Source: the human T2T-CHM13v2.0 reference genome, Homo sapiens
Assembly (NCBI RefSeq): GCF_009914755.1
Contig: NC_060930.1
Direction: 5' to 3' (one strand)
Length of the DNA stretch: 64,000 bases
This document shows, one piece after another, positions 1 through 64,000 of this stretch (position 1 is the stretch's first letter; every line of letters starts with the position of its first letter). The translations under genes and the position numbers were made by a program. The notes beneath the pieces were generated by a model. The model had not been told where the DNA came from, made no database searches, and was given only the letters and a program-made list of their open reading frames with translations.

Positions 1-1712
1 AGGGAGAGAAACTGTGTAAAGGCTGGGAGGTTACAGTTACAGTGTATAAGTAGTTCTACGCTGGCCAGGGAATAGAATGGATGTAGTCCACGGTTTCTAG
101 TTTCCATGGCTGAATGGTGGTGTCACTCAATGCTGAGCCTCAGTTTCCTCAAGTAGGCACATTTACCATCATAACACCTGCCTTGCCAACCTCAACATGT
201 TATTTGATAATCAGAGAAGCTAAGAGACTCACAAAAGTATATTTTGGAAATAAAAGTGCTCATTATTTTTTCAAGACACTATTTGAAAAATATTCAAGAG
301 ATGTATCTCCCAGCTTCCTTGAGAATCTTAGACAAGTCACTGGACTCAGTTAGCTTGTCTGGAAAATGGGAATAACAACTCCATCTCACTAGGTTATTGT
401 GAGACATGAAAATACAAATACTGTTTGCCTTCTGCAAATCCCAAAGTCAGCAAAATGTATATTAATTAATTAAATGTATCTCCCAAGGAGCAAACTTGAA
501 GTTTCTGAGACATAATACAAGAGCCAGAAGTCTTTCTATTCCAATATATTAAAGCAGCATTTGTACTTCTGCCTCGCCCCCGGCCATTCCCGGCTGCATC
601 TGTGGCACATGCTTTCTTTAATCTCACACAGTTTTCCTTCAATGAAGTTGGAAGATCGAATCCAATGTTTTGCCATTCCTTGCTCCCTTTTTTTTCTTTA
701 GGTTGTTCTTTTCCTAACAGATTTTCTATACCCTATCATACCCCATGCCTTAGGAATTAAGAGTTGCCCCAAACAGTCCTTTGGGTAAAGCTCTGCACCC
801 AGCATGCTTTGGCCCTGCTCATTCACAGACGGCTGTGCCTGGATATGTTTGCTCCAGGGGTGGCTTAGGACCCATGAAGTTCTTGTTTCCCTTGGAGATT
901 AGAATTGCAAGGTTCACATGGGGTGCATTCAGCTCACACATACTTTCACACGTACTTTCGGTCTCTGTAAAAATTAAAATGCAGCAGGTATTGTTCCTGC
1001 AAATCTCTATGCAAAAACATTCTGCCCGCGCTGGCCAAGGAAATCAAGCCCATTATAGCTCCTTGTGCTCATCCTTCCTTCCAAGAAGAGAGGTCTCATA
1101 CATATTAGGCTGCTGTAAACAGCAAGAAGATTGTTTTTAAATACATTCTTTTTGGCTTTTAAGTCTCTTTGGCTTTTGAATATGAGTGAATTAATATGGT
1201 CTTTGACATCACAAGAGTAAAAACAAACCACTGAAAAATGAGTAGTGAAGATTTGAATAGAACTAAATATTCCAAATCTGATCAGAAAATGCTTGTCAAT
1301 CCCTCTGGTGTTTCTCCCCGTATCTAACATCTCCCAAACCATATATTCTTCCCAATAATACCAAAAAGAGAAAAAAGATATTTAACCTATAGAATCATAT
1401 AGAGTGTGAATCTTAAAACATTAATTTCTCTCAAAGTAAATCTAGTGCCTATGGGCACTAGCAGCAGAGCATAGCTGCTAACACCTTCGTCCAACAAATC
1501 GAGGTTTAAATCCTGGTCCTGCTCCTTGGTATCTAATGACCTTAATTAAAGTGTTGTAATATTTCTGAGGTATTGGGATTTGATTAGAGGCATCCACTGG
1601 CAATAATTTGAGCAATGCTTTGACTACATCATTCCAGGTACTGCTCAGCAACAATTCAGAGAATTCATCCTTAAGATTCTGTTCTTTTCGAAACACATCC
1701 AGTACCAAAATC

Positions 1713-2474
<762 letters not shown>

Positions 2475-2479
2475 AAAAG

Positions 2480-3700
2480 TCGTTTTTTAAAAATTCTGAT
2501 ACTTAGGTGTAAACCTAACAAACATCTGCATGACCTCTGCATTGAAAACTACAAAATATTAGGAAAGAAATGTTAAAAGACATAAATACATGAAGGGTTA
2601 TACCATGTTCACAAACTGGAAGGCTCAATATTGTAAAGCTAACAGTGCTTCCCAAATTTAACTGTAAATTAACGTAATCCCAATTTTATTCCTAGCAAAT
2701 TTTGAATCGATATTGGAATTAACAAAAAAAATTCTAAAATTTATATAAAAATGCAAAAGGCCAAAATTAACCAAAATAATCATGTCGTTTCTTGTTGAAG
2801 AAAGCTTATACTCTAGATATTAAGACTTATGGAGTGATAATTATTAAAACAGTATATATTGCCATAAAAGAAGAGACTGATAGATTCATGGAACAGAATG
2901 GAGTCTGGGAACTGAAACACACACATGAGGTTAACTGATTTATGATGAAGAGGCCACTCACTACAATGCAGTGGGGAAATCACAGAATTTTCTACAAATG
3001 GTTCTGGCTCAATTGGATAGCTATGGGGAAAAAAATCTTTATTCTTACCTCATATCATATACACACAGGAAAATCTGTCCAAGAGGGACTGTAGATCTGA
3101 ATGTGAAAGGTAAAACAATACAACTTTTAGAAGAAAACATGAGAGTATCTTCATGACTTTGGAGCAGGCAAAAATTTTACAAATAGGACACAAGAAGCGC
3201 TAGGTATATAAGTATAATTATATATTTTTTAAACATATATATTAAGATTTTCTGTTCATCAAAGGGCACCATTTAATCATTTCATGATGTATATGTATAT
3301 CAAAACATCACACCATACACCTTAAATATATATAATAAAAATAATAATTGTTTTAGCAGACTAAAAAAAAGGGCACCATTAAGAACCAATAGAGTGCATA
3401 AATAGGTCCATATGTAAATAATCAATTGATTTTGGCAAATACGCCAAGATAATTCAATGGGAAAAAGAAAATGGTACTGAAATAATTGAATCACCATATA
3501 ACAAAAAATGATCTTTGAATCCTACCTCACACCTTTAAAATACAAATGTTCAAGATATATCACATGTATCACATACCTCAATGTAAAAGCTAAAACTATG
3601 TGCAGGTAATGGTCTGGCTCTTGATCTGGATGCTAGTTGCAGGGTTATGTTTTCAAGCTATACACTACACTTTGTTGTATGTTTACTGTAATTCTATTAA
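2480..3700 (+). mobile_element. Old L1M ORF2/3' fragment
   Basis: L1 ORF2-like DNA (gaaaactacaaaatatt..., attctaaaatttatataaaaatgcaaaaggcc..., cttttagaagaaaacat). Confidence 0.7.
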
Positions 3701-3716
3701 AAGAAAACACTATGTA

Positions 3717-4036
3717 CAATCATGCACCACATAACAACATCTGGGTGGATGATGGAAGATTACAGTAAGATTGTAATCTTATAAAATAATACCGTATTTT
3801 AACTGTACTGTTCCTCTGTTTAGGTATGTTTAGATACACAGATACTCACCACTGTTACAACTGCCTATTCACTACAGTAATATGCTGTACAGGTTTGTAG
3901 CCTATACCATATAGCCTGGATGTGTAGTTGGCTATACTAAGTTTGTGTATATACACTCCATGATGTTTGCACAAAGAAAGTGCCTAATGACGCATTTCTC
4001 AGAATGTATGGCCATCATTAAGCGATGCATGACTCT
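3717..4036 (+). mobile_element. Tigger3a (MER7A)-like DNA transposon
   Basis: caatcatgcaccacataac...cattaagcgatgcatgact TIR-like ends plus internal match. Confidence 0.75.
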
Positions 4037-4335
4037 GTATGTATATATGTATGTGTATATGTATACAATCATATGTATATGTGTGCATGTGTGTATATGT
4101 GTGTACACACGTATACATACATATATGTATTTTACATTGAGGTATGTGATACATCTTGAACATTTGTATATGCATACACGCATATATGTAAAAGCTAAAA
4201 CTATGTGCAGGTAATGGCCTGGCTCTTGATCTGGATGTGTATATATGCGTGTATACATACTTACAAACATATATTTTATATATACACACACAAATATATA
4301 TACACATATAAGGGTGTGTATGTGTCCATGTGTAT
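4037..4335. repeat. Degenerate (TA/TG/CA)n low-complexity tract
   Basis: Alternating purine-pyrimidine run interrupted by duplicated blocks. Confidence 0.85.
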
Positions 4336-5099
4336 TTGCTTCAAGCCCCACCCAATGTTCCAATATTACCAACCGTCTCTCACACCCTAATTCCACAAGG
4401 CTAGAAGTACTCTCCCCTACCTTGAACTTTAATTGTATTTATTTGTAACTCCCTTACGCTGCATCTTTCTTTCTTTCCTATAGTAATGTTGCCAGGATAG
4501 ATTGTCTTTCCTCTACTAGACTGTAAATATATCCATCAAAGTTTTGGCCAGAGCAAGTGCTCAGTAATTTCATGAAGGAAAGAATAAAACCTTAGTTTAG
4601 TTTTAAAACAAGCCTGACTCCTCAGTTTTTCTTTTTAAGCAGCCATTATAACATCAAACTATTTCCTCTGATTAAATGAATTACGGATAAAGCCCAGTGT
4701 GAATTAATTTCAGGCATAAATTCTACAATTTTTTATACATAGTCCACCTTGTATATTTTAATAAAGCAATATGACTGGTAATTTTTAAGCAATTGATATC
4801 TATAGATTTTAATTTCTAAATTAAGATATATATTTCAACATAAAACAGTAGTCACTATTGGATAGAGAGAGAAAAGCATTAGAGTCTGGTGGTCAATACC
4901 TTTAGTAGGTATCTGAACTACCGTAGCACGTCACGTTAAACTGTTACTCAGTCCACTTTCCTCCCTAGACTTGGAGCCCCTCAAAGACAGGAACTACATC
5001 TTATTCTTTTTGCACGTCCAAGGTCAATTACAGATCTTTGCTCTGTGTGTACATATAGTACTCACAAATCATATATTTTATATATATATATATATATAG

Positions 5100-5406
<307 letters not shown>

Positions 5407-6859
5407 TGATAAGATAAATAATAGAATGAGTGACTTCAAATAAGGAGATCTTCATTTTAAGCCCTGCCTAGCTTTGAAGTCTTCCTGTATGCCTAACAAA
5501 GAAAGTATTTCTTTCCTTCCTTCCTCATTCTCTCCTTTTCTACCTACAATAGCAATAATAACAATAATACTGCCATGAAAATTATAATTTCTACATTGAG
5601 TCTTCTTACCAATGTACTTTTTCTTCTTATCACACATTATACTATTTCAAAGCAACAGTGACATCTGTTTTGGGAAAAGTTGAGTCTTAGGACTCTCCTG
5701 TGTCCTGGTATGTTTGAACATAAATACTTAAGATCAGCTAGGGTTAATAGGTCCCAGATAAGTGTCATGTCCATCATTTCACCCTGCCCTTTAAATCACT
5801 GGTCTCTCTAAATATTTTGGGGTTGCAAATATATTTTCTTTCAAATGTAACTCCCGTTGATTGAGATATCTTGGGTTCCTCTATTGAGATTCTGAAGTTA
5901 CCTTCAGTCTCAGCAAGACAGAATGCTACAATTAATTAGTAAGGGAAGATGAACGATTGGTATGCATGCTATATTCCTGCCATCCCTTTTCCGTGGCCCT
6001 AAATTATCTAATGCCAAAGTGAAAATTCAAATATCCATTCATTTATTCATTGTTTCCTCCATCCATTCAAGATACACATACTGAGCACTATGCTAGGCCC
6101 ATAATGGCCAATGTGATTACAGAACTAGCTAAGAACTCTAGAATAACACTTACTCATAGGTCATTTTGATAAAGATAATTTTCTTATTGTTTGTATAATC
6201 AATTTAATGGTATTGATTAGTAAGAGTTCATTGGCCAGGCCTGTGTTAAATAATACTATTGTCTTTTAAATATGCTATTCCATTTATCTTAAAAAGCATT
6301 CCTGTTAATTGCAGGGGCACAGATGTTTCTATACCCCTTTTACACATAAGAAACTGAGGCATAATAGAGCATGATGTAGCAAAACAGATCATTGGATTTG
6401 GGTTTCTCTAATCATAAAATGTTATGTTAAAAAAATGTCCTGGTAATCATTCTAGTTTCTCCACAATAATGTTCTGTTTTTGTGACCTCCCAAGAAATGC
6501 CCCTTTCATGAACTCATTCACTGCATGCCTAGACTTTGCTAAGTATGGAAAGGTCAGCACTCAAATGTTGGCAGGGAGTAAATTTAAGTAAAATTGAGAA
6601 AGTGGCACTATAATTGTAACTGCCTTTAGGAAATGCAGAGTTTAAATAGTTGTATTTTCTTCTTTCCTCCCTTTTGAGTGTGCTTTTTGATTCAGATGTC
6701 GGAAAGCCATAGAAATTTTTAAAAATAATAATGTATTATACAACTGCAACCTTTGCAGCTGATCACCTAAGGTATCTATTTTTTTTTTTTTTAAAAAAAA
6801 AGGTGTGTGAGTGTGCGTGAAAGAGAGCACACAACAGAGAAAGAGGAAGAGTTGAAACA

Positions 6860-6881
6860 GTGTGTGTGTGTGTGTGTGTGT
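6860..6881 (+). repeat. (GT)n microsatellite
   Basis: About 11 GT units. Confidence 0.9.
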
Positions 6882-8049
6882 AATATGAAGCAAAAGGAGG
6901 AAGAAAGCTTACACAGAAATCCCGCAGGAACAGAGCCCAGGGTGCTATTCTCTTTTCTTTGCATAAGAACCACAGGGCACTACGAATGACCAGAGAGTAA
7001 AAGTCTTTGATTCTCTGCAACCCTAGGTCATGCCGTGTAGATAGAATAAACCCTAAGATTTGGGTAATTTATTTTAAAAACCTGGTACTTTGTACCAGCT
7101 TGAGAGCTGGTTACCCCTCCTTGAAACCAAACTTTCATTTTCTAATTTTATTTTCCAGGCAACTTCCCATGAAAAAAAATTAGGAGAAAGTGTATTTCCT
7201 GGCGCTGTGTCAAGCTCTCAGGAATGAATATTTGGATAGATAAGGCAAGTACATCACTAAGATCAAATGACGTCTCTGCTCTAATCTAAATTCAACCAAT
7301 TTTAAATTTCAGGGTTCCAAGTTGTTTTTAGGTCCTATCTTTAGAGTCACTCCTTTCAATGATATATCATTTCCTCCAGGTTGAGATTTTTAAAATATTG
7401 CTCAATTATTTCCTAGTAAAACACTATTGCCTAGGTGTTTCTTAAGGAATTTCCTGACTCTTGGAAATTATTGGTCTACCAAACATTTGTGAATGTAATT
7501 AATTCATTTTCTTGATTTCATCGGTGTGATATCACATGTACAAATTATAATATACAGATCTGCTTTCTGGCAGGGAGCACCATGTGTTTAGCACAGCAAT
7601 CTATCATACCACACACACATTATTCATTAAAACTAAGGGACATCATGTGCATAAAACCCACTCATTAATTGGAAAATTAAACTCCCTTGTGTATAAATAA
7701 ATCACACCCTCAGCTATATAAAGGCACTTATTTTTATCTTTAAATTTGTATTTTAGTGATTGTTTAAGAAATGCAATCGGATTGGTCTATAATATCTTTT
7801 ACCGTAGCAAAGATTTGGCTGTGGTGAAAACAAACTCCACATCATCCAAAAGTCTGTCTTTCTTTTGGTTACTAACATTCCAAGTGTAGCCAAAAGACAC
7901 ACGGTTGAAGTTTAGAAACATTCTGCAGGCTGATAAAAATGCAAGTAGGTCCTCTAAGTAGGAAAAACTTTTGGCCGAGTTTCAGGGAAAAAGGCTTCTT
8001 AAACTCAAAATACCACCTTTACCTGTTTCTTTACCTGAAATGCCCAGTG

Positions 8050-8440
8050 AACCATCACCAGTCCCTCTGTTGTGATTTCTCAGCTGTAAAGTGAGATACT
8101 AATAAGACCTATCTCGTTAGGCTGTTGGGAAGACTTAATGAAATGACAGACACGAAAGGCTTCCCATAGGATCTGGTAGACAGAGGCTACAAAAGAAGGA
8201 TGAGATGATCCACCACTTTAATCACGGTAACTCATGACAACACGGTCCTACTATGTGTCAGTCACTCTACAGAATGCTTGTCTTACCTTATCTCAAATTA
8301 ATCCTCACAATTCTGACAGAGAGTTATGATTATTCCCAACGTACACATGAAAGACGGTTACAGTTCATAGGAATCGGGCTCAGGGAGGTCAACCAGCTCT
8401 CTCAAGGTCACACAGATTCTTATGCAAGGATTCTGTGTGA
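8050..8440. mobile_element. Two MIR fragments in opposite orientation
   Basis: ctgtaaagtgagatactaataagacctatctc...; ttaatcctcacaattctg...ctcaaggtcacacag. Confidence 0.55.
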
Positions 8441-9977
8441 TTATGGTCTTGCTCTTTCCCTGATCAGAATAAGCTGAAGTATACATGCAGAAATAGGAGA
8501 TTTTTTGTCCTAGAAAAATATCCAACGTCCCATAAATTACCATGATGTCCTTTTTTGTAGCTTCTCAGGGAATCCTTGAAGATAGCAGTTTTAGAAAACT
8601 GAAAAATATTTTTGAATAATATAGCTAAGTATAGAGATAGATTCAATGACAGAAACTAGAATATTAAGCATCTTCAGCATCAAATAAATGAGTGCTGAGC
8701 AACTGTGGAACCTTGCAAGCTCTCTCAGCTCACACTTGCCTTGCTTCACATATGGGGGGGAAGAGAAATCCAGTTACATTCTTCTATTTGTTTGTCAACA
8801 TTTCCTAATACAACTGCCAAAATGTCAACCTAGACTTTTTAGAAAAAGAAAGAAAAGGATTGGGTTAAAATAAGTAACTACAAAAGAACGAGGATGATTT
8901 TATCCACATTTATACAGCTATTTTAAAAATGTTTAATCATAATATGATTAGTGTTTGGAAAGATTTGTCTAGTTTAAAAATAGTTTTAAAGTTGTGAAAA
9001 AAATGTTTTAAATAAATAAGAGGCTCTGAGAACCATCTAGCATTTACAACATTGTTAAGAACTGATTGAAGTGTCATTTAAGTAATGCTTCTGAAATTTC
9101 CTGCACAAACTAGTGCCTTTATATGTGGACATAAACAGTTTCTCCATTGCAAACAACACGTCTTTGCTTTAAACAAAGATGAATCCTTCAAACGGAGATT
9201 AGTATCAGTGTTTCTTCAACACATAGTAAAAATTCATTATGACTTTCTCTATTAATGTATCCTTGCATAATTTATTTTACATTTGGACACAAGAAAATGC
9301 TGTAAAAATTTATTTGGAAAAAAATGCAGTTTATTGTAGTCTGAAAAAATTTTCCATATATGCACTGCAGCTCTTCCTAGATACATCAATTAACGGAAGA
9401 CTTTTAAAAACAGTTTTAACTAAAAAAAATAAAGAACATTAATAATATTTTGGGTTTTTTTCTTCCTCAAACTCAATACAGCCATATTCTTTGATTGGTA
9501 CATTTTTGTATTTGTTACCACTCGGTATACCTAGGAATCTAAAATGCTGGCATTCTGAAACATAACCATTAGGATAGTTGTTACATATTTAATTTCATGC
9601 TCCACTCAGCATAAAGCAGTTGTGGGACTACAGACCAAAGCAAATTAAGTGGCTTCTTAGATAATTTCCTGCTTAATTGAAAGCAGGTAGCTTTTTAAAA
9701 GTAATAGTTGGTTTTGTTTCAAATGATTGTAAAGTTATTTTTTTTGAATACATGGTTATAGAATAACTTTCTACTTAATCCAAACACAATGAGTTGGGAG
9801 TCTCCCACTGAGTCTAAGGGACAAGAAAGTGACCTAGTTCTGGTAGCAAATAAATGGGGGTAGGAGTGGATGTGGGACATGGGGCAAGGCAGGGGAAGAA
9901 TGGCATGGTGTTTAGGTTGGAACACACACAGACATGCACATGCATATGTATGTACAGTTACACCAGTTACACAAGTT

Positions 9978-10313
9978 CAGGTTGAATATCCCTTATCTGA
10001 AATACTTGGGACTAGAGGTTTTTCAAATTTTTTTGGATTTTGGAATATTTGCATATACATAATGAGATTATCTTGTGATGCTCCCCAAGCCTAAGCACTA
10101 AATTCATTTATGCTTCACATATACCTTATACACATAGCCTAAAGGTAATTTTATATAATATTTTAAATAATTTTGTGCATGAAACAGAGTTTTGACAGCA
10201 ACTCACTACATGAGGTCAGGTGTGGAATGTTCCACTTGTGGTGTCATGTCAGAGCGCAAAAAATTTCAAATTTTGGAGCATTTCAGATTTTTGATTTTTG
10301 AATTATGGATGCT
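9978..10313 (-). mobile_element. Tigger4b (Zombi/MER46)-like DNA transposon
   Basis: caggttgaatatcccttatctgaaatacttggg...catgaggtcaggtgtggaatgttccacttgtggtgtcatgtcag. Confidence 0.75.
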
Positions 10314-10700
10314 GTGTGTGTGTGTGTGTGCACACGTGTACACATATATATTTATCATTAACATATACAATAGATTGGGTTTCATTTCTGTCTGCTCTAC
10401 TCTTACCATTGGTCTAATGTTAACAAGTGGTCTATTATGAGATTGATTGCCCTGGTTCATACCTTCCAGACAGGTTTTCCTTATTACAGTGTAAAAACAA
10501 ACTATCTGATATGATGGTCTATCATCACATAGAAATAAGAGTATCAGCTGTGATGCTCTATCTTGCTTTTGGAGATACAGTCCAAGGAGCATGAATGTGA
10601 GCACACTAATAAAGAGACATGAAAAGAATTCGGTTAACATAAATGCCTATATATTGGGGGGACAATAGAATTCTCTTTTGTCAGGAGTCAGTATTCAGAG

Positions 10701-11001
<301 letters not shown>

Positions 11002-11606
11002 TCAGAGTTTTTCAAATAAATTAGAAAAAGCTTTTAAGTCACAAAAAAAGAGAGAATGTTTTCTTGTTGCATACATTGAACAGAATAAGAGAGACAGAGA
11101 CAGACAAATGAAAAGGTATTCTTCAGAACCAAAAATTTTAAAAAACTGCAAGAAAAAAACATATACTGAATTTTTACATTCATCAATTGCCATGGTGATT
11201 CATGCAACTGATAACAGTGAGCATCAGCACCCTAGAGCTATGGAGTAAGTGCTAAGAGATGCGCTTTTGGTATTTAATGAAATTCTAACTTGCCTGCAGT
11301 TTTTTTTGTTTTGTTTTGTTTTTGTCGCTGCTACTTTGGATCACTGCTGTCAACCAGGCTGCACTTGGAACCACTAGCTATGCAGTTACAGTGCAATGTA
11401 TTAACAAATCCATTTTTATTTTTCAATACTTAGAACCACCCTGTAGTACTAAATGCTTGTTTTCCCATTTTTGTGGCATTCCCAAGAATATTTTTAACAG
11501 TCATTTTTAAAATGTCAAAGGAAGGAAAGAAGAAAGGAAGAGAAGGAGAAGGGAGGGAGGACAGAAGAAGGCAGGGCTTCCAGCAGAGGAGCCATGAGTG
11601 AGTCTT

Positions 11607-11979
11607 GTAGTCATGCTGGAAATAAATGTTCACCAGCTATTTCAGTGTTCCACCCTCATAACAGACTTCGTTTCCCTACCTACTTGAAGTTGGGCATGGT
11701 AATGCATGTGTTTTGGTCCTTGGAAAATCTCAATTGACGTTTATCAATTCCACCAGGCAGAAGCCTTTCTGGATGTATCTTGCTTCCCCGCCCCCCCTTC
11801 CTTGTGCCACAGCCACCAACTCTCTTAAGACAGTAGAGGTCCATCGGCCTCACTCAAACCTGGAAGGAGAAAACATTTAGCCAACCCATCATGGATATGT
11901 AGCAGGAGCAAGACATAGATCTTTGTTTCTATGAGCAACTAAGATTTCACTGCAACATAACCTAACCCTAATTAATATA
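11607..11979 (+). mobile_element. MLT1 (MaLR) LTR, old subfamily
   Basis: cttgaagttgggcatggt..., gccaacccatcatggatatgtagc..., gcaacataacctaaccctaattaata. Confidence 0.55.
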
Positions 11980-12329
11980 GCAGGTGATGGGAGAGAAATA
12001 GGAATTCAACTTGTAGCAGCAATTGTCATAAAATTGAAAAGAGAAAACAAGGTGAAAAGAAAAAGATGGCATAAGAGAATATGAAGTTCTAGAATGAAGA
12101 TGAAACTGAAAATTCAAATACTGGCAATAACTGGTCAAGAAACAAAGAACAATGCTAACAGAATTCTATCAGTTACCCCATAAAGCATAGAGAAAACAGT
12201 CCTGGGGAATATTAGTTTTGAGACTCAGGAGAATATTTTATGTCTCCTTTGACCTATTTTAGCATTCTTCCAACATGACTTCCCTTAATGCTCAATAGAA
12301 TTTTTCAGAAATTCCTGAAGGAAAAATGA

Positions 12330-12720
12330 GCATAAGTTGGTTGTCGCTTGAGTGTGTTCTATGAAAGACAGGAAGATGGTTGCGTTTCTCACTTTAGGAT
12401 CTGAATCAATGGTGGTACTGTTCAATGAGATGGAGAACACAGAAGGGAGATGAATTAGGATATGCTGAGATTGAAAAGCCTGTGTGACATCCAAATGGAG
12501 ACATCCAGTGGTAACTGCAGATTCAATAAATGAGTTCGAATCTGTTAGCTTTTTCTTAAGACCAGCATTATGGAATTGGATAAGATTATCCAAGGTCAGT
12601 ATATATGAGAAAAAGAGGGCAGAACCTCAAATTACAACAACATTTAAGGAATACGTAAGAAAAAAAAACCCTCAAAAGAAAATTAGAAAGTACAGTCAGA
12701 GAAATAGGAAGAACTTTACC
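12330..12720 (-). mobile_element. L2 fragment
   Basis: ggtggtactgttcaatgagatggagaac...gcctgtgtgacatccaaatggagacatccag. Confidence 0.55.
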
Positions 12721-15123
12721 TACTAAAATTTCCAGGCCCTAACCTTAACCTCAAACTTTTCTCCCAGTCTTTCACTTCCTGCTCATGGTTTTACTTCCGT
12801 GTCTATTCTACTACCATAACCAATCACTTTTACCTATCATTTTGTATTCTCAATAGTCTTTCTTCTTGACTTACACCACTACCCTATCATACCTGGATCA
12901 TTTTTAAAAATTCACATTTCTATTCTTACAAGGATATCTTCCTTACAACTATTTTTCTAGCTATTCCTGAGCCTAAAGAGTTAAGAGGCTTCCAGAGTAA
13001 CTCCTCTGACTCAAATACTCAGCCCAATTGTTTGGCTTCCTTAATCACTATTCAGGTAATATATAGAGCATGACCACAGGAAGAAAGAACTAATATTTGA
13101 ACATATATTATGTGTTAGTCATGCACTGTGGTGGGTCTTTTATATATAACATATTTACTCTTAACAATATCATGAATTTTTATTGACCTTAAGAAAGTTA
13201 AGAATTTTGACCAAGATCTCATTGCAATACAGATATTCTGCCTCCAAAAGCCTTGTCCACACCACCAGGCTCAGCTGCCTTCCAAATAATAATGCATTGC
13301 TCCTCTCTTCAAAATATTTTCACTGTTTGGGCAAGAGAAAGTCCACATATGCTAAAATTATTTTAAAGCTGTTTCAAATCCAACAGAAGTAGAAACTGAT
13401 ACCCCTTCACAATGAAGGGGAGAGACTATAATCTTTGTGTTAAACAGGCATAGCTAGGTTGTTTTTAACCCGGGCTGTACTTTTTAGAATCATCTACTTT
13501 TGAAAGCAATGGGTCTTCAATTTTCAGAAAGATGGAGCAGTGTTCCATCTATTTCAGACATAAGAAGGTTGAAGACAAGGTGAACAGAGGGCGGCAAATC
13601 AGCTAGGGAACTTGGGACCCGATGAACAACAGGTGGTGAGTGCTCTGAGTTAATTTTTTGCCTCAAATATCCCAGATTAGGTGCTGGAGAAGACAGAAAC
13701 CCAGAAATACCAACAAGTATCAACCCAAAAAGCCTCAACAGAAACCTGCCCTCTCTAGAAAAAGGATAAGCAAAATGGCTACCTAGCCAGACAGAAGATG
13801 CTTGGACAGTAACAGCCAAACACCACAGAGAAAACTGTGGCCTCACCTCCACCCCCACCAGCAAAAACTGAGTGGGAGGCTCCATTTCCACCTTTGCCAG
13901 ATACCCCAAAACTCCTATCCAAGTGGTGTCATAGAGGAAAAGCAGAGAGCTAGGAACTTCATCTCCACCAGGCAATAAGGAGTCTTCACCACCACCACCA
14001 CACTGATGGTGCTCATGGAGACCACATGGAGAGTATGGACTTCCATCCCATCCTGCAGTAATAAAATGCTCCTCCCCACCTCACTGGAGTGGCATCAGAA
14101 GAAGTTAGTGGAGAGGTAGAACTTTCACTCCTGCCCAGCAGAAACCAGACCACCCCAACTCAACTCAACAATGTCAGTAGAGGCCAAGCAGTAATGAGTC
14201 TTCATGCCCCTCCCAGCCAGGATGATATCAACAGAGGTTTAATGGAGAACTAGAACTTCCACCCTTGCCCAGGAGTTACGAGGAGTCCCTCACACCCAGT
14301 TATTAACATTGGCATGGATTTCTATTTCCGCTTGGCAGCAATAAAGCAGCACCACCATAAAAATGTTTTAATGAGTAATTATGAACATGCCCAAAACAAA
14401 TGGAAAAAAAATTAAAAGTCTCAGCAAGGAAAACAAAGATATAAATAAGAACCAAAAGGAAATTGTGTTAGTGGAAAGACAGCAGAATTAAAAACTCAAT
14501 GGATGACCTAAACAGCAGAATGAAGGGAACAAAAAAAGGAATCAGTAAACTTGAAGACAACAATAAAAATTACCCAATCTGAAAGCAGAGAGAAAACTGA
14601 TATTTTAAAAAATGAGCAGGGCCTTTGGGACCAGTAGGATTATAACAAAACATCTAATATAACTTTAAAGACTAGGAAGGAGAGAAGAAAAAGGGTGTGG
14701 CTGAAAAGTATTTGAAAAAATAACAACTGAAAACTCCCCAAATTTAGCCAAAGCATAAACTAACAGATTCATAAAACTATCAATGAATGCCAAGAAGGAT
14801 AAACGCAAAGAAATCACTACTGAAGCACATTATAGTCAAACTTCTGAAAATAAAGACGGAAAAAGTCTTGAAAGTGGCAACAGCAAATAATACCTTATTT
14901 ATAGGGGAAAAAAATTTAAATGACAGATTTCTCAACAAGAAACATGGGGGCCATAAGGAAGTGGCATAACATTTTTCAAGTACTAAAAGAATTGTCATCT
15001 CAAAATTCTATATCCAGCAAAAATATCCTTCAATAATGAAGGAAAAATCAAGACATTTTCAGTTGAAGGACAACTAAGATAGTTTGTCACCAACAGACCT
15101 ATTTAAAAGAATAACTAAAGACG

Positions 15124-15401
15124 ATGGGCATGGTGGAACACACCTGTAATCCCAGTACTTCTGGAGGCTGAGGTGGAAAGATCGCTTGAAGCCAGAAGTT
15201 CAAGACCAGCCTGGGCAACAAAGCAAGACCCCATCTGTACAAAAAATTTAAAAAGCTGGCTAGGGTGGTGGTGCTACGTTGGAGGGTGAAGAGAGGATTG
15301 CTTGAGTGCAAGAGTGTGAAGCTGTAGTGAGCTATGATTGCAGGACTGAACTCCAGCCTGGCTGAGAGAGAAAGATCTTGTCAAAAAAAAAAAAAAAAAA
15401 A
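15124..15401 (+). mobile_element. AluJ
   Basis: Diverged Alu with poly(A). Confidence 0.85.
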
Positions 15402-17818
15402 GCGAAAAGAGTTCTCTAAACAGAAAGAAAATGATAATTAAAAACAGAAAACTTGTAACATCAAGAAGAAAGAAAGAAGACAGAAATCATAAAAAAAACC
15501 ATGGGAAAATATAATAGGTTTTCTTTCTCCTCTTGAGCTTTCTAAGTATTTGACTACTGAGACAAAGATTATAACACTATCTGGTAGGGTTCTAAATGTA
15601 TGTACAGGAGATACTTAAGACAATTATATTGCATATTTATATTATAAAGTGAAGGGATATGAAGGGAGGGAAGACTTTAACACTTCACTTGAACTGGTAC
15701 TCCATTAACACCAATAGAGTTAGTAAGCTATAACTATAATACAGTAGCTACAGCAACTATTAAAAATGCTATACATTTGCACTCAAAAACACTATACATA
15801 AATCAAAACGGATTTTTAAAAAATGTTTAAGTAGCCCAAAGCAAGAAAGAGTTTAAAAAAAGGAAGACAGAGCAAATATTAAATAAAATAGGAAACAAAA
15901 GCATAAACGTATATCAATAATTACATTTAATGTAAATGATCTAAATATAACTATTAATAAAATGAGATCACAGAATGAATTTTAAAAAAAGAGATGACCC
16001 AACTATATGCTATCTACAAGAAGCTCACTTCAAATATAATGAAATAGGTTGAAAGTAAAAGTATAAAAAAAAGTCATGAAAGTATTTGAAGAAAGCAGGG
16101 ATGGCTATATTAAAAGAAAATAGACTTCAAAGCAAAGGACAAGAGACAGAGAGAAATATAATTCACCAAAAAGAATTACATAAGCAATTCTAAGTGAACT
16201 GTATTAGCAATTCTAAGTGAGTATGCACCAAATAACAGACTTATAAAATATGTGAAGCAAAAACTGATAGAACTGAAGGGAGAATTAGATATATCCACAA
16301 TTATAGTTGGGGACTTCAACACTCCTCTCTCAACAACTGATAAAACAATTGGATAGAAAATCAGCAAAGATATAAGAGAACCCAATAACATCGTCAAGCA
16401 ACAGAAGCTAACTGACACTTCCAGAGCACCCCGCCCAACACTAGCAGCATTCTCTTTAAGCAATCACAGAGCATACACCAAGATAGATCATATCCATAAC
16501 ACAAACTCATGAAATTTAAAAGAATTAAATCATATGGAGTGTATCCTCTGACCATAATGAAATTAAAGTCGAAATCAGTAACAGAAAGATAATAGGAAAA
16601 TAACCCAACACTTGGAAACTAAATTCCCTATAAAATAATCCATAGCTCAAAGAGGAAGTCTAAGTGGAAATCAAAACATACACTGAACTGAATGAAAATA
16701 AAAACACAACATATCAAAATTTGTGGATGCAGCAAAAACACTGCTAAGAGGGAAACTTATAGAACTAAAAGCTTACATTAAAAAGAAAAAAATCTCAAAT
16801 TAAAATCTAAGATTATACCTCAAGAGCATAGAAAAGGAAAAGAAAAACCCAAAGAAAGCAGAGAGAGGGAATAATAAAGAGAAAAGCAAAACTCAGTGAA
16901 ATTGGAAACAGAAAATCAGTAAAAGATGGTTCTTTGGAAAAAAAAAAAAAATCAATAAAATGCACAAATCCCAATCAAGACTGACAAATTAAAAAGGAGA
17001 AAAAAACATAATATTAGGAAAGAAAGCAGGGATATTACTACAGATCCTGCAGATATCAAAGGGATAATGAGTAAATACCACATAAATTAGACAAAATTAG
17101 ACAATAGATAAAATGACCCCATTCCTCAAAAAGCACACATTATCCCAACTCACACAATATGAAATAGATCATTTAAATAGCACTTTATTGAGAAAACTGA
17201 ATTCATAATTTTTAAATTACAGAAAAAGAAAACTCCAGGGCCCGCCAGATTGTTTTACCACACTATTCTAACAAATGTTTAAAGAAGAATTAACACCAAT
17301 TATACATATACTTTCCCCAAAAATAGAAGAGGCATGAACACTTCCCAATTTATTTTAGGAAGCCAATATTATCCTGCTATCCAAACCAACCAAAGATTGC
17401 ATGAGAGAGAGAGAGACAGGGAGACAGAGATAAACAGAGACAGAGACAGAAACTACAGACTGATATCCTTCGTTAATATAAGTGCAACAATCAACAAAAT
17501 ATTAGCAAATGGCCTTCAGCACTATATCAACACAGAATTATATACCATGAGCTAGCATCCTAGGGATGAAAGACTGATTTAACATTCAAAAATCAATCAA
17601 TATATTAATAATCTACCATATTCACAAGCTAAAGGGAAACAAATCATGATTCATCAGTTGATGCAGAAAAAGTACTTAACAAAATTCAACATCCATTCAT
17701 AATACAAATTCTCAGAAAACTGGGAATGCAGGGAACTTCCTCAAACTGACTTTTTAAAAACTTGAAGAAAAAAAAACCCTACAACTAATATTATACTTAA
17801 TACGAAAGACTGAATGCT

Positions 17819-18119
17819 GGCCTGGCATGGTGGCTGTAATCCCAGCACTTTGGGAGGCCGAGATGGGCAGATCACCTGAGGTCAGGAGTTCCAGACCACC
17901 CTGGCCAACATGGCAAAACCCCATCTCTACTAACAATACAAAAATTAGCTAGGCGTGGTGGCACACACCTGTAGTTCAGCTACTTGGGAGGCTGAGGTGG
18001 GAGAATCACTTGAATCCGGGAGACAGAGGTTGCAGTGAGCTGAGATCACACACTGCATTCCAGCCTGGGTGAGAGAGAAAGACTTGATCTCAAAAAAAAA
18101 AAAAAAAAAAAAAAAAAAA
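17819..18119 (+). mobile_element. AluS
   Basis: TSD aaagactgaatgct. Confidence 0.95.
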
Positions 18120-18277
18120 GACTGAATGCTTTCTCCCTAAGCTCAGGAACAAAACAAGGATGTCCCACCTCACCACAACACAATATTGGAAGTTCTAGCC
18201 AGCACAATAAGGCAAGAAAAGGAAATGCAAGGAAGAACTAAAACTGTTGCTATTTGCAGATGACAGGTTTCCCTACG

Positions 18278-18311
<34 letters not shown>

Positions 18312-18420
18312 AAGAAACCTTCAAAAACAAAAAACCCCAAAACAACAAAACTCCTAGAGCCAATAAGTTCAGCAAAGTCACAGAAGGATCAACATACAAA
18401 AGTCAACTATACTTTTATAC

Positions 18421-18603
18421 ACTGGGTCCTACTTGAGTATAGAGTGGGAGGAGGGGGTGGATTGAAAAACTACCCATCAGGTACTGTGCTTATTACCTAG
18501 TGATGAAATAATCTATATGCCAACTCCCCATGATGCATTATTTCTTATATAACAAACTAGCACATGTACTCCAAACCTAAAAGTTAAAGAAAAAAAATTA
18601 AAA
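18421..18603 (+). mobile_element. L1PA13-16-like 3' end fragment
   Basis: aaaaactacccatcaggtactgtgcttattacct...cacatgtactccaaacctaaaagttaaa with A-rich tail. Confidence 0.7.
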
Positions 18604-18625
18604 ACTTGGATTTTATTAAAATTAA

Positions 18626-18962
<337 letters not shown>

Positions 18963-19020
18963 CAAAAGATCCAAAAGACAGCAAAAACACTGGGAAAAAC
19001 TATTTGCAAACCACATCTCT

Positions 19021-19364
19021 CAGGGGTCCCCAAGTCCTGGGCCTCAGACTGGTACAGGTCAATGGCCTGTTAGGAAGCTGGCAACACAGCAGGAGTTAAG
19101 CACCTCCTGAGCCAGCCTCACCACCTGAGCTCTGTCTCCTGTCAGATCAGCCAGGGCATCAGATTCTCACAGGAGAGCGAACCCTATTGTGAACTGCGAA
19201 TGCGAGGGATCTAGTTTGCATGCTCCTTATGAGAATCTAATGTCTGATGATCTTAAGTGGAACAGTTCCATCTGGAAACCATTTCCCCCACCACCCCCAC
19301 TTCCGTGGAAAAAACTGTCTTCCACGAAACTTGTCCCTGAAGCCAAAAAGGTTGAGGACTGCTG
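19021..19364 (+). mobile_element. MER1B-like hAT-Charlie DNA transposon
   Basis: CAGGGGTCCCCAA...aaaaaggttgaggactgctg termini and characteristic internal sequence. Confidence 0.8.
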
Positions 19365-22169
19365 ATGTAACTGATAAAGGACTCATGTCTATAATTTAAA
19401 GAACCTTCAAAACTCAACAGTAACAGAACAAATCAAGAAAATAAGAAAATGACACGAAGAGGGATTTCACTGAAGAGGATATGTGTATGGCAAAGACATG
19501 AGAAAATGATCAACATCCCTAGTCATTAGGAAAATGCAAATTAAGACCAGAGTGAGGTATCACTGCACACCTAATCGGAACAGTAAAAGTAAAAAAATAG
19601 TGACAATACAAAATACTGGTAAGGATGTGGAAAAACTGGATCTCTCATATATGGCTGCTGGGAATGTAAAATAGTACCACATTTCTGGAAAATAGTTCAG
19701 CAGTTTCTTTAAAAATTAAACACATACTTACCATATGACCCAGCAATCACACTCCTGGACATTTATCCCAGAGAAATGAAAATTTAGGTCCACAGAAAAA
19801 CCTGCAAGCAATTTTTCAAGACAGTTTTATTTGTAATAGGCACTCCCCCCGCCCAAAAAAAGAAGGAACCAAAATGTATGATAGGTGAATGCTGAATGAT
19901 TAAACAAACTGTGTTACACCCATAGTGTAGAACTCAGTAACAGAAAGGAACAAACTAGAAATACCTGCAATAACTTGGATAAATCTCTAGGGCATTCTGC
20001 TGAGTTGGGTGGGGTGGGGGGGTGGGGGGGATGGTGAGCTAATCTTAGAAGGTCACAAGCTGTGAGGACCAATTTATAAAACATTCCCCAAACGACAAAA
20101 TTATAGAAATGGAGAACAGACTGATGGTTGCAAAGGGTTAGGGATGGTGTGGGGGAAAGAAAGGGACGACCATAAAGGGACTGTATGAGAGAGATCTTCG
20201 TGGTGTTGAAATAGTTTGTATTTTGATTGTGGTAATGATTACAAGAGTCTTCAGGGATAAGGTGACACAGAATCACAGGCACATTTTATCTCAGTGTCAA
20301 TGTCCTGGCTTTATTATTGTGCTCTAGCTATGCGGGATGTAACCAACAGTGGAGGCTCTATCAGACCTCTCTGTACTATCTTTGCAACTTCCTGTAAGTC
20401 TACATTCAAATAAAAAGTTAAAAAAATCGGTGCCCAGGCCACATCCCAAACCTTGTAAATTAAAATATCTAGGGGAAGAACCTAAACAACTGCATTTTTT
20501 TTTTAAATGCACGAGGTAATTTTAAAGTGTAGCTAGAGTTAGGAACCACCGCCAGCTGGTATTATTACCGAAACTACAAGCAGGTGGAACACCTGTAAGT
20601 CTGGTGGAAGATGATAAGGAAGGAGAAAACTAAATATACAAATCTATGTTAGGTTTCTTGAGGGTTTTATTCTCCTAACGTTAAAACCTAGTATTAAGTG
20701 AATCCAAATAATGTGGATGGGATAATCAGTCATCCATTATGATACAGACCATTTTACACAAAATAGGCCAGCCCCAATAGACTATTCTTTAGATTCTTAA
20801 GCATTTGGTATCGATGTTACAATTTTAAAATGCTAAAAAGCAATTATAATCACATTTAAATATGCAGCAATTTTAGAAAATCAATGTTTCACCGAGTTTC
20901 TCATTTTAGATGAATAACAAAATGAGTTCAAATTTTTATTTGTGTTGACTACCACCAGCAGCGACCCGTGGGAAGTAAGTGAAAAGCAAGTATTCCTATT
21001 TTGACTACACATTCTAATGTATTGGTTATTTATATTTATGATCACCAACTATTATCTATTAGACTTCTCCGGATTTAACTGTTTAGGAAGTGAGCTGTAG
21101 ACATACAGAAACCAAGGATTATTTTGAGCCAATAAACAGTGACTTGACCAACCGAATGCCTTGTGTGGTTATTAATCATTCCATATCACCATCATCAAAA
21201 GACACTGTGCATCTACTCAGCTGGGCCAGGGGATTAAAGGTTTACGAAAGAGTCCCTCCTTGCCTTTAAACGGTTTAAAGTCTGTTTGAGGATGGGTCCA
21301 AATACATAAAATGATGAATAACAAAGCGAAGAACATGCTGAAATCTGGACTGACAAAAGAAAAGGGCCAAAGGGCTTGTTTTTACTGGAAGTATTTTTGC
21401 ATAAGCTGGGAAGGGAGTTTGCATCTTCTGGACTCATAGATCAGACAAATGAGCAGCTTCAACAAAGCAGATTTATGCTATCCACCAGGAGGGTTTTGCT
21501 TAGTTGTCAGTTGTGGACTTTCTTCCAAAAATGCAGCTGTTTTGAAGCAAGAAATCTGGCACCAAAAAATAAATAAAATGAAAATTTAGAATAAGAATTA
21601 CCTCCCACCCAACTCTAATCAACAGCTACGTCTCCCTTTCCTCCACCTTCAAGATTTAAAGGTCTGGGGTGGAAACTGGAGGTGTGGGGGGGCGAATGAG
21701 CTATTTGCCTTGCCCCAAGACCACCAATCTCCTGTGTGTGTGTCTCTCTCTCTCCAAATACGACCCTCACACACTCTCCAATTTACACTGCTACAACTTC
21801 CCAGATTTGTTTTACCTTCTGGAAAGATTTATCCATTTGGAAGCGTTCTTGAAGTTGCTAACTGTCGTGAAGTTCGATTTGAAAGCAAAACAATGACCGC
21901 GTTTTAACAGACAGTGCAAATTCTTTTTAAAAAAAAGTTGTTTTGTGATTATGGGAGATAATCAACAGCTACTCAGACATTCTTCTCTTAAACAGCTGAG
22001 GTTTATCATTTTCGCTATTATGACAATGAATTTTTTCCTCCTTTGCTTTCTGCCTTTTGGCAGGAGCCTCGACTCTGCAGGTGTTAGCGCTGTAAGGGCC
22101 GAACCCAACCGCCAGAATGTCTGCCGAGCCTAGCATGGGATGCTGCCCAGCAAAACAGCACCCAGGGAG

Positions 22170-22800
22170 AGGGCGACTGAGGAAGACAGCCTGCAAGCGC
22201 GCTTCAGAAAGGACTGGGACCAGAGCCCTAGAAAACTACAGCGAGTGGATTCCCTGGCAGGGGAAACCCGCGAGAGCCTGGGAAAAAAAAAAAAACGAGA
22301 GGGAGAGAAAAAAACTCACCCGGGCGCCCTGAAGCCCAGCGCAAGCAAGCGAGTGAGCGCGCAGGCTGGCTGGGCTGCTCCAGCTGGAAGTCATTGTGCG
22401 GGCTGGCGTCTGCGTTGTCAGGGCGACCGCCCGGCCGGCGCCAGCGGAGCGGGGGAGGCGGGCTCCGTGAATGGGTGACGTCACGCAGCCGGCGCCAGGC
22501 AGTCTGGGCGGCCGAGCCAATGAATCAGCTGTCCGGGGGAGGCAGCGCAGCGCGGCGCGCGGGAGCTGGGTGCAGGAATGCGCCTGGAGCCGCGCGGCCC
22601 GGGAGGGCGCGAGACGTCTCCGCCCGCCTGGTCGCCCCGCGGCGGCCAGAGGTCCCAGCGTCCCAGGCTCGGCCATTCCGGTGCCCCCCACGCCCAGTCT
22701 GCGGCTGTGCCCGCGTCCCTAGTTTTCCGCCGGTTACCCCCACGGGCGCGCGCTCTGCGGGGAGGCCCACGAGCTGGGGGGCCGCTGGGGTGGTGTCAGG
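22170..22800. promoter_or_regulatory. Orphan CpG island; candidate distal ID4 enhancer and lncRNA promoter
   Basis: CpG-dense and repeat-free. Contains CRE TGACGTCA 22476-22483, GGCGCC 22437 and 22491, GTCTG 22502, CCAAT 22517. Confidence 0.88.
22320..22390 (-). ncRNA. LNC-LBCS: Putative first exon of a minus-strand lncRNA running leftward (probably LNC-LBCS; start approximate)
   Basis: Strong minus-strand donor CGG|GTGAGT (GT at 22319-22318) just left of the CRE/CCAAT cluster. The name comes from recalled annotation upstream of ID4 and is not verifiable here. Confidence 0.5.
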
Positions 22801-23716
22801 ATGTTTTCACTTACTGCGACTGTGGCACTTATTTAAAAGGAAACATACAATAAAACTTGTCCTTGTAGATAAAATAGACTTTGAAAGTATTGATGAATTC
22901 ACTGCCACCTTACTGTGCTCTCCGCATTGTGCTGGGTGTTGGGTATCACAAACGATGAAAGGACCAGGACTCGGAAGTTCCCAAAATTGAACTGGGTAGA
23001 AAAAAGTGTAAGGAACTCATGATTCAGACTTACAGCCGACTGCTCTTCCAATATTCTATAGTGTGGGACTATAGGGCGCCTTTAAGGTTCTAGAAGGCAA
23101 ATGGCTCCAAAGATTTCCAATTTTTTGGTGTTTTTGTGTTTTGCATTACCTCTGTCCTGCTTTGCTCTCCATTACAGTGTCCTGTAGGTGGCCAAGTACT
23201 GGGTTAAGGTCATTTCAGTATGCCCAGCATTTGACGCTCTCCCTGACTCCTGGTAAGGACTGGACATTGTTGATGGGTAATCCACAATGCAAGAGCAAAT
23301 AATTTTAAGGCTAGAGTAAAAGGAGTACTTCTGAATTCCTAAACATCTTTTTGGGTGCTTACTTGTTGGTTTCTGGTGGTTTTTCAAGAGTAGTGATGCA
23401 TCATTACTGAAACTGGAAAACCAGAGTGTGGCCCAGACTCACATTATAGTAGATGTCGTTAAATCAGCCCTTCCTGCTGAAGTCTGTGCCCCCCTTTTTA
23501 AATCTGGAAGATGAGATCTGGTGAGATATTCTCTTAAGACTCATGAAGTTCTAGCAGTCTATCATTGTATTTATCAACCTTTCAAACGAATGACTTTATT
23601 CCTATCACAGTATGTGATATATGTGACATTCATTTAACAAACACTTCAGGGTCCCTGCTATGCAAATACTATGTACTGGAAGTTTTAACTGAAATTTTTT
23701 TGGAATAAAAGTTAAG

Positions 23717-25372
23717 GGCCTGGCGGCTCATGCCTGAATCCCAGCACTCTGTGGGGCCGAGGGAGAGTTCGAGACCAGCCTGACCAACATGGTGTCCGGA
23801 ATTGGTGGGTTCTTGGTCTCACTTACCTCAAGAATGAAGCCGCAGACCCTCGCGGTGAGTGTTACAGTTCTTAAAGGCGGCGTGTCTGGAGTTTGTTCCT
23901 TCTGATGTGTTCAGTTTCTTCCTTCTGGTGGGTTCATGGTCTCGCTGGCTCAAGAGTGAAGCTACAGACCTTCCCCGTGAGTGTTACAGCTCATAAGGCG
24001 GCCTGTCTGGAGTTGTTCATTCCTTCTGGTGGGTTTGTGGTCTCGCTGGCTTCAAGAGTGAAGCTGTAGACCTTCACGGTGAGTAGCACACAGCTCATAA
24101 AGGCAGTGGGGACCCACAGAGTAAGCAGCAGCAAGACTTATTGCAAAGGGCGAAAGAATAAAGCTTCCACAGCACCTAAGCGGACACGAACGGCTTTTTA
24201 CTGCTGGCTGGGGCAGCCTGCTTTTATTCTCTTACCTGGCCCCACCCACATCCTGCTAATTAGTCCATTTTACAGAGAGCTGAGTGGTCTGTTTGCGCTG
24301 ATTGGTGCATTTACAACCCCTGAGCTAGACACAAAGGTTCTCCACATTCCCACTAGATGATGCTAGATACAGAGTGTCCACACAAAGGTTCTCCAAGTCC
24401 CCACCAGAGTAGCTAGATACAGAGTGTCCATTGATGCACTCACAAACCCTGAGCTAGACACAGGGTGCTGATTGGTGTGTTTACAAACCTCGAGCTAGAT
24501 ACAGAGTGCTGATTGGTGTATTTACAATCCCTTAGCTAGACATAAAGATTCTCCAAGTCCCCATCAGATTCAGGAGCCCAGGTGGCTTCACCCAGTGGAT
24601 CCCGCACTGGGGCCGCAGGTGGAGCTGCCTACCAGTCCCGCGCAGTGGGCCCACACTCCTCAGCCGTTGGGTGGTGGATGGGACTGGGCACCATGGAGCA
24701 GGGGGCAGCGCTCATCAGGGAGGGTCAGGCCGCACAGGAGCCCACGGACGTCGGGGGAGGCTCAGGCATGGCGGGCTGCAGGTCCCAAGCCCTGCCCCGT
24801 GGGAAGGCAGCTAAGGCCCACCGAGAAATTGAGCACAGCAGCTGCTGGCCCAGGTGCTAAGCCCCTCACTGCCCGGGGCCGGCACCGCTGGTGGGCTGCT
24901 CTGAGTGCGGGGCCTGCCAAGCCCACGCCCACCTGGAACTCGCGCTGGCTCGCAAGCACCACCTGCAGCCCCAGTTCCCGCCCACGCCTCTCCCTCCACA
25001 CCTCCCTGCCAGCTGAGGGAGCCGTCTCCGGCCTTGTCCAGCCCAGAAAGGGGCTCCCACAGTGCAGCAGTGGGCTGAAGGGCTCCTCAAGTGTCGCCAA
25101 AGTGGGAGCCCAGGCAGAGGAGGCGACGAGAGCGAGCAAGGGCTGTGAGGACTGCCAGCACGCTGTCACCTCTCAATGGTGAAACCCCATCTCTACTAAA
25201 AAAAAAAAAAACAAATTAGCTGGGTGTGGTGATGCACGCCTGTAGTCCCAGCTACTCAGAAGGCTGAGGCAGGGGAATCACTTGAAGGTGGCAGAGGTTG
25301 CAGTGAGCCGAGATGGTGCCACTTGCACTCCCACCTGGGCAACAGAGCAAGACTCCATCTCAAAAAAAAAAA
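23717..25372 (+). mobile_element. AluS split by the LTR12 (23717-23792 and 25180-25372)
   Basis: ...ccagcctgaccaacATGG[LTR]ATGGtgaaaccccatctctac... rejoins to a contiguous Alu. Confidence 0.9.
23793..25175 (-). mobile_element. Solo LTR12 (ERV9/HERV9 LTR, LTR12C-like)
   Basis: Minus strand begins TGAGAGGTGACAGCGTGCTGGCAG and ends CCAATTCCGGACA; CCAAT-containing tandem repeats 24290-24560; 4-bp TSD ATGG (23789-23792 / 25176-25179). Confidence 0.93.
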
Positions 25373-26309
25373 GAGGGGAGAGAGAGAGAAAAAGAAAAGG
25401 AAGGAAGGAAGAAAGAAAGAGAGAAACTAGAAAACAAAGCAAGTGCTAATAAACGGGTATAGGCCAGTTTATCTTGATGTGCATGAAGTCACCTGGCAAT
25501 TGGATGAAATGCAGAAGAGGCTTGGGATTCTGCATCTTTAACAAGCCCCCAAGTGATGTTGATATTGCTAACCCTGAACTGCACTTTGAATAAAGAGAAT
25601 CTTGACCACAGAGTACCAAGGAAAGCATAAAGTAAGAATATAATGGATATAAAGTGGTCTGGGTTCCTAAAACCTGTGGAGAAGGTGAGCTTGAGCCACG
25701 TGATTGTGCATATGATTGGCTGAGGGAATGAAAAAGCAGAAGAAACAGCATAAATAACAATCGCATTGGAAGGAAAGGAGCAAAAAATAAGTTGAGGGGT
25801 GAAGAAGATTTTGTCTGACTTCAATTAAAAATATTTAGGGAAACTATAAAAAATGGGATTGAAGATTTACTGGTGGGGTAAGACAACCTTAGAGGTTACC
25901 CAATTTAATTTGGTGTAGTTGAAACTGAGCAGCAGTACAATCTCATTAGATAATGGCAGAGCTCAGAATGGAAGCCGAACCTGAGAAATTTAGATGACAA
26001 ATACCTTACACATAGAGTCTTTGATATAAGAAAAGCCACTTGTCATTGTTGTGCAAGGTGAAAATATGAGGGAAGAACGAAAACAAGCGAAGAGACCCAT
26101 AGGAAATAATATTAATAGTCCAAGCATGGAGTTTTGGGGAAGGTTTGGTCTAGGGAAGATGAGAAAATATCAGGTGAAGAGGTGAATCAGAAAAATTTTG
26201 TGTTTGCATGAATTGTAATGGCTGCCACCAGCTGATTAAATCATCCATTTATGTAAGAAAAGGAAAAAACTTCCCTCCATCCCTCCCATGGTCCAATGAA
26301 GCATTTTTC

Positions 26310-26472
26310 AACCCTGACCTCACATCGGCATTACTATTTTTTTTCAGTGGGAATTCCTGAGCTCCACCCCACAGAAATTTAATCAGAATCTCTGGGAGTG
26401 GAGCCCTAGAATCAGTATTTTTAAAGCCTCCCTAGGTGATTATAATGGGCAGTCAGTGTTGAGAATCACTAA
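26310..26472. mobile_element. MER5A-like hAT element
   Basis: aatcagaatctctgggagtggagccctagaatcagtatttttaaagcctccctaggtgatt...ttgagaatcact. Confidence 0.65.
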
Positions 26473-27199
26473 TCTAATATACAGTCACCAGCTCATTTTG
26501 TAGGCTTCATTTCTGCCCCTGAACATTACCCCCAGTGTTAACTGTTATACTAGCACTAGATCATTTTTAATACTGGGTGTGTTTGGTGGTGGATTTTGAT
26601 GGTTTATAGCACATTCTCTAAGCTCAATGTCTTCCATCCCTCATTAACTGTCATGGTTTAGTTGTGAACATACCCTGATATCTCTCATTGGCGAGAGAAG
26701 GAACAGTGATTTGGCACGTGACTGGATGGAAATGATAAACCTGGTTTATGAACCTATATGGTACCATAGTGTGGCAGTGCAGTTATTTTACTTGATTTTA
26801 GCTTTGCTTTAATAATCTACTTTAACAGCCTCTTTAGGTTTAGAACTGATGAATGAGCACTTAAAATAGCGACTTGGACCATTGGAACTTTTATTTTGCG
26901 TCTTCTCTAAAAAATAATCGTTACTTGCTGGAAAAAAATCTGAAGGTGAGAAGAGTGTATAGTCTTTTCCTTGGTGACTAACTTAACTTTTAAAACTTCA
27001 TTGATTCATTTATTCCTCTAAAATTAATTGAGTACCTCCTATGTGCCAGGTACTTTTTCAGATAGGAGGATGCCAAGAGAAGAAAAGCATTTTCTCTGTC
27101 TTCAAAGAGGAAAAGATGAGCATAGTGAATTTCGGGTGTTGTATTTATTCAGCTTGGACGTTTAAAAGATACTTGGCTTTCCCATACTATCTTGACATG

Positions 27200-28480
27200 C
27201 ATTTTGTGAGTATTTTTAAAAATTCATTTATTTACTTTTTAAAAAAGAAAACTAATGAATGTATGTGGTTCAAAAACCAAAGAAAATATTTTCCCTTTCA
27301 TTCTTGTCCTATGTCTGCCTAATTCCCTCTCACACCTTACAGAAGCCACTATTAATTTCTTACCTATCCTTTGAGAGTTATTTTTTTGAATATACTAGCA
27401 GATATAAACATATTCTCATTTTCTCCCATTTTTACGCTGTTCTGTATCTTTTTAAAATTTAAAAATATCGGGAGGATATCTTTCTATATGTGCACATTCT
27501 GTTTTCATTTTGTTATTCTTCCATAATATTCTATTGTCTCAAAGTACCACAGTGTATTTCTCTTACTGCTATTGATGGTAATTTAGGTTGTTTCCAATCT
27601 TTTGTTACGAAATTACATAAACAACCTTGTGCAACATCTGTGTCATTTTGTCCATGTGCACTAGAAGTATTACCTGTAGGATAAATTTCTGCAAGCCAAA
27701 CTATTGGGTCTTTTAAAGGGTGTATGTTAACATTCTTGATTGTTTCCTTAAGATAAATTCCTAGGCATGAAGTTCCTGGGTTGACTAATATAAATACTTT
27801 AAAGGTTTTTGATATTCACTGAGAAATTGCCATCTAGAGAGTTCGTACTGATTCATTTTCTCACTTGCATGGTATAAAAGTACCCATTTCTCTGAAACCT
27901 TGCCGGTATTGGAAAATACCTTTTTAAAAATATGTCTTTGTTTACTTCATGGGTAAAGAATTGCATATCTATTTATTACCTTAGCATGCATTTCTATGAA
28001 TAATGTATAATTTGAACTTTATCATATGTTTATTAGCCATTGCGTGATTAGAGGTTTGTCCATCTCTTTTGTCCAATCTTGAAGAATTTTTATTTTTATT
28101 ACTGGTTTGTAATACATTAATACACTAATCATAATAATGATCTGTTTATTAAACCCTCGCCTTGTTCCAGGCACTGTGCTAAGCATTTTTAATTGGTCCG
28201 ATGTATTGTAAATATTTTATCTGAGTTTGGTATGTGTCTTTAATACTTATTTAAACATTATTTCCTCTTAAAAACCTTTAGAAAGCTGTACAAATTATGT
28301 GATAAAATAAACTAATCTTTTATGTGTTTTTGTTTGCTCACTTAACACACAGGAAAGTCTATACACTCTAAAATCAGCTTAGCATTCACTTTGATTTTTC
28401 TAGTTCCTGTAGGACTTTAAGTAATTTTTAAAACAAATTAATTACTGTATACAAATGGTTAGCTAACTACAATGTAACTA
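27200..28480 (-). mobile_element. Old L1M fragments
   Basis: attgatggtaatttaggttgtttccaatcttttg and related antisense L1 3' motifs. Confidence 0.55.
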
Positions 28481-28525
28481 ACTTTTTCTGTTTCAAGAAA
28501 ATATTTTTATACTTTTTAAAGCAAT

Positions 28526-28838
28526 TCTTTTATTATTATTATTTTTTTTTTTTTTTGCAATGGAGTCTTGCTCTATCGCCCAGGCTGGAGTGCAGTGGCG
28601 CGATCGCAGCTCACTGCAACCTCTGCCTCCCGAGTTCAAGTGATACTCTGCCTCAGCCTCCCAAGTATCTGGGATTACGGGCACCTGCCACCATGCCTGG
28701 CTAATTTTTTTGTACTTTTAGTAGAGATGGGGGTTTCGCCATCTTGGCCAGGCTGGTCTTGAACTCCTGACCTTGTGATCCACCCGCTTCGGCCTCCCAA
28801 AGTGCTGGGATTACAGGCGTGAGCCACCGTGCCTGGCC
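28526..28838 (-). mobile_element. AluS
   Basis: TSD aaagcaatt. Confidence 0.95.
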
Positions 28839-30345
28839 AAAGCAATTATTTTTACACATATGAATCACTAAAAACATAGGGGCAGGGGAAGGACTAAAAC
28901 TGCCCATAATCCCATCAACCTGAGACAATCTCTATTTAACATTTAGAGCAAATCTAGTTGATTTTCTATATGTAAATAAATATCCATATACTATGTAATT
29001 TTTACAGAAATGGCATTATATTATGCATATGTTTTGTTGCTTGCTTTTTCCCCCTCTTAGCCGTGTAGAGTGAGTAACATCTTTTTATGTCAATAACCCC
29101 TCACCCTCATCATTATCCATTGTATGGAAGAGAACTCTTTAATGAGATCAATTTCCCCTCCAGAAGCAGGAAACCTGGGCAGAAGCATTCCATGAGAAAC
29201 CTCACCTGCCTGTTTGATGTTCATCCGTTCAGAATTTCCTAAGGCAGTTTAATCCCATTGTTTCTCAACTACTTTCCGTTTCTTTGAGGGCCTAACAGCC
29301 CGCAAGAAAAGGGGAATGCAGTGGTCAATCATTAACCTGCTCCAACGAGAGAGACAACTCAGAAAGAAAACAAAAACACTTTTTTTTTTTTTTTGGCAAG
29401 ACCTAGTTCAAAATCTTATAGTTTTTTTCCGCGAATTGTTTTCAGTCCTCTTTCCCATACGCCGTTGTCTTTGTCTCCCTAGCCTACACGCACACCTCCC
29501 TTCAGATAATTTTTAACTTACGCTCTTTATTTCTTAACAAAAATAATGACATGACTTGCTCTCCCAGAGCTCTGACCTTAGGTTTGTTCTAGCTGCAACA
29601 CTAGTATAGACCATTCTATTAATTATGAATGTATTCATGTGTATAGAGGCAATGGTAGACCAGTGGTAATGTTACCTTATTCTGGAGACTTACACTTATA
29701 AATAAATAATGAGATGCTTCTGTGAAATGCCTTTAGCAAAGGCAGGGGAAAGCATTACTTCTCGAAAGACTGTACATTTGAAAGATTGAAAGGTGATACC
29801 AAAGGCTCTTCAATAACATATAAACCACGTCTGTGGAAAAAAAGAAAATAACATGAAAGAAGTGAACTGGAAATTCTATAATGCTAAATTGGGGACCAAA
29901 ATTTTCTAGATGGCAAGTGTAAAATCTAAGTGAACAGAACAGAGAACCTAAAATAGATTCTTGGAGATGTAGGAAAACTGATCTCTGATCCTCCAAATAT
30001 CTTTCTATGTTATACATTTAAAATACATCACTACATTTAAAAATCTGAGATGTTATTTATAATAAAATGCTACATTCCCATCATATCCTGTTAAAGATGG
30101 TATTGAAAAGTTGTGTTAAGTAATTCCAATGAGAGATTGGTATGTATGATTGATTGGTTATTATTAAACAGCATTTTTTTCTATCTTAACTAACTTATAT
30201 TGGGCTTGTGTATTAAGCTAGATATTCAAGTCTAGATACTAATTAAAACAGCTTCATGAAGTATAGTGGCCACTGGCTTCCTGGGAACATTTTTTCTGCG
30301 CTGAATATTCTAGTCAGTTTCTAGCAAATAGAAAATGCTTTGTGG

Positions 30346-30364
30346 TTGCCACTAGAGGGCAAAT
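30346..30364 (+). promoter_or_regulatory. CTCF-binding motif, forward orientation
   Basis: TTGCCACTAGAGGGCAAAT matches the core CCASYAGRKGGC. Confidence 0.75.
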
Positions 30365-31664
30365 AGCCTCCTGGACTTCTCTTTGACCAAAGAGTGTCTT
30401 GGTCCAAGCAGCCAGAGTTTTAAGGTCTCATATAAACTAGTCTTAAATCTTGCATTGCCGATTGTTAGTCAACTCACCAACTCAGCAAACTCAGAACATT
30501 TTAATTTGTTTTAACTCAAAATTTAAATAGGTTCTTTTATCAGTCTACTTACATGGCCCAATCTGGGATGATAGATCTCTTCGCTGAGTGCACTAACTTC
30601 TTACCTTCTTATCCTACCCCTTTACAATCTAGATATTAAACCCCACTGCTCAGCCAGCAAGGTGACCTAACTTCACAGCGTTCAACAGCATTCTTAGACC
30701 GTAGAGTGACATCAAAGGCATTTCCCAGCCTGATTCGTTTCTGCTTAACTTTCCAATCTCTCCTCCTGCCATTCCCTCATAGTCCCTTTACTCTGCACTA
30801 CTTCAGAGTTGCTGGCACTTTCTCAAATATATGATGTTATTTCATGCCCTCCTGTCTTTACTCAGGCTGTTACTTCTACCTGGGATGCTGGCACTGCCCA
30901 CCACACACTGTTGAAGACTCAGTTCAGGTATTACCTATAAGAAAGCCTTATACTCTTTGCTGATCCCCTTTTTCTTTCCCTTCTTTCTTTCCAGAGCAAT
31001 AGATTTACTTTTCCCTCCTCTATGCTCCTCTAGCATCTTTTACACACCTCAATAATAATACTAACTCTCCTCTTGTGATTATGTCTAGCAGAATATGAAT
31101 ATTCAATCTATTTTGAAATGTCAACTCAGTTGTTTTGTCTTTTCTTTGCTGCATTAGGAATTGTTAGGAGTTCTAGAAGAGGGATGGAATGCAAACAACA
31201 ACTCCCTTTCTCTCCAGGAAGAAGAGACCTGAAGCCCACGATTGTGGTTTTTGAAGACTGAGCTCTCTGCCCTTGCGTAAGGAGGTCCAAGATTTCTCCT
31301 TGATAAAAATGTGGACTGAAATGCTAGTTAAAAGAAGCAATTAGGGCTTTTGGTATAGAGAAATATTTGGAAGCTGAAGAGACTGAGGTGGACTGGAAAA
31401 GATTTGGAGATGCCAAACATCACAACTCAGAGACAGGAAAGTGGTCTGAAAATATAGCAGCTGCCTGGAGGTGCCAGGTGAGTGGGCTTGGAGAAGAGCC
31501 ACGATGAGGGCCACTGTTGGAGTCATACTGAAGAAACTCTTCACAGCCTTCCCCAGAGGACTATGCAGTTAAGCGGCAATTCTGCCTCATGTAGACAAAT
31601 AATCATGGAAGGTGATTCGCAGCCTGTGATCAACTTCTTTTTTATCCCAGCAAAAATAAGTGAT

Positions 31665-32007
31665 TCCTGAAAATTATCAAAATAATCAAACACAAGGAGA
31701 GTCTGAGAAACTGTCACAGCCAAGAGGAATCTTAAGGTGACATGATGGCTAAAGGCAATGTGGTACTCTAAATGGGATCTTGGAAAAGAAAAAGAACATT
31801 GGGGGAAAACTACAGAAATCTGAATAAAGTAGAGACTTTAGTTAATAATGTATCAGTATTGGTTTGTTAATTATAATTATATATACCATACTAAGGTAAG
31901 ATGTTAATAATATGAGAAACTGGGTGTGGAGTATATCCAATGTATCTGTCTTTCCAATGTCTTTGTAAATCTAAAATAGTTCTAAAAAATAAAGTTTATT
32001 TAAAAAG
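31665..32007 (+). mobile_element. L1MC-like 3' end
   Basis: gagaaactgtcacagccaagagg...aaatctgaataaag...aataaagtttatttaaaaa. Confidence 0.7.
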
Positions 32008-32415
32008 AAGGAGAAGGAGGAAAACACAGACTAACCTGTGAGGATGTGTCCTCCAAAACCCTCAGGACACTGGAAGCACCCAGGGGACCTGAACTCATGA
32101 ATTCCTTGGGTATAGGGATTGATTCATGCTGACATTCTCCATGGCCAGTGCACAGTATCTGGTTTTAAATAGTGGTCAATGCATAGTTACTGAATTAAAA
32201 TTTATTTCCAGTAAGGAAGACGCAAGAGGCAATAAAGATAATGTTTTTCTTCTGATGATAAATAAAACTGCAAAATATATTTTGTGTACTTAAGTTGATT
32301 GAAAATTTTGTAGGGATATCCAGTTCAACAGAGTTCACCCTGACATTTGGAAAAAACTGTGCTCTTAGTGCAGAAAGTGACACAAGACTCCATTCTTTAA
32401 GAATACTACTATTTT

Positions 32416-32719
32416 GCCAGACGTGGTGGCTCACGCCTGTAATCCCAGCACTTTGGGAGGCTGAGGTAGGCGGATCATGAGCGCAGGAGATCGAGACCAT
32501 TCTGGGCTAACACAGTGAAACCCCGTCTCTACTAAAAATGCAAAAATTAGCTGGGAGTGGTGACACGTTCCTGTAATCCCAGCTACTCAGGAGGCTGAGG
32601 CAGGAGAATCGCTTGAAAACCCAGGAGGCGGAGGTCACAGTGAGCCGAGATCGTGCCACTACACTCCAGCCTGGGCAACAGAGTGAGACTCCATCTCAAA
32701 AAAAATAAAAAAGAAAAAA
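32416..32719 (+). mobile_element. AluSc-like
   Basis: TSD aagaatact(a/g)ctatttt. Confidence 0.93.
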
Positions 32720-33701
32720 GAATACTGCTATTTTTTCTGATGTTCTGATGTTAACCTGGAGGAAAACCATCCTTATAAAAATAAGATATTAAAATCAGGG
32801 AAGAAAATACACAAATAGAGATTGGGTACATAATATCTAATAGTTTTAAGTAAAGAATAAAGGTTCAGTTTCTTTTTCATATAAAAGGAAGCAAACATAT
32901 TAAAATTCTCCTAAGTACTAATATTTTAAGTACATAGACTGAAAATTGAAAGTGTTCATATATTTTTGATACGAAATTGTTCTCTGATGTTTTTTAGTCT
33001 AGTAAAAGTCCCTTGACAAATGATAATTATTAAATAGTATTTTATCCATGGTTACTTCAAAATAATTTGTTATATAGACATTGTATTTTTAAAGTTTGTC
33101 TATTTCATGATATTTGTCTTTCAGTATGGTAAGGTACAGTAGAAACTTTATACTTAAAAGAAGAAGATGTTGCAGAAAGGAAAGATGGCCAAAAAATAAA
33201 GGTTCAGATCATGAATTTGAAAGCTTTCCTCTGTCCAGATTCTCCACATTGACTCAATCAGTTGGGGGTCTTGCTGATGACTCAGGACTCTGCTAAACTG
33301 TCTTGCTTATCACAAGGGCGACTATCAGCCACACAAATATAAAGCTGTAACCCTCTCTCCTTGGCAAGGAAGTAAAAACCAAATAGATTTTTAGCTTGAA
33401 CAGGCAACCCAAACTGATAGTTTATTCTTGACATATTGAGAAAGATAAAAAGGTCATTTTTTGGTATTCTCAGAATAAATCAATGATGTTTTAAAAAGTA
33501 CTCATGTCCAGATGATGGTAATTACATGAGACAGATGTGGTGTTTCTCTCTCAAAATAAAATAAATGAAAGGAATGAAGAAAAGGAGAGAGGACAAAGAA
33601 ATGCATATGATTGAAAGCAACAGGGTAGTAAGAGTTCTGGGTGGTATAGAGAGGAAAGAAAACTGAGTAGATACCCTCTCTTCCTGCCAATAATTCTATG
33701 A

Positions 33702-34046
<345 letters not shown>

Positions 34047-34807
34047 GTTTGTTTAGGTGCCTTTTCTAACTTTCTTAACAACTTCAACAAAAAATTATTA
34101 TGCATATATTTTAGAAATGAGGATGCTGGAGGGTCAGATTGTTTAGTAACTGATCCAAGGTCACCTACCTAGTAGGAAGCAAACCCAGGGGTCAAATGTA
34201 GATCTATTTGATTCCATAAACCATGGAACCTTCTATACTACCTCTCAGAATTTCCCTGTCAAAACTTTTCCGGAATGATTTTGGATTAAAAATTTTGATT
34301 GGTTAATTCATAGTAATAAGAGCTACCAAAAACCCAATTCATTGTTGAAACTAATTGAACCTCATCAATTATTTCAACTTTTTTTGTATCTCTAATCTTT
34401 GCTATCTTTTGCGATCCATAAAAAAAGATTTTCTTATTTATGCCAAATTCTTTATGCTATACTATGATACAAACCAAATCAATCTGCAATTTATTGCACT
34501 GGTCCCATTATGCTACATCCGCATGCAGAATGTTGAAAGCAATGCTCAAAACTCTGATTTTCTGTATATGTTATTTGTGACCCACATAGTGTTTTAATTC
34601 TGAACATTTCTTTTGGTTAATTATTATTGCTTCCAATTCTCTGTGGAAAGTTTGCATCTTGACTCTTAATTTCTTAAAATATCAGTGGTGGCCATTTTAC
34701 AGTCTGTGTCTGAAAACACCGTTATCTGGATCCCACTGTAGGTCTGTTTCTGGTGCCTGTTTTTCTTTTGTTTTTTGGTCACATCCTGTCTCCTTGTTTG
34801 CCTGGTT

Positions 34808-35111
34808 GTTTTCTTTTCTTTTCTTTTTTGAGATGGAGTCTCGCTCTGTCACCCAAGCTGGAGTGCAGTGGCGTGATCTCTGGCTCACTGCAACCTCCGC
34901 CTCCCGGGTTCAAGTGATTCTCCTGCCTCAGCCTCCTGAGTAGCTGGGATTACACGCATGCACTACCATGCCTGGCTAATTTTTGTATTTTTAGTAGAGA
35001 TGGGGTTTCACCATGTTGGCCAGGCTGGTCTCAAACTCCTGACCTCAGGCGATCTGCCCGCCTTGGCTCCCAAAGTGCTGGGATTGCAGGTGGGAAACAC
35101 CATGTCCAGCC
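34808..35111 (-). mobile_element. AluS
   Basis: Antisense Alu dimer. Confidence 0.93.
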
Positions 35112-36569
35112 TGGCTGGTTGTTTTCTATTGCCAGATGTCGCATGTGGAAATTGTCACAAGACTCTGTATAATGCTTTGTTCCTCTAGAGAAAATGTACA
35201 CATGCTTTGGCAAGGAGCTAGGTTAGATGCACTAGTAACCTCAAAACACTTTAATCCAATCAGCAATTGGAGATCATCTGAGGTTGAGTTTCAGTTCCTG
35301 TTAGATTTGATATAGTTCCAGTTCAGTATTATCCTTAGGTATAACTCCTCTGGATCCAAATTGCCTGCCTGAGATATTTACCATGATCCCTACTCTTTAA
35401 CAAACACTGACCTCCCATTTTTGGTCCCCCAGCTCTATGAGTCTGTCCAGCTCTCTGTTTTCAACCTTTAAGCCACAGCTTTCAAAATCAACAATCATCT
35501 TTAAGAGAAAAGTGAACCCAAATACCAGGTTTACCTCCATGGACTTTCATCTTCTCCCTGCTCTTGACTCCATAATTCTTCACTGTTTTGTTGGCTCTGC
35601 AAAAATTTCAGATTTTAATATTTTTTAATATTTAGTTTGGCTTCTCTAGCTGTTACTGGGAAGGTTGATCCAAAATAACCTAGGCCATCATTGCTGGAAG
35701 AGGATTTACCTATACAATATCAATTATTTTTACTTACTGTCAATAAAGACATACAGTTTCGACTTAAATTGAGATGTTTGGTTTCTCATAAAAAATTAGG
35801 AGCTATGGCAAACTGATCCCAAGTTTCTGCATATCAGCCATCTGTTGAATCAGAGTAAGGGCTGCCACTTAGAGATGGGTCAGGCAGCATCCAGTTCACA
35901 AGCATCGTTTGTTCCAACATCTTAGTTTCTTATACCAGAAACTTGACCAGTGGCAGAATGCCTAAAACTAAGATGTAAGAAACATCTAAACACCTAAAAC
36001 TAAGATGTAAGATGTTTCTTACATCTTAGTTTCTTAAACTTTTATTCATTTCTGCCACTTGTCTGGCCCTTTTAGGCATTTGCTTTTCTGACCTCTGGTT
36101 CAAGTGAGTAATTACAAACCAGGCAACAGGGATCCAAATAAAATATCCCAAGTTCTTTTCCCACAATATTATTTAGCACCCAGCAGCAACACAGGTTCTG
36201 CTTAGTCCCATTGATAAACCCTCAGAACTAAAGAAATGTTCGTTCATATACTTCTGTGCATTTACTTGAAGTAAATCTCACAACATTGTTTTTATAGTAT
36301 ATTCTACACCAAGTTTGCAATCATAGATATTTCTCTTTTTTAACCCACAAACTTGGATTATCTACAACATGACCAAGGAATTCTAATCTGTATCAATTAT
36401 TTAAAGATTTAAAATTCCTTCTTTAATTGAATCTCATCCTTGTTTCCTCAACTGAACTAACTAAATTATTGTGCATGGAATTTTGCAAAAATTAATTTGA
36501 ATAATAGTGATTGTTAAGGTTTCAGGGGAGAGGTTAACTTTCTCATAGATTCTATCCATGATTGGCAAA

Positions 36570-36870
36570 TATTCATTCCATTTCTCACTCATCAAATATT
36601 TGAGCAGACGCCCTGTACCAGGCAGGCAGTGTCCTGAATGCTGAAGATGCCAAGATGAATAAGACACAAGCCCTGACCTAGAGAAGCTCACTGTGGTAGG
36701 GAGACAGACATGAAACACAGTCCTTACAACACTCTGTGATAAATATTATAATCGAGTTATGAACCAAGAGCTATGGGAGTAAATGACTAGGTATGTCTGA
36801 GGAGTTAAAAAAAAAAAAAGCTTCTCAGAGCAAATGGCATTTCAACCTGCTCTTAAAAGGATAATCTTGG
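36570..36870 (-). mobile_element. L2 3' fragment
   Basis: attcattccatttctcactcatcaaatatttgagc...gatgaataagacacaagccctgacc. Confidence 0.6.
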
Positions 36871-36951
36871 TGCTGGTCCAGTACAGAAGAGGAAGGGGGT
36901 TTTTGTGTCTTCTTACCTGAACCGTGCTACCCCAGAAGCTCCCACTAGTAA

Positions 36952-37294
<343 letters not shown>

Positions 37295-38214
37295 TATACT
37301 GATCTTTCCAAATCACAAATACTATCACTGATTTCCCATCCTTTTCACAATGAATTCAGACCCCTTGGCTGGCATCAAAGGCCTTTGTCATTCTAAGCCC
37401 TGATTCAACATCCAGCTCCAGTTCCTGCCATGCCTCCCAGGCAGGGAATGTGCTGCAGGTGGAATGGAACTTAAAAGACCATGGTACCACATGTCTCCAT
37501 GTCTTTTGCATGAGTTTCCTCTGCCTCATGCATGTTGTCTAAGCCTCTTTCCATAGCACTTTATGAATGCCTGTATTAGCACCTATCCACTATATAGTAA
37601 AACCTATTTACCTTATCTGAGTTCATCCAAAAGACCACTGGATCCATATAGCTTGGCCCATTACTTAACACACAACTGTTTCTCAATGTATATTTGGGAT
37701 CAATGAATGAATTAAAGAGACACTGCCATAACTAGTGTGGCGAAATTCGAGGGTAAAGGGAGAACCTGGAATGAGATGAGATGCATAAGGTACCACTATG
37801 TATGAAGATAACTATATCCCAGGTTATATACATACTTTTATTAAGATGCTGCTGCTAAATCTCTCAGAAATACTGTTGTTCACTCGTGTCCAAGAGTGTA
37901 TCATAGTCAACAGATTTTTCAGTAACATTTGGTTTAAAAAAATATCCTTCTTGGACCATAATAATAAAGGAAAATTTGAGATACCCTGACAGTGGCATCA
38001 GAAACACACACACACACATACATATCTATGTATGTGTGTGTGTGTATATTACTTAAAGTAAAACATAAGCATAGCTACATCTTTGAATGGATTTTTCTAA
38101 GGCTTTTGTCTGTGCTATTTCTGTTTATTCTTCCTGATTGCAGATCTCAGTTGTTATCTGTTGGGTCTGAGATCTTCATAGGTCTAACTCGGGTCCTAAT
38201 TTTCCTCAAAAGTT

Positions 38215-38483
38215 GGAGTTCTAAATGTAATTTGGTACCCAGATTGTACTCTGGAATGGATAAAGTACATTAGTGGAAAAACTGGTGAAATTCAAATGAA
38301 GTTTGTAGCTTAGTTGATAGTAATATAACTAAGTTCTTGATAATCACAAATGTGGCATAGTTATGGAAGATGGAAGTATCTGGGAAAACTGGATAAAGAG
38401 TGTATAGGAACAATCTGGATCTATCTTTGCAACTTTTCTGTACACCTAAAATTATTCCAAATAAAAATTTTATTTAAAAAAAA
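38215..38483 (+). mobile_element. L1M 3' end fragment
   Basis: gtggaaaaactggtgaaattcaaatgaag...ctatctttgcaacttttctgt...aaattattccaaataaaa. Confidence 0.65.
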
Positions 38484-39241
38484 TTGAAGAACATTAAGAA
38501 TTATGTTCAGAGCATTATGTCACCTACAGAGAAATCAAATTCACTTGAAGACTGACCCCATGATGTATTATTACAACCTGATATATCTTAGGCGCCTCAT
38601 ACTGCAGGGAATCAATGACTTCCTTTACAAACGTTCTTCTGTGCTATTCTTTGCCTTCCAGACTTTCTGGATTTTAGATTTGTATGTATATTCTAGGGAA
38701 AATTCACATGTATCTTGTTTGTTGTGCGTATTGTCTTCATCTAGAACTGATATTCCCAGGGTCCCTCATTAAGCTAGAAAAGTCACTGGGAAGTAATCTG
38801 TATTCTTTGAATACTACTACTAAACAAGAACAGCTAAATATAAAAAATAAAAAACATTTACCATAGAAATTCTTTGGTGGTATATTTCTTTTTCATTTTT
38901 AATATCAATAACAGTAATTCATGTTTGTTGTGGAAATTTTAGGAAGTAAAGACAAAATGTGTATTTTGTTTTTATTGTTATAAATTAATATTTAATTGTT
39001 CTAAGGAAAAAGAACATTCAATGTACTGTAATTACATGTTAAGATGACTGTGGAAACAGAATGAAATGCTAGATTTTGTTATGACAAGCAGACGTTTCTA
39101 AGTAATATCACATAAACAGTACATAGCTTAACAAAGCAAGAAGCATCTTCTGCTGGGTAATTCCATGGCTTGCGCCTATATAAATACAACCTACATAAAT
39201 GAGAACAAAAACTTGTAAGAATCCAGTGACTTGAAATATCA

Positions 39242-39556
<315 letters not shown>

Positions 39557-40539
39557 TCAGATAATTAGCCAACCTACTGCCTAATCCGCTCTGTGGAACA
39601 TCTCAGCTTAATAATAAAGTTATTAAGTGACTCATTCTTCTCCAAGACTGCTGGCTACTAGCGGGGCCTCTTCTTAATGCTACCAAGAAGAGTATTCTCT
39701 CTCTGAGAATATGCAAAAATATCATTTTAATATATGAGATTCTGAAATCCACAGGCAAATGGATCAAATAAAGAAAGGACTAACCTAAGTGGGAATAATT
39801 TTGTTTGACCCCCACAAAGCGACTGGGCAAATCAGACCAGATCCATAATCAGAGTTTCCAAGTGGCTGGCAGCGCTGTTTCCTGACCAAAGTTAGAGAAG
39901 TGCAAAAGACACAGGTGACCTCACAGGCCGCCTGACAAACCCCTGAATGTTCTCTGGTGTAGTCAGAGATGAAAGGAGGGTAGAAGATAAGAGGAGTTTT
40001 AAATTACAGATCTTAGCATCAGTGTGTGCTAGCTGAAGGAGGAGGCTCAGAGGGCGATGAACATGCTACAAAGAGCCTTGTGAAGTGGGGCATGGAGTGT
40101 GTCCCCTAATCAGCGGACATTCTATTAGAGGGCATTCATTCATTTCATCTATCCTATTTACAAGGAAACCCAGGAATAATTTCAAATGACAAGTAAGAAA
40201 AAGAGAAAAATATATATATTTTTTGACTTAAAGACTTGGAAAAGATTCTTCTACAATGCATTCTTCCACTTGGAAAGTAGGCACTTTGGGTGGCTGTATC
40301 AACAGTATGAAAACACAGAAAAGCATTTTTTCTTGAAAGAAATTACTAGATGGTATCTTAGCAGACTGAATTTAGAAACAGGTGATAATATTTTTACACA
40401 AATTGATATGCTCCTATCTACATTCTGAATATAGCAAATTTAAAAGTCGTCTTTCTTTCCTGTGCTTGCTGTCCCGACGCACAAGATGATGTAGATAAGG
40501 CACCTCCCATTTTAATGGGCTCCTCCCTTGCTTGTGAGG

Positions 40540-41225
40540 TTTCTTCCAGGCTGTGTCATGTTAACAGCATTTGACCTGGCTGAGGAACTCCCTGCTCCTT
40601 GAAACCATTTCTTTCCTTCTCTTCTCTTTCTCACTGGCCACTCTTCTCAGGCTGACTTTCTGCTTCCTCTTCTCCGCAACCTCGGAACGTTGAAGGGATG
40701 CAGAACTTGGCTCTGGGACCCCCTCTCTAACTACTCTCTCTCCCTAGAAGACATTCTCCAGTCTTACCATTTCATATTCCATTCACGTAGAGATAATCAC
40801 TCCCAAATGCATATCTCCAGCCCAAATGTATATCTCCAGCCCATATGCCTCCCCTGAACACTAGACTTAGATGTCCAATTACCTACTCAACATTGCCATA
40901 TTAAGCTTAGTAGGCATCTCAAATTAATATTTGCAGAATTAAACTCTTCTTCCCCCAAACCTGCTCCTCACACAGGATTCTCTGTCAATATCAAAGTCAA
41001 CCCTTCCAGATGTTGAGACCAAATGCTGCAGAATCGTTTTTGACTCTTCTCTATGACCCACATTCGCTCCATAGGCAAATCCCACTGGCCATGCCTTCCA
41101 AATACATTCAGTTACTTCTCAACACCTCTGCAGAATCACCCTGGTCAAAGCCTGGATGATTACAGTAGCCTCCTCCTTCCTTCTGTTCTTTTGTTCCACA
41201 GAATGGTCTCAACACAGCCGCCAGA
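40540..41225 (+). mobile_element. L2 fragment
   Basis: cagcatttgac...ctccttgaaac, cccaaatgtatatctccagccc, aggcatctcaaattaat. Confidence 0.65.
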
Positions 41226-41405
41226 GGCTCTTCCCCTATGTCTCTCAATATCTTACTGACCATTGCTTAAAAACTTGCTTGAGGGAATGGCTGTCATTCC
41301 CATGGAAGACAAATCATAATACCGTTCAACTTAAATTTGTTTAAAAAGAAGATTCCATATGAACATGTTAATTAATTAATTGGAAGCATATAATACTGGA
41401 GTTGA

Positions 41406-41787
<382 letters not shown>

Positions 41788-41876
41788 TGAGCCTCACTCA
41801 GTCCATGGTAGAGCTAGCACCACAGTCAGATTAGGTCTCAGGTCTCATTACTTCTCAGAGCAGGGATCTATGAGGT

Positions 41877-41877
41877 T

Positions 41878-41916
<39 letters not shown>

Positions 41917-41920
41917 TTTT
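41877..41920 (+). repeat. (TTTA)n microsatellite
   Basis: About 10 tandem TTTA units. Confidence 0.95.
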
Positions 41921-42519
41921 TTCCCCAGAATATTTTGCAAAGGATTAGTCACATTTTCCCCAGATCAACTGATTTTTTCTTCAGATAATGTGCTAATTAC
42001 AGAAGTTATATAGTTCAGTTTCATAAAAAGATACGTTGTATGTAACTTCGGCTTAAAATGAAGTACCAGAGTTAAGAATATGTTTCTCATGATTTATAAT
42101 TCTGTTGAATTTTGAGATCTTTTAGGGAGTGAGCTCATGTTGTTCTCACCAAACTCAGTGAAGAGTTTTCATTGTCAGAAGAAGGGCTCCACCCTCGCCT
42201 TTGCTGGCTCTGATCAACATCAATGCCAAAGCGGCTGTGGTGGTTACACTGCATTGGGAGTACTCCAAAGCGAAACTTGGCTGGGTAAACTCTACTCCTC
42301 CTTTCTCTCCTAAGAGGCTATATTTGGAGAACCAGTTTGCCCTGCTCATCTTGGGGTTTTTATATTTATTTTTTGACAAATTCTTCCCCAACCATGCCTG
42401 GCTTGATATTAAGCTTGAAAGTATAGCATGCACATGAATACTAGTATTTAAATGATTAGTGGTTAGACTTCTAAGACTAAGTATACTGTGGATGCATACC
42501 TATCTATATAGATATTGGT

Positions 42520-42734
42520 TGGCCTCCCAGGCTCAGGTAATTCTCCCACTTCAACCTCCCAAGTAGCTGAGACTATACAGACATGCCAACATGGCCGGCT
42601 AAATTTTGTATATTTTGTAGAGACAGGGTTTTGCCATGTTGCCCAGGCTGGTTTCAAACTCCTGGGCTTAAGCAATCAGCCCACCTTGGCCTCCCAAAGT
42701 GCTGGGATTACAGGTGCGAGTCACCAAACCCAGC
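42520..42734 (-). mobile_element. Truncated AluJ
   Basis: Partial, diverged antisense Alu. Confidence 0.8.
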
Positions 42735-45700
42735 TTTTAAAGTTCTTCTCCTACCTTTACTGATGGCAACTGCTAACTAATTTTAGTCTTTCATTTTGAG
42801 ATAACATCTTTCAGAATTGTTGTGAGGTTAAAGGTTACATCTATATGTAGAGCCATTTCATAGTGCTTAATACATAGTCAATAAATAATAAATAATGCAT
42901 ATACTTCTCTAAATTGTAAACTTTAAGTAACACAGTTATAGGGAAATTAGCTATTTATTTTCCTGCTTTAATTAGAAGATTGAATTTGCCAATGCTCTGT
43001 TGCATATGAGGTAAGTTGTTGCAAATTCTTTTTAGAACCTTACAGACTCTACTTTCTAGTGTCCGTAAAAAAGCAAGTCGGTAAAATTGTGGAAGATAAC
43101 AAGAATTCATCTGTATGATAAAACTATAGAGTAATGGGTCTATTTTTCTTTGATGATTTATAGAAATAAAAATTGATCATTTAGAACCAAACTTTGTGTT
43201 TTAAGATCACAGCTACTCAATATCCCCCAAGTTGCAGATGACATTATTGTGTTAGATGGTAAACATGCACATAGCAAACTCGTTGCCTTAAAATAAGTGC
43301 TAAATCTTTTGCAAAATAAAATATTAGTGTTATTGATATAGGCCAACTACCTTCATCACCAAGATGCCTCTTTATCTCTTGGCTGCCTTTACTAAAGTGG
43401 TATTAGGTATTCAGAAGTGAAGTCCAGTGAAGCATTTTACTAAATCTATCATTGTAAAGCTAATTGGATGTTGCACATTAAGAAGAAATAGCCAGCACAG
43501 TGATGTAAGAAGGCTGTGGAATCAGAATCATACGTTTGTAAGAGACCTAGATAATTTCCAGTTCAATCACCTAGCCAGATCATAATATTCTACTTTAAAT
43601 ATCTGAATGTAGGGGAAATTCCATGTATTTAGTAAATAGATCATGTTCTAGTAACTGTAATTAACATAGCTCATTGGTTCAAAATACAGTCTCTAATATT
43701 TTTGCCTCCTTGTATTTGCTTTCCTAAATGTCATACCTGGATCCCTGACCACATCCCTTGTATTTTCTTATCTATGTTATATCTGAAAAATTTGGGCATT
43801 TGCTTAGTTAGTGCCTCGATACTTCTGAATTGCTGATCCATTCTACTTTTTCTCCACCCACCACCAACTATAAAATACCCTTTATTCAGCATGTTTTACA
43901 ATCATTGGTAAAATCATAAAAATTAAATGGGCCCAAAGAGAAGTCATATTGTTCTAGATGTGTGATTTTTATTCATGACACAGGAAGGAGAATAGCAGGG
44001 AGATTCTGAGCCAGTTCCCCTTCTCTGCCATGTACCATCCCGTTAGCAAGTTGAAAAATGGTCTTTGGAGCTGGCTACCACACTAGCTTCACCTGTTTAC
44101 TCACCCCTAATATCTAGGATTATCTCCAAAATTAGTGACAAGAACAGTAGAAATAGAACTATGGTCATCACATCTTTCTACTTTTTGAAACAATTCTAAG
44201 TTTGATCAAGACATAAGACAGATAACACTTATTTTTTAGGCTACTCAAGTCAGAAGGAAGGAGGAGGCCCCTTTATAACACCTGCCATAAATATTGTAGA
44301 ACCAGCAGTTTAAGAAAATTAGAGCCAATCTTCTTCAGCTCACCAGAACAGATACAAAGATGCTCCAGGAGCCTGATGCCTAGGCAAACACGCTACTGCA
44401 GGATACTATCACCATTTCATGTCCTTTCAGAAATTAAATAATAGATTTCTGATTGCCTGGATTATAAAACTGCTGTTTCATCAACAAGTTAAAACATTAA
44501 TCATATTCCAACTGGAAACAGGAGAAATCATTTTTATTCTAAGAATATTTTTATTCCAAGACAAATTTTGCCAAAATAAACAACATGTATTGGTGAGATT
44601 ATAGCCATTTTAAAACTCATATTGTTGAATAGAACACTTATACTTACTTAAATTAGATAACTCTGTGTTTGGCCATTCCAAAAACTAAATGAGCATCTGA
44701 ATCTCTAAAAAGAAACTTCTTTTTATCAAAAAAGAAATTTCTTGATAAAAATTGCTTTTCTATTTACTTAGGCCTCATTTACATTTTTACCAATAGGACA
44801 GAGGGTTTCTCTTTTGCCATGAGATTACAGTTTAGCAGTTACCACGATTTCAAAAGAAAACTGGTCCAACCTAGGGGAATAAAAAGATTTGGGTCAATAA
44901 GGGTAAATATAGTGATTAGCTGGTGTGCAGGAAAGATATAAACTCTATTGCCAAATTGTTTGTAGCCGCATTTATGTTCTGGTTGTAGGAGATGATTGAG
45001 CAAGAAAATAAAGAGTTGAAAGGAAAGAATAGGAAGTTGAGCCTAGCGAAGAACGCTGAGTAGAGAGAGAACCAACAGGGGCAGCAGAGGTCCTAACATG
45101 ATCCGACTCATCATGAACATCACAGTTCCTGTTCTTGCTCTTGCAGAACCCCCACATGCTCTTCTTTCTACCCCGATAGCCTCTCTTTCCCACTACTTTC
45201 CTCACCTGAGAAAATATCTAGCAAATTTATAATTTAAAGTTTTAGTTGCTCTCCTAAAGCCTTTTGCTAAGTGTACTAGAACCTTCCTGGGACATCATCT
45301 GATCTAATGGATACACCACTACTCTGCTCCAGCCCTTTTGCTTCCCATGTCAACAGGCCAGCCACTCTCTGAACATACGCAAAATCTGCAGGTCATCTCT
45401 AAACAACTGTATATTGGGATGTCATCCTAGTAGATTGTGCCAACCCACCTGGACAGCCTTGTTATATGAATAATTCTCTTTACTGACCTGTAAAAACATA
45501 AGAAAGAAATGGCCTTGCCTCTAAGATGCTTTGCTCTAATCAAAGATCTGAAACACACAATCCTGACATAGCTTGAAAAGAATTGTCTAGTATTATGTCA
45601 ACAAATGCACATTGTCCTGCAACATTGAGATAAAATAAGCACATCAGACATGTAAGAGTACACAGCAAAAAAAATGAAAACAACTAAAATATTTATTTTA

Positions 45701-46304
45701 AAAATTTGTTAAATAAGTTATGGCACGTCTATGTAATAGAATATTATGTAACCATAAAAAGTATGACAATGAAAAGTAACTATTGCTCTGGAAATATCTC
45801 TACATTATGCAAAGTGAAAAATTTGATGTCCAAAAAAAGAAATACACACTATAATTTTTGTTCAATAAATAATATTTACATGCATAATACATACATGAAG
45901 AAAATCTGGAAATATGCACAATAAAATAGTTACAGAGGTTATTTTTGGTGTGGATTTGTGGATTACTTTTATTTTCATCTTTAGGTTTTGCTGATATTTT
46001 TATCTTTATGTTTTTTGACATTTTTACAATTTGTCTATGAAAAAGAAAATAGAAATACATAAATAAATAGAAAATAAATAATTAAAAGACAGAAAATCAT
46101 TAAAGTTATTTTAAAATAAGCATTGCCAGAGAGTTAATGATAGATGGCTTCCTGAATGAAGAACCATGCGTCACTAAATCCTACAATGTTGTTTTTCAAG
46201 AGTTGATGACTGTGGTTTGGAAGAAGAGAGAGTGGAAAGTGTTTTAGATAGAGTGTCCTGAGATAAGGTAAAATACTAATTGAATATAAGGAAACGAAAG
46301 TTGA

Positions 46305-46684
<380 letters not shown>

Positions 46685-49640
46685 TCACTCCTCCAAGCTT
46701 CTGCACATGCTGTTTTCACTACCATGGAACATCTTCTGCTGATGAAGTACTCTTTCAAAATCAAGCTCCAGTAACTCTTCCTCCATTAAATTTCCTTTGA
46801 CTCAGGCTTTGGTTTTTGTCCCCACTGTGCCCTCTGCATGCCAGTATTGTTGAACAGAACACACTGTATTGCATCAACTGATTTTTAATTTGTTTAAGCC
46901 ATTTTCTAAGTAACAAGTTCCATGAGGGTAAAGGACTTATTTTTCTTGAACACAGTCTTGTCATATAGTAAATGTACCATACATGTTTGTGTGGAATTGG
47001 CTTGAATTGACTTTAATTGAACTGAAACCATTTTGGAGAAGATTGGTTAGCAGAGAGCCTGAAAAGTGGGGCTGAAGAGATAGGGTTGCTAGAATTCATA
47101 ATATAGAGGTGTTAAGCATATACCTCATTGGTATAGGAGGATGGTTCTTCTAGAAGCTGGATTAAAAATGTATTACCATTTTTCAACCGTGTTCTCCAGA
47201 GTTGGGAGTTGGCAGTTCTGGAAAGGCTGCTAATGGACAATGTTGGAAGGTGCCAAAAATGATCCATTTAACAATCTGCCAAAGGGTACACTTATTTTAT
47301 TTATTACAGTTTGTAGATTCCTGATAAAGACTGAACAGTGGGTTGAAGATCAATGTTAAAAATATATTCGACAAGTTACTTTCATATGATACAATTTCAA
47401 TCCTATGCCACAAGCCTTGATGACAATATATGTTGCATTTTTTGCAATGTTGTCACAGTAATTGTCTTATTTTGCCTGATAGCATATATTTTGCTTATTT
47501 TTAGAACATAATATAAACAGATTCGTATTTTAATGTTGACCTAATGAACAAAATATTTTTAAAATGGTAAGTATGGTTTTATCAGACCAAGTATTGTCTA
47601 CAGCTTGACCAAACTTTTAGATTTTTCTATTGAACAGTTATATTTGAAAATATATTTCATTAAGGCTTTTAGTCTTTTAAGATTATACTTTTGATTTAAT
47701 TCTATTCAAGGGAAAATAGTTATACCTGTAATCCCCTGCAAAGAGATGATTTTGTTTAAACTGGAGGCTTTTAATATAGAATTGCCAATGTTGATAAAGT
47801 TCAAAGTTAACCCAGTTCTTTTTCCTTTAATTGTGATTTTTAACATTCCTTTAGTGCTTTGTTGCACATGTTATGATAGTAGAAAAAATGTACTAGTTCA
47901 ATTATTTCACATACGACTTTTTATACTGTTCATCAACTTTACACACAGTCACTTTCCACTACTGGTACGAAGGTCACTGACATCACAGCCTATCCAACAA
48001 CTGATGACAACTGTGTAGGGAGCTACAAAAATGACTCAGAAATTCCTCTTTGTGGGAGAAAAAAGGCAGCTGTTTCTTGAACATTGTATCAGTTCTTAGC
48101 AACCATGACCTAGATGTCAATAAAATGGGAAAGTCTTTTCTCTCAGTGAAGGCTGATTTACTGTGATGGACCCACATTCAGTATTCAGTTTGAAGATGCA
48201 AAGCAATTTACTGTTTATTTAGTGTCTTTTCTCTAAGTAATTAAAATACATTTAATAACGCTTTTTCTATATTTTGGAATTATTTTGCATTCACCTTAAA
48301 AGAAAGAAAAATAAAATTAAAACTTTTTCATTAATGTGAATCTAGAAATAATTTCTGCTATGAGTAGAATAGCTTTTATTTATGACTTCACTTGTGGTAT
48401 TATCTGCTGAAAGAAAGAATGTAGCAGACAAATGCATATCACTATGGGAATGAATTTTAAGGAATAATAATAATTCTTGTCTCGCATTTCTCTACTAAAC
48501 TATAATTATGAGTTAAAGCACCAATTTGATCTATTTGGCATCTTCATAACCATTTTACCTATTACAAGCCCCCTTTCAACAATGGTATAGCCATCAGTGG
48601 ACATTCAGTATCTAGTATTCACTAGATTCTGGTGTATTACCCCCTATCATTCATTTACTGCCTTTCTCCTGGGGCTTTCAAAAGCAGTTAATCTTCATTC
48701 CATCCCTGTGAACCTCTTGCTAGATGGAGAAGCTGTGCTTGCACGGATTGAACCACAGAATTTTAAAGGCAAAAATATGTTACCCATTGGGAATCTTTGC
48801 TCCTTGCTCTGGAAATAGCAGTGGGATATATCTAATCTTGAGAGCCTCTTTTCTTTTCTTGCTAAGAAAAAAGTGGAGAGGAAAAGAAAACAGTAGACCA
48901 TCTTCAATATGGAATAATGAGGCTTCTTATCTTCCCCACCCAGTGGGTGTTTGTACCAAGGCAGCAGAGGCTGCAACAGGAGTGAAGCAGAGAAGCAAGA
49001 GTACAGAACATGGCTTTAGTTTTTGCAAAAGGGAGAAACATTTCAAATAATTAGATAGGGTCCTCCTTGAAGCCTTAAATCCATGTCATGCCATACAAAC
49101 CAAGAAAGAGTGAATGTGTTTTTTAGTGTAGTCCATTTCCAACAAGTGATGAAATATGTTAATGAGTAACCACAATAGCTGAAATATTAAATTAGTCTCA
49201 TGACTGCTTTGGAGGGTATTTCACTACCGTTCAGTTCATGCTGTGATACCTAGCTGACAACAATATGATACAGAGTTAGTAAGATAATAAACACATTCAT
49301 CATTCTCAGGCTCCATTGTGGCCCTTGGATAGAAGGTTTCATTTCTCTTGGGTAAATACCTAGGAGAAGAACAGATGGGCCATATGGTATCTATATGTTT
49401 AACTTTAAGAAACTGTCAAATTGTTTTCCAAAGTAATTTTCCTCATTTTACATTCCCACCAGCAGTGTACGATAGTTCCAGTTGCTCCATATACCAGCAC
49501 TCAGTATGTTCCGTCTTTAATTTTGGCAGTTCTGGCAGGTGTGTAATGGTGTATCATTATAGTTTGGATTTGTATGTCCCAAATGACTAATGATGTTTAG
49601 TATCTTCCATGTGCTCATTTGCCATTTTTATTTCTTCCTC

Positions 49641-49978
49641 TTTTTTTTTTTTTTTTTTTTTTGAGACAGGGTCTCACTCTACTGTTCAGGCTGGAGTGCA
49701 GCGGTGCGATCTCAGTTCACTGCAGCCTCAACTACCCACCCAGGATCAAGCGATTCTCCCACCTCAGCACCACCACCACCACCTCACCCACCCCGCCCCC
49801 CCAGTAGCTGGGACTACAGGCGTGCACCACCATGCTCAGCTAATTTTTTGTATTTTTTGTAGAGACAGGGTTGCACCATGTTCCCCAGTCTGGTCTCGAA
49901 CTTCTAGGCTCAAGCAATTCGCCTTGCCTCAGCCTTCCAGAATGCTGGGATTATAGGGGTGAGCCATGGCACCTGGCC
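49641..49978 (-). mobile_element. AluJ with internal (CAC)n/C-rich expansion
   Basis: Antisense Alu with extra caccaccaccacctcacccaccccgccccc. Confidence 0.88.
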
Positions 49979-50489
49979 TATTTCTTCTTTATTGGATTGT
50001 ATGTTCTTTTGCCTACTTTTTAATTAAGTTGTTTATTTTCTTATTATTGTGTTGAAAGCTCTTTATATACAGTATTCTGAGTACAGGTTCTTTATATGTT
50101 TGGATACAAGTCCTTTTTGAAGAAATTCACAAACTGATTCTAAAATTCATATGGAAATGCAATATCCCCAGAATAGCCAAAACAGCTTTGAAAAAGAACA
50201 GAGCTGGAGGATCAATGCCTCAACACTATCTGATTTCAAGCCTTATTATAAAGCTATAGTAATCAAGAAAATGTGGTAGCAGCCAGAAACAGAGTGACAC
50301 ATACACACCATACACAATTAATTTTTAACAAAGGTGCAAAGGCAATTCTTTGGAAAACAGGTAGACTTTTCGACAGAGTGCTGAAACAATTGGATCTACA
50401 AATGCAAAATATTAATTTCAACCCATATCTTGCACCACATACAAAAATAACCTCAAAATGGATCATAGACCTACACATAAAACAGAAAA

Positions 50490-50662
50490 CAAAGACTGGA
50501 GACATAATTTGTGGGTCCTAATGCAAAATGAAAATGCAGGTTCCCTTGTTCAAAAATTACTAAGAATTTCAAGAAGGCAAGAGCACTAACCCAAGCATAC
50601 AGCTCTTCTGAGTGCAGGACCCTGTGTGACTGCATAAGCTACACACCATGCAAGCAACCCTA
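50490..50662 (-). mobile_element. MER45A-like hAT-Tip100 element
   Basis: acataatttgtgggtcctaatgcaaaatgaaaatgcagg...aagaatttcaaga...ctgtgtgactgca. Confidence 0.7.
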
Positions 50663-50696
50663 CCTAAGAAATATAAAAATTCTAGAAGAAAACCTA

Positions 50697-51101
<405 letters not shown>

Positions 51102-54100
51102 TCAAAACTTCTGCTCTAAAAGAAGATTGTGAAGTAAATGAAAAGTCAGTCCACAGACTGAGAGATATTTGCCAAAAATGGTAATACATTGTAACATGGT
51201 TTGCCCACTTATGTGCCAACCACTGTTCTAAGAACTTTACTGAATTTCTTTTACAGAGACCATATATATAATATGTGTATCTCATAAACACCTTATGAAG
51301 TAAATGCAATTTTAATCATTCCAAATATGAAAGGTATAGGAATTTAAGAACCCAGCTGAATGATATAAAACTAATAAGCAAAGAGGCCAAAATTGGGGCT
51401 TAGGCTGTCTCACTTCAGAGTCCATGCTGTTTATATCTCCTAAGGTAAAAACAAATTCCACTTATTTCTCCCCATTTTTCTGTCTTTTAATCTAAGGGGG
51501 GCTTTCAAAAAGTCACTTCTTATTTAAACCAACTACCTTTAAAACTCCCCAAACAAGGCATTTTTGACAGCCACATCTGCCCAGCCATGTTCAACGTACA
51601 ACGTCCTCTTCCTACAAGCCTTTTCCAGGACCTAGCAAACTAAGGGGTTATCAGCATTTCCGGGACTAGTATCAGCAATCCAAGGGTAGCACAAGTAATT
51701 TTGTAACACTTAGTGCCTGATAAAGCAGCCTTGAGCTTGAATTGCCACATTGCCCAACTTACTCTTTGGGAGCAAGGGACAGTCCTGCTGCAGAGTACAT
51801 AGTGGTTTCTTATGCCCTCAAAGAATGCATGTGCCTCTTTCTGTGACGACAAATCTACAGAGTGACCAAGGCATTGGAACATTCACGTTTATCTGTGTAT
51901 GAGTACACTCACTGTTTCCCTGGAGGCTATGGAGAAACAAGTATCAAGTCCTAAAAAGGCACTGGGAATGAAGAGCACAATATGCTTCCATACCCTTGCT
52001 TCATGTAAACACAGGGTGACTATGACTTCTAAAGGCCTGGGTGTTGCAGTTCAGTGAGGGCCTGATTTAGTAGCTAGAATACATCTCAGGGAGGACAGCA
52101 GACCTCTTTGTCTGGAGGAAGGGTGTATCCATGACTCTGGTCATCACGGCTTTCTAGCAATTCTCCTATGAATGTTTCATTCTAGGTTCCTACTGAGGTA
52201 TATTTTGGGAGTCTCGAGCATTTCCATGACAAAAGGATTTGGGTTAGCCCATTTTACTTTTACAAGTGCAAGTGAAACACTTTGATGTAAAAGAGTCACC
52301 AACAGACTAAGTTACCTTCTCTGCACAGTAGAAATAACATAGCTTGTAAGGTTTATCCAAAATCTGAGTGATAATTGGGTAAACTGTTTTGAATTATCAG
52401 TGCCAGGAATCTTCCATGATTGCAGCTTTGATGTCATGTAAGTGTCTATGTCTAAGAATACAAAAACATACATTGCATAGCCCCTAGTACTCTCTGGTTT
52501 CATGGACCAAAACGTGCAGGATTGTATTCCTTATTCCCATAGTATATGGTAGCACTTTAATTTTTTAATGTCTTCATGCCTTCCAACCTTCAAAACAAGG
52601 AGCACAGTAACTGCCTCTGCCTACTCTGCTAGCAGGATTTACGGATCACATCTTTCCTGGGTATTCTTGATCTTGTGGCTGAGGTACATTCCTTTGAAAC
52701 CACCTCTTCCACCCCACCCCACACAGAGTAACTCAGTCTTTCTAACTTTAAGCCAGTCACACAGAGCATCTCCAACAAAACCTGAAACTTAGGCATTTGG
52801 CGCTTGTCACACCCAAGGCATGGCTTTCTGAGATTTAGCAAATTCCAAAAAGGTCGATATGATTCTTCCTTTGTGTTACGTATTCAAAACTTAAATTTTA
52901 ATTTTAATCGTTAGGATATGTAAAATGTTTAAATGTAAGTGTGTCCTGGGCATATTAGCATAGTTTTATTTTGCCAAACAGAGGAAAGTCTTGGGTTTTG
53001 AATTTGGAAGCAAATTTTAAACTCTAGGAAAGAGAAAGATCAATGGAACAAAACATCTGTACATATATCCATTTATTATTATCGTCTGTGCTCATATGAC
53101 TGGCTCCAAGATAATAGCTTACAACCAGTAGTGCTGGCTTCACCGACTTCCCATTTAAAATTACAACATTTTCTCTGTATTTGCATTAATTTAATGATGT
53201 ATATGACTATGCCTGTCTTTAGAAGAAAGCCCTTCTGAGTTTCATAATTCTGATTTTCTCGATTAATGTGTATGTAGACCATCTACGTATGCACATAAAT
53301 AAATGAGAATGGCACTTGTTTCCAAACAATTATTAGAAGCAGTAACATACAAGGATTAGGGGAGAGGAGGGTTATTGCATCTACCTGTGAAACCAGAATT
53401 AAATAGTTGCTCCTCATTTCATCAGGAGAAAGGAATGTGCTCTGGGGAATAGTGCGATAGTCATAAAGCACTGACATAGCTAAACAAAATATCTGCCTGG
53501 TGCAGGTATTTCAGTTCTGGGAATGGATGTAGAAAAAGTCCATATAGGGGTAGACAGGAAGAAATGAGGTCCATGTCTCTTTCTTTCAATTATCTATGAA
53601 AATGAAGACACCAATCCATGTCATGTACACGAATGAAGAAAATTCTTGGGTTAATTCATCTCCAAGCGTGTCTAAAGGTGGGAGGGTTTGTAGAGTGAAG
53701 GCACTCAAAATTCATTTCCCCATTGTCTGAGAATTTTTATGCACCTTTCTCATCTGAAGGGCTCAATTTTTTCTTGAAGGGTACACACAATGCTCCACCA
53801 AAGCTCATTGTGCAATTTTATTTTGAACCCTTGAAGGACAGCTTTTCTCTAAGAAATCTAACACAAAAACGCCCTTAATTAACAGGCTTTTTTTTGCAGG
53901 GTGGGGCCCAAGCGGGATCCCAGAGACTGGAAGTGTGAATTTTAATGCTTTGCTGTCAAAGGAGGCGACTCTGGACATTCTCATCACCTTATTTAAAGCG
54001 GGGTACGCTGACTAATACGTGAAGCTGTGCATTAATGGCCTAAATTAAGTTACAGGTATGAATTTTACATAAAACAGATTAATATTATATGTCATAATGG

Positions 54101-54719
54101 AATTTTAAATATTCCGTGTCCATGCATTTTTAATCTTTACGTGCTCTAATTGAATGCGCAAGGCAACTGCATTTCTTGAGCCCACTTTTGCATTTAGATG
54201 GGGTAAAAGAACCCCCCCCACGTTTTTGTTTTATTTATATTCCCTTCACCAAAAACCTGCATTCGATTCGGCATTCTTTTCCTTCTTTTTTTTTCTACTT
54301 TTGCTAAGCTTTAGCATTTTTTAAAAAGAAAACGGAAAGGCTACACATTCCATTCCATCATTATGGTTTCGGCAAATGTGAAAAGGCGAATAATGAAACG
54401 GAGGAGGGAAATATAGAACAGAATGAACGTGCCTTCTTGAACAGCGCGTCTTTCTTAAGGCACTGGAATCCCACAGATGGAGTGATGGGTGGCGGAGGGT
54501 CCCTGGGCGCCGTGCTATTAGGAATGGCAGGGTATCCGCGAGCAGGGCCCAGGCGCTCCCTCAGCAGCCTAGTCGGGATAAGGGGGGCGGTGGAGAGTGA
54601 ATTCCGGCCGCACATTCCCGCAGTTCTTCGCAGGAACTTCGCTCTCTCTTTTCCCCTCCCTTGGGCACACATCAGCCTGGCCCGACTCCCACTCAGCTCT
54701 CTTTTCTCAGAACCCCGAC

Positions 54720-55015
54720 CCACAGCGTTGACGGAATGGAGTGCCCTTCCCATTGGCCCGAGCGTCATTCCCCGAGGTGGCACTGCCCGCCTGATTGGCT
54801 GGCCACTCCAGACCCCCCGCCCACTCCTCCACTCGGGTAGCCGGACTCCCCGCCCCCCAGCACCGCCCGGAGCCCCCGCCCTCGCCTCTCCCTCCGCGCC
54901 CCCGCCCGCGCGCCCAGCGGGCTCCGCTCGGCTCGCGCTGCGACCCGGCCCGCGCGCTGGTCCCGCCCCCGGGGCGCACGGCTCTATAAATACAGCTGCG
55001 CGGCGGGCCGGGCGA
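54720..55015 (+). promoter_or_regulatory. ID4: ID4 proximal promoter
   Basis: TATAAATA 54985-54992, E-box CAGCTG 54993-54998, inverted CCAAT boxes (ATTGG 54752, 54794), half-CRE CGTCA 54763, multiple CCCGCCC GC boxes. Confidence 0.9.
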
Positions 55016-55398
55016 GAGCGTAGTGGAGGAGGCGCGGTTGTGAGTAGTACCGGGAGTGGGGTGATCCCGGGCTAGGGGAGCGCGGCGGCCGCGATCGGGC
55101 TTAGTCGGAGCTCCGAAGGGAGTGACTAGGACACCCGGGTGGGCTACTTTTCTTCCGGTGCTTTTGCTTTTTTTTTCCTTTGGGCTCGGGCTGAGTGTCG
55201 CCCACTGAGCAAAGATTCCCTCGTAAAACCCAGAGCGACCCTCCCGTCAATTGTTGGGCTCGGGAGTGTCGCGGTGCCCCGAGCGCGCCGGGCGCGGAGG
55301 CAAAGGGAGCGGAGCCGGCCGCGGACGGGGCCCGGAGCTTGCCTGCCTCCCTCGCTCGCCCCAGCGGGTTCGCTCGCGTAGAGCGCAGGGCGCGCGCG
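55015..55398 (+). other. ID4: ID4 5'UTR (TSS approximate)
   Basis: Start inferred ~30 nt downstream of TATAAATA (54985-54992); GC-rich leader. Confidence 0.75.
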
Positions 55399-55839
55399 AT
55401 GAAGGCGGTGAGCCCGGTGCGCCCCTCGGGCCGCAAGGCGCCGTCGGGCTGCGGCGGCGGGGAGCTGGCGCTGCGCTGCCTGGCCGAGCACGGCCACAGC
55501 CTGGGTGGCTCCGCAGCCGCGGCGGCGGCGGCGGCGGCAGCGCGCTGTAAGGCGGCCGAGGCGGCGGCCGACGAGCCGGCGCTGTGCCTGCAGTGCGATA
55601 TGAACGACTGCTATAGCCGCCTGCGGAGGCTGGTGCCCACCATCCCGCCCAACAAGAAAGTCAGCAAAGTGGAGATCCTGCAGCACGTTATCGACTACAT
55701 CCTGGACCTGCAGCTGGCGCTGGAGACGCACCCGGCCCTGCTGAGGCAGCCACCACCGCCCGCGCCGCCACACCACCCGGCCGGGACCTGTCCAGCCGCG
55801 CCGCCGCGGACCCCGCTCACTGCGCTCAACACCGACCCG
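55399..55839 (+). CDS. ID4: Inhibitor of DNA binding 4, coding exon 1 (codons 1-147)
   Basis: ATG at 55399 gives [38 protein letters not shown](A)10R...[42 protein letters not shown]. This is an ID-type HLH domain lacking a basic region, followed by a Pro-rich tract and the D-box RTPLTALN. Donor CCG|GTGAGA at 55839/55840. Confidence 0.99.
55513..55542 (+). repeat. ID4: GCN polyalanine-coding repeat (10 Ala, (GCG)6 core)
   Basis: gca gcc (gcg)6 gca gcg. Confidence 0.95.
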
Positions 55840-56227
55840 GTGAGAGGCCGGGCGCCGGCCGTGGGCGGACGCCGCGGGGGATGGGAGGTTGGTGGCGTGG
55901 TGGCGGGACGCGGGCGCTCACCGTCCTCCGGGCAGGGGCGGGCCAGGAATGACAGCCCCCTCCCCCTGCTCCTCCGGGCTCCCCCGGGCCGCCAGCAGCC
56001 GGCCGGGCTCGGCGAGCGCGGGTCCGGGAGAACGCGCAGGGCGGGACTCGGGGCTGTGGGCGCCCTGGGCTGTCAAGTCCCGCCTGAGCCCGGAGGGGCC
56101 CCCCCGGCTACAGGCTGGGGTGGGGGCGTCGGCGCGCCAGCCTGATTTCCGAGGACAATCCAGGACCGTGTCGAGCGCGTTGTTTGCGCCTGCTAACCTT
56201 TCCCTTGGTGTTCGGTTGCTGTTCCAG

Positions 56228-56272
56228 GCCGGCGCGGTGAACAAGCAGGGCGACAGCATTCTGTGCCGCTGA
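56228..56272 (+). CDS. ID4: ID4 coding exon 2 (AGAVNKQGDSILCR-stop); exon continues to 56286
   Basis: Acceptor ctgttccag|GCC in phase 0; 147+14 = 161 aa, the known ID4 length; donor CAG|GTGAGC at 56286/56287. Confidence 0.98.
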   Translation, partial: AGAVNKQGDSILCR

Positions 56273-56790
56273 GCCGCGCTGTCCAGGTGAGCGCGCATTT
56301 CCCGTCTCGGGTGGCCGGTCACCAGAGACGCCCGTCCCCGAGGGCTTCCGGGGCCAGGCACCGCGGTGTTCTTTGCCCCCAGCGTTTCTGAGAGCAAACT
56401 CCCAAGGAAGTAAATCCCCTCTCTCCCTGCCACCTAAGTAGCAAGTAAACCCGTACTTAGCCTTAGAACTCGAGGTTCAGTCTCGGTGGAGACGGGTCAG
56501 CCCTTGTCCCCGCCGTCCCCGTGTTTTTTCTGGTGGTCAGCGGGCTCTTCTGCCTTCCCTAGTTCCCGAGGGAGGGCACCCTCGTGGGCATGGGAGCTGC
56601 CCCGGTGTCCTCCCGTGCAGTCTGTCACCCACAAAGGGGGACGCGGGCAGGGCGCCGGAGTGGGTCCCCTCTCCGGGCTTCCCGAGGGCCGCAGCTGCCT
56701 GCTCGGCGCCTGGCCCGGCCGCGGGCGGGTGTTGTCTGACCTGGTGGTTTGTTTTGGGTTGTTGATCAAGCATGTCTTGAGTTTGGTCGG

Positions 56791-56807
56791 TGGCGCCAGT
56801 TAGTCTG
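56791..56807 (+). promoter_or_regulatory. Bipartite BMP response element (Smad1/5 + Smad4) in ID4 intron 2
   Basis: TGGCGCC-agtta-GTCTG, exact GGCGCC-N5-GTCT spacing. Confidence 0.75.
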
Positions 56808-58302
56808 CAGCGAGAAGGTTCACACACCCCCTCTATTCATTCCTCTTCCACAGGTGTGCGGCCGCCTGAGCCCGAGCCAGGAGCACTAGAGAGGGAGGGG
56901 GAAGAGCAGAAGTTAGAGAAAAAAAGCCACCGGAGGAAAGGAAAAAACATCGGCCAACCTAGAAACGTTTTCATTCGTCATTCCAAGAGAGAGAGAGGAA
57001 AGAAAAATACAACTTTCATTCTTTCTTTGCACGTTCATAAACATTCTACATACGTATTCTCTTTTGTCTCTTCATTTATAACTGCTGTGAATTGTACATT
57101 TCTGTGTTTTTTGGAGGTGCAGTTAAACTTTTAAGCTTAAGTGTGACAGGACTGATAAATAGAAGATCAAGAGTAGATCCGACTTTAGAAGCCTACTTTG
57201 TGACCAAGGAGCTCAATTTTTGTTTTGAAGCTTTACTAATCTACCAGAGCATTGTAGATATTTTTTTTTTACATCTATTGTTTAAAATAGATGATTATAA
57301 CGGGGCAGAGAACTTTCTTTTCTCTGCAAGAATGTTACATATTGTATAGATAAATGAGTGACATTTCATACCATGTATATATAGAGATGTTCTATAAGTG
57401 TGAGAAAGTATATGCTTTAATAGATACTGTAATTATAAGATATTTTTAATTAAATATTTTTTTGTAAATATTATGTGTGTGTTTTTTTTTAATCTATGGG
57501 AATATTTCTTTTGGAAAATCATTTTTCAGCTCAATTACAGAGCTCTTGATATCTTGAATGTCTTTTCTGTTTGGCCTGGCTCTTAATTTGCTTTTGTTTT
57601 GCCCAGTATAGACTCGGAAGTAACAGTTATAGCTAGTGGTCTTGCATGATTGCATGAGATGTTTAATCACAAATTAAACTTGTTCTGAGTCCATTCAAAT
57701 GTGTTTTTTTAAATGTAGATTGAAATCTTTGTATTTGAAGCATACATGTTGAAAATACACCTTATCAGTTTTTAAGTACAGGGTTTTATAGTGTAATATA
57801 TACAGAGTAAGTGTTTGTTTTTGTTTTTCAACTGAGGTCAAAATGGATTCTGAATGATTTTGCATATGGGATGAGGAAATGCTTGGATCCTTAAGGAGTT
57901 TACGAAATCTGCTGTTTTATCAAAGTGAAAAAAAATTGCTTATTACTCTTCATTTTACACTAAAGCTTAATGTCACTAAGTTTCATGTCTGTACAGATTA
58001 TTTAAATCATGGAAATGAAAAAAATGTTCTCTGCTTGCTACCAAAGGACAAACTCTTGGAAATGAACACTTTCTGCTTTCCTTCCTCCAAAGAATTAATA
58101 GGCAACAGTGGGAGAAAAAAAAGGCATAATGGCAAATCCTTCAAGCAGGGATAAAAGTCGATCTTCAAACATTAACTTAAGCAGACCAAAAATTCTGATG
58201 ACCGCATCTAGATTATTTTTTTATAAAAATGATTTTCACTATAGCTATGTTACGCTAAGCTACTGTCCAATCTCTTGTGATGTGTAACTTTTACATGTGA
58301 AT

Positions 58303-58308
58303 ATTAAA
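58303..58308 (+). terminator. ID4: Proximal ID4 poly(A) signal ATTAAA
   Basis: ATTAAA with upstream TGTA and downstream GU/U-rich tract; use would give a ~2.4 kb mRNA. Confidence 0.65.
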
Positions 58309-59819
58309 GTAGATTTCTCTGTCTTGTACTGTGATTTCTGGTCTCATTTCTTTAAAACCTTACTCTTATTTTTCTTTTAAGGCTCTTTTTTCTCCTTAAG
58401 GAAGGTAATATTTTCTAGGTTAGATAGGACTATCAGGGTTTGTGAACATTATGCATTTAATGTTATGGGTACTTTACACACAAGTTAGATGGAATTTTTA
58501 GAGTGAAAGAATTAAGTAGGATTTAATTGGGTGCTTTGTAAATAGTCAACTGTGTGTATAACGTGGTCTGTTTGATTTTTAAAAGGAAAGGATTTGTTTC
58601 AGATTATACAAGAATAAAAGTATTATAGACCCAAGGGACTTCTTATGAGGTCAAATTCAGATATTTATATGAATATGAAATACCATGGTCCCTAGTAGTC
58701 AGTTGAAGTGGCAATGTCTAAACAGAAATGAACAAAACTAATGCTAGCAGGTTAAAATCAATCAAAATGTTTAAAAATTGATTCTGTCCTCAGCATGTTA
58801 CTTCCTCAGCTCTGATAATTTACTGGTCTTGAGTATTTTGAGAATTTGATGTTGAACGTTATAAAGTCAAAGAACTGCTTGTTTAGATGAGGTTTATTTT
58901 TATTTTTGATATTATTCATTCTTGTCACACATCAAGAAGAAAACACTAGAGTGCTGCTGGAATTCCAAATCTGAAGAATTCTAACGACTGCATTCTTTGT
59001 TATTAAAAAGGGCACAATCCTTCCTTTTTATTTGGCAGTTTAATTTCAGTAGGAAGCATGTCACATGTGCACTGTTGGTTAGAATTATGCATCTGTCATG
59101 CCTGACTGCTGAACCCTACCTAAGCCTTTTGGCGCAGTTTAAAACTTATACTGGTGGACTGTGAACCTCAAAACAAATGGGTATTTTTGGGTTTTGAGGA
59201 TAGATGTTACTCCTTAAAGTTTGTATTTGGGGCATGAAAAACTACTGAAAGAAGAAAAGTGCTACAGATACTACATTTCAAAGAGTTGGCATTTTCCCTT
59301 TGGCCACTCAAGCAGCATTTGATGTATCTAAAGAAACAAAGTCATTGTTTATTTTTTAAAAAATTATATGCAGTTGTACAAGATACTACATTCCATTGAA
59401 ATGTTGGCTATGTCCTAACCAGGCAACCAGATAACAAAAACATTTTGAGTCTTTTATCTAGGTAGTTCTAATTATTCAGCTACTTAGTTTAACAAAGGAA
59501 AATATCCTGACTTCTCTCATTTCATTTGTAGACTTTTCATTGTATAGGCACAACCAAAGAGTCAGACTGGTTTAAAACTCCAGAAGGAAAAAAAGTATCC
59601 CACACAGTGGATGTTGTTTCTAAGAATGCTACAAAATCCTGACATCTCAGACATCTCAATGTTAAAGGAAGAAAAAAAATACCTTTTCATTTCAAAGAAC
59701 TAATATACTTTGATATTGTGTAAACCTTACTCAAGTTTATTGTCAAGCTTTAACTGCCTTTTTAGAACTTTTTAAAATTTCGAGCCCACAAATCTATTGT
59801 ATTAGTTGCCTTCTATAAC

Positions 59820-59825
59820 AATAAA
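59820..59825 (+). terminator. ID4: Distal ID4 poly(A) signal AATAAA
   Basis: AATAAA followed ~25 nt later by a GT/T-rich element (gagtttgtggttttt). Confidence 0.85.
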
Positions 59826-61959
59826 TCTTCACTGAGCAAAAGGCTCTGGAGTTTGTGGTTTTTAATTGACTTTTACTGAGTTATGCAATTTTTCATTATC
59901 CAGAATGGGCCTCTTGATGGATCACCTCAATTATTTACAGTGTTTCTTACCATGTTATGAAAAGTGGCGATATGAATGGAAAGAAAATCTAGTTTGAATG
60001 CTGGAGAAAGCTTCTCTACTCTAGTCCCTGCTTAGGATAGGAAGCAATATTCCTAAAGAAGGCAGCAGGATGATGTCCAGGGAAAACTAATTAAAAAAAA
60101 AAAGTTAAACAATGCAGACAATTTATTTCACAGTAGTACAGAGCCAAATGAAACTGGCTCTGCCTTTCTAGCTGGTGCACTTTAATTATATATATGTTAA
60201 TCAGCCTAGATAGCCTTTGGGTCTCGACAGGGCCAAACACCAAACCCTGCAGGCTTATGAGGAAGGAAAACCTTCCCGTTTCTGCTTTGCAAGTCCAGGA
60301 AATTAATTTAACCCGTCTCAGAATGAATCTTAATAGGGCTGCCCTCAGTAGGTATTCTTCAGACCCAGATGATTTCTTTCAATTACAACCCAGGATATTT
60401 TGCTAAAATATTAGTTATATTAATTAGAACCATTGCCCAAAAGGTTTTAGGATTGTAACTTTACTTACAGTTCTACCTTGAGCACTGATTTGATCGATAC
60501 TTTAAAAGATATAACCCTTACAAACGAGAACTAATTTGTTCAAGGGAGACAACCCGCAGTCATATATACTTAATTGAAAATGCTCTCAAATTTGCTATGA
60601 ATTTGTAAAGTGTGTTTTGCATTCAAGTGCCTCCTTCATATTTATTCATATTCTGGCTCCTGCTAAAAAGTTTTGCCTAAGTGTTAAAACTTAGGTCTCA
60701 ACCACATTGCCAAAGGTTTTCTATACTTACCAAAGCCAAAGTAAGGCCATGGTGAGGCTGCTGGAGTTCCATCATTCATAAGTCTTCACAGTAAATCCAC
60801 ACATGGGATATGAAAAGAGCTGTAAAAATTGAAGTAACTTGAAAAGCCCCTCTGAGTCCATAAGAGTAAACACTTCAGTTTCTGGGGAAAGAAGAACAAA
60901 ATGCATTATCTGTATTCCACTGGCTAAGATATAACTGAAGAGGAATTGAACTTAAAATGTTTAAATAAAGAGACCCATGAAAAATTTTCTACATGAACCC
61001 ATGAAATTTTTTTTAATAAGAAACCTCACACTTTAGATGAGAATTTTCTAAGAGATTACATTAATATTAGCACAATATGCAAATTCCTGGTGAAACAAGG
61101 CACTATTATTTGCCTTTAGTTACTGTTTCCCAATTCTTTATGATATAAAATACCTATCAGGACTTTGGGCAGGCATATAAAAGTCACATTTTAAAATGCT
61201 ATCTTTTATTTCAAAGTTTAATTTCCGAAGGAAAGTATTGTACTTGTAGAGTTCTTCATGCAAGTTCATAGACTGTTTCTTAAGTATTTATTTAAATATC
61301 CTCTTAAATATTTTAAATGTTTTTCAAATACTACTTCCTTCATAAGGTTTAGCAGTTAATTGAGTGATTGTAGTTAAGTATGAGTGTGTATGTCTAAAAA
61401 TAGTTCACCGACATACAGAAAAATATCTTTCAAAAGGGATTTTTACTCTAAAAAGTAAGTAAACTTTTCTCTATTTTCTCTCCTTTTTTAGTTCCTAAGA
61501 TTGGGAATTTCCATAAAGGTGTACCTTCCATTTTTTTGGACTGCTATAACCAACCATATTATGTTTAAGCATAAGGCAGGACCGAAACTAAAGAACAGGT
61601 GAATCAACTGTCATGTATATATCATCTCCTAGAATCTGGTTTAACCTCATGATTAATTTCAGAGAGAGCGAGAGAGAAATAGGGAAGTTCTTATTTGTAG
61701 GTCAAACCTCAGAGAAAGCCAGGAAAACAGACATAAACTTATAGACCAAAATTTTACAACTTACCTAAGCAATAATTATTGGAAACACTTTTCATACAAG
61801 TTTAACCTGAGTCCACAGCTGTAGTTAAAACAAAGTAGGGTTCTTTGTTTGAGACTTTTCTTTGCCTGTCCTGCGGTGCCTAACAAAGTAACCTTGTAAA
61901 ATATTTGTTACTAACTGAACTGAATGCCCCCTTAAGAGTCTCTTCCCAGAGTATTTAGT

Positions 61960-62460
61960 CACTCCTTCTTTGCCCTTTCATCTGCATTGAGTTGCAATTG
62001 AGCTTAAGACCAATATATCTAACTGCGTCTGGTCCTCTCCACCTCTGAAAAGCAGTAGATTCCAGATAGGACTGATGGTCTTCCCCAAAACTGCCCCTCT
62101 TTCTGAATTCCTTATCTCGGCTAAAGCCACCTGTCATCACTCAAGTCAGAAATCTGGGATTGTGCTTGACTTTCTCCTGCCCCATCATATTCAACTGAGC
62201 ACAACAATTCCTGCTAACATTCTCTCAGATCCTCCCCAGCATCCCAGCCTCACTGCTACTCTATCAGTATCTGTATCTCCATTTCACATCAGAACTCGCA
62301 GTCAGCTCCTATTCTAGTCTCCTTGCCTCACCTTTCTTTATCTTCTCTACCTTCCATGTGCTCTAACTGCATGACTCCTCAACAGTCACCCTCTGCCTAT
62401 GCAGGCAAGTCCAGTTTCTTGGAGCGGCATGCAAGGCCTCCTCGTGACCTGGACCTATGG
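61960..62460 (+). mobile_element. L2 fragment
   Basis: cactcaagtcagaaatctgggattgtgcttgactttctcc and related L2 motifs. Confidence 0.5.
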
Positions 62461-63670
62461 ATCCTTCAAGAGCCATTCCCTCCTGGACCTACAGATCCTT
62501 CAAGAGTCATTCCCAGCTGTCCTCTGTCTCTTCCACTTCTGGCTGTCTTCAAGCACACATGTTATGCTAAGATCTTGCCCCCTATATGCTAGACAGCAAA
62601 GCATGCTTATTTTGTTAGTCTTAACAGTGTATGCTTGATTTCCTGAGAGTTAAGAAGGGAGCAACTTCAGGAAGGACACACGTGGACTGTAGAACAATGC
62701 AGTGAAGGAGGGGGCACCTGTCCAGACAGCCAAACCACCTAAGTCAGCCTTGCCCACCTGTGAGTAAGAGCTAAGCCATCTACATTCAAAATGGCATCCT
62801 CTTTCACTCTTTCTTTCTTTGCGCAGTGTGTTACCCCCTGCCTTGATCTCGGACCCTCGTTCCCACTCTTGGCTGTTGCTAAACTCCTACCCGACCATCA
62901 TTCAAGACTCAACTGTTACCTCTTCAGCAAAAATTATTTGATGCCTCCCCTCCTCACCCCGGAAACAGCATCCACGCCCCCCCTGCTATATTATAATTAT
63001 TTTCACATGTCTGTGTTTCTGGTAGATCCCTGACCCTCCAAAGATTCCAGACCACAAGTACTAGGAGAACATTCCTGTAACTCTTTATGCCAGCAAATCT
63101 AGCAAATTCTTTGCAGCTCAAAATTGCAGTGGAGAGATTTTTATTATCTTTAAAAGCCTTTGGCTGCCTTAAACATGGAAAACAGATAAGCTGCGTGTTC
63201 TTGAGAATGAAGGAGTGTGGTCAGCCTAGGGCAAAGAGAGTTTAAAGGAGAGACTGAGAAGGGGGGAAGAGAGGCAGAGAAGATCCTGTATCCCCAGAAA
63301 AAAATTAAAAATAAAAGAAACAGTACTGACCCATGTTGGAATAAGGAAACAAAGACACGTCAGTGCCTGAGATGAAAATGTGGGGTAAGGGTAGATGACT
63401 CCCACTGACGTAGGTTGTGATGGGTCTGAGCAAGCAAGGGACTTGGTAAAAATTGTACAGTTAAGTCTCTGCGTGTGTTTCTTTACTCTCTTGAATTGGT
63501 GAAGTGACGTGGGATGGATCAGTTACAATTCATGCAATGAATCCTCATGAGTCAGTCTTGAAAGGGCAAGCTTGCTGCCTGAATGGGAAAGCCTTTCACA
63601 GATAGAAGTTTTCATTACCCCTACCATGATCTGAGGCCCTAGAGTGGAATCATATAATTAGAAACCTGGA

Positions 63671-63988
63671 GGCCGGGCACGGTGGTGGCTCATGCCTATA
63701 ATCCCAGCACTTGGGAGGCCGAGGCAGGTAGATCACTTGAGGTCAGGAGTTCGAGAACAGCCTGGCCAATATGGCGAAACACCGTCTCTACTAAACATAC
63801 AAAAATTAGCCGGGCTTGGTGGTGGGCACCTGTAATCCTAGCTCCTAGGGAGGCTGAGCCAGGAGAATTGCTTGAACCCAGGAAGTGGAGGTTGCAGTGA
63901 GCTGAGATTGCACCACTCCACTCCAGCCTGGGTGACAGAGCAAGACTCCATCTCAAAAGAAAAAAAAAAAAAGAAAAAAAGAAAGAAA
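63671..63988 (+). mobile_element. AluS
   Basis: Full dimer with A-rich tail. Confidence 0.95.
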
Positions 63989-64000
63989 CATGGAATATGT

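What the first reader, a model, noticed from the sequence alone, without database searches (positions are those of the whole stretch)
22400..22531. Orphan CpG island 32.5 kb upstream of ID4 looks like a displaced paralog of the ID1 BMP-response enhancer
Seen: an ordered cassette GGCGACCGCCC (22422-32) - GGCGCC (22437-42) - GGCTCC (22461) - TGAATGGGTGACGTCAC (full CRE 22476-83) - GGCGCC-N5-GTCTG (22491-22506) - CCAAT (22517). Established: ID genes are direct BMP-Smad1/5 targets, and GGCGCC-N5-GTCT is the canonical Smad1/5-Smad4 composite site. From memory, the ID1 enhancer ~1 kb upstream reads roughly ggcgaccgccc..ggcgccagc...tgaatgggtgacgtcac...ggcgtc-N5-gtctg, with the same order and orientation relative to the gene. 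Inference: this is an ancient duplicated enhancer retained from the vertebrate genome duplications and pushed far from ID4. It would be the main BMP/cAMP-ATF input to ID4.
Basis: partly seen in the sequence, partly recalled or inferred. Interest (0 to 1): 0.82.

Follow-up and report, generated by a model that had tools for sequence, protein, structure and literature searches.

The report
Distal ID4 copy of ID BMP-response enhancer
A 96-base stretch 32.5 kb upstream of ID4 is a true sister copy of the well-known BMP- and cAMP-responsive enhancer found just upstream of ID1, ID2 and ID3, and here it also sits at the start site of a long non-coding RNA.

Summary
Every motif is at the stated coordinate.

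- **Homology:** The stretch 22414-22509 is colinear with the upstream BMP-response regions of ID1 (about -985 to -896), ID2 (about -3.2 kb) and ID3 (about -3.0 kb), in the same orientation relative to each gene.
- **Non-circular test:** A sequence profile built only from the ID1/ID2/ID3 elements finds this site as the only further significant hit in the human genome (41.9 bits, E 2.4e-7; next best 19.1 bits).
- **Spacing:** ID1, ID2 and ID4 share identical spacing of five blocks over 85 bp with no indels.
- **Duplication:** RNF144A-ID2-MBOAT2 and RNF144B-ID4-MBOAT1 synteny supports origin by block or genome duplication.

- **Not orphan:** The conserved block ends 10 bp from the annotated LNC-LBCS start site (22404, minus strand).
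- **"Main BMP input" untested:** A second exact GGCGCC-N5-GTCTG lies in ID4 intron 2 (56792).
- **Prior literature:** Papers already report SMAD1/5-bound, ID-like composite motifs near ID4, but their coordinates are in supplements I could not open.
- **Not testable here:** Conservation in other vertebrates and factor binding.

Verdict: a new member of a known kind, of moderate interest.

The parts
22414..22509 (+). Conserved cassette: the paralog of the ID1/ID2/ID3 BMP-response module
   Evidence: A profile built from ID1-3 only hits 22414-22509 at 42 bits, E 4.5e-12 in the window, and 41.9 bits, E 2.4e-7 genome-wide. blastn matches to ID2 (68/94) and ID1 (86/132).
22422..22432 (+). Block 1, GC-rich GGCGACCGCCC (GGCRRYCGCC in all four paralogs)
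   Evidence: Identical 12-mer in ID1.
22437..22445 (+). Palindromic GC-type SMAD1/5 site GGCGCC followed by AGC (GGCGCCAGC)
   Evidence: Found 15 bp after the start of block 1 in ID1, ID2 and ID4; absent at that place in ID3.
22467..22484 (+). GTGAATGGG + full palindromic CRE TGACGTCA (22476-22483) + C
   Evidence: A 17-mer is identical to ID1. It is the only full CRE in 264 kb around ID4. The ID1 counterpart at -920 is a CREB/CRTC2-bound, forskolin-responsive CRE (PMC6656544 passages).
22491..22506 (+). Composite SMAD1/5-SMAD4 site GGCGCC-N5-GTCTG
   Evidence: It has the same register in all four paralogs. The motif class is defined in PMC3203580, PMC5832415 and PMC11907993.
22461..22466 (+). 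GGCTCC (reverse of the low-affinity GGAGCC site), specific to ID4
   Evidence: Present but not shared with the paralogs at this position. It may be chance.
22517..22521 (+). CCAAT box outside the conserved block, about -113 to -117 from the LNC-LBCS start site
   Evidence: Not present at this place in ID1 or ID2. The likely role as a promoter element of the lncRNA is inference.
22320..22404 (-). LNC-LBCS exon 1; the start site at 22404 lies 10 bp from the cassette edge
   Evidence: RefSeq annotation (given; NR_134649/50/51). The start-site base on the minus strand is A preceded by C (read).
22160..22889 (.). CpG island holding the cassette and the lncRNA start site
   Evidence: 200-base windows with GC >= 0.55 and observed/expected >= 0.65; core 22300-22800 GC 0.74, o/e 0.90.
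56792..56807 (+). Second exact composite GGCGCC-N5-GTCTG, in ID4 intron 2, 46 bases before exon 3: a rival or partner BMP input
   Evidence: ID3 has a similar site in the sense strand about 70 bp before an apparent splice acceptor (22/29 identical, E 0.75).
55014..59841 (+). ID4, the presumed target gene
   Evidence: It is the only protein-coding gene between RNF144B (1.3 Mb upstream of the cassette) and MBOAT1 (258 kb downstream of ID4). That it is the target is inference.

Best explanation
Window 22414-22509 is the ID4 member of an old family of BMP-response modules. One copy lies upstream of each of the four ID genes.

**Shown here**
- It is homologous to the ID1, ID2 and ID3 modules and has the same orientation relative to its gene.
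- In ID1, ID2 and ID4 the five blocks have base-for-base identical spacing: GC-rich block, GGCGCC at +15, CRE at +54, second GC site at +69, GTCT at +80.
- It carries the canonical composite GGCGCC-N5-GTCTG and a perfect CRE.

**Inferred mechanism**
- After BMP stimulation, phospho-SMAD1/5 binds the GGCGCC sites and SMAD4 binds GTCTG five bases away.
- CREB/ATF dimers bind the CRE seven bases upstream of the composite.
- The fixed spacing suggests one cooperative complex that recruits co-activators.
- The complex would act on the ID4 promoter 32.5 kb away by looping.
- It would also drive local initiation of LNC-LBCS, whose start site lies 10 bp beyond the cassette on the other strand. The element is therefore both an enhancer and a lncRNA promoter.
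- The intron-2 composite probably adds to the BMP response of ID4.
For: - **Colinear similarity:** matches to ID2 (68/94, E 7e-11), ID1 (86/132, E 5e-10) and ID3 (33/42, E 5e-4), each on the gene-sense strand.
- **Shuffle control:** 0 of 300 shuffles reach the observed score for any of the three loci.
- **Non-circular profile test:** model R1 was built from ID1/2/3 only. It gives one hit in the window (42 bits, E 4.5e-12; next best 3.3 bits). Genome-wide, it finds the three training loci, then this site (41.9 bits, E 2.4e-7), then nothing above 19.1 bits.
- **Spacing:** identical in ID1, ID2 and ID4.
- **Divergence:** no gap columns among ID1, ID2 and ID4 over 96 bases, at 66-69% identity, comparable with 63-73% in 175 bases of HLH-coding DNA.
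- **Synteny:** RNF144A-ID2-MBOAT2 versus RNF144B-ID4-MBOAT1. Each ID gene also has an E2F gene within 0.05-2.8 Mb.
- **Local rarity:** only two composites and one full CRE occur in 264 kb around ID4.
- **Gene desert:** ID4 sits in a gene desert.
- **Literature, passages read:**
  - ID-like composites occur in SMAD1-bound regions near ID1/2/3/4 (PMC11907993).
  - 8 of the top 10 pSMAD1/5-preferring peaks flank BMP targets, ID4 among them, and the top peaks carry GGCGCC(N5)GTCT (PMC5832415).
  - The ID1 CRE at -920 is bound by CREB/CRTC2 and is needed for the forskolin response of the -985/-863 fragment (PMC6656544).
  - Id4 is among the factors up at 1 h of BMP4 (PMC2900302).
Against: - No binding, chromatin-contact or perturbation data for this site could be reached. 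The papers that report SMAD-bound regions near ID4 give coordinates only in supplements, which are closed, so the bound site could be the intron-2 composite instead.
- The cassette abuts a lncRNA start site, so its activity could be spent on that promoter.
- The RefSeq functional-element track lists no enhancer here. It lists a 'silent region' at 22323-22372, next to the cassette.
- Orthologs in other vertebrates were not examined.
- In one search only 149 of 31,265 first-look candidates were scored, so uniqueness in the genome is not absolute.
Confidence: 0.7

Rival explanations
1. The cassette works mainly or only as the proximal promoter of LNC-LBCS. ID4 does not depend on it.
For: - The start site at 22404 (minus strand) is 10 bp from the cassette.
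- The CRE, the GC-rich sites and the CCAAT box lie at about -70 to -117, the usual layout of a CpG-island promoter.
- Among the four paralogs, only the ID4 cassette abuts an annotated start site.
Against: - The homologous modules act on ID1, ID2 and ID3.
- The orientation relative to ID4 is preserved.
- ID4 is the only protein-coding gene for 1.3 Mb upstream and 258 kb downstream.
- Promoters of lncRNAs often act as enhancers as well (general knowledge).
Confidence: 0.15
2. The BMP response of ID4 runs mainly through the intron-2 composite at 56792-56807. The distal cassette is redundant or specific to some cell types.
For: - It is an exact GGCGCC-N5-GTCTG in the sense strand, 1.8 kb from the ID4 start site.
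- ID3 has a similarly placed site.
- Published SMAD-bound regions 'proximal to' or 'flanking' ID4 are not located in the text I could read.
Against: - The intronic site lacks the rest of the cassette. The profile model scores nothing there beyond 3.3 bits at 56690-56717 on the other strand.
- It has no CRE.
- ID1 and ID2 have no counterpart.
Confidence: 0.25
3. The resemblance is a chance or convergent cluster of common GC-rich motifs in a CpG island.
For: GGCGCC, CRE and CCAAT motifs are common in CpG islands.
Against: - Genome-wide E 2.4e-7 for a profile that never saw ID4, with a 23-bit gap to the next hit.
- 0 of 300 shuffles reach the observed score.
- Identical spacing over 85 bp and identical 12- and 17-mers with ID1.
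Confidence: 0.03
4. The cassette was copied into the ID4 region later, by ectopic duplication or gene conversion from ID1 or ID2, rather than being retained since the genome duplications.
For: The distance from ID4 (32.5 kb) differs from the 1-3 kb seen at the other three genes.
Against: - Divergence from each paralog (59-69%) is as deep as in the coding HLH region and has the same ranking, with ID2 closest and ID3 farthest.
- No flanking similarity suggests a recent copy.
- Only 5,011 of 32,504 intervening bases are masked repeats, so the distance is not a recent insertion effect.
Confidence: 0.04

Closest known systems
ID1 BMP-response region with CRE (human -985/-863 fragment; Katagiri 2002, Korchynskyi & ten Dijke 2002 and Lopez-Rovira 2002 seen only as reference-list entries; CRE work in PMC6656544)
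   Same: - Same five blocks in the same order and with identical spacing.
- Identical GGCGACCGCCCG and TGAATGGGTGACGTCAC.
- Same orientation relative to the gene.
   Different: - ID1 has GGCGTC rather than GGCGCC in the composite, and several AGAC boxes downstream.
- ID1's module is 0.9-1.0 kb from its gene; ID4's is 32.5 kb away and abuts a lncRNA start site.
ID2 upstream BMP-response element (about -3.1 kb here; Nakahiro 2010 not held; the GGCGCCNNNNNGTCTG in human and mouse Id2 is stated in PMC3439458)
   Same: - Closest paralog by score (68/94; 66/96 over the cassette with no gaps).
- Same spacing and the same exact composite.
- The loci share RNF144-ID-MBOAT synteny.
   Different: ID2 has only a CRE half-site (GGCGTCA) where ID4 and ID1 have the full palindrome. 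The distance to the gene is 3.1 kb.
ID3 upstream BMP-response element (about -3.0 kb here; Xenopus id3 BRE of von Bubnoff 2005 and Yao 2006 as described in PMC3439458)
   Same: Block 1, a CRE-like TGACGTCC and the exact composite, in the same order and orientation. ID3 also shares an intronic composite with ID4.
   Different: ID3 lacks the first GGCGCC, has a net 11 extra bases, and has the lowest identity (56/95).
Drosophila Dpp silencer and activation elements (GRCGNC-N5-GTCTG type), as described in PMC11907993 and PMC3439458
   Same: The composite at 22491-22506 fits the same two-site, five-base-spacer grammar that recruits Schnurri with Mad/Medea.
   Different: The resemblance is one of grammar only. 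No sequence homology beyond the composite was tested or is claimed.

Membership tests
ID-type BMP-response element (SMAD1/5-SMAD4 composite) | GC-type SMAD1/5 site GGCGCC | tested here: met
   22437-22442 and 22491-22496.
ID-type BMP-response element (SMAD1/5-SMAD4 composite) | SMAD4 site GTCT(G) exactly 5 bases downstream, in the productive orientation | tested here: met
   GGCGCC-AGGCA-GTCTG at 22491-22506. The spacing and orientation rules are from PMC11907993 and PMC3203580.
ID-type BMP-response element (SMAD1/5-SMAD4 composite) | Sequence homology to the ID1/ID2/ID3 modules beyond the composite | tested here: met
   Profile built from ID1-3 only: 41.9 bits, E 2.4e-7 genome-wide, the sole extra hit. 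Spacing is identical.
ID-type BMP-response element (SMAD1/5-SMAD4 composite) | BMP-induced SMAD1/5 and SMAD4 occupancy in cells | not testable with these tools
   Papers report SMAD-bound, composite-positive regions near ID4, but their coordinates are in closed supplements. Only two composites exist within 264 kb.
ID-type BMP-response element (SMAD1/5-SMAD4 composite) | Confers BMP inducibility on a reporter or on the endogenous gene | not testable with these tools
   This needs a reporter assay, a deletion or CRISPRi.
cAMP response element (CREB/ATF site) | Full palindrome TGACGTCA | tested here: met
   22476-22483. It is the only one in 264 kb. The flanks are identical to the CREB-bound ID1 CRE.
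cAMP response element (CREB/ATF site) | CREB/ATF occupancy and an unmethylated central CpG | not testable with these tools
   No ChIP or methylation data are available here. The CpG-island context makes an unmethylated state plausible, but that is inference.
Paralogous enhancer retained from the vertebrate genome duplications | A copy at each duplicate gene, with matching order and orientation | tested here: met
   All four ID loci carry one, in sense orientation.
Paralogous enhancer retained from the vertebrate genome duplications | The host genes lie in paralogous chromosome blocks | tested here: met
   RNF144A-ID2-MBOAT2 versus RNF144B-ID4-MBOAT1; an E2F gene near each ID gene; KDM1A/KDM1B; SOX11/SOX4.
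Paralogous enhancer retained from the vertebrate genome duplications | Orthologs of each copy across jawed vertebrates | not testable with these tools
Orphan CpG island (no annotated start site) | No annotated transcript start within the island | tested here: not met
   Three RefSeq LNC-LBCS transcripts start at 22404 on the minus strand (annotation given).

The most novel reading that the evidence does not exclude
The ID BMP/cAMP module is a single enhancer that predates the vertebrate genome duplications, and its base-pair architecture has been kept at all four ID genes. At ID4 it ended up 32.5 kb away and became the promoter of LNC-LBCS. On this reading LNC-LBCS is an immediate-early BMP- and cAMP-induced transcript, and ID4's BMP response depends on long-range contact. 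The intron-2 composite, shared with ID3, would be a second ancient BMP input.
Probability: 0.35. Interest if true: 0.65.

Novelty: new member of a known kind. Interest (0 to 1): 0.5.

Why it matters
ID4 is a known immediate-early BMP target, but in the literature I could search its BMP-response element is not placed or dissected as those of ID1, ID2 and ID3 have been.

- **A concrete target for experiments:** Pinning it to a 96-base module 32.5 kb upstream gives a precise target for deletion and reporter work.
- **A conserved-spacing example:** The module is as conserved among paralogs as the HLH-coding DNA and shows no indels between ID1, ID2 and ID4. This is a clean case for studying why spacing is fixed in a SMAD-CREB enhancer.
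- **A prediction for the lncRNA:** The element abuts the LNC-LBCS start site. LNC-LBCS, studied as a tumour-suppressor lncRNA (PMC6585145; other papers seen only in the listing), should therefore itself be BMP- and cAMP-regulated and co-regulated with ID4.
- **Variant interpretation:** Non-coding variants in the ID4 gene desert could be read against this element.

Tried and rejected
- **Own-genome DNA search.** A search with the 132 bases found only the site itself. The method is too insensitive for 65-72% identity, so this says nothing about paralogs.
- **Pattern search.** The pattern CGTCNC-N5-6-GGCGYC-N5-GTCTG found exactly the four ID loci. It was derived from those four, and the reversed control gave 3 hits, so I use it only to show that no fifth locus matches.
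- **Wider search for paralogous non-coding blocks.** I compared the window with 5-7 kb upstream of ID1-3. Of 517 hits, 508 overlapped masked repeats plus or minus 60 bases and were dropped. The 9 that remained were:
  - the cassette (3 hits);
  - ID exon 1 coding sequence (4 hits);
  - 19190-19300, which one search showed to be an interspersed repeat with thousands of first-look candidates;
  - 38084-38126, which is AT-rich and inverted and which I regard as chance.
- **ID4 intron 2 against the three loci.** Only the weak ID3 match came up.
  - No held paper places or dissects a distal ID4 BMP-response element or describes the four-way paralogy.
  - One search was badly posed (min_terms 2) and returned nothing useful.
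  - von Bubnoff 2005, Blitz & Cho 2009 and Nakahiro 2010 are not held, so I cannot exclude that one of them already shows an Id4 element.
  - PMC8714076, PMC11078759, PMC4806459, PMC2688288, PMC10048071, PMC5267474 and PMC12501261 held nothing on the location of an ID4 element.
  - Supplements were closed (Figure 5-source data 1 of PMC5832415; Additional file 2 of PMC11907993). They may hold the coordinates that would settle whether this site is the published SMAD-bound region.
Full report
**What is in the sequence**

One search shows, on the plus strand:
- GGCGACCGCCC at 22422-22432
- GGCGCC at 22437-22442
- GGCTCC at 22461-22466
- GTGAATGGGTGACGTCAC at 22467-22484, with the full CRE at 22476-22483
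- GGCGCC-AGGCA-GTCTG at 22491-22506
- CCAAT at 22517-22521

The stretch lies in a small CpG island of about 22160-22889. Its core 22300-22800 has GC 0.74, CpG observed/expected 0.90 and 61 CpGs.

**Comparison with ID1, ID2 and ID3**

I fetched 5-7 kb upstream of each paralog from the same reference genome and compared 22300-22700 with them. Each locus gave its best hit at one place, on the strand that is sense for that gene:

| Paralog | Locus coordinates | Position relative to start site | Match | E-value |
|---|---|---|---|---|
| ID1 | L001:4018-4149 | about -983 to -852 | 86/132 | 5e-10 |
| ID2 | L002:3814-3906 | about -3187 to -3095 | 68/94 | 7e-11 |
| ID3 | L003:4658-4618 | about -2990 to -2950 | 33/42 | 5e-4 |

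The ID1 hit covers the fragment used in the literature as the -985/-863 BMP- and cAMP-responsive region, with its CRE at about -920 (PMC6656544, passages).

**Is it more than chance?**

- The local alignment score of 22400-22531 against each paralog locus was reached by 0 of 300 dinucleotide shuffles (z 12.5, 12.2 and 5.3).
- I built a sequence-only profile from the ID1, ID2 and ID3 elements alone, so that ID4 played no part in it.
  - In the 64 kb window, with all filters off, it gives one hit: 22414-22509 on the plus strand, 42 bits, E 4.5e-12. The next best scores 3.3 bits.
  - In the whole genome it returns the three training loci (85.8, 85.2 and 70.5 bits), then chr6:19,676,414-19,676,509, which is this site (41.9 bits, E 2.4e-7). 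Nothing else exceeds 19.1 bits (E 3.1; three copies on chromosome 7).
  - Caveat: the tool scored 149 of 31,265 first-look candidates.
- A pattern drawn from all four copies hits only the four ID loci genome-wide. That test is circular for the four, and its reversed control gave 3 hits.

**Architecture**

In ID1, ID2 and ID4 the five blocks are at identical offsets from the start of block 1: GGCGCC at +15, the CRE or CRE-like site at +54, the second GC site at +69 and GTCT at +80. ID3 lacks the first GGCGCC and has a net 11 extra bases.

| Pair | 96-base cassette | 175 bases of HLH-coding DNA |
|---|---|---|
| ID4-ID1 | 64/96, no gap columns | 110/175 |
| ID4-ID2 | 66/96, no gap columns | 128/175 |
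| ID1-ID2 | 63/96, no gap columns | 125/175 |
| ID4-ID3 | 56/95, 13 gap columns | 112/172 |

The enhancer is thus about as conserved between paralogs as the coding helix-loop-helix region. In both, ID2 is closest to ID4. ID3 is the most diverged in the cassette and has the lowest blastn score in the coding exon, although its coding identity to ID4 (112/172) slightly exceeds ID1's.

ID4 has the most complete version: both palindromic GGCGCC sites, the full CRE and the exact composite. ID1 has GGCGTC in the composite, ID2 has only a CRE half-site, and ID3 has TGACGTCC. GGCTCC at 22461 and CCAAT at 22517 are not shared with the paralogs.

**Origin**

- The human genome itself shows that the ID loci lie in paralogous blocks:
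  - RNF144A(+)-ID2(+)-MBOAT2(-) on chromosome 2 matches RNF144B(+)-ID4(+)-MBOAT1(-) on chromosome 6.
  - An E2F gene lies within 0.05-2.8 Mb of each ID gene (E2F2-ID3, E2F3-ID4, E2F1-ID1, E2F6-ID2).
  - KDM1A/KDM1B and SOX11/SOX4 add to the pattern.
- That these blocks date from the early vertebrate genome duplications is established knowledge, not a result obtained here.
- A late copy is unlikely. Divergence is deep and there is no flanking similarity. Only 5,011 of the 32,504 bases between the cassette and the ID4 start site are masked repeats.
- Whether the distal position is derived ('pushed away') or ancestral cannot be told from one genome.

**Context**

- The island is not orphan. Three RefSeq LNC-LBCS transcripts start at 22404 on the minus strand (annotation given), 10 bp from the edge of the conserved block.
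- Measured from that start site, the CRE lies at about -72 to -79, the composite at -87 to -102 and the CCAAT box at -113 to -117.
- At the other three genes no annotated start site abuts the module:
  - The ID1 module lies about 300 bp beyond the 3' end of a short divergent lncRNA.
  - The ID2 and ID3 modules lie inside lncRNA gene bodies.
- ID4 is the only protein-coding gene between RNF144B, which ends 1.3 Mb upstream of the cassette, and MBOAT1, 258 kb downstream of ID4.

**A second BMP-type site**

- GGCGCC-N5-GTCT occurs twice in the window, at 22491 and at 56792. The second is in ID4 intron 2, with 46 bases between its end and exon 3.
- In 264 kb around ID4 (chr6:19,554,001-19,818,000) these are the only two composites, even with the relaxed GRCGNC or GGAGCC first half. 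The cassette's CRE is the only full TGACGTCA.
- Genome-wide, the exact 16-base composite occurs 410 times (214 + 196), against 153 for the reversed control. Two within 35 kb is therefore far from chance.
- ID3 has a similarly placed sense-strand composite about 70 bp before an apparent splice acceptor. It aligns weakly to the ID4 one (22/29, E 0.75). ID1 and ID2 have none.
- This site is a real rival or partner for the BMP input to ID4.

**Literature** (passages read unless stated otherwise)

- PMC11907993 (section 8 read in full) reports 'ID-like' GGCGCC-N5-GTCTG composites in 45 SMAD-bound regions across data sets, including regions proximal to ID1/2/3/4. It shows that the 5-base spacing and the orientation are required.
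- PMC5832415 reports that 8 of the top 10 pSMAD1/5-preferring peaks flank BMP targets, ID4 among them, and that the top 50 peaks carry the composite.
- PMC3203580 defines the GC site plus SBE with a 5-base spacer at ID1, ID2 and ID3.
- PMC3439458 describes the Xenopus id3 element and notes the near-identical Id2 element.
- PMC2900302 lists Id4 among the factors up at 1 h of BMP4.
- None of these gives the position of the ID4 site in the text I could read, and the supplements are closed.
- Ten searches found no held paper that places or dissects a distal ID4 element or describes the four-way paralogy.
- Three likely sources are not held.

**Mechanism**

Shown: homology, motif content, spacing, and position relative to the lncRNA start site and to ID4.

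Inferred from the known behaviour of the homologous ID1-3 modules and of the motif classes:
- BMP-activated SMAD1/5-SMAD4 binds the composite and the upstream GGCGCC.
- CREB/ATF binds the CRE seven bases upstream of the composite.
- The fixed spacing points to one cooperative complex.
- That complex activates ID4 over 32.5 kb and fires LNC-LBCS locally.

I put about 0.9 on the homology, about 0.8 on SMAD and CREB occupancy in responsive cells, about 0.65 on a real contribution to ID4 induction, and about 0.35 on it being the main input.

**Verdict**

- The core of the interpretation, a displaced paralog of the ID1 element that is old, is supported.
- 'Orphan' is wrong, and 'main input' is open.
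- This is a new member of a well-known kind of element. It is probably already visible as a peak in published ChIP-seq tables, but in what I could search it is not described as a full-length, spacing-exact paralog sitting on a lncRNA start site.
- Interest is moderate.

Noticed in passing
window 56792-56807 (+), ID4 intron 2; L003:672-657 (-), inside ID3: A second exact GGCGCC-N5-GTCTG lies in ID4 intron 2, 46 bases before the 3'-UTR exon. ID3 has a sense-strand counterpart about 70 bp before an apparent splice acceptor (22/29 identical, E 0.75). ID1 and ID2 have none. This may be a second old BMP element shared by ID3 and ID4.
   Followed up: partly
G000 chr1:23389478-23389493 (-), about 3 kb beyond the 3' end of ID3: The genome-wide list shows a third exact composite at the ID3 locus, downstream of the gene, so ID3 carries three within about 8 kb. 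Its context was not examined.
   Followed up: no
window 22323-22372: RefSeq lists a 'silent region' (silencer-type functional element) inside LNC-LBCS exon 1, 42 bp from the cassette. No enhancer element is listed over the cassette itself.
   Followed up: no
window 22612-22619: AGACGTCT, two abutting SMAD-box halves, lies about 105 bp past the composite inside the same CpG island. It is not aligned with the AGAC boxes that follow the ID1 composite.
   Followed up: no
window 19100-19400: This stretch is not in the masked-repeat list but is an interspersed repeat: 4,421 first-look candidates genome-wide, 40 scored, at 81-84% identity. It explains a spurious match to the ID2 upstream locus.
   Followed up: yes
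window 24580-25120: A second GC-rich stretch (GC 0.69) has a low CpG observed/expected ratio (0.40) and partly overlaps masked repeats, just upstream of the LOC105374963 start at 25568. It is not a CpG island by the usual measure.
   Followed up: no
window 28957-29522: RefSeq lists a 'NANOG hESC enhancer' between the cassette and ID4, inside LOC105374963.
   Followed up: no
G000 chr2 and chr6: Gene order and strands match between RNF144A-ID2-MBOAT2 and RNF144B-ID4-MBOAT1. Both ID genes follow a gene desert of 1.4-1.6 Mb after the RNF144 gene.
   Followed up: partly
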